DNA of 64,000 nt from Clostridia bacterium. Lineage in GTDB: Bacteria > Bacillota > Clostridia > TANB77 > CAG-508. The notes beneath the pieces are model-generated. The model saw only the letters and a list, made by a program, of their open reading frames with translations. It had not been told where the DNA came from and ran no database searches. The position numbers and the translations under genes were made by a program. The stretch lies in the NCBI GenBank assembly GCA_017626365.1, contig JAGAIV010000036.1:31104-95103 (forward strand), given 5' to 3'. Within the stretch, counting starts at the first letter, position 1. Each line of letters opens with the position of its first letter. This document shows positions 1-64,000 of this stretch, piece after piece.

Positions 1-3000
1 GCACAAGCATATTGGAAATTCTATAAGTTAACACATAGTGGTACAACAGATATTTTTGAAACTTTAATAAAGGATAGAAGTTCTAACATAAAAGTAGGAG
101 TAGACCAAACTGGTGGATATTATGTAGTTGGACCATTTAAAGTTACATACCCAGATGGAGTATATAACGGAAAAAATCGCTTTAGTTGGGTAGAAAAAGT
201 AGAAGCTGTTACAGATACTGGAACTTATCCAGCAGAAGTTCTAGAGTATAGTGACTTTGGAAAAGAAGGAAGTACATCATTAAATGGAAAAGAATTTTAT
301 ATTAAGTTCTATTCTAATACAGCGACAAACGTTAGCTTAAAAGTAAAATTTGGGTATTTAGAATCTTGTAGTGCTACTATGAAAAAATATGTAGGAAAAA
401 GAATGAATTGTAATTGGACACTTCAAACATCAGGAAAATGCGACCATAGTTATAACGATCCATGGGATGCAAGTAAAAATGATAGTAATGGTAATGGAAT
501 ACAAGATAATGGAGAAGTAGGGGATTGGCATGAGTGGAAAGTAGATAAAAAAAGATATGAAGCAAAAGAAGAAGAAGGTTCTGCAACTCAAAGACTAATG
601 GCATTAGAAGGGCAAGCAAGTAAGAATTATAAATATGTAGAAAAAGTATTGCCATTACAACCAATTCCATTAACTATTGATATAGGAGGAAATGTATTCC
701 TAGATAAAGATGAAGGAAAAGTAAATGAAGGAAATAATGTATTCGATGATGGTGAAGGATTAAAAGGTGTAGAGGTGTATTTATATGAAGCATCAGGAAA
801 TGCAGCAAGTGGCCAATATGAAGAAAAACATGTGCACTCAGGAAGTTCTAGTTCAGGAACAGGATGTTATACAACTCCTATATATCATAAACATGAAGGA
901 AATGTAACAGAGGCAGTATATCATACACATACATTAGAATGTTATAAACATGATGATGCAGGTAATGTAATAGATGCAAGTGGAAAAATATTATATGATA
1001 AGAACCGAAATTTTGTACAAAATGGAACTCCAATCATAATATGTGGTAAAGAAGAGAGAAAAACAATTGATTACTATAAAAACACTTGTGCAGGTAAAGT
1101 AACATATTCAACAAGCTATTTTACGTGTACTAAAACAGAAGGAAAGACAATTGATGGTTATGCCTTAGGATGTAACAAAATAGAAGGACAAACGGTAGAA
1201 GGCAGAAAAGAAGTAAAAAATAAAACAATAACAGGTGATAATGGATATTATGAATTTAAAAATTTAAATGCAATGAAGAAATACTATGTAGAATTCGTAT
1301 ACAATGGTATGTTATATACAAATGTTCTACCATTTACTGGTGATAATGCGGAAAAACAATCTAAAGCTACAGAAGCTGCAGTTTCATCAACAAATCGTCA
1401 AGCATTTAATGATAAATTTAAAGAAATTGGTTCTAATCCAAATAACTATATGAGTCCTTCACGTGGAGCATATAACCAAGTCTTTTTACAAGAAGATATA
1501 GCGGATACATTTAAGACAATAGCAAGTAACTATGGCTCACATGGAAATACTGATAAGGAAGTATTTGCATTTGATTGTAGAATAAGAGCACGTTCTGTAA
1601 AGAATTATCCAGTTCTAGATAAATTTGCAATAAGCGAATCTAATGAGACCTTAGGAGGAGAAACATTCCCAGCATTATATGCAGGAGCTGATAATCCAAA
1701 ACATATTAATTTAGGTATCAAAGCAAGACAAACTTTCGACTTAGCATTATATAAAGATGTATTTAATGCAAAATTAAATATTAATGGACAAGAAGAAGTA
1801 TATACTTATGATGCAAGAAAAGATTGGCAAAATGAAGGATTCAGTTATGGAGTAAGAGAAGATTACTACTTAGAAGAATTAAGAAATAAATATATTGAAG
1901 GCAAGGATACTAATATTACAACAACAGAAGTTGCAAGTGAAGGAGAGTATTCACATGAATATAGAACAGAAGAAATCATCAATGGTAACAATGTAAACGA
2001 AAACTACCAATCTTGGTTAAAAGATAATAATTATTTAAATACATTGTATGGCGAAGATAGTAATAAACAATATGCATGGAGAGATATTAACCATGGCATT
2101 ACAGATAAGGATAAATTACAAATTCATGTAACCTACAAAATAGCAATTCGAAACCAATCTAGCGTAGTAGGTTCTGTTACAGAAATTGTTGATTACTATG
2201 ATAGTCATTACCAATTTGAAAAAGCTTATGTGGGAGATAAAGACGGAAAGGAAATTGCTAACACAAAAGTAGATGCTAGTGAAACTTCAATGTACGGTGA
2301 AGCAACAAGAATGGGAGCAAATGGACAATGGACAGTAGGTTCTGAAAAACGAGGATACAAAACAATTTACTTAAGACCAACAGAGAAAAAATTATATACA
2401 GATGATAAAGAACAATACATTTATGTAACATTTGGATTAATTAATCCAGAAAGTACATTAATTGCAGCTGGATTACCACAAGGAAAAAGATTCTATACAT
2501 ATAACCTAGCAGAAATTAATGGATATAAAACATATGGAACAGATATAAAAGATACAAATTCTTTAGGATTAATTGATAGAGATTCAAATCCAGGTAACTT
2601 TAACCCAGCAACATATGAAATGGGAAAAACAGCATTAGAAGATGATACAAGTAAAGCACCAGCATATGCATATTCAATTCGTACATCAAGAACATTAGAA
2701 GGAAATGTATTTGAAGATGCCTTATCAAAAGATGCAACTGCAAGTAAAGAAAAATATGTTGTAAATGTAGCAAAAACAAGATTTGGAAATGGTACAATAG
2801 ATAGTAGTGATAAGAAAATTGAAGGTGTTAAAGTAGAATTAGTTGAAATTAAGAATGGACAATTAGTAGTTCGTCAAACTACTTACACAGATAAAGATGG
2901 ATGGTATGGATTTGGAGCTTTCTTACCAGGTGATTACACAATTAGGTTCACATATGGTGCAGAAGATAAAACAGCTCTAACAACTACATCACAATATACA

Positions 3001-4542
3001 CAAGGTTTAAATGCCACATCATATAACGGTCAAGATTATCAATCAACAACCTTTACAACAAAACAAGGAGAAACTGTAACACCACATAATTATAAAGTGG
3101 ATGCAACTTTACAAAGTATTTATAATGCAAGTAATGCAGCTAAAAATAGTGAAGAAAAAGATGTAACAGTAGCAGATCAAGTTATTAAAAAATATGATAT
3201 AGAGGGATATTATTGGTTTGATGATCCATATATGGCTAATAAATCGGATGCAGAAGATGATGCAGCAAGAAGAGCACAAGTAGTTGCATATTCAAAAACA
3301 GAATATGGAAAAGAAATTACAAACCATAAAGCAGAAGTGTTTAACTCATATATTAACCAAAAGACATTAAGAGAACAAGAGTCTAAAGACGATAAATTTG
3401 ATAAGTTTACACAAGCACAGCCAATGGAGGAAGTTGTTGATACAGAAGCTAAAAATAGAGAGCTTGTTAATGAACTTGAAAGAAGAACCTATATGTATGC
3501 ATATACACCAGAAATCAAAGTAGAGGTTGAGTATACAACAAAACAAATTGAAGGAAACATGAATGCTAAGAAGGCAGCAGATGATAAGAAAGACTACTAT
3601 GAATACAAGATTACAGGAGTTGACTTCGGAGTAGTAGAAAGACCAAGAACGCAATTAACCATTGACCAAGATATTGATCATATTAAAGTTACAGCAGCAG
3701 ATGGAACGACTTTATTAGAATTACAACATGAAGAAACTGGAGACAACTTTAAGGTGGTAGTAAATAATGGTGATAACTACATGTATGCACCAAAGAGTGA
3801 TTTTAGCAAATATGATAAAGAAGAATTACTAAATGTTATCTTAGATGATGAGTTATTAAGTGGTGCAAAACTAGAAGTAACTTATAACATTACAGTAACA
3901 AACAATAGTGAAGCAAATACTGGTACTACAAGAGCAAAAACAATTATTAATTATGTAGCAAATAACTTAAACTTTGATTTAAGTGACAACAATGGTTTAT
4001 GGGAAGTAGTGAAAAAAGAAGATATTCAAACAACATCTCATTCAACATTTATCAATAACGCATCAAGAAATAAAGATGTAAAATTAGTAGATTTAAGTAC
4101 GCAAACAACAGTATTAAAAGCAACAAATGCTAACCCACTTACAAAGGTACTAAATCCAGGAGAAAGCACAACTTCTACATTAACCCTAAAGAAAACACTA
4201 TCTGCAGAAAGTTCAGTAGATGACTTAAGTTACAGTAATATGAGTGAAATCATAGAAATTGATAATACAGTAGGTAGATATGATCATGGAGCAATTCCAG
4301 GAAACCAAAGCTTAGAAGAACAACCACGTGAACATGATACTTCAGGAGCTAGTAGATACGATGAAATAGACCAAACTTCAGGAACAAAGAATGTAAAAAC
4401 AAGATATCCACAAGATGGTAAAATAATCGTAACACCACCAACAGGTTCAAAAATTATTTACTACGTATTAGGAATTACTTTAGCAGTTATATTAGCAACA
4501 GGAATTATCTTAATTAAGAAATTTGTAATACGTAAAAAATAA
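1..4542 (+). CDS. Large cell-wall-anchored surface adhesin, 5' end outside the window. It has several Cna-B-like repeats and a C-terminal sorting signal (TPPTG, hydrophobic helix, KKFVIRKK tail)
   Basis: Frame 1 is open from position 1 with no stop, so the track ORF 379..4542 is an internal Met. Repeated 'DGxYxF / GDYTxxFxYG' Cna-B-like motifs are present. The C-terminus reads ..VTPPTGSKIIYYVLGITLAVILATGIILIKKFVIRKK, a sortase (S/P)PxTG-like signal. Confidence 0.8.
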   Translation, partial: AQAYWKFYKLTHSGTTDIFETLIKDRSSNIKVGVDQTGGYYVVGPFKVTYPDGVYNGKNRFSWVEKVEAVTDTGTYPAEVLEYSDFGKEGSTSLNGKEFYIKFYSNTATNVSLKVKFGYLESCSATMKKYVGKRMNCNWTLQTSGKCDHSYNDPWDASKNDSNGNGIQDNGEVGDWHEWKVDKKRYEAKEEEGSATQRLMALEGQASKNYKYVEKVLPLQPIPLTIDIGGNVFLDKDEGKVNEGNNVFDDGEGLKGVEVYLYEASGNAASGQYEEKHVHSGSSSSGTGCYTTPIYHKHEGNVTEAVYHTHTLECYKHDDAGNVIDASGKILYDKNRNFVQNGTPIIICGKEERKTIDYYKNTCAGKVTYSTSYFTCTKTEGKTIDGYALGCNKIEGQTVEGRKEVKNKTITGDNGYYEFKNLNAMKKYYVEFVYNGMLYTNVLPFTGDNAEKQSKATEAAVSSTNRQAFNDKFKEIGSNPNNYMSPSRGAYNQVFLQEDIADTFKTIASNYGSHGNTDKEVFAFDCRIRARSVKNYPVLDKFAISESNETLGGETFPALYAGADNPKHINLGIKARQTFDLALYKDVFNAKLNINGQEEVYTYDARKDWQNEGFSYGVREDYYLEELRNKYIEGKDTNITTTEVASEGEYSHEYRTEEIINGNNVNENYQSWLKDNNYLNTLYGEDSNKQYAWRDINHGITDKDKLQIHVTYKIAIRNQSSVVGSVTEIVDYYDSHYQFEKAYVGDKDGKEIANTKVDASETSMYGEATRMGANGQWTVGSEKRGYKTIYLRPTEKKLYTDDKEQYIYVTFGLINPESTLIAAGLPQGKRFYTYNLAEINGYKTYGTDIKDTNSLGLIDRDSNPGNFNPATYEMGKTALEDDTSKAPAYAYSIRTSRTLEGNVFEDALSKDATASKEKYVVNVAKTRFGNGTIDSSDKKIEGVKVELVEIKNGQLVVRQTTYTDKDGWYGFGAFLPGDYTIRFTYGAEDKTALTTTSQYTQGLNATSYNGQDYQSTTFTTKQGETVTPHNYKVDATLQSIYNASNAAKNSEEKDVTVADQVIKKYDIEGYYWFDDPYMANKSDAEDDAARRAQVVAYSKTEYGKEITNHKAEVFNSYINQKTLREQESKDDKFDKFTQAQPMEEVVDTEAKNRELVNELERRTYMYAYTPEIKVEVEYTTKQIEGNMNAKKAADDKKDYYEYKITGVDFGVVERPRTQLTIDQDIDHIKVTAADGTTLLELQHEETGDNFKVVVNNGDNYMYAPKSDFSKYDKEELLNVILDDELLSGAKLEVTYNITVTNNSEANTGTTRAKTIINYVANNLNFDLSDNNGLWEVVKKEDIQTTSHSTFINNASRNKDVKLVDLSTQTTVLKATNANPLTKVLNPGESTTSTLTLKKTLSAESSVDDLSYSNMSEIIEIDNTVGRYDHGAIPGNQSLEEQPREHDTSGASRYDEIDQTSGTKNVKTRYPQDGKIIVTPPTGSKIIYYVLGITLAVILATGIILIKKFVIRKK

Positions 4543-4554
4543 AACAAAATAAAA

Positions 4555-4590
4555 ATAGCACACATTTTAAAATGTGTGCTATTTATTTTC
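4555..4590 (+). terminator. Rho-independent terminator after the adhesin gene
   Basis: Perfect palindrome atagcacacatttt/aaaatgtgtgctat followed by a T-rich tract. Confidence 0.7.
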
Positions 4591-4791
4591 TCTAAAACAT
4601 TGAAAAAATCGCCAAAATGTTATAGAATAATGGTGAAAAAATATTTCTTACATAAGAAAAAGTCATATATCATAAAAAAGTATCACAAAAAGTCAGAAAC
4701 TTTTTTAAATAGAGTACTAAATATGACAAACTATTCAAAAGATTAAGATTAAAATAGATACCGATATTTAAAAAAGTAAGAGGTGGTAGAA

Positions 4792-7287
4792 ATGTTTCAA
4801 AATATACAAGGACAAGCTAGCTTTGGTGATGAATATGAAGAAACAGATTATAAAGAAAATAAAATAAAGAGATTTTTAAAAACGGCTATAACGCCTCAAA
4901 AAATATTAATATATATAGCAAGCTTTATGCTATCTACAATCGAGTGCGCAAGTGGAGTTGCACCATTTGCCATAGCAATATTTGCTGCATGCTTTTCAAA
5001 TCGTGTACCAGTTTTAATTGTTTATGTTTTAACATTACTTGGAAGTTTCATTGGACTAGGTGGATCTTCAACTCTTATGTACTTATTAACTTCACTTGTA
5101 TTTATTGTAATGACATTAATTTTTAAACCAAAAGAAGGTTTAGAATATGAAAATGAGCGATTAAAACTAGGAAAGTATGTATTTATATCCGCATTTTTAG
5201 TACAAGTTTCGAAAATATTCTTTGGGAATTTTATGGTATACGATTTACTAATGAGTGCGATGGTAGCAATATCTTCCTATATTTTCTATAAAATATTTGC
5301 CAATTCTATTATTGTTATAAATGAATTTGGAAAAAAGAAAGCATTCGCTATTGAAGAGGTAATAGGTGCAAGTATTTTACTTGCTATTTGTGCATCTAGT
5401 TTTCGAGGATTTGCAATATTTGGTTTTGAATTAAGAACAATATTAAGTATTCTAGTAGTATTAGTACTAGGGTGGAAAAATGGCGTTTTAGTAGGAGCAA
5501 CCTCAGGAATTACCATAGGAACCATTTTAGGATTAATTGGACAAGATGATCCTATTATGATAGCATCCTATGCACTATCAGGAATGATTGCAGGAATATT
5601 TTCAAGATTTGGAAAATTTGGAGTCATTATTGGATTTATTTTAGGAAATGCAATTTTAACTTATGTAACAAATGGAAATACAGCTTCAATTATATACTTT
5701 AAAGAAATATTAATTGCTTCATTAGGATTACTACTAGTGCCAGAAACTATTCAAATTGATATTGAAGAATTATTCGGAAAAGCAAAATTATTACAATCTG
5801 GACCTGCAAGTCGAATTGAAGAAAATAAAGAAACAGTATACAGGCTAAATAATGTATCTGAAACAATAGCAGATATTGCAGATACCTATAAAGAAGCAGC
5901 AGCTACAATTGTAGAAGACGAAGAAATTGAACAAAAAGAAAATCAAAAAATATTTGTAGATGAATTATTAGCTAATATGGATGGCTTTGAAGATAATATT
6001 CTATATGAAGATATCCAAAATATCGAAAATTCAGAAGTTTTAACTGACGTTTTTAAACTATTAATAGAAAACCAGAAAATAACAAGGAAAGATTTGTTAG
6101 ATATATTTGCAAGTCACAATAATTATATTGTGGGATTTGATAATGCAGAAGTAAGTATGCAACTAGAAAAAGATATTGAAAAAATTGTAAATGTAATAAA
6201 TGAATCATACCGCATTAGTAAAGTTAACTTTATTTGGAAACACAAAATGGATGAAAACAAGAAAACAATGGTAAATCAATTAGATGGAGTTTCTAAAGTA
6301 ATTTCTTCTTTAGCAAACGATATGGAAAAAAGAGAAAAAGAAGAAAATGAATTTATTATTGAAAAAGAAGAAATTTTAAAAATTGCAAAAGAACGAAAAA
6401 TTGATATGAAGGATGTAAAAATCCGAAGAGAAAAAACAGGAAGATATATTATTAATGTTTATGTAGATTCTTGTTGTGAAGAAAATGAAAAACGTGGTTG
6501 TACAATAGAAGCGGTAGAAAAAATTCTATCGAAAGTGTTGGAAGACAAAATTGTTATTCAAAAAAATAACTGTGGACAAAAGAAAGAAACCAACCTTTGT
6601 GTAAATACCTACGCATCACAAGATAGATACATGCTACAGCTTGGAATTTCAAGAAAAACAAAAGAAGGTTCACCAATTTCAGGAGATACCAGCAGTAGTT
6701 TAAAACTAGAAGATGGAAAATACTTACTTGCTATTAGTGATGGAATGGGAACAGGACCAAAAGCAAGACAAAGTAGTAAAATAGCAATTAAAATGTTAGA
6801 AAGATTACTAAGTAACGGATTTGATAAAGATAGTTCCATTGAACTAATTAATTCAACTTTATCTTCTGTAAATTCAGGAGAAGATGACACTTATGCAACA
6901 CTAGATATTGCCATTTTAGACTTATATGCAGGAAATATCGAATTCATAAAAAACGGGGCATGTCCGACTTATATTAAGCAAAATGGTAAGGTACAAATTA
7001 TAAAAGCATTATCTTTACCAGCAGGAATTTTAGAAAATATCAGCCTTGTCGTATACGACAAAGACATCGAAAATAATGATATTCTAGTCATGTGCTCTGA
7101 TGGTATCATGGAATCCAATGCAGAATATCAAAACAAAGAATTATGGGTAAGAGACATACTAGAAAGCATTGAAACTGACAATGTCCAAAAAATAGCAGAC
7201 ATCATCACGAAAGAAGCCATAGACAACGGATATGGACAAGTAAAAGACGACATGACCATAATTGTTGCAAAAATGATAAAAAGATAA
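4792..7287 (+). CDS. spoIIE: Stage II sporulation protein E (SpoIIE). It has an N-terminal polytopic membrane domain and a C-terminal PP2C phosphatase
   Basis: About 10 predicted TM helices, then PP2C motifs (GDTSSSL..ISDGMGTGPKA, CSDGIMES). The ATG at 4792 has RBS aagaggtgg 6 nt upstream; the track start 4783 is a GTG. Confidence 0.85.
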   Translation: MFQNIQGQASFGDEYEETDYKENKIKRFLKTAITPQKILIYIASFMLSTIECASGVAPFAIAIFAACFSNRVPVLIVYVLTLLGSFIGLGGSSTLMYLLTSLVFIVMTLIFKPKEGLEYENERLKLGKYVFISAFLVQVSKIFFGNFMVYDLLMSAMVAISSYIFYKIFANSIIVINEFGKKKAFAIEEVIGASILLAICASSFRGFAIFGFELRTILSILVVLVLGWKNGVLVGATSGITIGTILGLIGQDDPIMIASYALSGMIAGIFSRFGKFGVIIGFILGNAILTYVTNGNTASIIYFKEILIASLGLLLVPETIQIDIEELFGKAKLLQSGPASRIEENKETVYRLNNVSETIADIADTYKEAAATIVEDEEIEQKENQKIFVDELLANMDGFEDNILYEDIQNIENSEVLTDVFKLLIENQKITRKDLLDIFASHNNYIVGFDNAEVSMQLEKDIEKIVNVINESYRISKVNFIWKHKMDENKKTMVNQLDGVSKVISSLANDMEKREKEENEFIIEKEEILKIAKERKIDMKDVKIRREKTGRYIINVYVDSCCEENEKRGCTIEAVEKILSKVLEDKIVIQKNNCGQKKETNLCVNTYASQDRYMLQLGISRKTKEGSPISGDTSSSLKLEDGKYLLAISDGMGTGPKARQSSKIAIKMLERLLSNGFDKDSSIELINSTLSSVNSGEDDTYATLDIAILDLYAGNIEFIKNGACPTYIKQNGKVQIIKALSLPAGILENISLVVYDKDIENNDILVMCSDGIMESNAEYQNKELWVRDILESIETDNVQKIADIITKEAIDNGYGQVKDDMTIIVAKMIKR

Positions 7288-7292
7288 AATTT

Positions 7293-7326
7293 AAGGACGA
7301 AAGTAAAAGCTACTTTCGTCCTTTTT
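7293..7326 (+). terminator. Rho-independent terminator of spoIIE
   Basis: aaggacgaaagta-aaagc-tactttcgtcctt followed by ttttt. Confidence 0.8.
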
Positions 7327-7382
7327 AAGCCCTATTTAGCTAATGCGGCTGTCTGCAAAAGCAGACTGAAGGGTTCTAAAAG
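7327..7382 (+). repeat. GC-rich palindromic intergenic element, family 1 (unit C, degenerate)
   Basis: gccctatttagctaatgcggctgtctgcaaaagcagactgaagggttctaaaag. Aligns with the units at 10343..10389 and 36954..36997. Confidence 0.6.
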
Positions 7383-7459
7383 AATTAAAATCCTACTTTA
7401 CAACTAATCCTAAAAATGATATATTATATTATGTAAAAATAAACCGTGGAGGGGAATAT

Positions 7460-8977
7460 ATGAGCAGAGGAAAACGATATGATACTGAATCAAAACTGAA
7501 TATGAAAAAAGTATTTGCTGTGGTTATGGCAATTGCGGTTATTATTATGTTTGTGATTGGTATTAAAACATTACTAACAACTGATACAAAGGAAAAAACA
7601 ACTATAATTAGTAGCTATTATCCTTGTTTTACAAATGAAAAATGGGGTGTTATTGACCAAACAGGAACAATTGTGATTGAACCGATATATGATGAAATGA
7701 TAACAATTCCAGATAGTAAAAGAGACGTTTTTATCTGTATGCAAGATGTGAATTATGAAGCAAATACCTATACGGTAAAAGTGTTAAATGCAAAAAATAA
7801 AGAAATATTAGCAAATTACGATTTGGTAGAAGCAATTGAAAATGTAGATAAAAATAATAATATGTGGTATGAAGAAGGTGTTTTGAAAGTAAAAAAAGGA
7901 GAATTTTATGGATTGGTTGACTTTTCCGGAAAAGAAATTTTAGCACCAGAGTACCAAGAAATTACAGCACTTTCAGGCATAAAAAATAGCTTATTACTAA
8001 AAAAAGAAGATAAATATGGATTATGTGATAATAAAGGAAAAATTATCATTCCTACAGAATATAAAGAAATTAAATCAATAGGTGATAATTATCAAAATGG
8101 ATATATTGTAGTAAATAGCGAAAATAAATATGGAGTAATCGATTTTGATGCTAAAGTGATTTTAGAGGCAAAATATGAAGAAATAAAACCTGTAACTAAA
8201 AACTACATGTATGTAGTAAAACAAGACGGAAAATGGAAAGTAATAAACAAAGAAGAAGATACTGTATTAGAAGATAAGTTCAGTGATGTGACAGAAATTC
8301 TAGAAGATAAGATTATCATAGCAAAAAATAAGAAATATGGTGTACTGTTAACTACAGGAGAAGAAAAAATAAAGCCACAATATGAAGAACTTTCCGCTTT
8401 ATTTGGAGACTACTATTTAGCTAAAAATAAAGGAAAATATGGGGTAATAAATAGCGAAAATGAAACTATTTTACCATTTGAATATAGTGAGATAACTTAT
8501 CAAAAAGAAGGAGATTTTATTCTTGCTAATAAAGAAGGAGTTTTAACACAAGAATTATATAACAATAAATGGGAAAAACAATTTGATGGTGTTGTTTCTG
8601 ATATTAATACGAAAAATGGATATTTTAGAGTTTACAAAGAAGAAGAATATAAATATTATAATTTCAAGTTTGAAGAAAAAACAGCACAAGAAGTACTAAC
8701 AGGAAATACTCTATTTTTAAGCAAAAAAGACGGAAAATATGGATATGTCAATAAAGATGGAAATGTTGTCATCGATTATATTTATGAAGATGCAACAGAA
8801 TTAAATCAATATGGATTTGCAGCAGTAAAACAAGATGGGATTTGGGGAGCAATTGATAAAACAGGAGCCGTTGTTGTTAAACCAAGTTATGACTTAACCA
8901 ATAATGTTATGATTGATTTTATTGGAAAATGGCATTTGGCAAGTGACTTAAATTCTTATTACTATACAGATAAATAA
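7460..8977 (+). CDS. Membrane-anchored WG/KWG-repeat protein
   Basis: N-terminal TM helix, then at least 8 tandem repeats of about 45 aa of the form K(Y/W)G(V/L)(I/V)D..G..(I/V)(I/L).(P/A).Y.EI. Confidence 0.6.
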   Translation: MSRGKRYDTESKLNMKKVFAVVMAIAVIIMFVIGIKTLLTTDTKEKTTIISSYYPCFTNEKWGVIDQTGTIVIEPIYDEMITIPDSKRDVFICMQDVNYEANTYTVKVLNAKNKEILANYDLVEAIENVDKNNNMWYEEGVLKVKKGEFYGLVDFSGKEILAPEYQEITALSGIKNSLLLKKEDKYGLCDNKGKIIIPTEYKEIKSIGDNYQNGYIVVNSENKYGVIDFDAKVILEAKYEEIKPVTKNYMYVVKQDGKWKVINKEEDTVLEDKFSDVTEILEDKIIIAKNKKYGVLLTTGEEKIKPQYEELSALFGDYYLAKNKGKYGVINSENETILPFEYSEITYQKEGDFILANKEGVLTQELYNNKWEKQFDGVVSDINTKNGYFRVYKEEEYKYYNFKFEEKTAQEVLTGNTLFLSKKDGKYGYVNKDGNVVIDYIYEDATELNQYGFAAVKQDGIWGAIDKTGAVVVKPSYDLTNNVMIDFIGKWHLASDLNSYYYTDK

Positions 8978-8995
8978 TAAAATAAGGGAGAAATT

Positions 8996-10231
8996 ATGGA
9001 ACTAAAGACAAAATACCAATATACGTATTTTATTTATCCATACATAATTCGCGAAAATAAGTATGATAAATATTTATTAAAATTATTAAATCATAAAAAT
9101 TGTAAAGTAAAATTCTTTGAAAAAGAAAAAGATATGGATTTATATACATACTTTTTACCTAAAATTAAAGAGTTTATGTTTCAAGGATTTGAATTTAGTA
9201 AAGATAAAATACGAAAGTTTGAAGAATTTAATAAAGAAATGCAAGCAATCATTCTATCTAGATATCCTGCTACGATATTTGAATACGATTTAGGAACAGA
9301 TATGCAAGGAAAAGCAGGAGAAGAAGAAGGAATATTCTTTCATATGCAAAAAATGCAAATAATATGTTTTAATACAGGAATTTGCTTTTTAGTAATGAAA
9401 ACAAATATTGAAGATAGTAATGATTTTCGAGATGTTTTAGACTTTAATTATAAATTTAGAGATATTTATTCAGAGCTAAATCAGTTAAAAAAATATGAAA
9501 ATATACGCTTACAAACTGCGACTTTTGGAGATGTAAAAAAATTAACAGATTTAATAAAAGAATTAACAGGGAATGTAGAAGATGCAAAAGCACTAAACAT
9601 TGATACAAACCGCTTTTTAACTTTTGCCTATACTTGTATAGAACAAGACGCTTGGAATGATGATAAACAATTTAAAGACATTGAATTTGAATTCTTTAAA
9701 TATGCTAATATTTTCCCAAGCTCTTACAAATCAAACTTTGATAAAAAACATATGGAAATACTTTCAAAATGGAAGTTTATTCGTACAGGATTTACTAAAG
9801 AAGGAGTAGGACTTTTAACTTCTAGCATTGATATTCATAATTACACAAAATTACCATACTTTTATGAAAATCAATACCTATACACCTATATCCTTGCACA
9901 ATACCAAAAAATATATTTAAAGAAATTAGAAAATGAAGCAAAAAATAAAAATATGACGCAACCAGCAAGGGAAAAATTCATAAAATTCACAAAAGAATTA
10001 TGGATAGGGGAAGTTACAAACGATGATGTAGGAACAAATATCTATAAAAAAACAAGACAAGTATGTGATGTACAAAAATTATATGAAGAAGTAAAAAATA
10101 AATTTGATATTGCCTATAAAGAGCTAAATATTGAAAAAGAAAGTAAAGTAAACAAAATTATTCTAGTAATACTAGGAATTTCTTTATTTCTAAATATAAT
10201 AAACTTTATAAGTTTATTAAATATGATGTAA
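8996..10231 (+). CDS. Hypothetical protein with a C-terminal TM anchor
   Basis: ORF with a good RBS (aagggag) and a C-terminal hydrophobic helix. No family recognised. Confidence 0.5.
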   Translation: MELKTKYQYTYFIYPYIIRENKYDKYLLKLLNHKNCKVKFFEKEKDMDLYTYFLPKIKEFMFQGFEFSKDKIRKFEEFNKEMQAIILSRYPATIFEYDLGTDMQGKAGEEEGIFFHMQKMQIICFNTGICFLVMKTNIEDSNDFRDVLDFNYKFRDIYSELNQLKKYENIRLQTATFGDVKKLTDLIKELTGNVEDAKALNIDTNRFLTFAYTCIEQDAWNDDKQFKDIEFEFFKYANIFPSSYKSNFDKKHMEILSKWKFIRTGFTKEGVGLLTSSIDIHNYTKLPYFYENQYLYTYILAQYQKIYLKKLENEAKNKNMTQPAREKFIKFTKELWIGEVTNDDVGTNIYKKTRQVCDVQKLYEEVKNKFDIAYKELNIEKESKVNKIILVILGISLFLNIINFISLLNMM

Positions 10232-10389
10232 GAACCCTCCGTCTCGCTTGCGCGAGCCACCTCCCTTAAATAAAGGAGGCTTTTCTCTATATTTCATAGA
10301 TACGACTACATGCTAGTGCTAAATTAAAATTAGTAGAGTAAAGGCCCCTTTACCTAAGGGGGCTGTCGCCGTTAGGCGACTGGGGGTTC
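10232..10389. repeat. Composite family-1 element: two inverted copies of the GC-rich unit at 10232..10280 and 10343..10389, flanking an AT-rich core
   Basis: The reverse complement of the left unit (gcctcctttatttaagggaggtggctcgcgcaagcgagacggagggttc) aligns with the right unit (ggcccctttacctaagggggctgtcgccgttaggcgactgggggttc). Each unit has two hairpins. Confidence 0.65.
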
Positions 10390-10404
10390 TAAGAGGAGAA
10401 CACT

Positions 10405-10776
10405 ATGCAAATAAAATGCGGAATTGATATCATTGAAATTTCAAGAATTCAAGAATCCATTGAAGATACAAATGGAAGATTCTTAGAAAGAGTATATACG
10501 AAATCAGAAATTGATTACTGTGAATCAAAAAGCAAAGTAAAATATCAGCATTATGCTGCAAGGTTTGCTGCAAAAGAAGCATTCTTTAAAGCAATTTCGG
10601 AGTCTTTTCCAAAATATGATATTACATGGAAAGATATTGAAGTAACCAATGACCAAAATGGAAGACCTAAAATTAATATGTTATCAAAACAAATTCCAAA
10701 TGTAGAAAGTATTGATATTAGTATATCGCACTGCAAAGAATATGCAGTAGCAAGTGTTAGCGTGTTATTAAAATAG
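10405..10776 (+). CDS. acpS: Holo-[acyl-carrier-protein] synthase
   Basis: N-terminus (I/G)IDIIEI.RI plus the RFAAKEA(F)FKA motif. Size is about 120 aa. Confidence 0.85.
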   Translation: MQIKCGIDIIEISRIQESIEDTNGRFLERVYTKSEIDYCESKSKVKYQHYAARFAAKEAFFKAISESFPKYDITWKDIEVTNDQNGRPKINMLSKQIPNVESIDISISHCKEYAVASVSVLLK

Positions 10777-10789
10777 GAGAGGAGAAATT

Positions 10790-11566
10790 ATGGAACTATT
10801 CGATTCACATTGCCATTTAGATGATGAGAAATTTGACCAAGATCGAGAAGAGATAATTTCTCATATTTTTTCTTCAGGTGTAACAAAATTAATTAGTGCA
10901 GGCTATAGCCTAGAAGGTTCTAAAAAAGCAATCGAACTTACCAGTAAGTATCCACAAATTTATACAGTAAGTGGAATATCGCCAAACGATATTTTAGAAA
11001 ATGTGGAAAAAATAGAAGAACAAATTAATGAAATTGAAAAGTATGCGAAAAATGAAAAAGTAGTTGGAATTGGAGAAATTGGTTTAGACTATTATTGGAA
11101 TAAAGAAAATAAAGATTTGCAACAGTTTGCATTTATAAAACAAATCGAACTTGCAAACAGTCTAAACTTACCGATTGTAATTCATACAAGGGATGCTGTA
11201 GCAGATACCATAGAAATCTTAAAGAAACATCCAGTAAATAAAAAAGGCGTTTTTCATTGCTGTCCACTAAATCCAGAATTAATAAAAGAAGCCTTAAAAC
11301 TAGGATTCTACATCTCCTTTGCAGGACCAATTACTTTTAAAAACTCAAAAAATGCAGATGAAGTAATTAACCTAGTACCAGACGATAGAATTCTAATTGA
11401 AACCGATAGCCCATACCTATCACCAGAACCAAACCGTGGAAAACGAAACGATTCTAGCAATGTAAAATACATTGCCCAAAAAATTGCAAATGTCAAAGGA
11501 TATGCAGTGGAAAAGGTAGCAAAAATGACATATGACAATGCTTGCCGAATTTTTGAAATAAAGTAA
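10790..11566 (+). CDS. tatD: TatD-family metal-dependent hydrolase/DNase
   Basis: N-terminal MELFDSHCHLDDEKF. TatD signature histidines are present. Confidence 0.85.
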   Translation: MELFDSHCHLDDEKFDQDREEIISHIFSSGVTKLISAGYSLEGSKKAIELTSKYPQIYTVSGISPNDILENVEKIEEQINEIEKYAKNEKVVGIGEIGLDYYWNKENKDLQQFAFIKQIELANSLNLPIVIHTRDAVADTIEILKKHPVNKKGVFHCCPLNPELIKEALKLGFYISFAGPITFKNSKNADEVINLVPDDRILIETDSPYLSPEPNRGKRNDSSNVKYIAQKIANVKGYAVEKVAKMTYDNACRIFEIK

Positions 11567-11677
11567 AGGAAATAAAAATAAAGGTATAAACAAAATTAAT
11601 TTGTTCGCTTGTTTTATAAAGGAAAATATTGTAAGATAAGACTAACCTTTTCTTAAAGGCAGAAAGGGGGGAAACAA

Positions 11678-11770
11678 ATGACAAATGCAGAACTTATTTT
11701 GCGATTAGTAGAAATGCTTTTGAAACAAAAGGAAGAATCTATGAAAGCAGAAGAAAAGGGCAAAGACTAA
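11678..11770 (+). CDS. Small ORF (30 aa, MTNAELILRLVEMLLKQKEESMKAEEKGKD), absent from the ORF track
   Basis: RBS aaagggggg lies 7 nt upstream of the ATG. A hairpin with a T-run follows at 11793..11826. Confidence 0.3.
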   Translation: MTNAELILRLVEMLLKQKEESMKAEEKGKD

Positions 11771-11792
11771 CTGTATACAATACATAGTCAAA

Positions 11793-11826
11793 ACAGAGTA
11801 GATGTTGTGGTCTACTCTGTTTTTTG
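11793..11826 (+). terminator. Rho-independent terminator. A second hairpin at 11838..11860 with an upstream A-run serves the minus-strand htpX
   Basis: acagagtagat-gttgtgg-tctactctgt + ttttt; then gtatgtgta-gttgt-gtacacatac preceded by aaaaaa. Confidence 0.7.
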
Positions 11827-11939
11827 TATAAAAAAAGTATGTGTAGTTGTGTACACATACAAAACAAATGACGTCCGCAGAACTGGACACATTTTTAATG
11901 TAACTATATAATAGCATATAATTAAGAAACTGTCAAATT

Positions 11940-12845
11940 TTATTTTATATTTCGTAGTGCTTCAATACGATCCTCTGTACTTGGGTGAGTGGAGAACCAA
12001 CTTGTTTTTCTTTTCTTATTAGCATCTTTTCTAAAAGGTTCTGAAATATACATATGTGCTGTTGCAGAGCTTGCTGTTTTTAGCTCATTTGGGTCAGCAG
12101 ATATTTTTTGTAAGGCAGAGATTAGTCCATCCGGGTTTCTAGTAAATTCCACTGCTGTTGCATCTGCTAAAAATTCTCTTCTTCTCGATACTGCAAGTTG
12201 TAACAATTTTGCAAAAATAGGAGATAGTACCATAAGAAGAAGTCCTAAAATTGCCATAATACCACCAAACTTCGAATCATGGTCATCATCTAAATCCCTC
12301 CATAAGAAAGAACGACTAAGCCAATCGGTAATCATAACAATAAATCCAACCATAACCGAAATAACAGCAGATAAGCGAATATCATAATTCTTAATATGAG
12401 CAAGCTCGTGAGCAATAACTCCTTCTAACTCATAATATTCTAGCTTTTCTAATAATCCTGTTGTAACACAAATAACAGCATGTTCTGGATTTCTACCAGT
12501 TGCAAATGCATTAGGTTGGGTATCTTCTACTACATATAAACGAGGTTTAGCACTAACTCCACTACTAATCATTAAAGCATCTAAAATACCAATAATTTTA
12601 TGATCTTCTTCTTGTGTAGCAGGTCGTGCTTTGCAAGAAGCAAGAACAATTTTATCACAGTTATAATAAGTAAGAAATGCGGAACCTATGGAAAAAATAA
12701 GGGCGATTACAATCGAGGTAGCTCCTAAGTCAAATGCCATACAAATATAATATACAATTAAAGTAACAAGTAATATAAATATAGAAACAATAAATCCAGT
12801 TTTTATTTTATTTTTTCTAATATCTTCGAACATTTTAATCACCAT
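11940..12845 (-). CDS. htpX: HtpX-like M48 zinc metalloprotease
   Basis: N-terminal TM helices. HELAH(IKN) zinc motif. Confidence 0.8.
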   Translation of the reverse strand: MVIKMFEDIRKNKIKTGFIVSIFILLVTLIVYYICMAFDLGATSIVIALIFSIGSAFLTYYNCDKIVLASCKARPATQEEDHKIIGILDALMISSGVSAKPRLYVVEDTQPNAFATGRNPEHAVICVTTGLLEKLEYYELEGVIAHELAHIKNYDIRLSAVISVMVGFIVMITDWLSRSFLWRDLDDDHDSKFGGIMAILGLLLMVLSPIFAKLLQLAVSRRREFLADATAVEFTRNPDGLISALQKISADPNELKTASSATAHMYISEPFRKDANKKRKTSWFSTHPSTEDRIEALRNIK

Positions 12846-12885
12846 CTTTTAAAATAGGAGTAGGATATTACCTACTCCTTAAAAA

Positions 12886-13440
12886 TTAATTACCAAAATC
12901 TACTTTTACATTTTTTCTTGCTTCATCTGAATCTACTTTAAATAATTCAGCTGGTTCAAAATGGAACATAGAAGCAATGATATTAGAAGGGATAACTTCT
13001 AATTTTGTATTGTAAATTGTAACGCTATCATTGTAGAATTGTCTTGAGAAAGAAATCTTGTTTTCTGTATTTTGAAGTTCTTCTTGCAATTCAGAAAAGT
13101 TTTGATTTGCTTTTAATTCTGGATAGCTTTCTGATACAGCCATAATTGTTTTTAATGTACCAGATAATTGGTTATTTAATTCAGCTTTTTCAGAAACACT
13201 AGATGCATTAGCCCAAGATGTTCTAAGTTCAGCAATTTTAGTTAAAGTATCTTCTTCATGCTTCATATATCCTTTAACTGTTTCAACTAAATTTGGAATT
13301 AAATCAAATCTTCTTTGTAATTGAACATCGATTTGACTCCATGCATTTCTAACTTTTTGTCTTAATCTTACTAAATTGTTGTAAATACTAATTACGAATA
13401 AAACTAGTAAAACAACAATAACTAATATAATCCAACCCAT
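12886..13440 (-). CDS. lemA: LemA family protein
   Basis: N-terminal TM helix plus LemA-like sequence. The lemA–htpX pairing is common. Confidence 0.8.
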   Translation of the reverse strand: MGWIILVIVVLLVLFVISIYNNLVRLRQKVRNAWSQIDVQLQRRFDLIPNLVETVKGYMKHEEDTLTKIAELRTSWANASSVSEKAELNNQLSGTLKTIMAVSESYPELKANQNFSELQEELQNTENKISFSRQFYNDSVTIYNTKLEVIPSNIIASMFHFEPAELFKVDSDEARKNVKVDFGN

Positions 13441-13580
13441 TTTAAATCCTCCTTTGAAAATTGATATAATTAATCATAGCATATTTTTATAAAATATACA
13501 ATAAAAATTTGAAAAAATACTTGTACATTTATGTGTCTAGTGCTAAAATAGAAAAAATGTCGAAAAAAGGAGAGATAAGA

Positions 13581-14456
13581 ATGAATGTACTAAATTTAGA
13601 TGATTTTAGCACAGAGGAAATCAATCACATACTTGATTTGGCAGAAGAATTTAAAAGCGGAAAAAAAGTAGATTATCAAGGAAAAAAGGTGGTAGCAAAT
13701 TTGTTTTTTGAACCATCTACAAGAACACATTATAGTTTTGATATGGCAGCATTAAAATTAGGGTGTAAAACACAAAATTTTGATGCTGTTAATTCAAGTC
13801 TAAAAAAAGGAGAAAGCCTATATGATACTGTAAAAACGTTCGAAATGTTTGGAACAGATGCTGTTGTTATAAGACATGTAGAAAATGAGTATTATGATCA
13901 ATTAGTTGGAAAAATCAATATTCCAATTTTGAATGCAGGTGATGGAACAGGAAATCATCCATCCCAATCTCTTTTAGATTTATTAACTATTCGTCAGGAG
14001 TTTGGAAAATTTGAAGGATTAAAAGTAGTTATTGTTGGAGATATTAGACATTCTAGAGTTGCTCATACCAATTTTAAAGTCATGAAAAGATTAGGAATGG
14101 AAGTATATACATCAGGACCAGAGGAATATAGAGAAGAAGGATTTAATTTTGTTGAATTTGATGAGATTATTGATAAAGTTGATGTTGTAATGCTTCTTAG
14201 AGTACAACATGAAAGACATAGTCAAAAAATGAATGAAACGGTAGAAGAGTATCACGAAGCCTATGGATTAAATCAAAAAAGAGTAGAAAAAATGAAAAAT
14301 ACTGCTATTATTATGCATCCAGCACCATTTAATAGAAATGTAGAAATTGCAGATGATGTAGTAGAATGCGAAAAATCGCGCATTTTTAAACAGATACAAA
14401 ATGGTGTATTCGTAAGAATGGCATTAATTCATATGGTTTTAGGAGAAAATGTATAA
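13581..14456 (+). CDS. pyrB: Aspartate carbamoyltransferase catalytic subunit. It is a solitary pyrB with no other pyr genes nearby
   Basis: EPSTRTHYSF and HPSQ(S)LLD motifs. RBS aggagag precedes the ATG at 13581. The track start 13509 is an upstream in-frame Met. Confidence 0.85.
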   Translation: MNVLNLDDFSTEEINHILDLAEEFKSGKKVDYQGKKVVANLFFEPSTRTHYSFDMAALKLGCKTQNFDAVNSSLKKGESLYDTVKTFEMFGTDAVVIRHVENEYYDQLVGKINIPILNAGDGTGNHPSQSLLDLLTIRQEFGKFEGLKVVIVGDIRHSRVAHTNFKVMKRLGMEVYTSGPEEYREEGFNFVEFDEIIDKVDVVMLLRVQHERHSQKMNETVEEYHEAYGLNQKRVEKMKNTAIIMHPAPFNRNVEIADDVVECEKSRIFKQIQNGVFVRMALIHMVLGENV

Positions 14457-14535
14457 AAAATACTTGTACAAAAAGAATATCTATGATATATTTTTATCGT
14501 AGATATTTTTATTTAAAAAGTTGAGGTGTAACTTT

Positions 14536-15264
14536 ATGGAGAACGAAGTTATGGATAAAGACAAAAAAACAATTCTAATTGTAGATGATGAGCAACATAT
14601 CGTAGATATTCTAGTGTATAATTTGGAAAAAGAGGGATACAACACATTGCAAGCAAATGATGGAATAACAGCGGTTGATATTGCTCTAAATCAAAAACCA
14701 GATTTAATTTTATTAGATATTATGCTTCCAAAAATGGATGGATTAGCAGTCTGCAAAAAGATTCGTCATACATTAAATGTTCCAATTTTAATGCTAACTG
14801 CAAAAGATGAAGAAATTGATAAAATTCTAGGATTAGAATTAGGGGCAGATGATTATGTAACAAAACCATTTAGTGTAAGAGAATTAATGGCAAGAATTAA
14901 AGCTAATTTAAGAAAAGCAGAAATTTCTTCTGGAACAGTAGAAGAAAAAATAGAAAATACAAATAAAATTGTAGTGGGAGATTTGAGTTTAGATTTAGAT
15001 AAATTCGAAGTGAGAGTAAAAGGAGAAGTAGTTGACCTAACACTAAGAGAATTTGAAGTTTTAAAATATTTAGCAAATCAACCTGGACAAGTTATTACAA
15101 GAGAAGTATTGCTAGAAAAAGTATGGGGATACGAATATTATGGCGATATTAGAACCGTTGATGTTACTGTAAGAAGAATTCGTGAAAAAATTGAAAAAGA
15201 TACATCCGCTCCAAAAATCTTAATTACAAAAAGAGGAGTCGGCTATTATATAGCATCAAAATAA
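14536..15264 (+). CDS. OmpR-family response regulator (WalR/YycF-like)
   Basis: Receiver domain (ILIVDDE..D) plus winged-helix C-terminus. RBS gaggtg precedes the ATG at 14536. Confidence 0.8.
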   Translation: MENEVMDKDKKTILIVDDEQHIVDILVYNLEKEGYNTLQANDGITAVDIALNQKPDLILLDIMLPKMDGLAVCKKIRHTLNVPILMLTAKDEEIDKILGLELGADDYVTKPFSVRELMARIKANLRKAEISSGTVEEKIENTNKIVVGDLSLDLDKFEVRVKGEVVDLTLREFEVLKYLANQPGQVITREVLLEKVWGYEYYGDIRTVDVTVRRIREKIEKDTSAPKILITKRGVGYYIASK

Positions 15265-15273
15265 GAAATAATG

Positions 15274-15369
15274 TGTAGGGGTCAATGCCCTCATCGACCC
15301 GTTTTCGTGAAATGTATAGTATAACAATACAAATTTAAAAACGGGTCGACGAAGGCGTCGACCCCTACA
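15274..15369. repeat. Family-2 GC-rich palindromic element. Two inverted GTAGGGGTCGAC hairpins flank a 40 nt AT-rich core, inserted between the RR and HK genes
   Basis: tgtaggggtcaatgccctcatcgacccgtttt ... aaaacgggtcgacgaaggcgtcgacccctaca. The arms are reverse complements with a few mismatches. Confidence 0.65.
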
Positions 15370-15402
15370 TTTAAGATGAAAAAGATTTAAGGGGATAAAA
15401 AA

Positions 15403-16758
15403 ATGGTTAAAAATGTACAATTAAAAATTATCTTAATTTTTACAATAATAACAATTATTCTACTTACAGGAGTAAGTCTATATTTTCTACATAATGTGCA
15501 AAACATAAATACACAAATTGCACTATTAGAAAATAAAATAGAACTAGCAAATCAAACAAAGAATTTAATTGAACAAGGAACATTACTTACAATTTGTTCA
15601 ATTGCCATATTTTGTTTTATTGTAATACTAATAGCATTTATTACTGCAAAAGTAACAACACCTATGAATAAATTAATTAGTAGTGCAAAACGTATTGCAG
15701 AAAATGAAGAAGGAGAAATATCAAGACAAAAAAATCAAATAGAAACTATTCTATTACATATGACAGATGGTATTATTGCATTTAATATGGAGGGAAAAAT
15801 TATTTTAGTAAATCCTGCAGCAACAAGGCTTTTGAGAATTATGCCAGAAGATGATACGTTTGAAAAAATATTTGAAAAATTAGATGTAGAAATCAATATG
15901 GAAAAAATTATTTACCTAGATAACTGGACTTCATCAGAAGAAAGAGTTACTTTAGGAGATAAGCATATCAATTTATTTTTTGCACCTTTAAAAGAAGAAG
16001 ACGAAAGACCAGCAGGAGTTATGGTAGTGATTCAAGATATCACAGAGCATGTAAAATTAGACAATATGAGAAAAGAATTTGTTGCTGATGTATCACATGA
16101 ATTAAAAACACCAATTACTTCTATTATGGGATATGCTGATACTTTATTAGAAGGAGAATATGATAAACAAACACAAGATAAGTTCCTAAATGTAATTGCA
16201 GCAGAAGCAAGAAGAATGGCGAAATTAGTGACTGACCTTTTAGCATTATCAAGATTTGATAATAACCAAGTAAAACAACAAAAAGAAGAATTTGACCTAG
16301 GTGAACTCGTAAAGAAATGCCAAGAAAAAGTACAACCACAAATTAACCAAAAAAAGCATCAAGTAGAATGCTTTGTAACAGCCAATGTTCCACCAGTCTA
16401 TGCTGACAAAGATGGAATCGAAAGAGTTGTTCTAAACATCTTAACCAATAGTATCAAATATACCAAAGAAAGTGGACATATAAAGATATATGTGGGATTT
16501 GTATATAACGATGCTTATATAAAAGTAATTGACAATGGAATTGGTATTCCAGAAGCCGACCTTTCTAGAATATTTGAAAGATTCTACCGTGTCGACAAAG
16601 CTCGTACACGTGAAATGGGAGGAACCGGACTTGGGCTATCCATTGCTAAAGAAATACTAGATAGAAATAATGGAAGTATTGATATAAAGAGTGAATATGG
16701 AAAAGGAACAGAAGTTGTTATTCGTATTCCAACCGTTCAAGATAAAAATAGAATATAG
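15403..16758 (+). CDS. Sensor histidine kinase (PAS + HisKA + HATPase), partner of the upstream RR
   Basis: TM region, PAS-like segment, H-box ADVSHELKTP, and G-boxes (GGTGLGLSI). Confidence 0.8.
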   Translation: MVKNVQLKIILIFTIITIILLTGVSLYFLHNVQNINTQIALLENKIELANQTKNLIEQGTLLTICSIAIFCFIVILIAFITAKVTTPMNKLISSAKRIAENEEGEISRQKNQIETILLHMTDGIIAFNMEGKIILVNPAATRLLRIMPEDDTFEKIFEKLDVEINMEKIIYLDNWTSSEERVTLGDKHINLFFAPLKEEDERPAGVMVVIQDITEHVKLDNMRKEFVADVSHELKTPITSIMGYADTLLEGEYDKQTQDKFLNVIAAEARRMAKLVTDLLALSRFDNNQVKQQKEEFDLGELVKKCQEKVQPQINQKKHQVECFVTANVPPVYADKDGIERVVLNILTNSIKYTKESGHIKIYVGFVYNDAYIKVIDNGIGIPEADLSRIFERFYRVDKARTREMGGTGLGLSIAKEILDRNNGSIDIKSEYGKGTEVVIRIPTVQDKNRI

Positions 16759-16839
16759 TATTTATATATTGATAAAACTAAAAAATTGGGATATAATTAA
16801 AAAAGTTTACAAATACATGATAGAAGGGAAGAAATTATA

Positions 16840-17490
16840 ATGAACGAAGAGGGAAAATGGAAACTAAAAGAGATTTTAGAATGGGTGTATTGCATTGTAA
16901 TTGCAATTGTTTTAGCATTACTAGTACGTTATTTTATAGGGACACCAACCATTGTTCAACAACCTTCTATGTGGCCAACATTAAAACAAGGACAACGATT
17001 AATTTTAAATAGAACCATTAGAACAACAAAGACAATGCCGCAAAGAGGAGATATTGTTACTTTTGAAGCTCCAAGTCAAGCATATGTATCTGCAATAGAT
17101 GCTAATTTAGAAAAGCCAATTGCTGTTTATGATTATAAGATTAATAATATTTTTTCAAAATTCCGTTATTATGTATTAGAAATTGGAAAAACAAGTTATA
17201 TAAAACGTGTTATTGGTCTTCCAGGGGAACATGTTAAAATAGAAAACGGAAAAGTATATATTAACGGAAATGAACTAGACGAACCTTATTTACAAGATAA
17301 TGTTACGACAGATTCATTACAAGGAAGCTTTACTGATATCACTGTTCCAGAAGGATGTTTATTTGTAATGGGAGACAATCGTTCTCAAAGTACAGACTCT
17401 AGAAGGTTTGGGTGCATTCCATTAGAAAAAATAGAAAGCAAAGTATGGATTCGCTTCTGGCCATTTGATTTATTTGGAAAAGTACAATAA
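16840..17490 (+). CDS. lepB: Signal peptidase I
   Basis: S26 motifs (PSM.PTL.., GDNR.QS.DSR.FG). Confidence 0.85.
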   Translation: MNEEGKWKLKEILEWVYCIVIAIVLALLVRYFIGTPTIVQQPSMWPTLKQGQRLILNRTIRTTKTMPQRGDIVTFEAPSQAYVSAIDANLEKPIAVYDYKINNIFSKFRYYVLEIGKTSYIKRVIGLPGEHVKIENGKVYINGNELDEPYLQDNVTTDSLQGSFTDITVPEGCLFVMGDNRSQSTDSRRFGCIPLEKIESKVWIRFWPFDLFGKVQ

Positions 17491-17502
17491 AAATAATTTG
17501 TA

Positions 17503-17540
17503 TGGGTTGCATATCATGCAACCCATTTGTTTTTACCATA
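17503..17540 (+). terminator. Rho-independent terminator after lepB
   Basis: atgggttgcatat-catgcaacccat followed by ttgttttt. Confidence 0.75.
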
Positions 17541-17624
17541 TAATTTAATAAAATCCATTGATAAATTAATAAAAATGAGATATAATGCTTAAGTAGCAAA
17601 TGATTAATGAAGAGGAATTAGATT

Positions 17625-18512
17625 ATGGCTTTTGAAAATTTAATTGGAAATGATAAAATAAAAGATTTGCTTTGTAAAATGATAGAACAAGATAAAATAA
17701 CACATAGTTATTTATTTTTAGGACCAAGTGGAGTTGGAAAAACCCTATTTGCAAAAGAATTTGCAAAGATGATTTTATGCTTGTCCGAAAAGAAGGGATG
17801 CGGAAGTTGTAAATCTTGTTTGCAGTTTAATGAAAATAATCAGCCAGATTTTATTTTTATTGAACCAGAAGATGGAACAATTAAAATTGAAAAAATAAGA
17901 CAAATGCAAGCAAAAGTACTAGAAAAGCCTATTATTTCTTCGAAAAAAGTATATGTAATAAAAGACGCAGATACAATGACAAAAGAAGCACAGAATTGTT
18001 TGCTAAAAACGTTAGAAGAACCACCTGCATTTATTACTATTATCTTAATAGGTGCAAATGAAAGTCTATTTTTAAATACGATTCGTTCTCGTTGTATGAA
18101 GATTTTGTTTCAAAAAATTGAAAATGAAACACTAGGACAATATTTGCAACAAAAACATATAACAGAAAATTTAACAAAAGAACGATTAGTATCTTTTAAT
18201 GGAAGTATTGAAAGAGCTATCAAAATAGAAGAAAAAAAAGAGATATACGATGAAATAGAAAAGATTTTTTCTAATATAGATAACTATACATTACTAGATG
18301 TAATAGGAAAATTAGATTGTCTATATAAAAACAAAGATATAATTTATGATATATTAGACTATATTACAATTTTATTTATGAAAAAAGCGATACACAAGAC
18401 AAAATATATTTCATATATAGAAACAATTGAAGAAGTAAAAAAGAATCTAAAATTAAATAGCAATTATGACATGAGTATTGATAAAATTTTATACAAAATA
18501 TGGGAGGAATAA
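17625..18512 (+). CDS. holB: DNA polymerase III delta' subunit
   Basis: Walker A GPSGVGKT and the zinc-module CxxC. The gene precedes a PSP1 gene, as in Bacillus holB-yaaT. Confidence 0.8.
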   Translation: MAFENLIGNDKIKDLLCKMIEQDKITHSYLFLGPSGVGKTLFAKEFAKMILCLSEKKGCGSCKSCLQFNENNQPDFIFIEPEDGTIKIEKIRQMQAKVLEKPIISSKKVYVIKDADTMTKEAQNCLLKTLEEPPAFITIILIGANESLFLNTIRSRCMKILFQKIENETLGQYLQQKHITENLTKERLVSFNGSIERAIKIEEKKEIYDEIEKIFSNIDNYTLLDVIGKLDCLYKNKDIIYDILDYITILFMKKAIHKTKYISYIETIEEVKKNLKLNSNYDMSIDKILYKIWEE

Positions 18513-19438
18513 TCTTGAAAGAAATAATAGGTGTAAGATTTAAAAGACCTGGAAAAATATATTTTTTTGACCCAAAACATTATAAAGTAAAAAAAGGACA
18601 ACATGTTATTGTAGAAACTCAAATGGGACAAGAATTTGCGGAAGTTGTTATTGAAAACAAATTGATTCCAGAAGAAAAAATAGAAAATGAATTAAAACCA
18701 ATTCTAAGAGTTGCAGGCTATAAGGATTATAAACACAATGAAGAAAATAAAGAAAAAGAAAAAGAAGCATTTGCACTTTGCGAAGAACAAATAAAAAAAC
18801 ATAAACTAGATATGAATTTAACAGATGTAGAATATAAATTTGATAATAGTAAAATATTATTCTATTTTACAGCAGATGGAAGAATTGATTTTAGAGATTT
18901 AGTAAAAGACTTAGCAGCTATTTTTAAAACAAGAATTGAACTTCGTCAGATTGGAGTAAGAGATGAAGTTAAAAGAATTGGCGGAAATGGTATTTGTGGA
19001 AGACAACTATGTTGTACATCTTTTTTACCAAACTTTGAGACAGTGTCTATAAAAATGGCAAAAGAACAAAATATTTCATTAAATCCATCTAAAATATCTG
19101 GAAATTGTGGAAGATTAATGTGTTGTTTAAAATATGAAGAAGAAGCATATCTTGATAAATTAAAAAAACTACCTAAAGTAGGGGCAATTGTAAAAGCAGA
19201 AGAAGATGGAGAAGGAATTGTAGATTCTGTAGAAATATTAAAAGAAAAAGTAAGAGTAAAATTCAAAGATAAAGAAGGATTCTATTACAAAAAATTTGGC
19301 GCTGAAGAACTAAAAATAATAAAAGACGTAGAAGAAAAAGACGAAATGGAAGGTGTAGACAAAGAAGAATTAAGAGAACTACGAAAACTAGAAAAATTAG
19401 AAGAAGAAGACAAAAAGAATCAAGCAGAAGATATGTAA
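18500..19438 (+). CDS. ricT: PSP1-domain protein (stage 0 sporulation YaaT/RicT-like)
   Basis: PSP1 C-terminal domain signature with a Cys-rich stretch (GICGRQLCC..GNCGRLMCC). The order holB-yaaT is conserved. Confidence 0.75.
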   Translation: MGGIILKEIIGVRFKRPGKIYFFDPKHYKVKKGQHVIVETQMGQEFAEVVIENKLIPEEKIENELKPILRVAGYKDYKHNEENKEKEKEAFALCEEQIKKHKLDMNLTDVEYKFDNSKILFYFTADGRIDFRDLVKDLAAIFKTRIELRQIGVRDEVKRIGGNGICGRQLCCTSFLPNFETVSIKMAKEQNISLNPSKISGNCGRLMCCLKYEEEAYLDKLKKLPKVGAIVKAEEDGEGIVDSVEILKEKVRVKFKDKEGFYYKKFGAEELKIIKDVEEKDEMEGVDKEELRELRKLEKLEEEDKKNQAEDM

Positions 19439-19495
19439 AAAGCGTCTTAAATATTTAAATTTATAATATATATACTAATAAAGGAGGCGAAAATT

Positions 19496-19672
19496 ATGGC
19501 ATATAAAATTACAGATAAATGTATTAGTTGTGGAGCATGTGCAGCAAACTGCCCAGTAGAATGTATTTCACAAGGTGATGAAAGATATGTAATAGATAAA
19601 GATGCATGCATTGGATGTGGAACATGTGCAGGTGTTTGTCCAGTAGATGCACCAGTTGAAGATGAAGAATAG
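19496..19672 (+). CDS. fdx: 2×[4Fe-4S] ferredoxin (58 aa), missing from the ORF track
   Basis: MAYKITDKCISCGACAANCP..CIGCGTCAGVCPVDAP has two CxxCxxCxxxCP motifs. RBS aaaggagg precedes the ATG. The minus-strand track ORF 19447..19698 is its spurious antisense. Confidence 0.8.
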   Translation: MAYKITDKCISCGACAANCPVECISQGDERYVIDKDACIGCGTCAGVCPVDAPVEDEE

Positions 19673-19687
19673 ATAGAAAAATAAAAC

Positions 19688-19725
19688 AAAACAAGCAACC
19701 TTAATGGTTGCTTGTTTTATTTTTT
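19688..19725. terminator. Bidirectional terminator between fdx (+) and the por operon (-)
   Basis: acaagcaacc-ttaa-tggttgcttgt flanked by A-rich and T-rich runs. Confidence 0.7.
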
Positions 19726-20678
19726 ATTCCTTATTTGTAATTTCTTCTAAATCCAAAAGCTCTTGCCATCTTGCATCTACTTCTTTTTGAAATTCTTCTA
19801 TCATCCATTCATTTCCTGGTTTAAACATATGTTTAAAACGTTTTTGTGGTCTTAAAAATTCTTCAATTGGTAATTTTTTAGCTGGTTTATAATTGATTTT
19901 ATATTTACCATCAATTACCTCATATAAAGGCCAATAGCAAGTTTCAACAGCAAGTTTGTTAATTTGCATTAACATATCGGTTGGATATCCCCATCCTCTT
20001 GGGCAAGGTGCAAGTACATTTAAGAAACATGCTCCTTCTGTGTAAATTGCTTTTTCTGCTTTTTCATATAAATCTTTAAAATTATTTAATGCAATCGTTT
20101 GAGCGACATATGGTAAATGATGTCCTACCATAATTTTTGCAAGATCTTTTCTAGACTGCATTTTTCCAGGAATGACTGACCCTGCTGGCGTTGTTGTGGT
20201 ATCTGCAAACTTTGGAGTAGCACTAGAACGTTGAATACCAGTATTCATATAAGCACCATTATCATAACATACATATACCATGTCATGACCTCTTTCCATA
20301 GCTCCAGAAAGAGCTTGAAGGCCTATATCATAAGTACCACCGTCTCCACCAAATGCAATGAATTTCGTATCTCCATCTGCAGGTAATTTTCCTTGTTTCT
20401 TCATAGATTTATAAGCAGCTTCTACTCCAGATAAAGTAGAGGCAGCATTTTCAAATGCTGTATGAACAAAAGAATCTGTCCAAGCAGTATATGGATAAAT
20501 AAAAGTAGAAACTTCCATACATCCAGTGGCACCAGCAATTACAGCGTGGTCATTCTCTTTTAGAGCACGAAGTACCATTCTAGCAACTGGTGGAGCACCA
20601 CATCCAGCACACATTCTATGTCCGTGAAGTAAATCTAACAGGTTTATTTGCAACTACTTCTTTTAAATTATATGCCAT
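19724..20678 (-). CDS. porB: 2-oxoacid:ferredoxin oxidoreductase beta (TPP-binding) subunit, interrupted by a +1 frameshift near 20622..20624
   Basis: Strong RBS aaggagag plus ATG at 20678 gives MAYNLKEVVANKPVRFTS, then a stop. The +1 frame continues GHRMCAGCGAPPVARM.., the conserved PorB N-terminus. The track ORF starts at a TTG inside. Confidence 0.7.
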
Positions 20679-20693
20679 TTTTATCTCTCCTTT

Positions 20694-21881
20694 CTAACCT
20701 CTTAATCCCATATAACGATATGGATTTTCGATATTTCCAGTTTGGGCAATTTTTTGTAAGTCTTCATACACACCTTTAATGTCATCGCCTTTTGTATCTC
20801 TACCACCAATACCATAAATATAGTTTACGGTTGGTACTTGATTTTTATTAACATACATAGCAGAAGTAACATCTGTATATAAAGCACCACCAGCAGCATT
20901 TAAAGAATCTGCTTTATCTAAAACAGCAACAGCCTTTACATGAGATAGAGCTTTTGCAATTTCTTCTGCTGGGAAAGGACGGTATACACGTACTTTTAAA
21001 AGACCTGCTTTAATTCCATTACTACGAAGTTCATCTACAACAAATTTTGTTGTTCCGGCAGTTGAGTTCATACAAACAATAGCAATTTCAGCATCTTCCA
21101 ATTTGTATTCTTCAAAGAAAGAATAGCTTCTTCCTGTCATTTTTTCAAAGTCTTTAGCAACATCTAAAATAACTTGTTTTGCATTTATCATCGCTTGTGC
21201 TTGTTGTTTTTTATGTTCAAATAAGTATGCTTGTAAATCTAAAGGTCCCATAGCAATTGGTTCTTTAGCATTTAATAAATAATGTTCCGGTTTGTATTTA
21301 CCTACAAATTCTTTTACTTTATCATCTTCAATTAATTCTATATTTTCGATGGAATGAGAAGTAATAAATCCATCTTGACATACCATTAAAGGTAATAATA
21401 CATCTTTATGTTCTGCAATTCGGTGAGCCATTACTAAGTTATCATATGCTTCTTGGTTATTTTCAGAAAATAGCATAATCCATCCAGCATCTCTAACTCC
21501 CATAGCATCAGAGTGGTCATTATGAATATTTAATGGACCAGATACGGCACGGTTTACTAAAGACATAACAATAGGAAGTCTCATGCTAGAAGCAATATAA
21601 ATCATTTCCCACATGAAAGATAATCCATTTGCAGAAGTAGCAGTCATTGCTCTTCCACCTGCTGCTTCAGCACCGATACAAGCACTCATAGCACTATGTT
21701 CACTTTCAACTGCAACAAATTCTGTATCAACAGTACCATTACTTACGAAAGTTGAAAAATATTGAGGAATTTCGGTAGATGGGGTAATAGGAAAAGCTGC
21801 TACAACATCTGGATTAATTTGTTTCATTGCAATAGCTGCTGCTTCATTACCACTTAAACGTTCACGAATACTCATTAACAA
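20694..21881 (-). CDS. porA: 2-oxoacid:ferredoxin oxidoreductase alpha subunit
   Basis: Similar to the POR/VOR alpha domain. Operon order is gamma-delta-alpha-beta. Confidence 0.85.
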   Translation of the reverse strand: MLMSIRERLSGNEAAAIAMKQINPDVVAAFPITPSTEIPQYFSTFVSNGTVDTEFVAVESEHSAMSACIGAEAAGGRAMTATSANGLSFMWEMIYIASSMRLPIVMSLVNRAVSGPLNIHNDHSDAMGVRDAGWIMLFSENNQEAYDNLVMAHRIAEHKDVLLPLMVCQDGFITSHSIENIELIEDDKVKEFVGKYKPEHYLLNAKEPIAMGPLDLQAYLFEHKKQQAQAMINAKQVILDVAKDFEKMTGRSYSFFEEYKLEDAEIAIVCMNSTAGTTKFVVDELRSNGIKAGLLKVRVYRPFPAEEIAKALSHVKAVAVLDKADSLNAAGGALYTDVTSAMYVNKNQVPTVNYIYGIGGRDTKGDDIKGVYEDLQKIAQTGNIENPYRYMGLRG

Positions 21882-22180
21882 TCACCCTCCTCTTTCATTT
21901 CGATTGCATTAAAAGGACATACTTTGGCACATACGCCACATCCTTTACAATAATCATAATTAAAATCTTCTCTTTTTTGTTCTTTATTCACAGGAATTGC
22001 ATTATCTGGGCAAACAGGGAAACACATTCCGCATTGTTTACATTTATCACTTAAGAAAACAGGTCTTACACTTCTCCAATCGCCAGTTTTAAATTCTCTT
22101 GCATTTCCAGCTTCATAAATATTTCCACCAATGGTAAGTTCTTGCCAAGGGGTATCTTTATTAATCTTACATTCTGACAT
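21875..22180 (-). CDS. porD: 2-oxoacid:ferredoxin oxidoreductase delta subunit (2×[4Fe-4S])
   Basis: CKQCGMCFPVCP and CKGCGVCAKVCP motifs. Confidence 0.8.
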   Translation of the reverse strand: MSECKINKDTPWQELTIGGNIYEAGNAREFKTGDWRSVRPVFLSDKCKQCGMCFPVCPDNAIPVNKEQKREDFNYDYCKGCGVCAKVCPFNAIEMKEEGDC

Positions 22181-22195
22181 TTTCTTTTCTCCTTT

Positions 22196-22777
22196 CTATT
22201 GTATTTTCTTAACTTCTTGTAAAGCCATTTCAAGAGCTTTCATATTTGGTTCAATTACTTCAGGTTTTTTTGCAAATTTGTGTTTAAAAGAACCTTTCAT
22301 ATCATCTAATAACTCTTGGTCTGTCATAACACCACTTACTTTTACAATAGCTGCAAGCATTGGTGTGTTAGGAAAATACTTTCCTAATGTTTCCATCGAT
22401 ACTTTTCTTGCATCAATGGTATAAACATTTCCTTTATATCCGTTTAATACTTTTTTTAAATACTCTGCATCTTTTGTTGTATTGATAACAATAGCGCCAT
22501 TTTCTTTTAAACCAGCAGTTACAGGAACACTTTCAAGTAGTGTATCATCAACAACCACAACAAAATCTGGTTCATAAATATTACTATGAATGGTAATAGG
22601 TTTATTACTAATACGATTATAGGCAGTGATAGGAGCACCCATTCTTTCAGGACCATACTCTGGAAAACCTTGAATGAATTTACCAGTGTTAAATGCTGCA
22701 TCTGCTAACAAAAGGGAAGCAGTTTTAGCACCTTGACCACCTCTACCATGCCATCTAATTTCAATTAAGTCATTCAT
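22196..22777 (-). CDS. porG: 2-oxoacid:ferredoxin oxidoreductase gamma subunit
   Basis: POR gamma family (GRGGQG motif). RBS aaggagg precedes the ATG at 22777. Confidence 0.8.
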   Translation of the reverse strand: MNDLIEIRWHGRGGQGAKTASLLLADAAFNTGKFIQGFPEYGPERMGAPITAYNRISNKPITIHSNIYEPDFVVVVDDTLLESVPVTAGLKENGAIVINTTKDAEYLKKVLNGYKGNVYTIDARKVSMETLGKYFPNTPMLAAIVKVSGVMTDQELLDDMKGSFKHKFAKKPEVIEPNMKALEMALQEVKKIQ

Positions 22778-22877
22778 TTATTAAAAACCTCCTTTATTAA
22801 TAAATTATACCTCAAGTATATTCTTAAAATGCATAGATGTCAAGAAAAAAAGCTTATACTAAACGGTCATTTTTATA

Positions 22878-22926
22878 AAAGATGATTTTAGGTGGATGAT
22901 TTTTTCACCCGTCCCTAAAATCATTT
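22878..22926. repeat. Family-3 palindromic element (ATGATTTTAGGG...CCCTAAAATCAT), copy F1, lying between two divergent promoters
   Basis: aaagatgattttagg-tggatgattttttcaccc-gtccctaaaatcattt. The plus promoter TTGACA(22932)-17-TATAAT(22955) follows immediately. Confidence 0.6.
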
Positions 22927-22989
22927 AAAAATTGACATAATATTAATAAAATGCTATAATCTGATTAAAATCTCAAAGGAGGAAAGCGT

Positions 22990-23181
22990 GTGATGAAGGA
23001 AGTGGGTTTCATTGTCGCAATAATAGGAATCGCTATTTTTGTGACAGCATATGTTACTCAACAAGAATCTGAAAATCCTAAAGAAAAGCGGTCAAAAAAG
23101 CGATTATTGGTCGTGAGAGGGGTTTTAGGTTTTATTATCCTAATCATTGGTATCTATATGATACAAATGAATGTAGGATGA
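22990..23181 (+). CDS. Small hypothetical membrane protein (63 aa)
   Basis: Two hydrophobic helices and an RBS aaaggagg. It contains an in-frame CGG codon at 23068..23070. Confidence 0.4.
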   Translation: MMKEVGFIVAIIGIAIFVTAYVTQQESENPKEKRSKKRLLVVRGVLGFIILIIGIYMIQMNVG

Positions 23182-23286
23182 AATAGGCAGATTCGAAAGA
23201 TACTTTCGAATCTGCTTTTAATTTGAAAATAATTGATAAATTCAATAAATTGGTATACAATAACAAAAGGAAAAGGAGAATTTTTT

Positions 23287-24525
23287 ATGGAGATAAAACA
23301 GATTGCCGAAACAATTAAACAAAATGGTGGAACTCTATATTTAGTAGGTGGTGCGATTCGTGATGAACTAATCGGCAAACCTATTTATGATAGGGATTAT
23401 TGTGTTTGTGGAATTTCAAAAGAAGATTTTGTAAGATTATTTCCAGAAGCAAAAGTCATGGGAAAATCATTTGAAGTGTTTTGTATTAATAATGAGCAAT
23501 TTGCTTTAGCAAGAAGAGAAATAAAAAAAGGATTAGGCCATAAAGAATTTGAAATTGAAACAGGAACTAGCATTACAATCAAAGAAGATTTAGCAAGAAG
23601 AGATATTACGATTAATGCTATGGCAAAAGACGTATTAACAAATGAAATAATTGATCCATTTGGTGGAGGAAAAGATATTAAAAACAAAATCATTAGAGCA
23701 ACAACGGATGCCTTTTGTGAAGACCCACTTAGAGTATACAGAGTTGCAAGAATTGCAGCACAAACAGGATTTTATGTAGAAGAAAATACACTAAGAAAAA
23801 TGGAAAATTTAAAAAAAGAACTTTTAACCTTATCGAAAGAAAGAGTTTTTATAGAATTAAAAAAAGCCTTAGAAAGTGAAAAACCATCTATTTTCTTTGA
23901 TACTTTAAGAAAAGCAAATGTGCTAGAGGTACATTTTAAAGAAATATATGACCTAATTGGTTCTTTGCAACCAAAAGAATATCATCCAGAAGGAGATAGC
24001 TATAATCATACTATGATAGTAGTAGATAAATCCGCAGAATTAACAAATGACATAGGAATACGATTTGCCTGCTTGGTACATGATTTGGGAAAAGGAGTAA
24101 CGCCAAAAGAAATGTATCCACATCATTATGGACATGATGAAAAAGGAGTAAAATTAGTAGAAAATTTCGGCAATCGTATTAATGTTCCAAACATATGGAA
24201 ATCTTATGGAAAGGTAGCTGCTAAAGAACATATGAAAGGAGGCATTTTTTCTAAAATGTCACCATCCAAAAAAGTACAATTTATCGAAAGAGTAGGCAAA
24301 ACCAAATTAGGTCTAGACGGACTCCAAATTGTAGTAATAGCAGATAAATGTAGCACAAGAGATACCAAATTAGAAAATATCTCTTTTGCAGATTTAGGAA
24401 AGAAATGCCTAATAGAAGTAAACGGGAAAACCGTAAAAGCAAAGTATCCAAATTTAGAAGGGGAAAAATTTAAAGAAAAGCTACACAGCCAAAGAGTAGA
24501 ATGGATGAAGAAAAATTCATTTTAA
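23287..24525 (+). CDS. cca: CCA-adding tRNA nucleotidyltransferase with an HD domain
   Basis: Head-domain motif LVGGAIRD..DRD and an HD motif (VHDLGKG). RBS aggaga precedes the ATG at 23287. Confidence 0.75.
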   Translation: MEIKQIAETIKQNGGTLYLVGGAIRDELIGKPIYDRDYCVCGISKEDFVRLFPEAKVMGKSFEVFCINNEQFALARREIKKGLGHKEFEIETGTSITIKEDLARRDITINAMAKDVLTNEIIDPFGGGKDIKNKIIRATTDAFCEDPLRVYRVARIAAQTGFYVEENTLRKMENLKKELLTLSKERVFIELKKALESEKPSIFFDTLRKANVLEVHFKEIYDLIGSLQPKEYHPEGDSYNHTMIVVDKSAELTNDIGIRFACLVHDLGKGVTPKEMYPHHYGHDEKGVKLVENFGNRINVPNIWKSYGKVAAKEHMKGGIFSKMSPSKKVQFIERVGKTKLGLDGLQIVVIADKCSTRDTKLENISFADLGKKCLIEVNGKTVKAKYPNLEGEKFKEKLHSQRVEWMKKNSF

Positions 24526-24566
24526 ATATTGAATAAACAATAAAGGTAAGATATAATAAAAACGAA

Positions 24567-24593
24567 TGTAGGGGTCGACGACCTCGTCGACCC
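24567..24593. repeat. Family-2 hairpin, single copy (E)
   Basis: tgtaggggtcgacg-acct-cgtcgaccc. Same core as 15274..15369. Confidence 0.6.
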
Positions 24594-24640
24594 AAAGATA
24601 CGAACAATATCCAAAACCTAAATTATAGGAGGCAATTCAA

Positions 24641-25723
24641 ATGAAAAGATTAAAACAAGAGAAAGGTTCCATAACCTTATTTGTACTAGTATCTATGCTA
24701 TTTTTTGTACTATTCTTAGCGGGAATGTATATGTTAAACAGTTCAAAAGAGCAAACAGGTATTAGTGAAACAGCAAGAATTAAAGAGATTTATGAAAAAG
24801 ATGTAAATCAAATAGATGATATATATGCAACACTAGTAAACGATTTAATCTATTATGTGAAAGATAAAAATGGAAATAGAATTCCTATACCAAAAGGATT
24901 TAGTCCAATTACAACAGCCGATCAAGGAACAAAAGAGACTGGATTTGTAATCAAAAATGATACTGATGGAAATGAATATGTATGGGTTCCAGTAGATGAT
25001 ACAACACCATATAGGTATGGCAGATATGCTTTCTTGACTAGTCAACCAGCAGATGGAACAGATGATACAACCAATAGTATAAGAATAAAATTTACTTCAA
25101 GTAGTTCTTACAATTTCACAGAAGCAATGCCAAGTATAGATGCAACTAGAAAAGAATTAGATAGTGTAAATACATATAAAGGATTCTATATAGGAAGATT
25201 TGAAGTAGGAATTATAGGATATGATACAACTGTATCTACAAGTCCTGATGGAACAGAAACATGGACAGGATATAGTAATGGAACGGCAGTAGTACAAGAA
25301 GGAAAACAAGTATGGAATTATATCACAAGAGATAAAGCGCGTGAAGTAGCAGAAAGTATGTATCGCGATAATGATGCAGTAATAAGTAGATTATGTAGTA
25401 GTTATGCATGGGATACAGCATTAAAGTTCATAGAAACAAATTATCCAAGTTATCCAACGAACAGTGTTGGAGGATATTATAGTCAATCGGAAGCAAGTAC
25501 AACAGGATATGATACAACGCATCCGTGTAATATTTATGATATGGGAGGAAATGTATGGGAATGTACAACGGAGATTTCTTCTAGTAGTACCAAATTTTCT
25601 TGCACGCTACGTGGAGGCGATTTCGAGTACAATGCTAGCATTACTCCAGCAGCGTACCGTGTCTACAGTAGTACGATGTCTGCCGGCGCTAACGTTGGTT
25701 TCCGTTCCACTTTATACCTATAG
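24641..25723 (+). CDS. Secreted or anchored protein with an FGE-sulfatase (SUMF1/DUF323-like) domain. The N-terminus is prepilin-like
   Basis: GGNVWEC..LRGG and GFRS motifs are typical of the formylglycine-generating-enzyme fold. The N-terminus reads KQEKGSITLFVLVSMLFFVL. Confidence 0.6.
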   Translation: MKRLKQEKGSITLFVLVSMLFFVLFLAGMYMLNSSKEQTGISETARIKEIYEKDVNQIDDIYATLVNDLIYYVKDKNGNRIPIPKGFSPITTADQGTKETGFVIKNDTDGNEYVWVPVDDTTPYRYGRYAFLTSQPADGTDDTTNSIRIKFTSSSSYNFTEAMPSIDATRKELDSVNTYKGFYIGRFEVGIIGYDTTVSTSPDGTETWTGYSNGTAVVQEGKQVWNYITRDKAREVAESMYRDNDAVISRLCSSYAWDTALKFIETNYPSYPTNSVGGYYSQSEASTTGYDTTHPCNIYDMGGNVWECTTEISSSSTKFSCTLRGGDFEYNASITPAAYRVYSSTMSAGANVGFRSTLYL

Positions 25724-25752
25724 GAAAATCTGAAACAAGAGTAGTAAAAAAT

Positions 25753-25801
25753 CTAACTGTGTAAGTTCAAAAATTAAAACTTTGAATTTACACAGTTTTT
25801 C
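25753..25801 (+). terminator. Rho-independent terminator
   Basis: aactgtgtaa-(loop)-ttacacagtt followed by ttttt. Confidence 0.7.
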
Positions 25802-25924
25802 TATAAAAATAAATTTTAAATATTTGTTTAAATTGTATTGACACAATTAGCAAGAAAATGTAAAATAATGTTAATTTTTAAATCTAGTCTAAATTATATT
25901 CCGTAATTTAGCTTTTCCAAATAC

Positions 25925-25953
25925 TTGTAAAATTGAAAACAAATTGATATAAT
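25925..25953 (+). promoter_or_regulatory. SigA-type promoter, TTGTAA-17-TATAAT
   Basis: -35 at 25925..25930 and -10 at 25948..25953. A second TTGACA-17-TAAAAT lies at about 25838..25866. Confidence 0.55.
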
Positions 25954-25966
25954 GGAGGTGAACATT

Positions 25967-26233
25967 TTGCCAATAATATCACAGTTTTATGGAATTTTAA
26001 TTCAAATGTTTTGCGAAATAAACGAGAAACACAGCCAAAAACATATTCATATTCGATATAATGAATATAAGGCAGTATATAATCTAGAAGGAAAATTATT
26101 GGAGGGAAAGTTGCCAATAAAAAAACAAAAATTAGTAGAAGCTTGGATTGTTATACATCAAAAGGAATTAGAAGAATTGTGGGATAATGTAAAAAATGGG
26201 GGAAGTTTTTACAAAATACCACCACTAAATTAG
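25967..26233 (+). CDS. DUF4160-family protein
   Basis: (M)PIISQFYGILIQMF..H..HIHIRY..LP.K...V.AWI.IH..EL...W matches the DUF4160 consensus. A TTG start at 25967 is likely, since the track ATG 25952 overlaps the -10 box. Confidence 0.65.
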   Translation: MPIISQFYGILIQMFCEINEKHSQKHIHIRYNEYKAVYNLEGKLLEGKLPIKKQKLVEAWIVIHQKELEELWDNVKNGGSFYKIPPLN

Positions 26234-26247
26234 GGGAGTGAGTGAAA

Positions 26248-26505
26248 ATGTACGAATCTTATATTACACCAGACATAGTTGAAGTAAGGGCATTAGAAGA
26301 TTATAAATTATATATAAAATTTGATAATGGGGAAGAAAAAATTTATGATATGAAGCCGTTATTAAACCACAAATTTTATCAAGGATTAAAGGATAAAGAA
26401 AGATTTAAAAAGGTAAGACCAGATGGAATTAGTATTGAATGGGAAACAGGTGAAGATGTAGCACCTGAGAGTTTATATTATGATAGTGTACCAATAGCAA
26501 AATAA
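26248..26505 (+). CDS. DUF2442-family protein
   Basis: Small protein characteristically paired with DUF4160. RBS ggggag precedes the ATG at 26248. The track start is a GTG at 26242. Confidence 0.65.
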   Translation: MYESYITPDIVEVRALEDYKLYIKFDNGEEKIYDMKPLLNHKFYQGLKDKERFKKVRPDGISIEWETGEDVAPESLYYDSVPIAK

Positions 26506-26552
26506 TTAAAATACGCATCTTTACAAAGAAAAAATCATATGATACAATAGCA

Positions 26553-26584
26553 AACGAAAAGAATATAATTATATTCTTTTCGTT
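26553..26584 (+). promoter_or_regulatory. Perfect 14-bp-arm palindrome at the predicted TSS of the dapF promoter (TTTACA-17-TGnTACAAT at 26520..26548)
   Basis: aacgaaaagaatat-aatt-atattcttttcgtt. It could be an operator or a 5'-terminal RNA stem. Confidence 0.5.
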
Positions 26585-26612
26585 ACTTTATACCTATTAG
26601 AAGGTGATTATT

Positions 26613-27452
26613 ATGTTAAAATTTACAAAAATGCATGGGCTAGGGAATGACTATGTCTATATGGACTGCACCAAAAGTGGTGTTCCAGAAGATGTCACTC
26701 ACCTAGCTCAATTTGTTAGTAACAGACACTTTGGTGTCGGTTCTGACGGTCTTATTTTAATTTGCGCAAGTGAGGAATGCGATTTTAAAATGAGAATGTT
26801 TAACCTAGATGGTTCAGAAGCGCAAATGTGTGGAAATGGAATCCGATGTGTTGGAAAGTTTGTTTATGATAAAGGACTAACTTCCAAAACAGAAATTACA
26901 GTAGAAACATTGGCAGGTGTGAAAAAATTAAAATTGCAAGTAGAAGAGGGAAAAGTAAAAAATGTCGAAGTTGATATGGGAGAGCCAGTTTTAGAGGCAA
27001 GTAAAATTCCAGTAGTTGCAAAAGAAAGTCCTGTAACCAATCTAAAACTGCAAGCAGAGGAAAAAGAGTTTATATTTACTTGTGTTTCAATGGGAAATCC
27101 ACATGCTATCACAATTGTGGAAGATGTAGATAATTTTGATGTAGCGAAGTATGGAAGTAAGCTAGAAGTAGATCCACATTTTCCAGAAAAAGCAAACATC
27201 GAATTTATTAAAGTTTTAGATGAAAATACGATTCAAATGAGAGTATGGGAAAGAGGAAGTGGCGAAACCATGGCTTGTGGAACAGGAGCATGTGCAACAG
27301 CTGTTGCATGCCATTTAAATGGATTAACCAAAAATGAAGTAACAGTAAAATTATTAGGAGGAGACCTAAAAATAAAATGGAATAAAGAAGATAACCATAT
27401 TTACATGACAGGTCCTGCTGTTACTGTATTTGAAGGCGAATTGGAATATTAA
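26613..27452 (+). CDS. dapF: Diaminopimelate epimerase
   Basis: N-terminal [15 protein letters not shown], plus the catalytic Cys motifs GNG(I)RC and (M)ACGTGA. Confidence 0.85.
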
Positions 27453-27476
27453 AAGAATACTAAAGTAGCTCCACGT

Positions 27477-27560
27477 GGCAATTGCACTTTTCTAAGCGTG
27501 CTTTAGTCGAGCGTGAAAAGTCCAATTGCCAGCAAGATGGAGCGGACTCACAGCAATAAA
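27477..27560 (+). repeat. Family-4 conserved element of about 85 nt, copy 1, between dapF and dapL
   Basis: ggcaattgcacttttctaagcgtgctttagtcgagcgtgaaaagtccaattgccagcaagatggagcggactcacagcaataaa. About 80% identical to the reverse complement of 53266..53348. Confidence 0.6.
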
Positions 27561-27578
27561 ATAGAAAGAGGAGATATT

Positions 27579-28811
27579 ATGATAACCATAAATGAAAATT
27601 ATTTAAAATTACAAGATAGCTACCTATTTTCAACCATTGCAAAAAAAGTAGCAAAATTTCAGGAAGAAAATCCAGATAAAAAGGTAATTAAACTAGGCAT
27701 TGGAGATGTAACCTTACCGATTGCTCCAGCTGTAGGAGAAGCAATAAAAAGAGCAACCGACGAAATGTTAAAAAAAGAAACATTTAGAGGATATGGACCA
27801 GAGCAAGGATATGATTTCTTAAGAGAAAAAATTGCAAAGCAGGATTATGAAAAAATAGGAGTTACAATAGACAAAGACGAAATATTTGTATCAGACGGAG
27901 CAAAATGTGATACGGGAAATATTGGAGAAATTTTTGGAACGGATAATATAATTGCAATTACTGACCCAGTTTACCCAGTATACCTTGATACCAACATCAT
28001 GGCAGGAAGAACGGGAAATTATGACAAAGAAACAGACAAATATGAAAAAGTAGTATATATGCCGGCAACAGCAGAAAATAACTTTACTCCAGAATTACCT
28101 AAAGAAAAAGTAGATATGATATATTTATGTTTTCCCAATAACCCAACAGGAACTGTCTTAAATAAAGACGAACTTGCAAAATGGGTTGCTTATGCAAAAG
28201 AAAACAAAGCCATTATTTTATTTGATGGAGCATATGAAGCATTTATTACAGAAGAAAACGTACCACATAGCATTTATGAAATAGAGGGAGCAAAAGAAGT
28301 TGCAATTGAATTCAGAAGTCTTTCTAAAACTGCAGGATTCACAGGAGTAAGGTGTGCCTATACAGTTGTTCCAAAAGAGCTAAAGGCATATACAAATTCG
28401 GGTGAAGAAATAAATTTAAATCGCTTATGGAATCGTAGACAATGTACAAAATTTAATGGAGTACCATACATAACGCAAAGAGCAGCAGAAGCGATTTACT
28501 CAGAAGAAGGACAAAAGCAAATCAAAGAAAACATTAATTACTACCAAGAAAATGCTAGCATTATATTAGAAGGATTAAAAGAAGCGGGCTATACTGTATT
28601 TGGAGGGAAAAATGCACCATACATTTGGCTTAAAGTACCAAACGGATATACCTCATGGGAATTCTTTGACTATCTACTAGAAAAAGCAAATGTAGTAGGA
28701 ACTCCAGGAGTTGGATTCGGACCAAGTGGAGAAGGATATTTCAGATTAACTGCTTTTGGTTCAAAAGAAAACACAATAGAAGCAATTGAAAGAATTAAAA
28801 ACTTAAAATAA
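27579..28811 (+). CDS. dapL: LL-diaminopimelate aminotransferase (DapL type)
   Basis: N-terminal (M)[23 protein letters not shown] plus a PLP-aminotransferase fold with the SKT lysine. RBS agaggag precedes the ATG at 27579. Confidence 0.8.
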
Positions 28812-28914
28812 ATTTTGACAAAAAGTATTTACTTTTTGAATAGATATGATATAATAAAAACAGATAGAAGGTTATCCACAAAAGTGTGGTTACCATCAGT
28901 GGTTATATATAAAA

Positions 28915-28950
28915 CTACATTTCTGACGGTCATCAGAAATGTAGTTTTTT
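28915..28950 (+). terminator. Rho-independent terminator
   Basis: ctacatttctga-cggtca-tcagaaatgtag followed by tttttt. Confidence 0.8.
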
Positions 28951-29059
28951 ATGCCATTATTATAAAAATAATTAAGGCAAAGATTATGAATATTAAGAGC
29001 ATACACAAAAAAACAAATAATATTCACATAAAATTTACAAAAAGTGCAAGGTAAATAGA

Positions 29060-29089
29060 TTGACATTTATCTTGTATTTTTTATATAAT
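29060..29089 (+). promoter_or_regulatory. SigA-type promoter of the ABC exporter pair
   Basis: TTGACA-18-TATAAT. Confidence 0.55.
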
Positions 29090-29116
29090 ATAACATCACA
29101 AGGAGAGGAGAAAGAA

Positions 29117-30851
29117 ATGTTAAAAATACTAAAAAATCTAAAAAAGACTTGGGTCTCTGTTGTTATTATTGTAATTCTTCTATGTGTTCAAGCATGGGCA
29201 GATTTAGAATTACCAAGTTATACATCAAAAATAGTAAATATAGGAATCCAAGCACGGTGAAACGAATTACATATTAGAAGCAGGAATCCAAATGCTAGGA
29301 GTTGCACTTATTAGTATGATTTCAGCAATTAGCATTATGTTTTTATCGTCACGAGTAGCAGCAATGCTAGGGAAAACATTAAGGGATAAAGTATTTCAAA
29401 AAGTAATGGGATTCTCTGGGGAAGAGTTTAGTAACTTTTCTACTGCATCTTTAATTACCCGTAGCACAAACGACATTCAGCAAATTCAAATGTTAATTAC
29501 AATGCTATTTCGTGTAGTAGTATATGCTCCAATTATGGGAATAGGAGGATTTATCAGAGTATTAGCAAATAGTAATACTTCCATGGCTTGGATTATTGGA
29601 CTTGCAATTTTATGTGTTATAGGAATTGTATTAGTATTATTTATTGTAGCAATGCCAAGATTTAAAAAATTACAAGATTTTATTGATAAATTAAACCTTG
29701 TATCTCGTGAAATTTTAACAGGTTTACCAGTCATTCGTGCATTCCACACAGAAGAAAAAGAAGAAAAACGTTTCGAAGTTGCAAACCGAGATTTAATGAA
29801 AAATTATGTATTTGTCAATCGTGCGATGAGTATGATGATGCCAGCCCTAATGTTTGTTATGAATTCTATTATGCTATTAATCATTTGGGTTGGAGGGCAT
29901 AATGTAGACCAAGGTATCATTCAAGTTGGAGATATGATGGCATTTATACAATACACGATGCAAATTGTAATGAGCTTCTTAATGATTTCTATGATTTCCA
30001 TTATGCTACCACGTGCAGGAGTTTCAGCAAAACGTATTAATGAAGTATTAGAAACAAAACCAAGAATTGTTGACAAAGAAAATCCAAAGAAATTCGACGA
30101 AAGTAAAAAAGGATTGGTAGAATTTAAAAATGTATCATTCCGATATCCAGATGCCGATTCTGAATGTATTACAGATATAAACTTTGTGGCAAAACCGGGA
30201 GAAACAACAGCTATTATTGGAAGTACTGGTTCAGGAAAATCAACAATTGTTAATTTAATACCACGTTTTTATGATGTAACAGGAGGAGAATTACTAATTG
30301 ATGGTGTCAACATTAAAGAAGTACCACAAAAAGAACTAAGGAGTAAAATTGGATTTGTACCACAAAAAGGAATGCTATTTTCCGGTACAATAGAATCGAA
30401 TATTAAATATGGAAATCCCGAGATTAGCGATGAACAAATGGTAAAAGCAGCAAGGATTGCACAAGCAGAAGAATTTATTAATAATAAAGAAGAAAAATAC
30501 GATGCCCCTATTTCACAAGGTGGAACTAACGTATCGGGAGGACAAAGACAACGTTTATCGATTGCAAGAGCAATTGCTATTGACCCAGAAATATTGGTAT
30601 TTGACGATAGCTTTTCAGCATTAGATTTAAAAACAGACGCAGCCTTAAGGGCAGCTCTTGCAAAAGAAACCAAAAATAAAACAGTGATTATTGTAGCTCA
30701 AAGAATTAGTACAATTTTAAATGCAGATCAAATTATTGTACTAGAAGAAGGTACAATGGTAGGAAAAGGAACGCATGAAGAATTAATGAAAACATGTGAA
30801 GCTTACCGAGAAATTGCATTATCACAACTTTCAAAGGAGGAATTAGAATAA
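29117..30851 (+). CDS. ABC exporter (fused permease + ATPase), partner 1 of a heterodimer, interrupted by a +1 frameshift at 29255..29260
   Basis: The N-terminus MLKILKNLKKTWVSVVIIV..YTSKIVNIGIQAR* (track ORF 29060..29260) continues in the +1 frame as (G)ETNYILEAGIQMLGVAL.. (track ORF 29292..30851). Walker A GSTGSGKST is present, and the total of about 577 aa is typical. Confidence 0.7.
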
Positions 30852-32716
30852 TGGCACATATGAATCAAAAGAAACCTCCGATGGGAGGAATGGGACCAGG
30901 TCCAGCTCATGGAGGAGGACCTGCAGAAAAACCAAAAGATTTTAAAAACACAACTAAAAAATTAATAAAAAATTATTTGGCAAATTATAAATTTGCAATT
31001 GCAATTGTTATTCTATTTGCAGTAGGAAGTACAATCTTTTCCATTGTAGGACCAAAGATATTAGGAAATGCAACAACAGAAGTATATACTGGTATTATGA
31101 GTAAATTATCCGGTGGAGCAGGAATTAACTTTGAAAAAATTGCTGAAATTTTATTAACGTTATTAGCATTATATCTAATTAGTGCGTCATTTTCGTTTAT
31201 ACAAGGATTTGTTATGACAGGTGTTTCTCAAAAAATTACTTATCGACTTCGTAATGATATTGCTAGAAAAATAAACCGTATGCCAATGCATTATTTTGAT
31301 AAAAAAACACATGGAGAAGTATTATCCATTATTACAAATGATATTGATACCATTAGCCAAAATTTAAACCAGAGTATTACGCAAATTATAACATCAATTT
31401 GTACCATTATTGGAATTTTAATTATGATGTTTTCTATTAGCTGGCTTATGACACTAATTTCACTATTCATTTTACCAGTTGCAGCTTTTATTGTAAAAGT
31501 AATTGTAGGAAAATCCCAAAAATACTTCCAAGCACAACAAGAATATTTGGGTCATGTTAATGGTCAAGTAGAAGAAATATATGGTGGTCATACTATTGTA
31601 AAAGCATTTAATGGGGAAAAACAAGCGTTAGAAGAATTTGAAAAAGCAAATGATACCCTATATCATTCTGCATGGAAATCACAATTCTTGTCTGGCTTAA
31701 TTCACCCAGTTATGAACTTTGTGGGAAACATTGGATATGTAGCAGTAGCGATATTAGGAGGATATCTTGCTGTAAAAGGAAGAATTACCGTAGGAAATAT
31801 TCAATCATTTATCCAATATAATAAACAATTTACCCAGCCAATTAACCAAATTGCACAAGTATCAAGCATGCTTCAAGCAATGGTAGCAGCAGCTGAAAGA
31901 GTATTTATTTTCTTAGAAGAGCCAGAAGAGGTACAAACAAGTGATAATAAAGTATCAACAAAAGACTTAAAGGGAAATATTACGTTTGACCATGTTATGT
32001 TTGGATATGATGATGACAAGATTATTATTCACGACTTTAATGCCAAAGTAAAAGACGGGCAAAAAATAGCAATTGTCGGACCAACAGGAGCTGGAAAAAC
32101 AACAATGGTAAAATTACTAATGAGATTTTATGATGTAAATAGTGGTGAGATTTTAATTGATGGTCATAACATTCAAGATTTTGACCGTGGAGAACTTCGT
32201 AAAATGTTTGGAATGGTATTACAAGATACATGGTTATTTGGTGGAACCATTAAAGATAATATTAAATATGGAAAACCAGATGCAACCGATAACGAAGTAA
32301 TCGAAGCTGCTAAGGCAGCACATGTGCATCACTTTATCAAAACACTTCCAAAATCTTATGACATGGTAATTGGAGAGGAATCAAGCAATATTTCAGCAGG
32401 GCAAAAACAATTAATGACTATCGCAAGAGTTATCCTAACAGACCCCAAAATTCTAATACTAGACGAAGCAACCAGTTCCATCGATACCAGAACCGAACAA
32501 CAAATTCAATCAGCAATGGATAACTTAATGAAAGGAAGAACCAGCTTTATTATTGCACACCGTTTATCTACAATCAGAAATGCAGATTTAATATTAGTAA
32601 TGGACCATGGAGATATTGTTGAACAAGGAACTCATGATGAGTTACTTGCAAAAGATGGATTTTATGCAAAATTATATAACTCACAGTTCGAAGAATGTGA
32701 GGATGAAATAGAATAA
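30851..32716 (+). CDS. ABC exporter (permease + ATPase), partner 2
   Basis: Six TM helices plus an NBD with Walker A GPTGAGKTT, the signature LSGGQ-like SAGQKQ, and Walker B ILILDEATS. Confidence 0.85.
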   Translation: MAHMNQKKPPMGGMGPGPAHGGGPAEKPKDFKNTTKKLIKNYLANYKFAIAIVILFAVGSTIFSIVGPKILGNATTEVYTGIMSKLSGGAGINFEKIAEILLTLLALYLISASFSFIQGFVMTGVSQKITYRLRNDIARKINRMPMHYFDKKTHGEVLSIITNDIDTISQNLNQSITQIITSICTIIGILIMMFSISWLMTLISLFILPVAAFIVKVIVGKSQKYFQAQQEYLGHVNGQVEEIYGGHTIVKAFNGEKQALEEFEKANDTLYHSAWKSQFLSGLIHPVMNFVGNIGYVAVAILGGYLAVKGRITVGNIQSFIQYNKQFTQPINQIAQVSSMLQAMVAAAERVFIFLEEPEEVQTSDNKVSTKDLKGNITFDHVMFGYDDDKIIIHDFNAKVKDGQKIAIVGPTGAGKTTMVKLLMRFYDVNSGEILIDGHNIQDFDRGELRKMFGMVLQDTWLFGGTIKDNIKYGKPDATDNEVIEAAKAAHVHHFIKTLPKSYDMVIGEESSNISAGQKQLMTIARVILTDPKILILDEATSSIDTRTEQQIQSAMDNLMKGRTSFIIAHRLSTIRNADLILVMDHGDIVEQGTHDELLAKDGFYAKLYNSQFEECEDEIE

Positions 32717-32781
32717 GCCTATGGCTTATTCTATTTTTATATATTTTATGATATAATAGGACAAGAAAAGGAGAGAATGTA

Positions 32782-33669
32782 ATGATTCCAGATTTTTTAA
32801 TACAAAAATTAGAAGTACAATATGGAAAAGAAATAGCACAAAAAATAATAGAAGGGTATGGGTGCAAAAGACCAGTCACTCTTCGTGTTAATACCATAAA
32901 AGCAACAAAAGATAAGATAAAAGAAGTTCTTAATGACTTGAATATAACTTATCAAGAAGTTTCATGGAATAAAGATGCTCTTATTTTAGAAGGAGCACGA
33001 GAAGATAAAATACAAGAACTAGATATTTATAAAAACGGAGAAATCTATTTGCAAAGTCTTTCTTCTATGCTTCCACCAATCATATTAGAGCCAAAAGAAA
33101 ATACGGATATTCTAGATATGGCAGCAGCACCAGGGGGAAAGACCACCCAGATGGCGGCACTTTCTGGTAATATGGCACATATTACAGCATGTGAGTTAAA
33201 TAAAATTCGTGCAGAGCGTTTAAAATATAATCTTGAAAAACAAGGAGCATCTTGTGTATATGTTATGGAAAAAGATGCAAGACAAATCGACGACTTTTTC
33301 TCATTTGACCAAATATTATTAGACGCACCATGTAGTGGAAGTGGAACATTAGATGCTACAAATCCAAAGATGAGTCAGATTTTTACAGAAAAATTAATTA
33401 AAAAATCAGTAGCATCTCAAAAAGCATTACTCAATAAAGCAATTACTATTTTAAAAAAAGGTTGCGAAATAGTGTATTCCACCTGTTCTATTCTAAAAGA
33501 AGAAAATGAAGATATCATAGAGCTATTTCTAAAATTAAACAAAATAGAAATTGTTCCTATTAAAATAGAAGATGTACCACTTCTTCCAGTAAGCATAAAG
33601 GGTACTATTTGTGTAGCTCCAAATGAGTTATATGAAGGTTTCTTTATTGCAAAATTAAGAAAAAACTGA
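32782..33669 (+). CDS. RsmB/RsmF-family (NOL1/NOP2/Sun) rRNA m5C methyltransferase
   Basis: SAM motif DMAAAPGGKT and the catalytic DAPCSGSG and TCS motifs. Confidence 0.75.
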   Translation: MIPDFLIQKLEVQYGKEIAQKIIEGYGCKRPVTLRVNTIKATKDKIKEVLNDLNITYQEVSWNKDALILEGAREDKIQELDIYKNGEIYLQSLSSMLPPIILEPKENTDILDMAAAPGGKTTQMAALSGNMAHITACELNKIRAERLKYNLEKQGASCVYVMEKDARQIDDFFSFDQILLDAPCSGSGTLDATNPKMSQIFTEKLIKKSVASQKALLNKAITILKKGCEIVYSTCSILKEENEDIIELFLKLNKIEIVPIKIEDVPLLPVSIKGTICVAPNELYEGFFIAKLRKN

Positions 33670-33743
33670 CCACTCCGTATAATGAAAAATTGCTATTTTT
33701 AAAGTATAATATAAGAATAGACTAAAAAGAGAGGAAAAGAAAA

Positions 33744-35597
33744 ATGGAAATTCGAGATATTAAAATACCGAAAATGAAATTTAAAAAAATGAAATTAAAT
33801 ACCGATATGTTGGAGCAATTTGAAGAGTTTGATTTTGAAACAATGGAAAAGAAATATACCAAAAATCGTACTACCCCATACGAAGATATGTCACATTATA
33901 AAACGGTTAAGGAATTCTTTTTAAAATCCATAAAAAACTATCCAAACAGACCATGTATTTTAGAAAAGCCAAACCATAAAGAACCATATAGAACTATTAC
34001 TTATGAAGAATTTGGAGAAGATGTACTAGCCTTAGGAACGGCCCTCATTCATCTATTAAATTTAAAAGATAAAAGGGTAATGATTATTGGAGAAACACAA
34101 TATGGCTGGTATATCTCATATATGGCAATGCTTTGCGGAGTAGGAATTGCAGTACCAACCGACCGAGAATTACCACTAAATGAACTAGAAAATATCATAA
34201 AAAGAGCTAAGATTTCTGCTATTATTTATTCTCCTAAAAGAGAAGATGATATGAAAAAATTACAAGAAAAATTACCAGAAGTAGAATATTTTATCGAAAT
34301 GAAATCTGAGCAAAAGATAGAAGGAAAACAAGTAGGATTACAGTATTTAGTAGAAACAGGAAGGCGATTGAGAAAAGCAGGAAATCATTCTTTTGAAGAA
34401 ATTGAAATTGATCCAGAAGAATTTAAAATTTTATTTTTTACATCAGGAACTACTTCAAATTCAAAAGGAGTTATGCTAAACAATAGAAACCTAGCAGAAA
34501 ATATTAATGCTGTATCTGCTTATGTCAAAATTTACCCAATGGACCGTTTATTTTCTGTACTACCACTACATCATTGTTATGAATCTACAATTGGTTTTTT
34601 AGTACCAATTGCACAAGGTTCTTCCATCGCCATTTGTGAAGGATTACGATATATTGTACAAAATTTACAAGAAGCAAAACCAACTGGAATTTTAACAGTA
34701 CCACTTTTAGTAGAAAGTTTGTATAAGAAAATAAATGAAAAAATCGTAAATAGCAAAAAAGATAAAATTGTTAATACGATGATATCTTTTACAAATGCCT
34801 TAAAAAAAGCAGGTATCGATATCAAAAAGAAAGTATTCAAAGAAATATATGATAACTTAGGGGGAAACTTAAGAATAGTTGTATGTGCAGCAGCTCCTAT
34901 TGATAAAAAAGTTGGGCTATGGTTAGAAGATATTGGAATGACTTTTTTGCAAGGATATGGTTTAACAGAAACCGCTCCTATATCTGCCTTAACACCAGAA
35001 TATAACACTTGTGTTGGTTCTTGTGGAAAAGCAATTGTACAAGCAGATATTAAAATTAAAAATCCAAATGAAGCAGGAGAAGGAGAAATTTTAATTAAAA
35101 CGCCAACTCTTATGATGGGATATTACGAAGATGAAGAAGCAACGAAAAAAGTAATTGATGACGATGAATATTTTAATTCTGGAGATATTGGATATATCGA
35201 CGAAAATGGATACATTTTTATTACAGGAAGAAGCAAAAATGTTATTGTAACACAAAACGGAAAAAACATTTATCCAGAAGAAATCGAAATGATGATTGAT
35301 AGAATTGATGAAGTAAAAGAATCTATGGTTTATGGAGCAAAACCAAGTAGCGAAAGTAAAAAAGAAGAAAAAGAATTGATTATTACAGCAAGAGTATTGC
35401 CGGATTATGATAAAATAAAAGAATTACATGGAGATATTTCCAAAGAAGAAATATATAATATTTTGTGGAGTAATATAAAAGAAGTAAATAAAAAATTAAC
35501 CTCGTACAAAGCAGTAAAAGCACTTGAAATAAAAGAAGGAGAATTTGAAAAAACTTCTACCATGAAAATTAAAAGATATAAAGAATTAATCCATTAA
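33744..35597 (+). CDS. Long-chain fatty-acid--CoA ligase (AMP-binding family)
   Basis: AMP-binding box FTSGTTSNSKGVML and the ..GYGLTE motif. Confidence 0.75.
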   Translation: MEIRDIKIPKMKFKKMKLNTDMLEQFEEFDFETMEKKYTKNRTTPYEDMSHYKTVKEFFLKSIKNYPNRPCILEKPNHKEPYRTITYEEFGEDVLALGTALIHLLNLKDKRVMIIGETQYGWYISYMAMLCGVGIAVPTDRELPLNELENIIKRAKISAIIYSPKREDDMKKLQEKLPEVEYFIEMKSEQKIEGKQVGLQYLVETGRRLRKAGNHSFEEIEIDPEEFKILFFTSGTTSNSKGVMLNNRNLAENINAVSAYVKIYPMDRLFSVLPLHHCYESTIGFLVPIAQGSSIAICEGLRYIVQNLQEAKPTGILTVPLLVESLYKKINEKIVNSKKDKIVNTMISFTNALKKAGIDIKKKVFKEIYDNLGGNLRIVVCAAAPIDKKVGLWLEDIGMTFLQGYGLTETAPISALTPEYNTCVGSCGKAIVQADIKIKNPNEAGEGEILIKTPTLMMGYYEDEEATKKVIDDDEYFNSGDIGYIDENGYIFITGRSKNVIVTQNGKNIYPEEIEMMIDRIDEVKESMVYGAKPSSESKKEEKELIITARVLPDYDKIKELHGDISKEEIYNILWSNIKEVNKKLTSYKAVKALEIKEGEFEKTSTMKIKRYKELIH

Positions 35598-35599
35598 GA

Positions 35600-35637
35600 A
35601 AAATGATTTTAGGGGTAGTCCCTAAAATCATTTTTTT
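35600..35637 (+). terminator. Family-3 palindrome, minimal copy F2, acting as a rho-independent terminator
   Basis: aaaatgattttagggg-ta-gtccctaaaatcatt followed by tttttt. Confidence 0.75.
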
Positions 35638-35737
35638 CTCTAAAAATATAGATAAAAATGAGTGTTAACCTTGACAAACAAATGAAAACGTAATATAATG
35701 TTAACCGCAGTTAACTTTAAAAAGGAGAAATGAAAAA

Positions 35738-36184
35738 ATGGTTTCAAAAGCATTAGAAGAGTACTTAAAAACAATGTATGTTTTAAAACAACAAAATGGA
35801 AAAATACGAGTAACGGATATTGCTGAAAAAATGAATTGTACCAAGCCTAGTGTGAATAAGGCAATTTACAATTTGAAAGATAATGGTTTATTAAATTATG
35901 AATCTTATGGAACAATCGAATTAACCAAAGAAGGAGAAAACTTAGCAAAAAAGATATTAGAAGCCTATGATATTGTATATTTATTTGTAAAAGATGTCTT
36001 AAACTTAGATGAGAAAGAAGCACAAAAAGAAGCTGAAAAAATAAAATCAGTGATAGCAGATGATACAATTAATCAATTAGCTAGGTATGTCCATAAAGTT
36101 CTTGGATTAAATCGCCTAGATTGTGATTATGATATTAATAAAGAAAAATGTAGATGTTGTGCAAGAAGAGTATCTACGAAATAA
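35738..36184 (+). CDS. DtxR/MntR-family metal-dependent transcriptional regulator with a C-terminal Cys-rich tail
   Basis: N-terminal ALEEYLKTMYVL..VTDIAEKMN.TKPSV is a DtxR-like HTH. The C-terminus ..CDYDINKEKCRCC is unusual. It sits directly upstream of the suf genes. Confidence 0.7.
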   Translation: MVSKALEEYLKTMYVLKQQNGKIRVTDIAEKMNCTKPSVNKAIYNLKDNGLLNYESYGTIELTKEGENLAKKILEAYDIVYLFVKDVLNLDEKEAQKEAEKIKSVIADDTINQLARYVHKVLGLNRLDCDYDINKEKCRCCARRVSTK

Positions 36185-36206
36185 TGAAACAAGAAAGGAA
36201 ATTAAC

Positions 36207-36947
36207 ATGAGTAACAAACTATTAGAAATAAAAGATTTATATGTAAATGCAGAGGATAAAGAAATTTTAAAAGGAATTAATTTAAGCATTAATAAAGGAG
36301 AAATCCATGTTATTATGGGACCAAACGGTTCTGGTAAAACAACAACAGCAAATGCTATCTTAAATAATCCTATTTATACAAAACAAAAAGGTAGTATTGA
36401 ATTTGAAGGACAAGATATTACAAACTTAAAAACAGATGAAATTGCAAGAAATGGAATCTTTATGTCTTTTCAATTGCCAGAGGAAATCCCAGGAGTTTCT
36501 GTAACGAATTTCTTAAAATATGCCAAAAACAAAGTAACAGGAAAACCAGTAAAAATATTTGAATTTAAGAACGAACTAAAGAAATATATGGAAGAGTTAA
36601 ATATGAATCCGAAAAATATGGAAAGAAGTTTAAATGTTGGATTTTCTGGTGGAGAAAAAAAGAAAAATGAAATTTTACAAATGCTAGTGTTAAATCCAAA
36701 ACTTGCTATATTAGATGAAACCGATTCCGGACTTGATGTTGATGCTATCAAAACGGTATCTAAGGGAATTGAAATGTTTAAAAACAAAAAGAATGCTGTT
36801 TTAATCATTACCCATAATACTAAGATTTTGCATAGCTTAAAAGTTGATTATGTACATGTTTTAGTAGACGGAAAAATCGTAAAAACAGGTTCACAAGAAC
36901 TAGCAAAGGAAATCGAAGAAAACGGTTACGCCAAATATAAACAGTAG
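36207..36947 (+). CDS. sufC: Fe-S cluster assembly ATPase SufC
   Basis: MSNKLLEIKDLYV..GPNGSGKTT. RBS aaggaa precedes the ATG at 36207. The track start 36123 is a GTG overlapping the upstream regulator gene. Confidence 0.85.
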   Translation: MSNKLLEIKDLYVNAEDKEILKGINLSINKGEIHVIMGPNGSGKTTTANAILNNPIYTKQKGSIEFEGQDITNLKTDEIARNGIFMSFQLPEEIPGVSVTNFLKYAKNKVTGKPVKIFEFKNELKKYMEELNMNPKNMERSLNVGFSGGEKKKNEILQMLVLNPKLAILDETDSGLDVDAIKTVSKGIEMFKNKKNAVLIITHNTKILHSLKVDYVHVLVDGKIVKTGSQELAKEIEENGYAKYKQ

Positions 36948-36953
36948 AGAAAA

Positions 36954-36997
36954 GGCCCATTTACTTAAGGGGGCTGTCGCGAAGCGACTGGGGGTTC
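36954..36997 (+). repeat. Family-1 GC-rich element, single unit B
   Basis: ggcccatttacttaagggggctgtcgcgaagcgactgggggttc. Confidence 0.65.
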
Positions 36998-37038
36998 TAA
37001 AAAGAGAAAAATTAAACAAGGAGAGGAATTTTAAAGCA

Positions 37039-38439
37039 ATGGCAAAAACAAAACTAGACGAAATAAATAGAAATATCTATGACATCAAAAATAAAGATGA
37101 ATATGATTTTAAAATAAAAAAAGGACTAACTCCGGAAATTATAGAAGAAATATCAAAGCAAAAAGATGACCCACAGTGGATGAGAGAGTTTAGACTGAAA
37201 GCGTTAGAAGTATATAACAAATTAGAACTTCCTACTTGGGGACCAGACTTATCAGAACTTGATATGAATGAAATTGCTACCTATGTAAGACCAAAAACTT
37301 CCTTAAACAGTTCTTGGGAGGATGTGCCAGAAGATATTAAAAACACCTTTGACAAATTAGGAATACCAGAAGCAGAAAAAGAGTCTCTTGCAGGAGTAGG
37401 AGCACAATACGATTCTGAAGTGGTTTACCATAGTATGAAACAAGAGCTAATTAAGCAAGGGGTTATTTATACCGATATGGAAAGTGCCCTTAAAAAATAT
37501 CCGGACTTAGTAAAAGAACATTTTATGAAATGTGTGCCTGTTTATGACCATAAATTTGTAGCATTACATGGAGCAGTTTGGTCGGGTGGTTCCTTTGTAT
37601 ATGTTCCAAAAGGAGTAAAAGTGGATATCCCACTTCAATCTTATTTTAGGCTAAATTCACCAGAATCTGGGCAATTTGAACATACACTTATTATTGTAGA
37701 CGAGGGAGCAAGTCTTCATTTTATTGAAGGATGTAGTGCACCAAAATATAATAAGGTAAACTTGCATGCAGGTTGTGTAGAGTTATATGTAAAAGACAAT
37801 GCATATTTACGATATTCTACCATAGAGAACTGGTCTAAAAATATGTTAAACTTAAATACCAAAAAAGCAATTGTAGGGAAAAATGCAAAAATGGATTGGG
37901 TGAGTGGTTCCTTTGGTTCAAAAATATCAATGTTATACCCAATGAGTATTTTAAATGGAGAAGGAGCAAAAACAGAATATACAGGAATTTCTTTTGCAGG
38001 AAAAGGACAAAATTTAGATAATGGATTTAAAGTAGTTCATAATGCAAAAAATACTTCTAGTGTTGTAAATGCAAAATCAATTTCCAAAAATGGGGGAAAA
38101 TGTACGTACCGTTCTTTAGTAAGAATTAATGAAAATGCTGCAAGTTCTAAATCAAGCGTATCTTGTGAATCATTAATGCTAGACGATATTTCCGTTTCTG
38201 ATACGATACCTGTAAATGATATTAGAACTGATGAAGTTGAATTCTCACACGAAGCAAAAATTGGAAAAATCAGTGATAAAACAATCTTTTATTTAATGAG
38301 TAGAGGCTTATCAGAAGAAGATGCCAAAGCAATGATTGTAAGAGGATTTGCTTATCCAATTTCAAAAGAATTGCCAGTAGAATATGCTGTAGAAATGAAT
38401 AATTTAATTAACTTAGAATTGGAGGGTGCGATTGGATAA
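37039..38439 (+). CDS. sufB: Fe-S cluster assembly protein SufB
   Basis: 466 aa with strong SufB similarity throughout. Confidence 0.9.
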   Translation: MAKTKLDEINRNIYDIKNKDEYDFKIKKGLTPEIIEEISKQKDDPQWMREFRLKALEVYNKLELPTWGPDLSELDMNEIATYVRPKTSLNSSWEDVPEDIKNTFDKLGIPEAEKESLAGVGAQYDSEVVYHSMKQELIKQGVIYTDMESALKKYPDLVKEHFMKCVPVYDHKFVALHGAVWSGGSFVYVPKGVKVDIPLQSYFRLNSPESGQFEHTLIIVDEGASLHFIEGCSAPKYNKVNLHAGCVELYVKDNAYLRYSTIENWSKNMLNLNTKKAIVGKNAKMDWVSGSFGSKISMLYPMSILNGEGAKTEYTGISFAGKGQNLDNGFKVVHNAKNTSSVVNAKSISKNGGKCTYRSLVRINENAASSKSSVSCESLMLDDISVSDTIPVNDIRTDEVEFSHEAKIGKISDKTIFYLMSRGLSEEDAKAMIVRGFAYPISKELPVEYAVEMNNLINLELEGAIG

Positions 38440-39503
38440 TGGAAAAATTAAAACTAAATGAAACACCAGTAAGAACCTCAAGAAATTATAATATAAACAA
38501 TATTACATTAGAAAATATTAAAATACCAGAAAATATAGAAAGCTTTGAAAATGTAGAAATCAAAGGAGAAAGCTCCAAAATTAAAATCGATAGCAAAGTT
38601 AATAATTGTGACTTGGTTTATGGATTACTAGATACGCTAACCAATCAAGTAAAGGAACATGCAAATCAAAAATTAATGGTAAGCATTGATAGTAAAACCA
38701 ATCAAGAAGTACAAATTGGATTTACTTTTGATAATAAAAACAGTCAATTGATTGACCATATACAAGTGGAATCTCGTGAAAATACAAAGGCAACGGTAAT
38801 TATAAAGTATGAAGCAAAAGAAGGAGTAGAAGCATTTCATAATGGAATGATAAAAATACATGCAAAAAAAGGTTCCGAAATAAATGTGATTCTTTTAAAT
38901 CTTATGAACCTAAGTTCGAATCACTTTATGAGCATTGAAAATGAATTAGAAGAAGATGCAAATTTAAAATATACTATTATTGATTTTGGTGGAAAAAATA
39001 GTATTAGCAATTACTATGCAAACTTAAAAGGAAACTCTTGTCAAAATACGCTAAATACGATTTACCTAGGAAAAGAAAATCAAGTATTTGACTTAAACTA
39101 CATAGGTGAATTAAGAGGAGAAAAATCCAATATCAATATTGAAGTAGAGGGAGCCTTAAGAGATACTGCAAAAAAACATTTTAAAGGAACAATAGATTTC
39201 AAAAAAGGTTGTAAAAAAGCAAGTGGAAATGAAAATGAAAATTGTATGCTATTATCCGATACTGCAAAATCGCTTGCATTACCAATGCTATTATGTTCCG
39301 AAGAAGAGGTAGAAGGAAACCATTCAAGCTCAGCTGGAAAAGTAGGAGACAAAGAACTATTTTACATTATGAGTAGAGGTTTTGAGAAAAAAGAGGCTAT
39401 GAAGCTTATGGTAAGAGCGAAATTTAACAAGATTATAGAAAATATTAAAAATGAAGAATTAAAAAATAAGGTTATCGAAGAGATTGATAAAAGATTAGAT
39501 TAG
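38439..39503 (+). CDS. sufD: Fe-S cluster assembly protein SufD
   Basis: SufB/D family C-terminal beta-helix domain. Its position after sufB fits. Confidence 0.8.
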   Translation: MEKLKLNETPVRTSRNYNINNITLENIKIPENIESFENVEIKGESSKIKIDSKVNNCDLVYGLLDTLTNQVKEHANQKLMVSIDSKTNQEVQIGFTFDNKNSQLIDHIQVESRENTKATVIIKYEAKEGVEAFHNGMIKIHAKKGSEINVILLNLMNLSSNHFMSIENELEEDANLKYTIIDFGGKNSISNYYANLKGNSCQNTLNTIYLGKENQVFDLNYIGELRGEKSNINIEVEGALRDTAKKHFKGTIDFKKGCKKASGNENENCMLLSDTAKSLALPMLLCSEEEVEGNHSSSAGKVGDKELFYIMSRGFEKKEAMKLMVRAKFNKIIENIKNEELKNKVIEEIDKRLD

Positions 39504-39514
39504 GAGAAGGTAGG

Positions 39515-40736
<1,222 letters not shown>

Positions 40737-40755
40737 AGTTAAATGGAGGAACAAG

Positions 40756-41211
40756 ATGGACGATTTAACAGATGTTTATAATGAATTAATTATGGAACAT
40801 AGCATGAATTCATATAATAAAAAGAAATTAGAAAAAGCAGATTATAGTGAGATAGGACACAATCCAAATTGTGGCGATGAAATCACATTAGAATTAAAGC
40901 TAAATGGTGACATTATTGAAGATATGGCATTTTCAGGACACGGTTGTGCGATTTCCCAAGCTTCTACATCAATTATGATTGATACCCTAAAAGGAAAAAC
41001 AATGGAAGAAGCAAAAGAGATTATAAAAACATTTATTGCAATGATAAAACGAGAAATAACAGATGAAGAAGAATTACAAAAACTAGAAGACGCAATTGCT
41101 TTTAAAAACGTATCCCATATGCCAGCAAGAGTAAAATGTGCACTCTTAGCATGGCACACCATAGAAGATATCTTAAACCAAAAAGAAAAGGAAAAAGAAA
41201 ATGGAAAATAA
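40756..41211 (+). CDS. sufU: SufU/IscU-like Fe-S scaffold (SUF system zinc-dependent sulfurtransferase)
   Basis: NifU N-terminal fold with Cys in GDEI, GHGCAIS and the C-terminal CA. Confidence 0.85.
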   Translation: MDDLTDVYNELIMEHSMNSYNKKKLEKADYSEIGHNPNCGDEITLELKLNGDIIEDMAFSGHGCAISQASTSIMIDTLKGKTMEEAKEIIKTFIAMIKREITDEEELQKLEDAIAFKNVSHMPARVKCALLAWHTIEDILNQKEKEKENGK

Positions 41212-42253
41212 AAAAGTATTATTAGGAATGAGTGGTGGAGTAGATAGTAGTGTATCAGCCTTACTTTTAAAAGAGCAAGGATATGAAGTAATCGGAACTA
41301 CTTTAGAATTATTTGCAGGTAGTAGTTGTTGCAATATTAATACTTACATCGATGCCAAAAATGTATGTAATTCCATAGGAATTCCACATTTTACATATGA
41401 CTGTAAAGAAGCATTTCGAAACTGTGTAATTGATGACTTTATTGATGCCTATGCTAACTGCAGAACACCAAACCCATGTATTGAATGTAATAAATATATG
41501 AAATTTGGTTTCATGTATGAAAAAGCAAAAGAGTTAGGTTGCAACTATATTGCAACCGGACATTATGCAAAAACAGAGTATAGCGAAGAGTACCATAGAT
41601 GGGTGCTAAAAAAATCTAATGCAGGAAAAAAAGACCAAAGCTATGTTTTATGGAATATGCCAAAAGAATTAATAGAGCATGTCTTATTTCCATTAGCAGA
41701 TTTTGAAAGCAAAGACCAAATTAGGAAAATTGCAAGAAATCATAATCTAAAAGTAGCAAATAAACCAGATAGCGAGGATATCTGTTTTGTACCAGATGGA
41801 AATTACAAAAAATTCTTGGAAAATAATTCTAATATTAAACCAAAACAAGGAAATATTGTAAATCGTAAAGGAGAAATATTAGGAACACATACAGGATTAT
41901 ACAATTATACCATTGGACAACGAAAAGGACTTGGTATTTCAAACCCAGTGCCATTATTTGTGCTAGGTTTTAATAAAGAAAAAAATGAAGTTATCGTAGG
42001 CGAAGAAAAAGAGTTATATCAAAAAGAAATTATGGTTTCAGAGATTAATCTATTATTAGTAGATGAAATAAAAGATTGGATAGAAGTAGAAGTGAAAACA
42101 AGATATTCTGCAAAAGTGGCAAAAGCAAAAATAATACAACAAGAAGAAAAGATAAAGGTTGTTTTTGATGAGCCACAAAGAGCCATTACACCAGGACAAT
42201 CTGCAGTATTTTATGTAGGAGATATTGTTGTAGGTGGAGGAAAGATATGTTAA
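41201..42253 (+). CDS. mnmA: tRNA-specific 2-thiouridylase
   Basis: PP-loop SGGVDSS and the catalytic Cys motifs. Confidence 0.85.
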   Translation: MENKKVLLGMSGGVDSSVSALLLKEQGYEVIGTTLELFAGSSCCNINTYIDAKNVCNSIGIPHFTYDCKEAFRNCVIDDFIDAYANCRTPNPCIECNKYMKFGFMYEKAKELGCNYIATGHYAKTEYSEEYHRWVLKKSNAGKKDQSYVLWNMPKELIEHVLFPLADFESKDQIRKIARNHNLKVANKPDSEDICFVPDGNYKKFLENNSNIKPKQGNIVNRKGEILGTHTGLYNYTIGQRKGLGISNPVPLFVLGFNKEKNEVIVGEEKELYQKEIMVSEINLLLVDEIKDWIEVEVKTRYSAKVAKAKIIQQEEKIKVVFDEPQRAITPGQSAVFYVGDIVVGGGKIC

Positions 42254-42999
42254 ATCAATTTTCAAGAACAGAATTGCTAATTGGAAAAGAAGGAACCCAA
42301 AAATTAAAAAACGCAAAAGTTGCTATATTTGGTATTGGAGGAGTAGGGTCTTTTGTTGTAGAAGGACTAGTAAGAGCAGGAGTTGGCAATTTTATATTAG
42401 TAGATGATGACAAAATTTGTTTAACTAATTTAAACAGACAAATCATTGCAACAAGAAAGACAATCGGAAAACCAAAAGTAGAAGTGGCCAAGGAAAGAAT
42501 TCTAGAAATCAATCCAGATGCTAAGGTGGAAATTTATCAAGAATTTTTTATGCCAGATAGCAAAGAAATTTTGGATGATACGGTTTCTTATGTGGTAGAT
42601 GCAGTGGATACTGTAACAGCTAAAATAGAGTTAGTAGTAAGAGCTAATCAACTAAATCTTCCTATTATATCGAGTATGGGAACAGGAAATAAGTTAGACC
42701 CAACTAAATTCGAAGTAAGTGATATTTATAAAACAAGCGTATGTCCGCTAGCTAAAGTGATGAGAAAAGAACTAAAAACAAGAGGAATACCAAGCCTTAA
42801 AGTGGTTTACTCAAAAGAAGAACCAATGAAACCAGATGAAGACTTAGAATGTAGTTGTAAGAATGGTTGTATATGTCCACCTGGAACAGTAAGAAAATGT
42901 ACAACTAGAAACCAAGTACCAGGAAGTATTTCTTTTGTTCCTTCTGTGGCAGGATTAATTATAGCAGGAGAAGTAGTAAAAGATATTATTAAAAGTTAA
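42247..42999 (+). CDS. tcdA: ThiF/MoeB-family protein, TcdA/CsdL-like (tRNA threonylcarbamoyladenosine dehydratase)
   Basis: GIGGVGS Rossmann motif and the TcdA-like N-terminus. Confidence 0.7.
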   Translation: MLNQFSRTELLIGKEGTQKLKNAKVAIFGIGGVGSFVVEGLVRAGVGNFILVDDDKICLTNLNRQIIATRKTIGKPKVEVAKERILEINPDAKVEIYQEFFMPDSKEILDDTVSYVVDAVDTVTAKIELVVRANQLNLPIISSMGTGNKLDPTKFEVSDIYKTSVCPLAKVMRKELKTRGIPSLKVVYSKEEPMKPDEDLECSCKNGCICPPGTVRKCTTRNQVPGSISFVPSVAGLIIAGEVVKDIIKS

Positions 43000-43035
43000 A
43001 TAAAAAGAAACGATAAGAACTTTACTTATCGTTTC

Positions 43036-43539
43036 TTAAATTTTTCTCCATAATTTCTTTTTAATAAAAGAATAAAACTCATCTGCATTTCCTATTGAAA
43101 AATTATTTTTTAATAAAATGTAAGAATGGTTCTTATCCAAATATAAATAAAAACGATCATTTTCTTCAAAAATTTTATAAAATCTATAATATTTTAATTT
43201 TACACTGTCTTTTCCATTCGAAATAATAGTAAAATCATCATAAAAAGTATAAGTGTTTTTCATCTTCTTTTGTACTTTCTTACTATTAGCTTCTTTTTTA
43301 GTAAGAAACAATGGATGAAGAACACGATAAAAAAGAAAGATAGCAAGAACGAAAACAAAGCCAATTCCTAGTGCAATGTTACCATAACTAAATTGTAATA
43401 TCATACAAAAAATAAGAAGTGCCATAATAAAAATTGTATAAAGATGATATTTAAGATTATATTTTTGTGCATGAAATTCTACAAATTTTTTATATTCATT
43501 TATATTATATTCAGTTGTGTTTTGAAAACGTATCTCCAT
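43036..43539 (-). CDS. Hypothetical membrane protein (YcxB-like)
   Basis: Two central TM helices. Confidence 0.5.
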   Translation of the reverse strand: MEIRFQNTTEYNINEYKKFVEFHAQKYNLKYHLYTIFIMALLIFCMILQFSYGNIALGIGFVFVLAIFLFYRVLHPLFLTKKEANSKKVQKKMKNTYTFYDDFTIISNGKDSVKLKYYRFYKIFEENDRFYLYLDKNHSYILLKNNFSIGNADEFYSFIKKKLWRKI

Positions 43540-43775
43540 AAAATCACCAAACTCATTATACTAAAAAATAATGCTATAAAATGAATTGTTATAGAAATGT
43601 CATAAAAACTTAATATTTTTTATAAATATATCTGAAAACGGGAAATTTGTGAGGAAAATGTAAGAAAAAGAAGATAAGTGTAAAATGTAGGGGTTGGAAA
43701 AAAGAAAAAATTATTATATGATACAAGTAGTAATATTATAAGGAGAAAACAAAAGAAAAAGGGGCAAATTGTTTT

Positions 43776-45518
43776 ATGAAAAAAATACTATCAAAGATAA
43801 TTAAAAAATATTGGTTTGCAATATTGATGCAAATTATATTTATAGGATTAAACATTTATTTTCTAACATATCCACCTAAAATTATAGGAAATATTGTTGA
43901 TTTGTTATATAACGTAGAAGAAAACCGTAATGCAATTATGATGCAAATATGGTACTTGTTAGGAATTTGTGTTGTTTTGCTTGCTGTTCGTATGCCATGG
44001 AGATGGCTTACAGGGTATACTCCAAGAAGTATAGAAAGAGATTTAAAAGATAAACTATTTGAACAATTTATGAGAATAAAAATGACAAGTCTTCAAAACA
44101 TAAAAAATGGAGAACTTATGTCATATTTTGTAAAAGATATATCAGAAATTAGACAATTCATTTACCGTTTATTATCTTATGGAACAAGATTTGTATTCAC
44201 AGTAATTATTGCAACTTATGCAATGATGAGTGGTGTCAATGTTAAATTAACATTAGTAACATTATGTCCGATTATTGTAACAATTTTTTTAATTATAAAA
44301 ATAAAAGAATATGTAGAAAGCAGTTTTCGTAAATCACAAAAGTATTTTACGGAATTATCTGAATACGTACAAGAAAGTACAGATGCGATTCGTACAACAA
44401 AAGCATATACTGGTGAAATGAACCAATTAAAAGAATTTATTAGGAAAAATCGCAAATTAAGAGAGGCAAATAATGCAGTAGATGTGCATTCTACTTTACT
44501 TTCTACATGTCTTAATATATGTTTTGGTTTATGTTATGGTATTTCATTATTATATGGCTCTAAATTAGTATTAGAAGGAACTATCACGACAGGAGATTTT
44601 GTAGCATTTAATGGATATATTGGATTATTTGTAGGACCAGTAACTTGGCTTCCAGGAATTATTTCAAGATACAAAAGAGCAAAACTTTCTTACCAAAGAC
44701 TAGATAATGTATTTAGTCTAGAAAGAGAAAAAATAAATGTAAAAACAGAAGATAAAGAGGATGATTTTAAGGGAAACATTGAAATTAAAGACTTAAGTTT
44801 TAACTATCCAGAAAATATAGAAATGGTATTAAATCATATTAATCTAAAAATAAATAAAGGAGAAACTCTTGGAATTATTGGAACCATAGGAAGTGGAAAA
44901 ACAACACTTATGAATTTATTGTTACGCCTATATCCTGTACCAAATGGAAAAATTCAAATCGATGGAAAAGACATTAATGATATACCTTTATTAACATTAA
45001 GAAAGCATATTTGCTATATTACACAAGATAATTTCTTATTTTCAACATCATTAAAAGAAAATATAAAATTATTTAAAGAAGGGATTGAAGATGAACAAAT
45101 AAAAGAAAGTACAAAAAATGCTATGATATATGATGATATTGAAAAGATGCAAAATGGTATTGAAACCATTATCGGAGAAAGAGGAGTTGACCTATCTGGT
45201 GGACAAAAACAAAGAGTAGTGATATCAAGAGCGTTCCTAAATAAAAGTAAAGTTGTTATTTTTGATGATACTTTCTCAGCATTAGATAATAGAACTGAGC
45301 AGATGGTATTAAATAATGTGAAAAAATTAGTAAAAGATAAAACTTGTATCATTATTTCAAATCGTATATCTGATATTAGAGATGCAGATCAAATTATCGT
45401 ATTAGATGGTGGAAATATTATTGAAAGTGGAACACATGAAAGCTTATTAAAAGAACAAGGAAGATACTACAATTTTTACAAAGAACAAACAGCAAAATCG
45501 CAAATGGCTTTAAACTGA
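43776..45518 (+). CDS. ABC exporter (permease + ATPase), partner 1 of a second pair
   Basis: TM domain plus an NBD with GTIGSGKTT, LSGGQKQR and IFDD. Confidence 0.8.
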   Translation: MKKILSKIIKKYWFAILMQIIFIGLNIYFLTYPPKIIGNIVDLLYNVEENRNAIMMQIWYLLGICVVLLAVRMPWRWLTGYTPRSIERDLKDKLFEQFMRIKMTSLQNIKNGELMSYFVKDISEIRQFIYRLLSYGTRFVFTVIIATYAMMSGVNVKLTLVTLCPIIVTIFLIIKIKEYVESSFRKSQKYFTELSEYVQESTDAIRTTKAYTGEMNQLKEFIRKNRKLREANNAVDVHSTLLSTCLNICFGLCYGISLLYGSKLVLEGTITTGDFVAFNGYIGLFVGPVTWLPGIISRYKRAKLSYQRLDNVFSLEREKINVKTEDKEDDFKGNIEIKDLSFNYPENIEMVLNHINLKINKGETLGIIGTIGSGKTTLMNLLLRLYPVPNGKIQIDGKDINDIPLLTLRKHICYITQDNFLFSTSLKENIKLFKEGIEDEQIKESTKNAMIYDDIEKMQNGIETIIGERGVDLSGGQKQRVVISRAFLNKSKVVIFDDTFSALDNRTEQMVLNNVKKLVKDKTCIIISNRISDIRDADQIIVLDGGNIIESGTHESLLKEQGRYYNFYKEQTAKSQMALN

Positions 45519-45534
45519 AGAAAGGAAGAAATCA

Positions 45535-47289
45535 ATGAAGAAAAATAAAAATCATACATTAGCGCATGTTTTAGAAATGGCAAAGCCCCATAAAAAAACA
45601 ATTATTATCGTTACCATTCTTTCATTGTTAATTAACATAGGGGAGATTTTAAAACCATATTTAATAAAAATTGTAATGGATGATTACTTAAGCCAAGGCA
45701 TTTTTCAAAAAGGAATGATTACAATTGGGATGATAGGGGCAGCATACATAGGAATTGTAATTTTGGGTAATATTATCGATTTTATTGCAAGCACTGCAAC
45801 GAATATGATGGGAGAAGATATTATCTATACTATGAGAAACCGCCTATTTAAATACACACAATATGCAAATATTTCATTTCATGACCGTACACCAGCAGGA
45901 AAATTATTTGTAAGAATTACCAATGATGTAGAAGATATTTCTAGCTTATTTAAAGATGTTATAACAACATTTTTTAAAGATATGATATTAATTGTTGCAA
46001 TAGTTAGTATTATGATTTACTTTAGTGCTAAATTAAGTTTATTGTCTTTTATCGTTATACCATTTATTATCATATTTTCTGTTGTACTTACAAAAATACT
46101 AAACAAAATTTACGATAAAGCAAAAGCAATTAAAACAAAATTAAATACATTTTTAGCAGAATCAATTTATGGTGCAAAACTAATCAAAATATTTAATATT
46201 CAAAAAGAAAAACAAGAAGAATGCGAAAATCTAACACATAGTTTTAGAAATTCAAGATTACCAGGTGGAATTATTGAAGGACTACTTCCGGCACTAATGA
46301 CAATATTAGAAAATGTAGCAATCAGTATTATAGTATGGGCAGCAGTTAATAATGTAGTTGGGCAAAGCTTAGATGTTGGTTTAATATATGTATTTATAAC
46401 ATATATTAAGCAACTATTTGAACCAATTACAAGAACAATTGATAATATAGAAACCGTACAAGAAGCATTTGTATCGATTAATAAAATATATAAAATATTA
46501 GACAATAAAGAATACTTAGAAGATTTAGATTCTGGTATGGAATTAACAAATGTAAAAGGTCGTATTGAATTTAAAAATGTATGGTTTTCCTATGATAATC
46601 AAAAATGGGTACTAAAAAATGTTAGTTTTACAATAGAACCAGGACAAAGTATTGCATTGGTAGGAAAAACAGGATGTGGAAAAACGACGATTACAAACCT
46701 AATCAATCGTTTCTATGAGATTCAGCAAGGTGAAATTTTATTAGATGGAGTAAATATTAAAAACATCAATAAACGAAGCTTAAGACAGCATATTGGTATC
46801 ATTTTACAAGATCCATTCATTTTTGCAAGAAGTATTAGAAGTAATATAAAACTAAACAATTCTGACATTACAGAAGATGATATTATAAATTCCGTAAAAT
46901 TATCTTCTGCAGAAGACTTTATTTCATCACTCCCAAATGGAATCGATGAAGTGGCAAAAGAAAGAGGTTCATCATTCTCAGCAGGACAAAAACAATTACT
47001 AGCATTTGCAAGAATATTTGCACATAACCCATCCATTTTTATCTTAGATGAAGCAACAGCAAATATCGATACCCATACAGAACAATTAATTCAAAAATCA
47101 ATCGATATCATCTCTACAAAAAAGACATCAATCTTTATTGCACATAGATTAGCAACTATTGTGAATGTAGATAAAATTATTGTACTAGATGCAGGAGAAA
47201 TTGTAGAAATGGGAAATCATGTAGAACTTTTAAAAACAGGGGGATACTACAGTAAGTTATATAACTCATATTATGCAAGTTTAAATTAG
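45535..47289 (+). CDS. ABC exporter (permease + ATPase), partner 2
   Basis: GKTGCGKTT, SAGQKQL and ILDEATA. Confidence 0.8.
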   Translation: MKKNKNHTLAHVLEMAKPHKKTIIIVTILSLLINIGEILKPYLIKIVMDDYLSQGIFQKGMITIGMIGAAYIGIVILGNIIDFIASTATNMMGEDIIYTMRNRLFKYTQYANISFHDRTPAGKLFVRITNDVEDISSLFKDVITTFFKDMILIVAIVSIMIYFSAKLSLLSFIVIPFIIIFSVVLTKILNKIYDKAKAIKTKLNTFLAESIYGAKLIKIFNIQKEKQEECENLTHSFRNSRLPGGIIEGLLPALMTILENVAISIIVWAAVNNVVGQSLDVGLIYVFITYIKQLFEPITRTIDNIETVQEAFVSINKIYKILDNKEYLEDLDSGMELTNVKGRIEFKNVWFSYDNQKWVLKNVSFTIEPGQSIALVGKTGCGKTTITNLINRFYEIQQGEILLDGVNIKNINKRSLRQHIGIILQDPFIFARSIRSNIKLNNSDITEDDIINSVKLSSAEDFISSLPNGIDEVAKERGSSFSAGQKQLLAFARIFAHNPSIFILDEATANIDTHTEQLIQKSIDIISTKKTSIFIAHRLATIVNVDKIIVLDAGEIVEMGNHVELLKTGGYYSKLYNSYYASLN

Positions 47290-47371
47290 AAACAAGAAAA
47301 AGTTTAAGTGGAATAACGAAATTTGAGAAAAAACATATTGACAACATAGCAAAAAAAGATATAATATAAAT

Positions 47372-47458
47372 ATAAAAAAGAGAAAAAGGCTAAGCCCTTT
47401 TCCCTGGGTTGTTAGAATTGAAGTTTGTTTTTGAAGGGTAAACTTCAATTCTTTTTCT
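47372..47458 (+). ncRNA. Candidate small RNA: a stand-alone promoter followed by a terminator, with no ORF
   Basis: TTGACA(47338)-16-TATAAT(47360), then about 85 nt containing ..ggctaagcccttttccctggg.., then the terminator agaattgaagttt-(13 nt loop)-aaacttcaattct plus ttttt. Confidence 0.35.
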
Positions 47459-47611
47459 ATGTATACAGATACTATAATCGAACAAGTCCAATTAAAGACA
47501 CTGTAATACTAATAGAAAGAACCACTAATGCTATATCCTTCTTGATAATATATATTGCGTTTTATAAAAATATATAGTATAATAATAGCAGATTAAAAAT
47601 GGAGGAAAAAC

Positions 47612-47782
47612 CATGGGAATAAAAAGAGAATTTAATTTTGATGATGATATTGAGTTATTAAACTTAAAATATCAAATGAATAATGGAAGTCTATTAGAGT
47701 ATTTTCAAAATGAAGTAGGAGCAAACGAACCAATACAAAAACAAATGAATGGTGAAATACAAGAACCGAAAAATCAATTATA
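47612..47782 (+). CDS. Small acidic protein (56 aa), missing from the ORF track, immediately upstream of the sortase
   Basis: RBS aatggagg precedes the ATG at 47612. Sequence is MGIKREFNFDDDIELLNLKYQMNNGSLLEYFQNEVGANEPIQKQMNGEIQEPKNQL. A terminator-like hairpin follows at 47790..47835. Confidence 0.4.
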
Positions 47783-47911
47783 AAATTAAATATTAAGATT
47801 TGTAAAAACAATGTAAATAAATCTTAATATTTTTTTTTGAAAAAATACTTGGATAATAATATAAGCAATGTTATAATAAAAATGTAGTATTAAATAAAAT
47901 GGGAGAATAGT

Positions 47912-48688
47912 ATGAATCAGATTTTAGTAACAGAAAAATTGTATGTTACTCCTGAACTGAAAAGAAAAAAGAAGATGTATAAATTCAACTTTTTCTTATC
48001 AGTCTTTTTAGTGTGTTCACTATTTTCTTATTATATTTATGCAGAATACGATAGAAACAGAAATGAAGAAGTATCAAAAGAAATTTTAGCAAGTATCGAT
48101 TTAAAATATTATGAAGAAGAAGAAAAAACGAAAAATAGTGATGTACGTATGGAAGATAATGTTTTAATTGTAACACTTGGAGGACAATTAAAAGAAAGAG
48201 AAGAAATCAATATTACTAAACTTGCAGCTTCTGTACAATCACAAATTGAAAACAAGAAAAAAGAAAAAGAAATTTTTACAACTGAAACTGGAGATACATA
48301 CTCAACAGATGCTGTATTAAATATACCATCACTAGAAATTAATTATCCAATATTAGACAAGACTACAAATGAGTTACTAAAAATATCTCTTACTAAATTT
48401 TGGGGAGGAGATCCAAATGAAGTTGGAAACTATGTAATAGTAGGGCATAATTACAGAAATAAGAAAATGTTTGGAAGATTATCAGAAATTCAAATTGGAG
48501 ATAAAGTAGAATTAACAGACTTAGAAGGAAGAACACTTTCTTATGAAGTATATGAGAAATATACAGTAAATCCAGATGATACGGCTTGTACAAGTCAACA
48601 TACAAATGGAAAAAAAGAAATAACATTAATTACTTGTACCAACTATGGAACACAAAGATTAGTGGTAAAAGCAAGAGAAATAAAATAA
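47912..48688 (+). CDS. srtB: Sortase (class B-like)
   Basis: N-terminal TM anchor. Catalytic His (VGHNY), TLITCT Cys motif, and an Arg near the C-terminus. Confidence 0.8.
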   Translation: MNQILVTEKLYVTPELKRKKKMYKFNFFLSVFLVCSLFSYYIYAEYDRNRNEEVSKEILASIDLKYYEEEEKTKNSDVRMEDNVLIVTLGGQLKEREEINITKLAASVQSQIENKKKEKEIFTTETGDTYSTDAVLNIPSLEINYPILDKTTNELLKISLTKFWGGDPNEVGNYVIVGHNYRNKKMFGRLSEIQIGDKVELTDLEGRTLSYEVYEKYTVNPDDTACTSQHTNGKKEITLITCTNYGTQRLVVKAREIK

Positions 48689-48725
48689 ACATAAAAGACA
48701 TGAATGAAAAAATCTTTCATGTCTT

Positions 48726-50231
48726 TTATACTTTTAGTGATTTACTAAGAACAAGAAAAGTAAAATACCCACATATAAACATTATAATTTGAAATATGAT
48801 AGAAGACATAGTAAGTGAAAGGGTTGACACAAATAATTTGCATATTAGAAATGAAAATGTAACTCCTAAAAAAGGTTTTACTAACCAGTTTATAAAATCT
48901 ATTTTAAAATGTGTTAGTTTTTTTAGTTGGTAGAAACTAATGCTAAAGTTTAATAATTCACTAAAATATATGATTAGAATGTAACCATTCAAACCTAGTA
49001 TAGGTAGTAAAAAATAAATAAAGAATATGCTAGAAAATAAGTCTAGAATATTACATTTCATTACTTCTAATTGTTGGTTTAGTCCTTTTAAGATATTATC
49101 AATAATACCATCTAAGTATATAAAAAAAATAAGTGGAGCAAGTATTTTTAAGTAGCTAGCTATGCTAAAGTTTTGATAAATGGCATAGCTGATTTCTTTT
49201 GCATAAAATAAAAATATACCGAATACTCCAATAGAAAATAGAAAAGTAATTCGAAATATTTTTTCGGTCGCATAGGTTATTTTAGAATGTGCTTTTTTAG
49301 TATCATAATAGGCATATTCTGGAATGACTAATCCACTAAAAGAGTTTATAATAACTTCCGGAAACATTAAAATAGGCATTGTCATAGCAGAAATTAGACC
49401 ATAGGAAGAGATAGCTTCAGAACAAGTTAGCCCAGATTTTTCTAAGCGAACAGGAATCAGTAGCTGCTTTAAAGAAGAAAGCCCAGAGCGAATATACGAA
49501 GTAATAGCGACAGGTAAGCTAATCGAAAGAATGGTTTTAAAATAGTTGCTATTTTCTTTTTGATTTACTAAGTGTTTTCTTATCTCCAATTTATATAAAA
49601 CATAAGTAAACAAAAAAGAACCAATTTCTGAAATCATTTCTCCTAATACTAAAGAAAGACAAGCATAATAGATTCCGGATGGCATAAAAAATGATAAAAA
49701 ATAGGATGTTGCTAATATTTTTAAAGTCTGTTCAAAAATACGTGATGTAGCGTTTTTTCCATTTTTTCTAAGAGCAGTAAAGTAGCCATTTAAGCAGGAG
49801 GACAAGCTAATAAAAGGTAAGCTAATGGCAATAAAATAGAATAAATAATGAGACACTCTATTATGAACAAAGTAGTAGGTAATAGGCTTTGCTAATAAAC
49901 AAAGTGATATGCAAGAGATTGTTCCAAAAATTAAGCTATACAAAAAACATTTTCGCATAGCGTTTTTAGTGTTAGCATTTTCACAAAATGTAGTTTTTTC
50001 TACAATAATACGGGTAACCGCTAAATTAATACCAGAGGTAGCAAGAGTGATAAAGAATAAATAAACAGACATAATTAAACTAAAAACACCAAGAGCTTCT
50101 GAACCTACTTTTTTTGAAATGTATATATTAAAAGAAAAACCAATCAATCTCATCAAAAATGAAGTGGCAGTTAGTATTAAACCATTTACTAAAAAAATAC
50201 GAAAACGTTTCAATAAAATCACCTCGTACAA
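48726..50231 (-). CDS. MOP-superfamily polysaccharide/lipid-II flippase (SpoVB/MurJ-like)
   Basis: About 14 TM helices with a SpoVB-like N-terminus. Confidence 0.7.
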   Translation of the reverse strand: MYEVILLKRFRIFLVNGLILTATSFLMRLIGFSFNIYISKKVGSEALGVFSLIMSVYLFFITLATSGINLAVTRIIVEKTTFCENANTKNAMRKCFLYSLIFGTISCISLCLLAKPITYYFVHNRVSHYLFYFIAISLPFISLSSCLNGYFTALRKNGKNATSRIFEQTLKILATSYFLSFFMPSGIYYACLSLVLGEMISEIGSFLFTYVLYKLEIRKHLVNQKENSNYFKTILSISLPVAITSYIRSGLSSLKQLLIPVRLEKSGLTCSEAISSYGLISAMTMPILMFPEVIINSFSGLVIPEYAYYDTKKAHSKITYATEKIFRITFLFSIGVFGIFLFYAKEISYAIYQNFSIASYLKILAPLIFFIYLDGIIDNILKGLNQQLEVMKCNILDLFSSIFFIYFLLPILGLNGYILIIYFSELLNFSISFYQLKKLTHFKIDFINWLVKPFLGVTFSFLICKLFVSTLSLTMSSIIFQIIMFICGYFTFLVLSKSLKV

Positions 50232-50363
50232 TATATGAAAACAAGAGAAAAATATATGTATGTTTCTTAATAAAACCTTAATAATCTATATAGTTGTTTC
50301 TTAATAAATTTGTGATATATATTATCTAGTGATATAATCATGAAAAGAAAAGGGTGATTTTAT

Positions 50364-51059
50364 ATGTATAATATTTTAGTATGTGATGATGATAAAGAAA
50401 TTGTTGAAGCAATCGAGATTTATTTAGGTAAAGAAGGATATAAAATTTTTAAAGCATATAACGGTGAAGATGCTTTAAAAGTGATACAAGAGAATGAAAT
50501 CCATTTAATCATTTTAGATATTATGATGCCCAAAATTAATGGTATTAAGGTGGCAGAAAAAATTAGAAAAGATAAAGCTATCCCCATTATTATGCTTTCA
50601 GCAAAATCGGAAGATTATGATAAAATCAATGGCTTAAATACAGGGGCAGATGATTACATGACAAAACCATTTAATCCATTAGAATTGATTGCAAGAGTGA
50701 ATTCACAAATTAGAAGATATACAACACTTGGTTCCATCAAAAAGGAGGAAGGAAACATTTATCAAACAGGAGGATTAATCATAAATGATGACACAAAAGA
50801 GGTTAGTGTAGATGGAAATAAAATAAAACTAACTCCAACTGAATATAACATCTTGAAATTTCTAACAAAAAATAAAGGAATAGTATTTTCCATTGAACAA
50901 ATTTATGAGAATGTATGGGAAGATGAAGCATATGGAGCAGAAAATATTATTGCTGTTCATATAAGACATATCCGAGAAAAAATAGAAATTAATCCAAAAG
51001 AACCAAAATACTTAAAGGTAATTTGGGGAATTGGGTACAGAATAGAAAATATAAAGTAA
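50364..51059 (+). CDS. OmpR-family response regulator
   Basis: Receiver domain plus winged-helix domain. Confidence 0.85.
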   Translation: MYNILVCDDDKEIVEAIEIYLGKEGYKIFKAYNGEDALKVIQENEIHLIILDIMMPKINGIKVAEKIRKDKAIPIIMLSAKSEDYDKINGLNTGADDYMTKPFNPLELIARVNSQIRRYTTLGSIKKEEGNIYQTGGLIINDDTKEVSVDGNKIKLTPTEYNILKFLTKNKGIVFSIEQIYENVWEDEAYGAENIIAVHIRHIREKIEINPKEPKYLKVIWGIGYRIENIK

Positions 51060-51072
51060 AGGAGGAAAAAAC

Positions 51073-52674
51073 ATGAAAGATATAAGAAATTCAAATGCAT
51101 TAAAAGCAATTTGTTATATACTAGTACCATGTTTAATACTTATTATCATACTTAGTGCTATTTCAATAGGGTATTATGCAAGCGAAATAGATAGAAATGA
51201 ATTTAATCAATATCAAATAGATACAGGAGTAATAACAGAATATGAGGGAGATATTTATAGAGAAAATCTGGTTTATCAATTATCTGCTAATACATACCAA
51301 ATAGCACCAAGCATTTTTATGATATCAAGCATACTATTAATTATTTGTATGATATATATCATAATAAGTATTGGTCATAAAAAAGGAGAAGATGGTATTT
51401 ATTTAGACAGTTTAGATAAAATACCTTATGAATTACTATTAATACTTACATTAATCTTATTTGGAATAGAGATGGCTTTATTAGCAGGACCATGTTATCA
51501 GTTAATATTTGAAGAATATAATAGTTACATTATTAATACTGGAATTTTAGCAGCTATTTTAGATGGAGTTATTATTTATATTACAATTACTACATTAGTA
51601 ATAACAACAATTAGAAGAACGAAAGCACATATTTTTTGGAAGAATACAATTGTTTATAAATTATTTCAATTTATATTTAAAGGTTTATTTATAAATTTTA
51701 GCGAAACTGTAAAATTAGCAGTAGAATATGGTGGATTTATTATAGCATCTGTTATTCTTATATTTATTACAATGCAAAATCCGATTGTTGTTTTTTTCTT
51801 ACTAGGTTTTTGGTATTATATTTTTAAAAAGATATTAAGTCATATCAATCAATTCAATAAAGTAAGAGAAAAAATTGGAAAAATGTATAAAGGAGATATT
51901 AGCGTTCCATTGGACGAAGAGGAATTATATGGAGAACTAAGGCAGATAGCAAGGGAACTAAACGATATTTCGGGAGGACTTTCTAATGCAATAGAGGAGG
52001 CAACAAAAAGCGAACGTTTAAAAACGGAATTAATTACTAATGTTTCTCATGATATAAAAACACCGTTAACTTCTATTATTAACTATGTTGATTTAATGAA
52101 AAAAGAGGAGATAGAGAATCCTAAAGTACAAGAATATTTAGAAGTGTTAGATAACAAGTCACAAAGATTAAAGAAACTAACAGAAGATTTAATTGAAGCA
52201 TCAAAAGCATCTTCTGGAAATATCAAACTAACCATGGAAAAATTAAACGTAAAAGAACTAATAAAACAAGTTAGTGGAGAATTTGAAGATAGATTTCATA
52301 ATAGAGGATTAGAAATAATTGAAAACTATCCAGAAGAAGAAGTAAGCATTACAGCAGACAGTAGATATTTATATAGGGTAATGGAAAATGTATATGGAAA
52401 TATTGCAAAATACGCATTAGAAAATTCAAGAGTATACATTGATGTTATAAAAGAAAACAGAAAAGTACAAATTATTTTAAAAAATATTTCACAAGATAAG
52501 CTAAACATAACAGTAGATGAATTAATGCAGCGTTTTGTAAGAGGAGATGTTTCAAGAACCACAGAAGGGTCTGGACTTGGAATATCCATTGCAAAATCTT
52601 TAACAGAACTACAAAATGGAAAGTTTGATATTTTCTTAGATGGTGATTTATTTAAGGTTGTAATTGAATTTTAA
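51073..52674 (+). CDS. Sensor histidine kinase with a multi-TM N-terminus
   Basis: H-box VSHDIKTPL and ATPase G-boxes. Confidence 0.8.
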   Translation: MKDIRNSNALKAICYILVPCLILIIILSAISIGYYASEIDRNEFNQYQIDTGVITEYEGDIYRENLVYQLSANTYQIAPSIFMISSILLIICMIYIIISIGHKKGEDGIYLDSLDKIPYELLLILTLILFGIEMALLAGPCYQLIFEEYNSYIINTGILAAILDGVIIYITITTLVITTIRRTKAHIFWKNTIVYKLFQFIFKGLFINFSETVKLAVEYGGFIIASVILIFITMQNPIVVFFLLGFWYYIFKKILSHINQFNKVREKIGKMYKGDISVPLDEEELYGELRQIARELNDISGGLSNAIEEATKSERLKTELITNVSHDIKTPLTSIINYVDLMKKEEIENPKVQEYLEVLDNKSQRLKKLTEDLIEASKASSGNIKLTMEKLNVKELIKQVSGEFEDRFHNRGLEIIENYPEEEVSITADSRYLYRVMENVYGNIAKYALENSRVYIDVIKENRKVQIILKNISQDKLNITVDELMQRFVRGDVSRTTEGSGLGISIAKSLTELQNGKFDIFLDGDLFKVVIEF

Positions 52675-52676
52675 CC

Positions 52677-52757
52677 AAAAGATGATTTTAGGGACGGAGG
52701 AATCAACTTCTTAAATGAAGGATGATTTTTTCTTCCGTCTCTAAAATCATCTTTTTT
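52677..52757. repeat. Family-3 palindromic element, long copy F3, acting as a bidirectional terminator
   Basis: gatgattttagggacggagg ... cttccgtctctaaaatcatc + tttttt. An inner stem encloses the loop GATGATTTTTT, which is also present in F1. Confidence 0.65.
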
Positions 52758-53247
52758 AACTAAACATAGCACCAACAGCACCAAATACTCCGAAGGAAGC
52801 AAGTCCCATAATGATACCTGCTAGAATAACACCAGACATAACAGCTATTACACTCTTTTTAAAATCCATATCTAAAAAGCTTGCAGCAAGCGTTCCTGTC
52901 CAAGCACCTGTGCCAGGAAGTGGGATTCCAACAAAAAGGAATAAAGCAACATATAAACCGCGTCCTGCAGTTTCTTGTAATTTCTTACCACCTTTTTCAC
53001 CTTTTTCTAAACAAAAAGTAAAGAATTTTCCGATGAATTTCTTATCTGCACCCCATTCTAATACTTTTCTTGCAAAGAAAAAGATGAATGGAACAGGAAG
53101 CATATTTCCGATAATACAAGTAATATAAAGTGGTAGTAGTGGGAGAGGGTCACCAAAAGCTTGGCTTAATCCAATAGGTACAGCTCCTCTAAGTTCAATA
53201 AGTGGTACCATAGATACTAAAAAAACGATCAAATATTTTTTAAACAT
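52756..53247 (-). CDS. COG2426-like small polytopic membrane protein (putative small multidrug export family)
   Basis: Four TM helices. RBS taggagg precedes the ATG at 53247. The track start 53301 is an upstream in-frame Met inside the leader. Confidence 0.6.
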   Translation of the reverse strand: MFKKYLIVFLVSMVPLIELRGAVPIGLSQAFGDPLPLLPLYITCIIGNMLPVPFIFFFARKVLEWGADKKFIGKFFTFCLEKGEKGGKKLQETAGRGLYVALFLFVGIPLPGTGAWTGTLAASFLDMDFKKSVIAVMSGVILAGIIMGLASFGVFGAVGAMFS

Positions 53248-53265
53248 AAAAATCCTCCTAAAAAT

Positions 53266-53348
53266 AGTTACTGCTATGAGTTCGCCAAATCTTGCTGTCA
53301 ATTGGACTTTTCACGCTTGACTAAAGTACGCTTGAGACATGTGCAATT
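53266..53348 (-). repeat. Family-4 conserved element of about 85 nt, copy 2, in the 5' leader of the COG2426 gene
   Basis: Minus-strand sense is ..ttaattgcacatgtctcaagcgtactttagtcaagcgtgaaaagtccaattgacagcaagatttggcgaactcatagcagtaa.. Confidence 0.6.
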
Positions 53349-53400
53349 AACATGTTTGGCTACTTATTTGCTACATTTTACTATACGAAAATAAAAAAGT

Positions 53401-53979
53401 CTATAATTCTACAAAAGAATTTTTGATATTAAGAAAGATGTCTTGATATTTTTCCATGTTATCTGTTACGACTTCAAAGTTAAGTACATATAAGTTTGTA
53501 TCGGTTTCAATCCATACAACATTGGAATAAAAATCTTTTCCATAAGAAGAATCGGAATGTACAAATTTGTATTCATAGGATTTGTAGTTTCCAATAGTAA
53601 ATGGAATGATGCCAGAGTCATCTTGTATATTTTGTTTTTCTTTTAAATAGTTTTCTTTATCATCTACTACAATTTGGTATAAATCAATTTCGCGAGATTT
53701 TGAAATTTTAGTTGCATAGAAAAACATTTCATCTTGATTAGAATATAAATCAATTGCAAAATCATTATTTTGGCTTTGATTGATTTGGTAACGAATATTA
53801 GATGGAAAGTTAATTTCAAAACTTCCATCACTTGCCGTAATAGTGCTATAAGTTACATTCTTGTTTTGAAAAACAAAGAATATGCAACTAAAGACAAGGA
53901 TAACTAAAATAGCAACAGCAATACCGATACTAATATAAATATATTTCTTTTTTGTATTTTCCATAAACTTACCTCCCAT
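53401..53979 (-). CDS. Hypothetical membrane-anchored extracytoplasmic protein
   Basis: N-terminal TM helix. RBS ggaggtaag. Confidence 0.5.
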   Translation of the reverse strand: MGGKFMENTKKKYIYISIGIAVAILVILVFSCIFFVFQNKNVTYSTITASDGSFEINFPSNIRYQINQSQNNDFAIDLYSNQDEMFFYATKISKSREIDLYQIVVDDKENYLKEKQNIQDDSGIIPFTIGNYKSYEYKFVHSDSSYGKDFYSNVVWIETDTNLYVLNFEVVTDNMEKYQDIFLNIKNSFVEL

Positions 53980-54003
53980 TTTATTTCACTGTGAAATTAA
54001 ACA

Positions 54004-54648
54004 TTAATTTTTTAATGGTACTACTCGTGCTATTTCTTCTTTATCTATTTTACCTTCTCTTATAACAATAACTTTCTCGTTAGCTACTTCGACAATTGTA
54101 GAAGTTGTAACATTATTTACATTTCCACTATCTAATATATAATCTACTTTTTCACCTAATTCATTAATAATGTTTTTAATGTTTGTTCCTGTAGGACTAC
54201 CAGAAAGATTAGCACTAGGAGCAACAATAGGAATGCCTGCTGTTTTAATAAGATTATAAGCAGGTCCATTTTTTAAAAGCCTAACTCTAACATATTCATC
54301 ACCTGCTGATACAATATCTGGTAAAACATTTGCTTTTTTCTTAAATTTTATGGTTAAAGGCCCAGGCCAGAAAACATCAATTAATTTTTGTTCGGCAGGG
54401 CTAACAAAATCCACTATTTCTTTTAACATAGAAATATCCGAAATTAACACGCTTAATGGTTTATACATAGGTCTTCCTTTTATCTCATAAATTCTTTTAC
54501 AAGCATTTTTATCAAAAGCATTAGTTCCAATACCATATACGGTATCGGTTTTAAAAACTACAATTTTTCCCTTTTTTAGTTCCTGTCCAAGTTCTATAAA
54601 GATGCTATCATCATATTCATTTCTTAAATCAATATATTTTGCTTGCAT
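54004..54648 (-). CDS. tsaC: L-threonylcarbamoyladenylate synthase (YrdC/Sua5 domain)
   Basis: YrdC fold motifs (FKTDTVYGIG, KGRP..KPLSV). Confidence 0.8.
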   Translation of the reverse strand: MQAKYIDLRNEYDDSIFIELGQELKKGKIVVFKTDTVYGIGTNAFDKNACKRIYEIKGRPMYKPLSVLISDISMLKEIVDFVSPAEQKLIDVFWPGPLTIKFKKKANVLPDIVSAGDEYVRVRLLKNGPAYNLIKTAGIPIVAPSANLSGSPTGTNIKNIINELGEKVDYILDSGNVNNVTTSTIVEVANEKVIVIREGKIDKEEIARVVPLKN

Positions 54649-54755
54649 ATGAAAACTTCCTTATCAATTTTTTCTAATTATATAACATTTTTTTAATATT
54701 TACAATAAATCTAGATTATGATATAGTAAAAGGGTAAGAAAGAAGAGGAAATAAT

Positions 54756-55262
54756 ATGCTAAATAAAGAATATACATTTGTTGCACTTGATGTAGAAACG
54801 ACAGGATTATCACCATTTGCTAATGAACTCATCGAAGTAAGTGCTATTAAATATAAAGGAAACAAAAAAATAGATACTTTTTCAACACTAATTAGACCAA
54901 AAGTAGAAATACCTTATTATATTACGAAAATTACTGGAATTACGAATGATATGGTAAGGACTGCACCAGAAGTAGAAGAAGTAATGCCAGAATTAATTTC
55001 TTTTGTAGGAGATTTAAATATAGTAGCACATAATGCTAATTTTGATTATAAATTTATACAAAACTATTCAAATCATAGTTTTTCAAAAAATAAGGTAATC
55101 GATACTGTACCAATCGGAAGAAAGCTATATCCAGAACTTCCAAACCACAAACTAGGTACGATTGCCAAACACATTGGCATTACTGAAGATGGATTTCATA
55201 GGGCAGAATTTGACTGCGAATGTTGTGCAAAGATTTATATAGAGTATTTAAAAGTAGTTTAA
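54756..55262 (+). CDS. DnaQ-like 3'-5' exonuclease (DEDDh family)
   Basis: Exo motifs VALDVETTGL, H..AHNANFD and HRAEFD. Confidence 0.75.
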   Translation: MLNKEYTFVALDVETTGLSPFANELIEVSAIKYKGNKKIDTFSTLIRPKVEIPYYITKITGITNDMVRTAPEVEEVMPELISFVGDLNIVAHNANFDYKFIQNYSNHSFSKNKVIDTVPIGRKLYPELPNHKLGTIAKHIGITEDGFHRAEFDCECCAKIYIEYLKVV

Positions 55263-55329
55263 AACACTTTACAAATTATGTAAATCATGATACAATGGAA
55301 AACGAACAAAAACCTAAAGGGGATTTATT

Positions 55330-55551
55330 ATGTATTATCAAGAGTTGCTTTGTGATGTATTGAACGAAATGAGGATTCGGGCTATAACTACACGAATCAG
55401 AGAAGATCATGAATTAAAGGATCTATATGATTATTTGGCTAAGCACGATGTATCATCGTTATATGAAGAACTCGAGGAAAAAACATTACCTAACAATGTC
55501 ATAGAGCAATATGGATTGTTCTGTAATATTGTACAGGAAATTGTTCAATAA
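55330..55551 (+). CDS. Hypothetical small protein (73 aa)
   Basis: ORF only. Contains an in-frame CGG codon at 55378..55380. Confidence 0.35.
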   Translation: MYYQELLCDVLNEMRIRAITTRIREDHELKDLYDYLAKHDVSSLYEELEEKTLPNNVIEQYGLFCNIVQEIVQ

Positions 55552-55558
55552 AAAGTTG

Positions 55559-55595
55559 GCTACCGCTATTATTGCGGTGGCCTTATTTTTATTAT
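55559..55595 (+). terminator. Rho-independent terminator
   Basis: ggctaccgc-tattatt-gcggtggcc followed by ttatttttatt. Confidence 0.7.
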
Positions 55596-55665
55596 TAGTA
55601 AGTGAATCGATTGACTTTTTTAGATAAAATACGATACAATAAAATAAGAGATAGGAGGAATTAAA

Positions 55666-55920
55666 ATGGAGTATCATTATCAAACGAGTGGAACTTGTTC
55701 CCAAGAGATAATCATTGAAGTGGAACAAGATATCATAAAAAAAGTAACAATTGTAGGAGGTTGTGCAGGAAATACAAAAGGAATTAGTAAATTAGTAGAA
55801 GGCATGAAAATTGATGAAGTCATAAAAAGATTAAAAGGAATTCCTTGTGGATTTCGCGGAACATCATGCCCAGACCAATTAGCAAGAGCATTAGAAGAAT
55901 TTAAGAAAACAAGAGAATAA
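55666..55920 (+). CDS. TSCPD-domain protein
   Basis: Conserved ..GGCAGN..G...L and RGTSCPDQLARAL motifs. Confidence 0.6.
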   Translation: MEYHYQTSGTCSQEIIIEVEQDIIKKVTIVGGCAGNTKGISKLVEGMKIDEVIKRLKGIPCGFRGTSCPDQLARALEEFKKTRE

Positions 55921-55935
55921 AGTTAAGGAGGAAAC

Positions 55936-56685
55936 ATGAAAGCATTAGTAACAGGAGCATCTTCTGGAATCGGAAGAGATATGGCCAAACACTTAAGTAG
56001 TTTAGGGTATGACATTATTGCGGTAGCAAGAGATGGAGAGGCTTTAAATAAGCTAAAGGAAGAATTACAAACGAAAACGGAAACGATTAGTATCGATTTA
56101 AAAGAAGAAGGAGCTTGTAAGCATCTATATGAAACTCTGAAAAACAGAAAAATTGATATTGTAATAAATAATGCAGGTTTTGGGGATTTTGGAGAATTTA
56201 TAGAAACCGATTTAGAAAAAGAATTAGATATGATAGATGTTAATATAAAAGCGGTTCATATTCTAACAAAATTATTTTTAAAAGATATGGTAAAAAGAAA
56301 TAGCGGACATATTTTAAATGTTGCATCTATTGCAGGCTTTATGCCAGGACCACTGATGGCAACATATTATTCTACAAAAGCATATATTGTAAGATTAACA
56401 CAAAGTATCAATACAGAATTAAAAAAAGATAAATCAAATGTAAAAATAAGTGTATTATGTCCTGGACCAGTTAATACAAACTTTAACAAAGCAGCAAATG
56501 TCAAATTTAATTTAAAAGGATTATCAAGTGAATATGTTGCAAAATATGCAATAAATAATATGCTAAAAGGAAAACTAATAATAATACCGGGAAGTTTAAT
56601 AAAAATAGCAAGATTTTTAGCAAAAATCTCACCAGAAAAATTAGTTGCAAGAATTTGCATGAAAATGCAAGAAAGAAAAAGGTAA
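55936..56685 (+). CDS. SDR-family oxidoreductase
   Basis: TGASSGIG Rossmann motif, NNAG, and YSTKAYI catalytic tetrad elements. Confidence 0.8.
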   Translation: MKALVTGASSGIGRDMAKHLSSLGYDIIAVARDGEALNKLKEELQTKTETISIDLKEEGACKHLYETLKNRKIDIVINNAGFGDFGEFIETDLEKELDMIDVNIKAVHILTKLFLKDMVKRNSGHILNVASIAGFMPGPLMATYYSTKAYIVRLTQSINTELKKDKSNVKISVLCPGPVNTNFNKAANVKFNLKGLSSEYVAKYAINNMLKGKLIIIPGSLIKIARFLAKISPEKLVARICMKMQERKR

Positions 56686-56702
56686 GAATTTCCTACCTTT
56701 TT

Positions 56703-58922
56703 CTATTCACTTTTTAATACTACTTTTACAACTGTACCCTGTTCTACTGATGTACCTGCTGACGGTTCTTGGCTTACTACTGTTCCGGAACCTTCTGTCT
56801 GGATATTTAAATTTTTTGCTTTTAACGAATTTGCAGCTTGAGCTGCTGTCATTTTACTTAAGTTTGGTACCGTAGTAGAAGTTCTTACATTATTTTCTGC
56901 TGTATATAACATAACAAGTGAGTTGTTTGGGAGTTTCGTGCCTGATGCTGGCACTTGGTCTGTTACTAAAACTTCATTCTTATTTCCATTTAAAGTAAAC
57001 ATAGAGCGAAAACCTGCGGAAGTTAATATTTTTTGAGCCTCGGCTACTGTTTTGTTTTCTATATTTGGAACAGTAATCAAGTTATTAGAAGCTATTTTTC
57101 CTGTATCAATTTTATCAGCTGAAATACCTAAGTAAGGAAGAACTTCCGATAAAATTTTTGATACAACAGGACCTGCAACAGTACCTCCATGATAATTCTT
57201 AACTTGTGGATCATATAATGCTACTAAAATTACAACTTCTGGATTTTCAGCAGGAGATACAGCAGCAAAAGAAGCTACATATCCAAAATCTTTGTCTTCT
57301 ACAGGTGGTTCAGAAGTACCTGTTTTTCCACCAACAGAATATCCCTTTACAGCACCAGAAGAACCAGTTCCATCAGTTACGACAGATTCCATCATATCTA
57401 ACATTTTATTAGCAGTCTCTGTAGAAATTACTTGACGAATTTGTTCAGGCTCGATATTAGTTACAGCATCTGTGTCAGTATTTATAATTTGTTTTACAAT
57501 TCTAGGTTTCATAAGAACTCCATCATTGGCAATAGCAGATATAGAAGTAATTAGCTGCAATGGAGTTACCTTGATTCTCTGCCCAAAAGCCATTGTAGCA
57601 AGCTCGGTTGCACCAACTTTTTCTTCTTTGTGAAAATTACTGTTAATTTCTTCAGGTAGACCAACACCAGTTTTGTTAAATAATCCATAAGCATTATAAT
57701 ATTTATATAAAGTTCTTGTACCAATTCGAGAAGCAAGTTGCATCATACCAGGGTTACAAGAATTTTCTAGCACTTGACGTAAAGTTTGCTTTCCATGAGC
57801 TCCACTCGTCCAACAGCGAATCTTTGTATTTCCAAACATTTCGTAACCAACACAGCTAAAATCATTTGCAACATCAGTATCTGTGATATTTTCTTCCAAT
57901 GCGATAGAAGCATTAATTAATTTAAAAGTAGAGCCGGGTTCATAACGACTAGACACCATAATGTTACGATACATTTCTGTTTTATCACTAGAAGATAAAG
58001 AATCCCACTGATTAATCCAATAACTAGAAGTAGGTGTAAATGGAGTATTTAAATCATAATCAGGGTATTGCGCCATAGCTAAAATATCACCTGTATTAGG
58101 ATTCATAACAATAACATTACCATTACGAGCATTATTTTCTTCTACTGCTTGTTTTAAATATTTTTCTGAAATGGATTGTATATTTGCATCAATTGTTAAA
58201 ACAACATTATTACCATTTTCTGCTTCAATATATTGTCCATTTTCATCCGAAATTGCATCTTTATTTACATCGGTTGAAGTAACTATTTTTCCAGGAGTTC
58301 CAGTTAAGTAAGAATTGTAACTTCTTTCAACACCGTAGATACCTTGGTTTTCACTATCACAAAAACCAATAACATAAGCAGCTAAGTTATTATATGGATA
58401 ATAACGTTTGGTATCTTCATCTATATTGATGCCAGTAAAAATATTATTTTCTTTCATCCATGTTTCTAATTCATCTATTTTATCTTGTTCCACTTTTTTT
58501 GCAATGGTTTGTATTGATGAATTACTAGTTACTTTCTCCAAAGTTTCTTCATAATCTAGTTCAAATATTTCAGAAAAGGCTTTCGCAAGTTTTTCTTTTT
58601 TGGTTTTTGTTTCTTCCTCTGTTTTTCCTTTGATTTTAGTTGGATTAATAGAAACAGTATCTACTTGTGCACTTGTAGCAAGAACTTTTCCAGTAGAATC
58701 TAAAATATTACCTCTTTTTGCACTTACTAATTTATTAACCGTTTGTTGTTTATAAGCTTTTTCTTTTAATTCTGCACCTTGTACAAATTGCAAGAATCCA
58801 ATACGAAGCAATAAAGCAGATAAAACAATAAACATGAATAACATGCACATACGAATTCGTTTAGAAGTTACAGTATTAGCATTTTTTTTCTCTTTTTTCT
58901 TTGAATTTATTTTTTTATCCAT
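56703..58922 (-). CDS. spoVD: Class B penicillin-binding protein with two C-terminal PASTA domains (SpoVD/PBP2B-like)
   Basis: N-terminal TM helix, a transpeptidase domain (STFK, SSN, KTGT), and 2 PASTA repeats. Confidence 0.85.
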   Translation of the reverse strand: MDKKINSKKKEKKNANTVTSKRIRMCMLFMFIVLSALLLRIGFLQFVQGAELKEKAYKQQTVNKLVSAKRGNILDSTGKVLATSAQVDTVSINPTKIKGKTEEETKTKKEKLAKAFSEIFELDYEETLEKVTSNSSIQTIAKKVEQDKIDELETWMKENNIFTGINIDEDTKRYYPYNNLAAYVIGFCDSENQGIYGVERSYNSYLTGTPGKIVTSTDVNKDAISDENGQYIEAENGNNVVLTIDANIQSISEKYLKQAVEENNARNGNVIVMNPNTGDILAMAQYPDYDLNTPFTPTSSYWINQWDSLSSSDKTEMYRNIMVSSRYEPGSTFKLINASIALEENITDTDVANDFSCVGYEMFGNTKIRCWTSGAHGKQTLRQVLENSCNPGMMQLASRIGTRTLYKYYNAYGLFNKTGVGLPEEINSNFHKEEKVGATELATMAFGQRIKVTPLQLITSISAIANDGVLMKPRIVKQIINTDTDAVTNIEPEQIRQVISTETANKMLDMMESVVTDGTGSSGAVKGYSVGGKTGTSEPPVEDKDFGYVASFAAVSPAENPEVVILVALYDPQVKNYHGGTVAGPVVSKILSEVLPYLGISADKIDTGKIASNNLITVPNIENKTVAEAQKILTSAGFRSMFTLNGNKNEVLVTDQVPASGTKLPNNSLVMLYTAENNVRTSTTVPNLSKMTAAQAANSLKAKNLNIQTEGSGTVVSQEPSAGTSVEQGTVVKVVLKSE

Positions 58923-59107
58923 TGTATCACCAAATTTCTTTTTTCTTTCTTTTAGAATATTTTATATGAAGGATAAAGAAAAAGCAATAAAAATAGGAGA
59001 AAAATAGTAAGAAATATGCTGTAAAAACACGAACGATTTTCCTTGACAAATTTATATGGTATTATATAATAAGAAAGAAAAAAGGCGGAAGAAAAAGGAG
59101 GACTATT

Positions 59108-61711
59108 ATGGCAGAAGAAATTACCGAAGAAGAAAAGACAAGAATTAAAGGAATGGTTGATGATTTAGTTGAAAGAGCAAAAGTCGCTTCAAAAGAATAT
59201 ATGAAGCTAGATCAAGAAACCATTAATAACATTATTAAAAAGATGTCTATGGCAGGTTTAGAAAATCATATGAAACTTGCAAAAATGGCAGTAGAAGAAA
59301 CAGGACGAGGAATTTATGAAGATAAAATAACAAAGAATATGTTTGCAACAGAATATATCTATCATAGCATTAAATATGATAAAACAGTTGGCGTTATCAA
59401 TGAAAATGAAGAAGAGGGATATGTAGAAATTGCAGAACCTGTAGGAATTATAGCAGGGGTTACTCCGGTTACGAACCCAACTGCAACAACTATGTTTAAA
59501 TCGATTATTTCAGCAAAAACCAGAAATGTTATTATATTTGGTTTCCACCCATCTGCACAAAAATGTAGTAGTGAAGCAGCAAGAATTTTAAGAGATGCAG
59601 CAGTTGAGGCAGGAGCACCAAAAGATTGTATTTTATGGATTGAAGAACCATCCATTACAGCGACAAACTTTTTAATGAATCATCCAGATGTCGATTTAAT
59701 TCTAGCAACAGGTGGAACCGGAATGGTAAGAGCTGCATATTCATGTGGAAAACCTGCACTTGGAGTTGGACCAGGAAATGTTCCTTGCTATATTGATAAA
59801 ACAGCAAAATTAAAAACTTCAGTGAACGATTTAGTCTTATCAAAATCTTTTGACAATGGAATGATTTGTGCTTCCGAGCAAGCAGCTATTGTTGATAGAG
59901 AAATTCATGATGAATTTGAAAGACTAATGAAAGAAGCTGGATGTTATTTCATTAATCCTGAAGAAAAAGAAAGATTAAAAGAAGCTATGTTTGTAGCAGA
60001 AAAAGGATATACTTTAAATGGAAAGGTTCCAGGACAAAGCCCATACAATATTGCAAAGCTAGCAGGAATTGATGTGCCTGTTGATACTAAAGTATTGGTT
60101 GTTTATGAAGAGGGAGTAGGAGAAGAATACCCATTCTCTAGAGAAAAATTGAGTCCAGTACTTGCTTACTATATTGTAGATGGAAAAGAAGAAGGAATAA
60201 AAAAAGCAGAAGAATTATTAGCATTTGGAGGACTTGGACATTCTGCTGTTATACATTCAGAAGATGAACAAACCATATTAGAATTTTCCGAAAGAGTAAA
60301 AGCTGGTAGAATTATTGTAAATTCTCCATCAACTCATGGAGCAATCGGTGACATCTATAACACCAATATGCCATCACTAACACTAGGTTGTGGAACATTT
60401 GGAGGAAATTCAACAACATCCAATGTATCTAGTGTCAACCTAATTAATGTAAAAAGAGTTGCAAAGAGGAGGGTTAATATGCAATGGTTTAAAGTTCCAA
60501 ATAAAATATATTTTGAAGCAGGTTCTATTCAATATTTAGAGAAAATGCCTGATATTACAAAAGCTTTCATTGTAACAGATGAATCAATGGTAAAATTAGG
60601 ATATGTAGATAAAATCTTATATCATTTAAGAAATAGACAAAGCTATGTTCACTCTGAGATTTTTGCAGAGGTTGAACCAGATCCATCTTTTGAAACCATC
60701 AAAAGAGGAGTAAAAGCAATTGAAGCTTTTCAGCCAGATGTTATTATTGCAATTGGCGGAGGAAGTGCGATTGATGCAGCAAAAGGAATGTGGCTATTTT
60801 ATGAGCATCCAGATGCTGATGTAGAAGGATTAAAACTTAAATTTATGGACATTCGTAAACGTACTTACAAATTCCCTAAATTAGGACAAAAAGCAAAAAT
60901 GGTAGCAATACCAACAACCTCTGGAACTGGTTCTGAAGTAACTTCTTTTGCTGTTATCTCCGATAAAGAACAAAACAAAAAATATCCACTTGCAGATTAC
61001 GAATTAACGCCAGATGTTGCTATTATTGATCCAGACTTAGTTATGACATTACCAAAGAGAATTACAGCAGATACAGGAATGGATGTATTAACTCATGCAC
61101 TAGAAGCATATGTTTCAAATATGGCATCAGATTACACAGATGGTTTAGCAGAAAAAGCAGTGGAATTAGTATTTAACTATTTATTAGAAGCATATGAACA
61201 TGGAGACAACCGTTTAGCACGTGAAAAAATGCACAATGCAAGTTGTATTGCAGGAATGGCATTTACCAATGCGTTCTTAGGAATTAACCATTCACTAGCA
61301 CATAAACTAGGGGCAAAATATCATATTCCACACGGAAGAGCAAATGCCATCTTACTTCCTTATGTTGTAAGATACAATGCGACAAAGCCAACAAAATTTG
61401 TATCTTTCCCAAAATATGAATACTTTATAGCAGATGAAAAATATGCTACATTAGCTAGAAAAAATGGATTACCAGCATATACAAATGAAGAAGCAGTTAA
61501 TTCTTTAATTACAAAAATAAAAGAATTAAACGAAAAATTAGAAATGCCAAAATCATTACAAGAAGCAGGAATCGATGAAAAAGATTTCTTGGCTAGTGTA
61601 GATGAACTAGCAGACCGTGCATTTGAAGATCAATGCACAACAGCAAACCCAAGATTACCATTAGTAACAGAATTAAAACAAATTTTATTAGATGCTTACT
61701 ATGGAAAATAA
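59108..61711 (+). CDS. adhE: Bifunctional acetaldehyde-CoA/alcohol dehydrogenase
   Basis: 867 aa comprising an ALDH domain and an Fe-ADH domain (GGGSxxD, HxxxH). Confidence 0.9.
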
Positions 61712-61750
61712 ATAAAGAAATCGAGGAAATTTTTAATTTCCTCGATTTCT

Positions 61751-63502
61751 TTATTCTTTTATATCCAACTTAATATGCACATCTCGAAGTTGAGCATTGC
61801 TTACCTTCGAAGGAGCTCCCATCATTAAGTCTTGTGCTTTGCTGTTTAGTGGAAAAGCGATGACTTCACGAATGGTTTCTTCACCGGTTAAAAGCATAAT
61901 CATACGATCTACACCTGGTGCAATACCTGCATGTGGAGGAGCACCATATTGAAATGCTGTATAAAGGGCACCAAATTTTTCTTGTAATTGTTCTTTTGTG
62001 TATCCTCCAAGTTCAAATGCTTTTTCCATAATAGCGATATCGTGATTACGAACAGCTCCTGAAGAAAGTTCGATACCATTACATACAATATCATATTGAT
62101 ATGCTAAAATATCTAATGGGTCTTGTTCTTCTAAAGCTTTTAGACCACCTTGTGGCATAGAGAATGGGTTATGGCTAAATTCAAGTTTTCCTTCATCATT
62201 TAATTCATACATTGGAAAATCGATAATCCAGCAGAAGCAGAATTTATCTTCTTTTATTAAACCTAAACGTTTTCCAAGTTCGGTACGAATTTGCCCTGCA
62301 AAAGAATTTGCTCTTGCTTCGGTATCAGCAATAAAGAAAATGGTATCATTTACTTTTAAATCTGCAAGATCTAGTAATTCTTTTTTCATATCATCTGGAA
62401 TGAACTTATCAATTGGGCCTTTATAAGATAAATCTTCTTGTACTTCTAAATAACCAAGACCACCCATACCAATTGATGTTGCAAAAGAAAGCATTTTTTC
62501 ATGGAATCCTTTTGATTGATGACCTTCTATTTTAATAGCGCGTACTGTTTTATTATGGAATGGTTTAAAAGTACATCTTGCAAAAAATTCTGTTACATCT
62601 ATTATAATAAGAGGGTTTCTTAAATCTGGTTTATCGCTACCATATTTTAACATAGCATCTTTGTAAGTAATTCTTGGGAAAGGATATGCTTCAATTTCCT
62701 TATTAGAAAATGTTTTAAAAGTATTATACATAACTGGCTCCATAACACGAAATACATCTTCTTGTGTTGCAAAGCTCATTTCCATATCTAGCTGATAGAA
62801 CTCTCCAGGTGCACGGTCCGCTCTTGCATCTTCATCTCGAAAACATGGTGCAATTTGAAAATATTTATCAATTCCAGAAACCATTAGCAATTGTTTGAAT
62901 TGCTGTGGAGCTTGTGGAAGTGCATAAAATTTTCCAGGATGAACCCTACTTGGTACAAGATAATCTCTTGCTCCTTCAGGAGAAGAACTTGTAAGAACTG
63001 GAGTTTGAACTTCTAAAAACCCTTGTTCAATCATTTGAGAACGTAAGTATTGTAATACTTTTGCTCTTAATATTAAGTTATTTCTTAATTTTTCATTTCT
63101 TAAATCTAAATAACGATATTGTAATCTTAAATCTTCACGAACATCTTGATTTTGATTTACTTCAAAAGGAAGATACTTGGTTCTTTTTCCTAAAATCTCA
63201 ATTGTTTCAATAAATACTTCTACTTCACCAGTTTCAATATTAGGATTGTAAGTTTCTTCATCTCTTTTTCTAACTTTTCCAGATAAAGTAATAGTAGATT
63301 CAATTGGAATACGACTTGCAAAGTCTACTAATTCGTCATTACCAGAAATAACAGCTTGTGTAACCCCATATTGGTCTCTTACATCAAGAAAAACAACACC
63401 TCCTAAATCACGAATTGTTTGAATCCATCCAGCAATACGTACTTCTTTTCCAACATCACTAAGTCTTAATTCTCCACAATTATGAGTTCTGTACTCATTC
63501 AT
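61751..63502 (-). CDS. aspS: Aspartyl-tRNA synthetase
   Basis: 583 aa with class II aaRS motifs and an N-terminal OB fold. Confidence 0.9.
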   Translation of the reverse strand: MNEYRTHNCGELRLSDVGKEVRIAGWIQTIRDLGGVVFLDVRDQYGVTQAVISGNDELVDFASRIPIESTITLSGKVRKRDEETYNPNIETGEVEVFIETIEILGKRTKYLPFEVNQNQDVREDLRLQYRYLDLRNEKLRNNLILRAKVLQYLRSQMIEQGFLEVQTPVLTSSSPEGARDYLVPSRVHPGKFYALPQAPQQFKQLLMVSGIDKYFQIAPCFRDEDARADRAPGEFYQLDMEMSFATQEDVFRVMEPVMYNTFKTFSNKEIEAYPFPRITYKDAMLKYGSDKPDLRNPLIIIDVTEFFARCTFKPFHNKTVRAIKIEGHQSKGFHEKMLSFATSIGMGGLGYLEVQEDLSYKGPIDKFIPDDMKKELLDLADLKVNDTIFFIADTEARANSFAGQIRTELGKRLGLIKEDKFCFCWIIDFPMYELNDEGKLEFSHNPFSMPQGGLKALEEQDPLDILAYQYDIVCNGIELSSGAVRNHDIAIMEKAFELGGYTKEQLQEKFGALYTAFQYGAPPHAGIAPGVDRMIMLLTGEETIREVIAFPLNSKAQDLMMGAPSKVSNAQLRDVHIKLDIKE

Positions 63503-63509
63503 TTTAAAT

Positions 63510-63790
63510 TCCTCCTATCTATAAATTAGTAGCAAAAAACAAAAAAACTTTCATCTTCTGCTATATATGCAGGGACGAAAGTTTCAATTTCCGCGGTACC
63601 ACCCAGCTTAAAAAACTTCTATTATAATAAGAAGCCTTTTCACCTTATTTAAAATTTGCTCCAATGTGTTATTCCACTAGGTTATCTAAAAGGATCTCAG
63701 CTTAAAACCTTTTTCTCTGTATAGTTACTTCTAATGGCTCGTCATCTTCATAGCAATTATATTCTTATTTTAATAAATACTATTTTACAA
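63510..63790 (-). promoter_or_regulatory. T-box leader of aspS
   Basis: The reverse complement of 63591..63608 is agctgggtggtaccgcgg, the T-box AGGGTGGNACCGCG core. A terminator hairpin with a T-run lies before the RBS. The stem I region has AGAGA and a GAC specifier candidate. Confidence 0.75.
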
Positions 63791-64000
63791 AGTATAACCG
63801 AAAAAGTCAATACTTATGCGAAAAAATATTTAAAGATAAGAAAAAATTACCAAGAAAAAACTATTGACATAATCAGTATAAAATGATAAGATAGTATTAC
63901 ACGAATGATTTACTTAAAAGAAAACATATTTTTAAGTATAAATTAGTAAAGAACAAAACATAATGAAAAGAGCAGCTACTAGTTTTTTATTTTGCCCTTT

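Follow-up and report, generated by a model that had tools for sequence, protein, structure and literature searches.

We propose that the region 47327-48688 of the window (the whole stretch of 64,000 nucleotides that was analysed) is, on balance, composed of three unrelated units: a small cassette arranged like a type I toxin-antitoxin system, the gene of a 56-aa acidic protein, here called pep56, and a sortase gene (Table 1). In the first unit (47327-47534) two RNAs would overlap at their 3' ends, and the RNA gene that opens the region more likely represents the antisense-RNA half of a toxin-antitoxin-like cassette placed between two operons. The second unit appears to be transcribed separately and encodes a probably helical small protein, and the sortase of the third unit, whose gene has a conserved extended -10 promoter of its own, resembles class D and class C enzymes. 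The cassette occupies in the window a variable slot between an ABC exporter operon and the next gene. All the features listed in an earlier, sequence-only reading of this DNA (promoter, terminator, 56-aa ORF, sortase and an adhesin with a TPPTG motif) are present; the interpretation given to them there finds partial support.

Table 1. Coordinates of the features discussed in the text (positions in the window).
Feature	Position	Strand	Details and basis
Sigma-A-type promoter of the predicted antisense RNA	47338..47365	+	TTGACA-16-TATAAT, 12/12 positions matched
Predicted antisense (antitoxin-like) RNA	47372..47458	+	~87 nt; start deduced from the -10 box, end from the U-run of the terminator
Hairpin 1 (47379-47405) with U6 (47378-47373), predicted to end leftward transcription (intrinsic terminator)	47373..47405	-	Terminator scoring, folding
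Hairpin 2 with U5, intrinsic terminator of the antisense RNA	47414..47458	+	Terminator scoring, folding
Toxin-like small hydrophobic ORF	47472..47534	-	Conserved part IALVVLSISITVSLIGLVRL, stop TAG (47474-47472); tblastn, sequence
pep56 promoter	47555..47583	+	TTGCGT-17-TATAAT; block cTTGtATTTTAT..TAGTATAAT conserved in all relatives
pep56, 56-aa acidic protein	47613..47783	+	GGAGG RBS; homologues, selection, AF2
pep56 terminator hairpin with U9	47788..47838	+	ATTAAGATTT..AAATCTTAAT; folding
Conserved block upstream of the sortase promoter	47801..47830	.	TGTAAA-N5-TGTAAA-N-AAATCTTAATA
Sortase promoter	47849..47877	+	TTGGAT-17-TATAAT, TG extension; T/A-rich tract ahead
Sortase, membrane-anchored	47912..48688	+	His in VGHNY, Cys in TLITC, Arg in QRLVV
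Sorting signal of the 1679-aa adhesin	4432..4539	+	TPPTG(S), hydrophobic helix, KKFVIRKK

The sequence-only reading had described a promoter driving a short transcript without an ORF and ending in a strong terminator; the promoter, the ORF-free stretch and the terminator are all present in the sequence. Promoters matched at all 12 positions occur five times in the window, every one of them on the + strand, against 0.21 expected from shuffles, and therefore a chance origin is unlikely. Both hexamers are perfect as well in a second copy of the cassette, found in locus L045, the spacer there being different in sequence and in length (17 nt); as judged from this comparison, the promoter at 47338-47365 is under selection. 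No credible ORF was found between promoter and terminator, and the hairpin at 47414-47452 with its T-run scores as a + strand terminator (-14.3 kcal/mol, z -4.55). The stretch 47338-47458 can reasonably be read as the gene of a short non-coding RNA. The RNA region is kept in locus L007 (86%) and in L045, and no further copy of the unit was found within the window. Because no other hairpin lies between the stop codon of the ABC exporter operon (47289) and 47379, hairpin 2 probably ends that operon too. The whole window searched with Rfam at gathering thresholds gave no match to the antisense-RNA region, and a search of 47200-48000 at E values up to 10 returned terminator-like noise only; thus no family, c-di-GMP riboswitches included, matched the leader that had been supposed to be riboswitch-like.

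Analyzing the two hairpins, it is possible to see a marked strand asymmetry. Hairpin 1 scored as a - strand terminator, and its folding energies in the window, L007 and L045 are -14.9, -14.3 and -15.4 kcal/mol on the - strand against -7.6, -6.7 and -11.5 kcal/mol on the + strand. For hairpin 2 the values are -14.3, -14.1 and -16.1 kcal/mol on the + strand against -12.9, -11.2 and -12.3 kcal/mol on the - strand, the stronger strand being minus for hairpin 1 and plus for hairpin 2 in all three variants. Each hairpin is followed by a U-run on its favoured strand only. The C/T transitions in the right arm of hairpin 1 retain U-A or U-G pairs on the minus RNA only, and the inner stem of hairpin 2 forms on the + strand only, with different bases in each variant. 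The C-rich tract cccttttccctggg at 47395-47408, which the sequence-only reading had taken for an element of a + strand leader, is certainly there, but it lies inside hairpin 1 and belongs to the minus-strand terminator (47379-47405); it is pyrimidine-rich in the three variants of the cassette and its sequence varies.

A hydrophobic ORF at 47534..47472 on the minus strand had been overlooked in the earlier reading. Its complete form is found in L045, where a 26-aa hydrophobic ORF (MELCVGIALVVLSIGITVSLIGLVRL) has a GGAGG 8 nt ahead of its ATG, a promoter of its own, TTGACT-17-TACATT(TG), and a terminator. The mRNA of this copy is predicted to be ~270 nt long, with a 5' leader of ~93 nt that would sequester the SD, paired with a 5' CCUCAC in the minimum-energy fold. 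The last 20 codons of the L045 ORF are retained in the window and in L007, the window differing by 5 synonymous and 1 non-synonymous codon changes from L045 and by 3 and 1, respectively, from L007; with few substitutions in either comparison, this synonymous bias is no more than suggestive. In the window the frame is open back to 47561, a GTG at 47525-47523, which would give 17 aa and is preceded at 10 nt by AGAAGGA, is the sole canonical start, and neither an ATG nor an SD of the L045 type was found. Upstream of the ORF, between 47535 and 47680, no promoter on the minus strand reaches 9 of the 12 consensus positions. The window ORF would thus have lost the L045-type 5' end, and therefore in the window the antisense-RNA gene is most likely intact, whereas the putative toxin ORF next to it is truncated or, at best, expressed poorly. 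The hydrophobic peptide found no match in Pfam at E values up to 10.

In the mechanism that we propose, the perfect promoter would drive a + strand RNA of ~87 nt ending at hairpin 2, and the mRNA for the short hydrophobic peptide would end, from the opposite direction, at hairpin 1; the + strand RNA would therefore be antisense, over its entire length, to the 3' untranslated end of that mRNA. Pairing at that end may lead to decay of the mRNA, by analogy with the txpA/RatA and bsrG/SR4 systems. In the published definition of type I systems the mRNA measures 150-400 nt, the toxin 20-60 aa and the antisense RNA, which in Gram-positive families lies on the 3' side, 60-200 nt (PMC8594479). The sizes of the cassette fit this definition. 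The predicted RNA, with its perfect promoter and its + strand terminator, falls inside the predicted minus-strand 3' end, and the L045 ORF has both a length within the toxin range and translation signals. Neither the RNA nor the peptide matched the known type I antitoxin and toxin families in Rfam and Pfam. Gram-positive type I toxins typically carry a charged C-terminal tail; the cassette peptide has none.

A close likeness is to txpA/RatA and bsrG/SR4 of B. subtilis, in which convergent genes specify a small hydrophobic peptide and, from a strong promoter, an antisense RNA of ~90 nt that is complementary to the toxin mRNA at its 3' end, and where the toxin SD is likewise predicted to be sequestered in the leader (PMC8594479). 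Unlike these systems, the cassette has no sequence or Rfam similarity to them, its overlap stops short of the ORF, its peptide is shorter (26 aa), lacks a polar C-terminal tail and is only a putative toxin, and the window copy is without the 5' end of the toxin gene. In the par locus of E. faecalis (Fst/RNA II) and in SprA1/SprA1as of S. aureus, transcription is also convergent over shared terminator hairpins and the overlap is restricted to the 3' untranslated region, leaving the ORF uncovered (PMC8594479). Both systems use extra complementarity near the toxin start, outside the overlap, whereas in the cassette none was found when the antisense RNA was tested against the region around the toxin start, the duplex being weaker than 77% of shuffles. 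The type I modules of C. difficile (e.g. CD0977.1/RCd11) share with the cassette a clostridial host, unannotated small hydrophobic ORFs, a convergent arrangement overlapping at the 3' ends and an antitoxin with two hairpins (PMC7699646). Their toxins, however, have 34-47 aa and lysine-rich tails, and they sit in prophages or beside CRISPR arrays, whereas the cassette shows no similarity to phage or plasmid records. The cassette is a candidate for a new family of type I toxin-antitoxin systems in uncultured gut Clostridia, in which modules of this kind easily escape notice, as neither partner is annotated.

The cassette is known from three sequence variants (the window, L007 and L045), with a complete peptide gene in one of them, L045. 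That locus was found by a metagenome scan with the arms of hairpin 2, which gave 51 loci, 50 of them unrelated palindromes. Positions 23-226 of L045 are 84% identical to 47327-47525 of the window, and beyond the cassette the two share nothing, their gene contexts being unrelated; the L045 contig begins 22 nt before the cassette, and the comparison of flanks covers the downstream gene set only. The RNA gene and the ORF move together as a single block of ~210 nt. Neither a search of phage records, plasmid records and viral contigs nor the use of the antisense-frame ORF as a proxy query, the peptide itself being too short for protein searches, gave any real further copy. Conservation upstream of the sortase in relatives had been put forward as a check on the leader; the RNA unit is missing in all the other species that keep the pep56-sortase pair, where conservation starts only at the pep56 promoter segment. 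The slot is empty in L008/9, L017, L035/36 and L091-94, and in L010-16 and L034 it holds a different small gene (ORF-X), which has no match in Pfam. As far as these comparisons go, the cassette is independent of the sortase, and it shows how a very strong promoter can land directly upstream of resident genes.

The same data bear on two other explanations of the RNA unit. It could be a free-standing trans-acting sRNA with a C/U-rich seed, similar to RsaE/RoxS, in which case the ORF on the minus strand would simply encode a small membrane protein, overlapping the sRNA at its 3' end but having no toxin-antitoxin tie to it. A perfect conserved promoter with a terminator, the pyrimidine-rich tract of the three variants and the intact state of the RNA gene beside an apparently disabled ORF in the window would all agree with such an RNA; we nevertheless consider it unlikely, as the RNA and the ORF travel as one block, neither RsaE nor any other Rfam family was matched, the sequence of the seed tract is not conserved and no targets were identified. 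Far less probable is that the region is merely the terminator of the ABC exporter operon, accompanied by a promoter that arose by chance or is decaying and by a fortuitous ORF on the minus strand. The lack of another hairpin after the ABC stop codon fits this explanation, and AT-rich DNA yields many promoter-like sites (35 found vs 26 expected), but the promoter has been retained at 12 of 12 positions over 16% divergence, the relatives L008, L035 and L091 lack a terminator block of this kind, the block is seen again in L045 next to other downstream genes, and the ORF there comes with a promoter, an SD and an ATG.

Regarding the second unit, the sequence-only reading had claimed a 56-aa acidic peptide with its own promoter, a strong RBS and a terminator-like hairpin, and all of these are present; the hairpin (47788-47832, followed by U9) folds with -11.9 kcal/mol (z -4.56), and relatives have this hairpin, a CCAATTG..CAATTGG hairpin across the stop codon, or both. 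The ORF proved to be conserved, with 17 homologues, pN/pS values of 0.06-0.6 and a third-position bias, and on this evidence pep56 is a real gene under purifying selection. It is not, however, unannotated as had been stated, since gene finders call the ORF in public assemblies and NCBI lists it as 'hypothetical protein'. The family is small (13 clusters among 1.84 billion representatives) and pep56 found no match in Pfam or NCBIfam. An AF2 model (pLDDT 73) places helices at residues 9-22, 27-33 and 39-50 and found no fold match in the PDB; on this model pep56 is probably a three-helix cytoplasmic protein of a lineage-restricted family. The gene lies immediately upstream of the sortase in 16 lineages whose flanks differ, and by this synteny pep56 is a fixed neighbour of the sortase within its clade; no relatives of it were found beside the more distant sortase homologues L018 and L020-L033. 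A promoter-like site on the minus strand (47806..47777), antisense to pep56, was rejected as it is not conserved in relatives.

We speculate that pep56 might bind the invariant basic N-terminal tail of the sortase (MNQILVTEKLYVTPELKRKKK.YK), and in that case it would be the first example of a small protein serving a sortase as cofactor. The conserved small protein, a constant companion of one sortase subfamily, and the invariant cytoplasmic tail of that subfamily are both candidate links to surface-protein anchoring. The joint claim that this sortase subfamily has in pep56 a dedicated partner or regulator in the cytoplasm and that the cassette founds a new clostridial type I toxin-antitoxin family has a low probability; if it were true, the toxin of the new family would be unusually short and tail-less.

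The promoter of the sortase is conserved in 13 of 13 aligned loci, L017-L019 included. The TGTAAA block upstream of it occurs once in the window and is conserved in the window, L034, L035 and L008-L016, also where the hairpin cannot form; it is possibly a binding site for a regulator. These observations bear on the proposal of the sequence-only reading that the terminated transcript controls the sortase, either as a riboswitch-like leader or as an sRNA, e.g. through its C-rich tract acting as an anti-SD. The promoter and then the terminator do lie on the same strand as the downstream genes, the UUUUCCC tract can pair over ~7 bp with the sortase RBS GGGAGAA, and read-through from the strong promoter would reach pep56 and the sortase. 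The proposal is nevertheless very improbable. No Rfam family matched on the + strand at E values up to 10, that is, no aptamer model was found, and the unit is not conserved upstream of the pep56-sortase orthologues. Moreover, ~450 nt and the independently promoted and terminated pep56 gene separate it from the sortase, which has a conserved promoter of its own; the unit adjoins unrelated genes in L045; and the C-rich tract is variable and forms an arm of a hairpin selected on the opposite strand. The analogy drawn with C. difficile does not hold either, because the c-di-GMP riboswitches of that species lie upstream of the sortase substrates and of the protease ZmpI and not of the sortase (PMC4591827). 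With this false lead removed, the sequence gives no evidence of RNA-based control of the sortase here. It is least probable of all that the unit is a decayed remnant of ORF-X, its coding sequence deleted and its promoter and terminator kept: ORF-X occupies the identical position, also has a strong promoter, placed right behind the ABC stop codon, shows a short hairpin of the GGGC..GCCC type in its leader, and does decay, since the L014 copy carries an in-frame stop, but the window region has no nucleotide or protein similarity to any ORF-X cassette, and the clear homologue that the block has in L045 is of another kind.

The third unit of the type I-like cassette, pep56 and sortase arrangement had been called a class-B-like sortase. 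The assignment as a sortase stands, with a match to the Pfam family Sortase (PF04203, 1.7e-28), 62 bits to TIGR01076 (cut-off 39) and the catalytic His, Cys (TLxTC) and Arg in the sequence, but that to class B does not: the class B models of NCBIfam gave no match at E values up to 0.01, and the SrtB chains of C. difficile gave only 18 bits (E 0.02). The spacing between His and Cys is ~63 residues, which fits classes A, C and D, class B having ~90. The best match in the PDB is 4d70 (CpSrtD), with E 6e-15 over residues 115-256 and with the TLxTC Cys and the Arg aligned. The NCBIfam class C model (75 bits, cut-off 160) scored above the class D model (41.5 bits, cut-off 165); by these scores, all below the NCBIfam class cut-offs, the sortase appears nearest to class D and class C. 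Like SrtD of C. perfringens it belongs to a spore-forming host, and the preferred signal of CpSrtD, LPQTGS (PMC4498605), ends in TGS as does that of the window adhesin. Unlike CpSrtD, the window sortase carries an additional N-terminal tail, which is highly conserved, and a long linker, its candidate motif reads T-P-P instead of L-P-Q, and no substrate gene adjoins it.

Concerning the substrates, the 1679-aa adhesin ends in ...IVTPPTGSKIIYYVLGITLAVILATGIILIKKFVIRKK, where TPPTG is followed by 21 hydrophobic residues and KKFVIRKK, and no other protein of the window has a C-terminal sorting signal with all three parts. Across 8 adhesin homologues that are 52-75% identical TPPTGS does not vary, and by this alignment TPPTG is a conserved sorting motif. 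The claim that this adhesin is the only obvious substrate holds inside the window; just left of it, however, lies a second giant adhesin ending in IVGTKTGE, a TM segment and KKKVLRKI. The two tandem giant adhesins, with the signals TPPTGS and GTKTGE, are most likely the substrates of the sortase. Compared with the SrtB system of C. difficile, whose (S/P)PxTG substrates are under c-di-GMP riboswitch control, the window sortase is not of class B, and no c-di-GMP riboswitch was detected with Rfam within the window. The two systems have in common a proline-rich motif of the xPxTG type (PPKTG and TPPTG, respectively) and large adhesins that are encoded away from the sortase (PMC4591827).

The promoter at 47338-47365, which lies before pep56 (the 56-aa ORF that precedes the sortase gene) and that ORF's own promoter, agrees with TTGACA-16-TATAAT at 12 of 12 positions, and the plus-strand terminator placed behind it by the sequence-only reading is likewise present, as a hairpin (hairpin 2, z -4.55) followed by a T-run. 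Since five perfect promoters of this type occur in the window, exclusively on the plus strand, against 0.21 expected, that at 47338 is unlikely to have arisen by chance; several of the five have their next ORF 60-450 nt downstream. Matches to SpoIIE and SpoVB, together with public contigs that carry identical sequence, place the host in an uncultured spore-forming lineage of gut Clostridia, with a GC content of ~29%.

The proposal that this unit is a leader or sRNA regulating the sortase found no support. Rfam gave no match anywhere in the window at gathering thresholds, and at E values up to 10 the hits in the region 47200-48000 were no more than terminator-like noise, all of it on the minus strand. 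We compared 26 species-level loci with sortase homologues 83-43% identical, together with extra contigs reached through homologues of the 56-aa protein. In all close relatives conservation starts at the pep56 promoter and continues through RBS, ORF, terminator and sortase promoter. The segment between the stop codon of the two upstream ABC exporter genes (47289) and the pep56 promoter is instead a variable slot, which holds the promoter-terminator unit in the window's own lineage only. As the unit is absent upstream of the sortase in the other close relatives, lacks an Rfam match and stands beside unrelated genes in the contig L045, we consider a sortase-regulating function unlikely.

In other relatives the slot is nearly empty or carries ORF-X, an unrelated gene of 60-80 aa with the pattern ..WY.YG.G..F......A....K.VIN... 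Each copy has a terminator of its own and a strong promoter that overlaps the stop codon of the ABC genes. The ORF-X proteins have no Pfam match, the copy of L014 contains an in-frame TGA, and the ORF-X cassette shows no similarity to the promoter-terminator unit. Contigs of independent assemblies start inside the latter cassette or just before it: L004 and L006 at window position 47374, L007 at about 47361, directly after an Illumina adapter, and L045 22 nt before the cassette. Strain heterogeneity or extra cassette copies could account for these starts.

Features of the window and of compared loci (hairpin energies in kcal/mol, in the order window / L007, of the window's own lineage / L045, with the second cassette copy)
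Feature	Position	Strand	Particulars
Perfect promoters TTGACA-N16-18-TATAAT	22932, 29060, 35671, 47338, 59043	+	sequence match
Promoter of the unit	47338-47365	+	
Hairpin 1	47379-47405		minus -14.9 / -14.3 / -15.4; plus -7.6 / -6.7 / -11.5; U-run minus only (U6-7)
Hairpin 2	47414-47452		minus -12.9 / -11.2 / -12.3; plus -14.3 / -14.1 / -16.1; U-run plus only
Hydrophobic ORF, retained part	47534..47472	-	
pep56	47613-47783	+	GGAGG RBS
TGTAAA-repeat block	47801-47830		upstream of sortase -35
Sortase promoter		+	TTGGAT-17-(TG)TATAAT; conserved in all close relatives
Sortase	47912-48688		
OmpR-type regulator and kinase	50364-52674		syntenic
Slot with promoter-terminator unit	L001-L007 only		window's own lineage
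Slot with ORF-X	L010-L016, L013, L034		unrelated 60-80-aa gene
Slot nearly empty	L008/9, L017, L035/36, L091-94		
ORF-X copies	L010:3362-3547, L011:3263-3505, L013:3391-3600, L015:3429-3632, L016:3410-3592, L034:2048-2257		
Complete hydrophobic ORF	L045	-	TTGACT-17-TACATT with TG extension; leader ~93 nt; GGAGG 8 nt before ATG; MELCVGIALVVLSIGITVSLIGLVRL + TAG
Tandem giant adhesins	L037:1-2024, L037:2044-7083		1688 aa and 1679 aa (the latter = window ..4542); SdrD_B and CLIPPER domains

The contig L045 came from scanning metagenomes with the two arms of hairpin 2, a search that otherwise brought up mostly unrelated palindromes. Window 47327-47525 aligns with L045:23-226 at 84% identity and nothing else is common to both, the block being followed in L045 by unrelated plus-strand ORFs without pep56 or sortase. 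Both promoter hexamers are perfect in L045, with a spacer that differs in sequence and measures 17 nt versus 16 nt in the window. The conserved block extends ~70 nt beyond the terminator, where the minus strand encodes the 3' part of a small hydrophobic ORF, complete in L045, from which the window and L007 retain IALVVLSI(S/G)ITVSLIGLVRL and the stop codon. The changes in this ORF are five synonymous and one replacement between window and L045, and three synonymous and one replacement between window and L007.

The analysis of the two hairpins demonstrates opposite strand preferences in the three variants. The C-rich tract remarked in the sequence-only reading is part of hairpin 1, which is stronger on the minus strand than on the plus strand; in it, C/T transitions at three separate sites leave U-A/U-G pairs in the minus RNA and produce A-C mismatches in the plus RNA. 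The inner stem of hairpin 2 forms on the plus strand only, with different bases in each variant. These preferences, with the strand-specific U-runs, argue for two convergent transcription units. The predicted plus RNA is ~87 nt in the window and ~90 nt in L045, where the predicted minus-strand mRNA is ~270 nt; the former would lie wholly inside the 3' untranslated end of the latter, with ~12 nt left between it and the stop codon of the hydrophobic ORF.

Type I toxin-antitoxin modules are defined by an mRNA of 150-400 nt, the toxin of 20-60 aa that it encodes and, on its 3' side, an antisense RNA of 60-200 nt (PMC8594479), and convergent, 3'-overlapping examples are found in C. difficile (PMC7699646). 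The cassette matches the layout and size range of such modules in Gram-positive bacteria, and the best explanation of the unit, as judged from sequence, is that it forms the antisense-RNA half of a toxin-antitoxin-like cassette of type I, placed in a variable slot between genes. No described family includes this cassette. The L045 mRNA is predicted to fold with its SD paired to CCUCAC near the 5' end, sequestration of the SD by pairing being common in type I toxin mRNAs. A search for extra complementarity between the antisense RNA and the toxin start region found none; thus the cassette, if functional, would probably act through the 3' duplex, by analogy with RatA and SR4.

In the window's genome the cassette is probably degenerate. 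The similarity to L045 stops inside the hydrophobic ORF, the window reading ..IYIIKKD upstream of IALVV, and L007, ~93% identical overall, has the same junction. Between the hydrophobic ORF and 47680, a space occupied by the plus-strand promoter of pep56, the minus strand has no promoter that matches at 9/12 or more. The most economical reading of the window copy is an intact antisense-RNA gene beside a 5'-truncated toxin ORF. The sole canonical start, a GTG at 47525-47523 with AGAAGGA 10 nt upstream, would give 17 aa. Less probably, the copy may encode a short, weakly expressed peptide.

The ORF of pep56 is conserved in relatives and, contrary to what had been supposed, is not unannotated: gene callers pick it up in public assemblies and it has an NCBI entry as a hypothetical protein. 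The hairpin 3' of it (-11.9 kcal/mol, z -4.56) and hairpin 2 both fold far more strongly than shuffled sequence. A word search gave 17 homologues, and only 13 clusters emerged when 1.84 billion cluster representatives were searched with a profile. The N-terminal 40 residues are strongly conserved (MG.(K/H)REF.F..D.ELLNLKYQ...(D/E)YF), changes concentrate at third codon positions and pN/pS against ten relatives is 0.06-0.6. The AlphaFold model contains three helices (mean pLDDT 73); neither this fold in the PDB nor the protein in Pfam and NCBIfam found a match. In 16 lineages the sortase is immediately preceded by pep56, including L013, with a different upstream gene, and L091-L094, where the downstream SpoVB is replaced by an ECF sigma factor operon; this adjacency despite differing flanks makes a functional link plausible. 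pep56 is absent from L018, which has a sortase 67% identical to the window's, and from L020-L033, whose sortase loci are more distant. Its place in L018, and that of the ABC genes, is filled by a minus-strand ORF (L018:3000-3900) that by eye looks like a PemK/MazF-type toxin. pep56 DNA is 99.4% identical to L007:286-456, compared with 92.5% for the adjoining sortase and 86% for the antisense RNA, which points to recent recombination or extra nucleotide-level constraint.

The sortase assignment itself holds (Pfam Sortase, 1.7e-28), but not the proposed class B, whose models gave no match; scores with the NCBIfam models of classes C, D, E and F are far below the cut-offs. Among solved structures the best match is C. 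perfringens SrtD (4d70) with E 6e-15, against only E 0.02 for chains of C. difficile SrtB, and the His-Cys spacing, counted from sequence, is ~63 residues, typical of classes A, C and D. The N-terminal cytoplasmic tail MNQILVTEKLYVTPELKRKKK.YK, the membrane helix and the juxtamembrane YIYAEYDRNK.E..S.EIL are nearly invariant in 30/30 homologues, down to 43-50% overall identity (residues 1-60, window 47912-48090; L008-L035, L091-L094), and in these alignments no other part of the subfamily is as well conserved as the tail. A block TGTAAA-N5-TGTAAA-N-AAATCTTAATA followed by a T-run, with a single occurrence in the window, is conserved in the window, L034, L035 and L008-L016, including loci unable to form the terminator hairpin; its repeat spacing of ~11 nt suggests a candidate response-regulator site. 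Two distant loci have a second sortase gene near the homologue (L027:5030-6797, L020:5095-5472), and in L027 the two sortase genes flank one for a 340-aa LPKTG protein, an arrangement resembling a pilus-type cluster.

The adhesin ending at 4542 carries the expected IVTPPTGS, hydrophobic helix and KKFVIRKK, and on the full contig a second adhesin, with the C-terminus IVGTKTGE, helix and KKKVLRKI, comes before it. The sorting motifs of the tandem thus differ (GTKTG versus TPPTG), (V/I)IV preceding both. TPPTGS is invariant in 8/8 adhesin homologues (52-75% identical where they match the query, the C-terminal 239 residues), CpSrtD prefers LPQTGS (PMC4498605) and C. difficile SrtB cleaves PPKTG (PMC4591827), making TPPTGS a credible sorting motif; its pairing with the window's sortase we only infer. 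About 30 residues upstream of TPPTGS (window about 4340-4365), EHDTSGAS is conserved in all adhesin homologues (P0018-P0026) and might serve as a site of processing or cross-linking.
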